A stretch of DNA of 228 nt from a phage. Below are positions 1-228 of this stretch, piece after piece. The DNA lies in sequence record K01277.1; one strand, written 5' to 3'. The notes under the pieces were generated by a model. The model saw only the letters and a list, made by a program, of their open reading frames with translations, was not told the DNA's origin and did not search any database. Both the position numbers and the translations under genes were made by a program. Numbering within the stretch: position 1 is the first letter of the stretch; each line of letters opens with the position of its first letter.

Positions 1-67
1 CACTGTCGGCGAAGGTAAGTTGATGACTCATGATGAACCCTGTTCTATGGCTCCAGATGACAAACAT
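1..67 (-). CDS. insH: IS5 transposase InsH/Ins5A, N-terminal fragment; 5' end of the gene, truncated by the window edge
   Basis: Minus-strand translation from the ATG at 67-65 gives MFVIWSHRTGFIMSHQLTFADS, the N-terminus of the longer annotated InsH form. A second in-frame ATG at 31-29 gives MSHQLTFADS, the shorter form. The frame stays open to position 1. Confidence 0.85.
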   Translation of the reverse strand, partial: MFVIWSHRTGFIMSHQLTFADS

Positions 68-83
68 GATCTCACATCAGGGA

Positions 84-99
84 CTTGTTCGCACCTTCC
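84..99. repeat. IS5 terminal inverted repeat (IRL, 16 bp)
   Basis: cttgttcgcaccttcc is the reverse complement of GGAAGGTGCGAACAAG. It lies at the outer boundary of the element, 17 bp outside the upstream transposase ATG. Confidence 0.85.
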
Positions 100-103
100 C
101 TAA
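100..103. other. Candidate IS5 target-site duplication copy (CTAA)
   Basis: The tetranucleotide ctaa directly abuts the IS terminus. IS5 is known to insert at C(T/A)A(G/A) sites, most often CTAA, and duplicate 4 bp. The other junction is outside the window, so the duplication itself is unverified. Confidence 0.45.
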
Positions 104-112
104 GTGATCCCC

Positions 113-213
113 ATGTAATGAATAAAAAGCAGTAATTAATACATCTGTTTCATTTGAAGCGCGAAAGCTAAAGTTTTCGCATTTATCGTGAACGCTTTCG
201 CGTTTTTCGTGCG
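113..213. promoter_or_regulatory. Putative intergenic regulatory region: AT-rich tract followed by operator-like repeats; locus identity unknown
   Basis: All three forward frames hit stops within 100-135 and no ORF with a start codon and ribosome-binding site is present. 113-158 is AT-rich (aataaaaagcagtaattaatacatctgtttcatttgaa). The motif TTTCG recurs three times (175-179, 196-200, 205-209), each within a Y-TTTCG-YR context, and overlaps the inverted repeat. No confident -35/-10 pair could be assigned. Confidence 0.3.
160..202. repeat. Perfect 9-bp inverted repeat (cgcgaaagc at 160-168, gctttcgcg at 194-202) separated by 25 bp
   Basis: Direct reading: the reverse complement of 194-202 equals 160-168 exactly. 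A nested 6-bp stem (161-166 gcgaaa / 175-180 tttcgc) with an 8-nt loop is also present. The repeat is certain; its function is unknown. Confidence 0.6.
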
Positions 214-228
214 CCGCTTCACTCGGCC

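Follow-up and report, generated by a model that had tools for sequence, protein, structure and literature searches.

An IS5 end joined to the right end of bacteriophage Mu at a canonical CTAA target in mom

The 228-nucleotide stretch of phage DNA analysed here (sequence record K01277.1, called the window below) contains the left end of the insertion sequence IS5, joined to the right terminus of bacteriophage Mu. Alignment of the two parts argues that the junction is an IS5 transposase-mediated insertion at a canonical Py-T-A-Pu site. The reading that we prefer is a simple insertion of IS5 into a Mu genome or prophage, with a probability of about 0.7. The identity of the target, phage Mu mom/attR, was missed in the first-pass annotation of this DNA. 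The features of the window are as follows.

1–99, minus strand: IS5 left-end segment (IS5 nt 1–99), the rest of the 1195-bp element lying beyond the left window edge
1–31, minus strand, with ATG at 31–29: first 10 codons of ins5A (IS5 transposase), translation MSHQLTFADS; the rest of the gene, catalytic residues included, lies outside the window
75, no strand: private IS5 base difference lying between the ins5A start and IRL, with C in the window against T in the reference (A>G at IS5 nt 25)
84–99, minus strand: IS5 16-bp terminal inverted repeat IRL, reading CTTGTTCGCACCTTCC in the window (GGAAGGTGCGAACAAG on the minus strand) and matching the reference terminus at every base
100–103, no strand: CTAA target tetranucleotide (Mu 36595–36598), of which a simple insertion should leave a second copy at the far IS5 junction
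100–107, plus strand: residual 3' end of mom, …[CC]T AAG TGA, with the stop codon at 105–107
100–221, plus strand: bacteriophage Mu extreme right end (attR), Mu 36595–36717 (NC_000929), 99.2% identical
146–167, plus strand: MuA transposase-binding site R3, 22/22 against the consensus YGTTTCAYTNNAARYRCGAAAR, the same as in Mu
174–194, minus strand: MuA-binding site R2, 18/22 against the same consensus (Mu 21/22), with a 1-nt deletion
195–216, minus strand: MuA-binding site R1, 18/22 against the consensus, identical to Mu 36691–36712
222–228, no strand: host (non-Mu) flank CTCGGCC, following the last Mu base and too short to place

Window positions 1–99 align without gaps with the terminal 99 nt of the reference IS5 and are identical at 98/99 positions, so that 99 of the 1195 nt of the element are visible. 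The reference used was the copy in P1 mod1902::IS5 (AF234173), whose annotation gives 100% identity to J01735, the 1195-bp IS5 reference from lambda KH100. The 16-bp inverted repeat of IS5, GGAAGGTGCGAA(C/T)AAG, is found at 84–99, at the very end of the element, and pairs with the other terminus of the reference IS5, GGAAGGTGCGAATAAG, at 15/16 positions. The last base of IS5 is window position 99. This is where the repeat had been said to end, with CTAA following, and the alignment with the reference IS5 bears out that placement to the base.

The ins5A gene is directed away from the Mu end and is antisense to mom, and its region is annotated under equivalent matches as 'IS5-like element IS5 family transposase'. 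In 1521 E. coli genomes the IS5 end is matched at 7309 places, none of which is 100% identical over 1–99. Position 75 is T in all 42 of the IMG/VR IS5 copies and in every best E. coli match. It falls in a region described as the weak promoter Pins5A, which partly overlaps IRL.

To the right of the IS5 terminus, the window follows Mu as far as position 221. When bases 100–221 are compared with Mu 36595–36717 (123 nt), 121/122 match, and the sole difference is a 1-nt gap corresponding to one missing A. The Mu genome is 36717 bp long and the window reaches its last base at 221. Of 5426 complete E. coli genomes, 36 contain Mu-like prophage ends with the same sequence, at 96–99% identity, and the adjoining genes are annotated as mom. 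The 24 Mu-like right ends found in IMG/VR mostly terminate in …GCCGCTTCA and then continue into diverse flanks, which confirms the Mu boundary at 221. The variation of these flanks from locus to locus suggests that Mu inserted independently many times, or that assemblies broke at transposing Mu. DH5alpha (NZ_CP026085.1, 3778783–3778852) and BW2952, of the MC4100 lineage (NC_012759.1, 4180256–4180317), also carry orphan pieces of the Mu right end that lack annotation. These stubs are 61–69 nt long, match window positions 153–221, and are presumably relics of Mu-based strain constructions.

The MuA sites were located by a consensus scan, and the sites R1–R3 account for all the repeats in the window as well as for its two terminator-like hairpins. 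A promoter scan of the window gave no promoter-like sites, and the only Rfam match to it, at 18.8 bits, falls below the gathering score of 55. The missing A lies in R2, where the window has AA at 191–192 and Mu has AAA, within the conserved GTTTCA half of the site. The register of the R1–R2 repeat is thereby 21 nt instead of 22. In IMG/VR and the JGI metagenomes there are 0 matches to the deleted form of R2, and the intact form is present at 24 IMG/VR loci.

The deletion may be a sequencing error, being a change in homopolymer length, or it may be real, and the same applies to the change at position 75. The two private differences within 228 nt give grounds for doubt about the quality of the sequence. 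R2 is a core site of Mu transposition, and from this role a real deletion would be expected to impair transposition of this Mu end. Such an end could be transposition-defective, which matters only to users of the source strain.

The site before insertion can be read from uninterrupted Mu, which has …GGTTCAGCCATACC-CTAA-GTGATCCCC…, with a single CTAA at 36595–36598, exactly at the break. Among the 24 Mu-like right ends in IMG/VR, 8 reach the CTAA site, and the empty-site comparison was made on these. All 8 of the readable ends have the uninterrupted sequence CCATACC-CTAA-GTGATCC, with one CTAA there. It had been claimed that the exact junction gives the pre-insertion site, and this proves to be so: the site is Mu 36595–36598, found empty both in Mu and in the 8/8 ends. 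The exact IS5 terminus together with the single CTAA of the empty site implies that the junction was made by IS5 transposition. In the other 16 of the 24 loci, the DNA starts or stops within about 50–80 nt of the R2 motif, and most of these short loci (L060–L082) are contigs of a single IMG/VR sample, 3300045125.

The published target consensus of IS5 is Py-T-A-Pu (YTAR), with a 4-bp duplication (PMC5493358; PMC11677980). A sample of 48 distinct IRL flanks was collected from IMG/VR, and 44/48 (92%) are YTAR, made up of CTAG (16), TTAG (13), CTAA (11) and TTAA (4). The counts from ISfinder are CTAG 15/24, CTAA 3 and TTAG 3 (PMC5493358). The description of CTAA as 'the preferred' target therefore needs correction: it is a canonical target, and CTAG is commoner both in ISfinder and in the 48 flanks. 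There are only 7 YTAR sites in the last 400 nt of Mu, and a breakpoint placed there at random would abut one in approximately 1.75% of cases, so the CTAA at the junction is unlikely to be a coincidence. The flank from 100 to 170 is AT-rich, with 34% GC, which fits the bias of IS5 towards AT-rich sites that has been reported (PMC11677980).

On the basis of these observations, we hypothesise a simple insertion. It is favoured by the identity of the IS5 segment, the colinearity with Mu, the single CTAA of the empty site, the predominance of YTAR among IS5 flanks, and the proportion of IS5 copies with matching flanks, which is given below. The DDE transposase Ins5A would have made a 4-nt staggered cut at CTAA, Mu 36595–36598. 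The IS5 ends would have been joined at the cut, and repair of the gaps would have duplicated CTAA. The window would then be the IRL-side junction. The other junction would read …CCATACC-CTAA joined to GGAAGGTGCGAATAAG…, with the remaining Mu beyond it. Continued to the left, the window would thus show an IS5 of approximately 1195 bp ending …CTTATTCGCACCTTCC (reverse complement), with mom …GGTTCAGCCATACC-CTAA before it.

The mom coding sequence is 35877–36602 in NC_000929, and CTAA lies inside its last codons (CCT AAG TGA). The insertion point is three codons before the end of mom and 122 bases from the end of Mu. R3 begins 46 nt to its right, so that the insertion is outside the attR MuA-binding sites R1–R3. 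After a simple insertion, the 241 residues of Mom are predicted to be kept, because CTAA and the first G of IS5 rebuild CCT AAG. The stop codon would be lost, and the modelled protein continues into a 35-residue tail, EGANKRGNSSRLTQSFHFFMFEPIFSPVNALNQPI, to give 276 residues in total. The mom gene is non-essential to Mu, and headful packaging of Mu from the left end leaves roughly 1–2 kb of slack. As mom is dispensable and there is slack in packaging, a 1.2-kb insertion should be tolerated.

The modelled fusion was compared with protein collections. Among 5.8 billion cluster representatives there is no Mom with an IS5-derived tail, the matches covering either the Mom part or the tail and never both; the Mom cluster itself has 1295 members, of which 40 were read, so that a fusion differing by a residue could hide there. 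The exact 276-aa Mom-IS5 model gave no record by look-up, and Mu Mom itself is present on 194 contigs.

The junction was also searched for in DNA collections. The 25–29-mers spanning the IS5/Mu junction of the window are absent from the GTDB species representatives, the JGI metagenomes and IMG/VR. The whole window at a coverage of at least 80% is found in none of the 5426 complete E. coli genomes, nor in the phage records or plasmids. The modelled left junction is absent from IMG/VR and from the complete E. coli genomes; four E. coli matches to it with at least 80% coverage are 91.6% identical and represent chance extensions into the flank.

Several other candidates were rejected. The Mu/host 20-mer occurs in Deinococcus, Streptomyces and a Kofleriaceae MAG, in each case with no Mu upstream, and is a chance GC-rich word. 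A match to RP4-2-Tc::Mu (S17-1) that runs past the Mu end has GCCGGCA where the window has CTCGGCC. Matches to Klebsiella plasmids that reach window position 119 are gapped chance similarity, and have their own flank, TTAG.

The main alternative to a simple insertion is that IS5 inserted at this CTAA and that an adjacent deletion or an IS5–IS5 recombination followed. In that case something other than mom would adjoin IS5 on its left, and the Mu sequence in the window would be a 122-nt orphan attR stub left by a decayed prophage. Evidence on this comes from those IS5 copies in IMG/VR in which both termini can be read and the IRL flank is canonical. The same tetranucleotide is present at both ends in 13/20 of these and different ones in 7/20 (L015, L023, L028, L038, L046, L049 and L055, with for example CTAA and TTAA). 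The mismatches indicate frequent post-insertion rearrangement or IS5–IS5 recombination in prophage regions. Copies of insertion sequences that have no matching duplications, as a result of adjacent deletions or recombination between copies, have been documented (PMC11708052).

Given that about a third of the comparable copies are mismatched, one canonical flank cannot separate a simple insertion from a later rearrangement. This divides the first-pass annotation's contention that the junction reflects bona fide transposition and not a rearranged or truncated remnant: the IRL junction was indeed made by transposition, but a flank seen on one side is no proof that the element has stayed as it was inserted. 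Further points that are consistent with rearrangement are the Mu stubs of DH5alpha and BW2952, the private deletion in R2, such as might build up in a dead remnant, and the lack of any Mom-IS5 fusion protein on record. Nevertheless, there is no sign of a rearrangement within the window, copies with matching flanks are the majority in the sample, and the Mu stub is otherwise identical to Mu proper, and is therefore not old or decayed DNA. We consider a later rearrangement unlikely, while giving it more weight than any other alternative.

It might also be supposed that the join is not biological, and arose from a chimeric read or assembly, a laboratory construct or a poorly sequenced record. The absence of the junction from the E. 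coli, phage, plasmid, GTDB, JGI and IMG/VR collections searched would be in keeping with this, as would the two differences unique to these 228 nt; the change in homopolymer length in one of them is typical of sequencing error. However, a random chimera would have to break exactly where the IS5 inverted repeat ends and, on the partner, beside a YTAR site, of which the target side alone has the low chance value given above, and the geometry matches precisely that of a transposition product. An artefact is therefore very improbable.

A more elaborate possibility is that the window records the inactivation of a prophage in progress. If the R2 deletion is real, IS5 at mom/attR, possibly followed by an IS5-mediated deletion of Mu, would together with it leave an immobilised Mu end or an orphan stub; or else a Mom carrying the 35-residue tail would behave differently. 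We regard this as speculative, and rather doubtful.

Simple insertion, the preferred reading, has close parallels. One is P1 mod1902::IS5 (AF234173), which resembles the window in having the same IS5, the same 16-bp terminus and a CTAA flank in a phage genome. In P1 mod::IS5, CTAA is annotated as the 4-bp target duplication on both sides. The two differ in their target, which is P1 mod in the one and Mu mom/attR in the other, and in that the window has the change at IS5 nt 25 and only one of its junctions is visible. Insertions of IS5 at CTAA in E. coli K-12 (nmpC, and the activating insertion upstream of glpFK) are likewise in AT-rich sequence (PMC11677980; PMC5493358), and the nmpC::IS5 copy in a phage 434 record matches the window up to position 107. 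The nmpC and glpFK insertions have known regulatory or inactivating phenotypes, whereas for the window only an altered end of mom is expected. The right end of Mu in NC_000929 has R1, R3 and the terminus …GCCGCTTCA as in the window, and differs from it in lacking both the interruption by IS5 122 nt from the end and the 1-nt deletion in R2.

No literature precedent was found for IS5 at mom/attR. The title of a 1978 study by Chow & Broker (J Bacteriol 133:1427), 'Adjacent insertion sequences IS2 and IS5 in bacteriophage Mu mutants…', as cited in PMC3091744, is enough to show that IS5 insertions in Mu are a finding decades old. The presence of IS5 in phage genomes (lambda KH100, P1 and Mu) is already known since the 1970s. 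The Mu insertions of Chow & Broker reportedly lie near the early (left) region, not at mom.

Both the element and the phage are thus known and the target is canonical, and what is new is the location and not the kind of event. This is a routine mobile-element insertion, and the main gain is a base-exact entry point for IS5 in Mu. There is also a methodological point: a canonical tetranucleotide beside an insertion sequence is expected nearly always (92% here).

Some minor observations on coding sequences may be added. An open reading frame of 25 codons, MMNPVLWLQMTNMISHQGLVRTFPK, runs out of IS5 on the plus strand (window 30–107) and stops at the mom stop codon. The terminal CC of IS5 together with CTAAGTGA restores the final two codons of mom and its stop in frame. 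The open reading frame itself is probably meaningless. An E. coli protein of 97 aa (P0002, EAI64_13075) carries two tandem copies of the peptide from the IRR end of IS5, implying that an IS5 end has been duplicated in tandem. In a further protein (P0004), the N-terminus of IS1 InsA is fused to about the final 100 residues of Mom, which implies that other insertion sequences also land in mom.

Follow-up and report, generated by a model that had tools for sequence, protein, structure and literature searches.

The repeat cluster in a 228-bp phage sequence is most probably the right end of bacteriophage Mu with its three MuA sites, next to an IS5 insertion in the tail of mom

The ends of bacteriophage Mu, together with the sites at which the transposase MuA binds them, have served since the 1980s as a textbook model of DDE transposition. 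The terminal CA has an established role in cleavage and strand transfer, and the 50-bp segment containing the sites R1 and R2 is sold commercially. The name and the inverted orientation of the third right-end site, R3, reportedly go back to Craigie, Mizuuchi and Mizuuchi 1984; its designation and accessory role are reportedly described by Craigie et al. 1984 and by Allison and Chaconas 1992. In minimal in vitro transposition the last ~50 bp of the R-end, which carry R1 and R2, suffice as donor (PMC1475752). MuA forms a tetramer in which the catalytic subunits work in trans (PMC3362531), and in the strand-transfer complex (PDB 4FCY) the R1-bound subunits are catalytic, while the R2-bound subunits are structural and not catalytic (PMC9308760). 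Cleavage and joining take place at the terminal CA and give rise to a 5-bp target duplication (PMC1475752).

Binding sites of this type are also annotated in the related phage D108, whose record (GQ357916) lists two right-end features as 'transposase-binding site' with the Mu consensus YMyNwRAARYRCGAAAR. Several sites of ~20 bp at the element end are likewise found in Tn7-like elements, which carry arrays of sites for TnsB, a DDE transposase with two DNA-binding domains that is structurally similar to MuA (PMC9308760). Compared with the sequence studied here, the Tn7-like ends differ in the element itself and in the sequence, number and spacing of the sites; there is no sequence relationship, and the likeness is one of working only.

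The sequence analysed here, referred to as the window, is a stretch of phage-derived DNA of 228 bp in total. Two mobile elements meet in it, followed by a few flanking bases; it comprises an IS5 copy inserted in the tail of mom, an intact Mu attR and a short flank. The features are as follows, with all positions counted in the window:

1–99, minus strand: IS5 terminus, 98/99 identity to the IS5 of phage P1 mod749::IS5
100–103: IS5 target CTAA, corresponding to Mu 36595–36598
100–107, plus strand: 3' end of mom (..CCT AAG TGA) with the stop codon at 105–107, from the alignment to Mu
108–145, plus strand: non-coding stretch separating mom from the transposase sites, identical to Mu
146–167, plus strand: putative MuA site R3, TGTTTCATTTGAAGCGCGAAAG, corresponding to Mu 36641–36662, inverted with respect to R1 and R2
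174–194, minus strand: putative MuA site R2, CGTTCACGATAAATGCGAAAA (minus-strand reading), corresponding to Mu 36669–36690, 21 nt instead of 22
195–216, minus strand: putative MuA site R1, CGGCGCACGAAAAACGCGAAAG (minus-strand reading), corresponding to Mu 36691–36712, 6–27 from the terminus
217–221: terminal 5 bp of Mu with CA-3' at 220–221; position 221 corresponds to Mu 36717
222–228: non-Mu flank CTCGGCC, host or target DNA, without counterpart in the Mu record

Positions 98–221 align with Mu 36593–36717 (AF083977 / NC_000929) in the Mu plus orientation with 124 of 125 positions identical, and position 221 is the equivalent of the final base of the Mu genome (36717). The CDS of mom, the last gene of Mu, ends at Mu 36602, which is position 107 of the window, and the body of the gene is split from its 3' end by the IS5 insertion. 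The repeat region lies downstream of mom, 5–75 bp from the end of the element. On the basis of this alignment, positions 146–221 most probably represent the Mu right attachment end (attR) with three MuA sites of ~22 bp, and we put the probability of this reading at roughly 0.97. Nothing was found that contradicts the identification as Mu. Both the left end of this element and MuA lie outside the 228-bp window. A Mu attR with R1–R3 is already known, and the only oddities of the present copy are the IS5 upstream of it and a one-base deletion in R2.

The earlier note had drawn attention to a dense cluster of inverted and direct repeats in this region, and the coordinates that it gave for them are all correct. 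The 9-bp inverted repeat at 160–168 (CGCGAAAGC) is the exact reverse complement of 194–202 (GCTTTCGCG) with a spacer of 25 bp, the nested 6-bp hairpin pairs GCGAAA at 161–166 with TTTCGC at 175–180, and the only TTTCG copies of the window start at positions 175, 196 and 205, at distances of 21 and 9. Using a repeat finder we found that the inverted repeat is longer than first described, with 12 nt at 157–168 and 194–205 (92%), and that a 21-nt direct repeat is present at 170–190 and 191–211 (81% identity). The feature as a whole extends beyond its initial limits, from position 146 at the left edge of R3 to position 221 at the Mu terminus. Regarding significance, an inverted repeat of at least 9 bp occurred in 3.4% of 2000 dinucleotide-preserving shuffles of the 55-nt segment, and a 5-mer present at least four times in 57% of them. 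The repeats in the form first described are thus of modest significance, whereas the longer true unit is clearly not due to chance.

The window was searched for this unit with the 17-nt Mu transposase-site consensus YMYNWRAARYRCGAAAR, as cited in the D108 record, allowing at most one mismatch. Exactly three matches were obtained, two of them perfect (R3 at 151–167 on the plus strand and R1 at 195–211 on the minus strand) and one with a single mismatch (R2 at 174–190 on the minus strand); no consensus match was present in 200 shuffles of the window. In Mu, counted from the right terminus, R1 occupies positions 6–27, R2 positions 28–49 and the inverted R3 positions 56–77. R1 and R2 abut each other head to tail, proceeding inward from the terminus, and R3 has the opposite orientation. 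All repeats that had been noticed, and the 21-nt direct repeat as well, follow from this arrangement. The 9–12-bp inverted repeat arises because the R3 core faces the R1 core, and the 6-bp hairpin because the R3 core faces the R2 core. The TTTCG copies are due to the CGAAA cores of R2 and R1 and to a second CGAAA within R1, and the 21-bp spacing reflects the R2–R1 phasing, which is 22 bp in Mu and 21 bp here as a result of a 1-nt deletion. The repeats could in principle be a chance product of a skewed local composition, and the shuffles of the 55-nt segment (3.4% for the 9-bp inverted repeat, 57% for four copies of a 5-mer) would agree with this, but the three 17-nt consensus matches against none in 200 shuffles, the conservation of the sites across ten elements and the presence of the motif at the other end of Mu, both detailed below, reduce this explanation to a practically negligible one.

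The density of the repeats had been taken in the earlier note as typical of the binding sites of a dimeric or oligomeric regulator, that is, of a transcription-factor operator. The part of this proposal that concerns binding sites for an oligomeric protein stands; the operator does not, the sites being those of MuA, R1, R2 and R3. As an independent test, both strands of Mu (~73,000 positions) were scanned with a matrix derived exclusively from the three sites of the right end. The best matches other than the sites themselves were 151–172(+) and 6–27(+), both located in the left end and oriented inward, and the next scores were at least 5 bits lower. R3 ranked as the third-best matrix match in the Mu genome. 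The left-end match at 6–27(+) mirrors the distance of R1 from the right terminus, and such a motif mirrored at both termini is the signature of transposase end sites and not of an operator. An operator controlling a neighboring promoter through a dimeric or oligomeric transcription factor could account for the dense dyad and direct repeats and for their conservation across related elements. It is nevertheless very unlikely: the sequence equals the Mu terminus and follows the last gene of the element, a promoter scan of both strands of the window gave no sigma-70-like promoter, the opposite Mu end carries the motif again at a mirrored distance from the terminus, and the homologous sites of D108 are listed in its record as transposase-binding.

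Conservation was assessed in an alignment of ten right ends, from the window, Mu, SfMu, D108, Mu_3F6, the Yersinia phage vB_YpM_3 and four E. coli prophages that have diverged to differing degrees. Throughout this set there is strong conservation from R3 across R1 up to the terminal TTCA, with no variation in the R3 core GAAGCGCGAAA, the R2 core TTTTCG and almost the whole of R1. The segment to the left of R3 (108–145) is the most divergent part among the Mu-type elements and is unrelated in D108. At the other side, the similarity of all ten elements ends exactly at position 221, directly behind the CA at 220–221, which fixes the boundary of the element. The flanks beyond this point are unrelated, some of them being interrupted genes (flhA, yeaE), and the flank CTCGGCC of the window is unlike those next to the other Mu copies that were compared. 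Conservation and coding were the two points on which the operator proposal was to be judged: the repeats are kept in related elements, and the Mu annotation has no coding sequence here, mom ending at 36602. Neither outcome speaks against binding sites.

Compared with the Mu reference (36641–36717), the window shows the same order and orientation of the sites, the same distances to the terminal CA and the same adjoining mom end. The reference has AAA where the outer edge of R2 in the window has AA, and R3 of the window lies one base closer to the terminus. The right end of D108 (GQ357916) shares the arrangement and the R1 and R3 cores with the window, and in both of them the RCGAAAR core of R2 begins 42 from the terminus. 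In contrast, D108 differs in the R2 sequence and in the R3–R2 spacer, in which an extra T puts R3 back at 56, as well as in its last gene, and it shows no relationship to the window left of R3.

The protein that binds this array is most probably a transposase building a transpososome and not a transcription factor. In the established Mu mechanism, MuA bound at the right-end sites would assemble together with left-end MuA and the enhancer into a tetrameric transpososome. The R1-bound subunit would nick in trans at the terminal CA (220–221) and join the 3' end to the target with a 5-bp duplication, while the R2-bound subunits would be structural and R3 would act as an accessory site.

The single difference between the window and Mu is located at the outer edge of R2, where GTGAAACG reads GTGAACG at 188–194 and one A is missing from the run at 191–192. 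This deletion reduces R2 to 21 nt and the R1–R2 phasing to 21 bp (22 bp in Mu). Scored with a matrix made from L1, L3, R1 and R3, the shortened R2 reaches 15.6 bits versus 21.1 bits for the R2 of Mu, and it exceeds every non-site position of the Mu genome. The deletion was absent from 40 E. coli Mu-type ends, none of which matches positions 150–221 perfectly, and the variant gave no exact match in viral, metagenome and genome contigs. The D108 record has AA at the same run, while the D108-like Mu_3F6 and vB_YpM_3 have AAA, and the T-run in the R3–R2 spacer comprises three or four residues among D108-like phages. The deletion may reflect either a sequencing error or a variation in homopolymer length that is tolerated. 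The activity data in the literature refer to the canonical 50-bp R-end (PMC1475752, PMC9308760) and not to the 21-nt R2 variant.

Opposed copies of a motif also raise the question of an RNA structure, and the region lies directly 3' of mom and on the mom strand. An R3/R1 or R3/R2 hairpin might have a role in addition to that of the transposase sites and end or stabilise the mom transcript in the manner of an intrinsic terminator. Two terminator-like pattern matches were found on the plus strand (161–180 and 187–202, against a shuffle mean of 0.2), and the RNA of positions 140–228 folds with -26.1 kcal/mol (z = -2.2; 4 of 200 shuffles fold as well). The 13-pair R3:R1 helix can be paired throughout the ten sequences (130 of 130 cells), with one double change from G:C to A:U in the ETEC-type lineage. 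This complementarity, however, follows automatically from two opposed copies of one binding motif. The double change is located at the consensus R, a position at which the protein site accepts G as well as A, and represents one evolutionary event, and for these two reasons it fails to separate RNA pairing from protein binding. Moreover, the long R3:R1 stem uses up the U-run and is followed by UCGUGCG, which is not U-rich, the tail behind 161–180 (ATTTATCG) makes a poor U-tract, and no Rfam family was matched. We know of no terminator reported at the Mu right end. On balance such an extra function is quite unlikely, and it would leave the role as transposase sites untouched. The only match obtained from Rfam at a permissive threshold was the SR6 antitoxin (18.8 bits versus a gathering score of 55, E = 0.54), which was rejected as a chance hit.

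The left part of the window contains the end of IS5. In the P1 record the annotated mobile_element boundary coincides with the base equal to window position 99, and a 4-bp target duplication is annotated next to it. The transposase (InsH) starts with an ATG at 31–29 and runs leftward, so that it reads away from the Mu end; the minus strand from 31 to 2 encodes MSHQLTFADS. Positions 84–99 form the 16-bp terminal inverted repeat CTTGTTCGCACCTTCC, and the sole mismatch to canonical IS5 in the 99-bp end is at position 75, with C for T (CTCACATCAG versus CTCATATCAG). Mu reads CCCTAAGTGA at the insertion point, with CTAA located two codons ahead of the mom stop. The element thus shows the terminal inverted repeat, the adjacent InsH start and a 4-bp target of the YTAR type (CTAA). 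CTAA at 100–103 would be one copy of the 4-bp IS5 target duplication, the other being located at the far end of IS5, beyond the window. The situation in P1 mod749::IS5, with IS5 at YTAR targets, is comparable in that a 4-bp target of the C-T-A-A type adjoins the IS5 terminus, and differs in that the IS5 target of the window is formed by the last codons of Mu mom.

IS5 is located 43 bp to the left of R3 within the last mom codons, and the insertion leaves attR intact. For the effect on mom we modelled a simple insertion at CTAA with the IS5 of P1 (L009 205–1399), as the other IS5 junction lies outside the window; this yielded a Mom protein of 266 aa with all 231 codons kept and a tail of 35 aa. 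The last Mom codon (AAG) is preserved and translation would read through into IS5, rather than being truncated, because IS5 starts with G. The IS5-Mu junction gave no exact match in viral, genome and metagenome contigs and was absent from the E. coli complete-genome, phage and plasmid records, none of which covers at least 80% of the window. A literature search on IS5 insertions within mom or near the right end of Mu turned up nothing useful. An insertion sequence 'IS121' has reportedly been described on Mu dI1(Ap lac). The first identity considered for the right part of the window was a glpFK control region with GlpR operators, which was discarded when BLAST assigned this part to Mu; IS5 insertions upstream of glpFK are known.

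Regarding the coding capacity, the window contains three ORFs of 25–28 aa, none of which is credible as a gene. The two on the plus strand are located within IS5, opposite the transposase start, and the 28-aa ORF on the minus strand (136–222) begins across the boundary between Mu and the flank. On the minus strand from 228 to 100, one frame is open through the entire Mu end from the flank inward (PSEAAHEKRESVHDKCENFSFRASNETDVLITAFYSLHGDHL). The protein-fusion vectors Mu dII and lambda placMu exploit a frame of this kind that stays open across the right end of Mu.

Mu prefers target sites of the form N-Y-(G/C)-R-N. The pentamer CTCGG at 222–226 fits this preference and is consistent with a genuine Mu transposition, as judged from one flank only. 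In E. coli S17-1 (NZ_CP040667.1; L002 3001–3140) a truncated MFS (TetA) gene, itself a neighbor of tetR(A), directly adjoins a Mu right end; this is the known RP4-2-Tc::Mu insertion. The window is not this Mu copy, as the flank there reads GCCGGCA versus CTCGGCC. Pieces of the Mu end were also encountered in two phage records. The Proteus phage vB_PmiA_PM1 (Autographiviridae; PQ065999.1 42010–42059, L014 131–180) contains an exact 50-bp Mu R1–R2 end inside a hypothetical protein, and the record of Streptococcus phage 36L (PQ621707.1 1–29) opens with 29 bp of the Mu R1–R2 end. Both look like leftover adaptors of MuA-transposon libraries in the assemblies.

The value of the window lies in a correct annotation, and it is not a place to look for a new regulator. 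We regard it as unlikely that the short R2 is a real allele with 21-bp phasing, or that the R3:R1 complementarity doubles as a hairpin or terminator of the mom RNA, and either of them, if true, would only slightly refine the picture of a system that has been studied very thoroughly. The R2 deletion together with the parallel in D108 is a small pointer to a tolerated change in R1–R2 phasing, and if the short R2 is real, the Mu transpososome would tolerate a 1-bp register change of its structural subunit.
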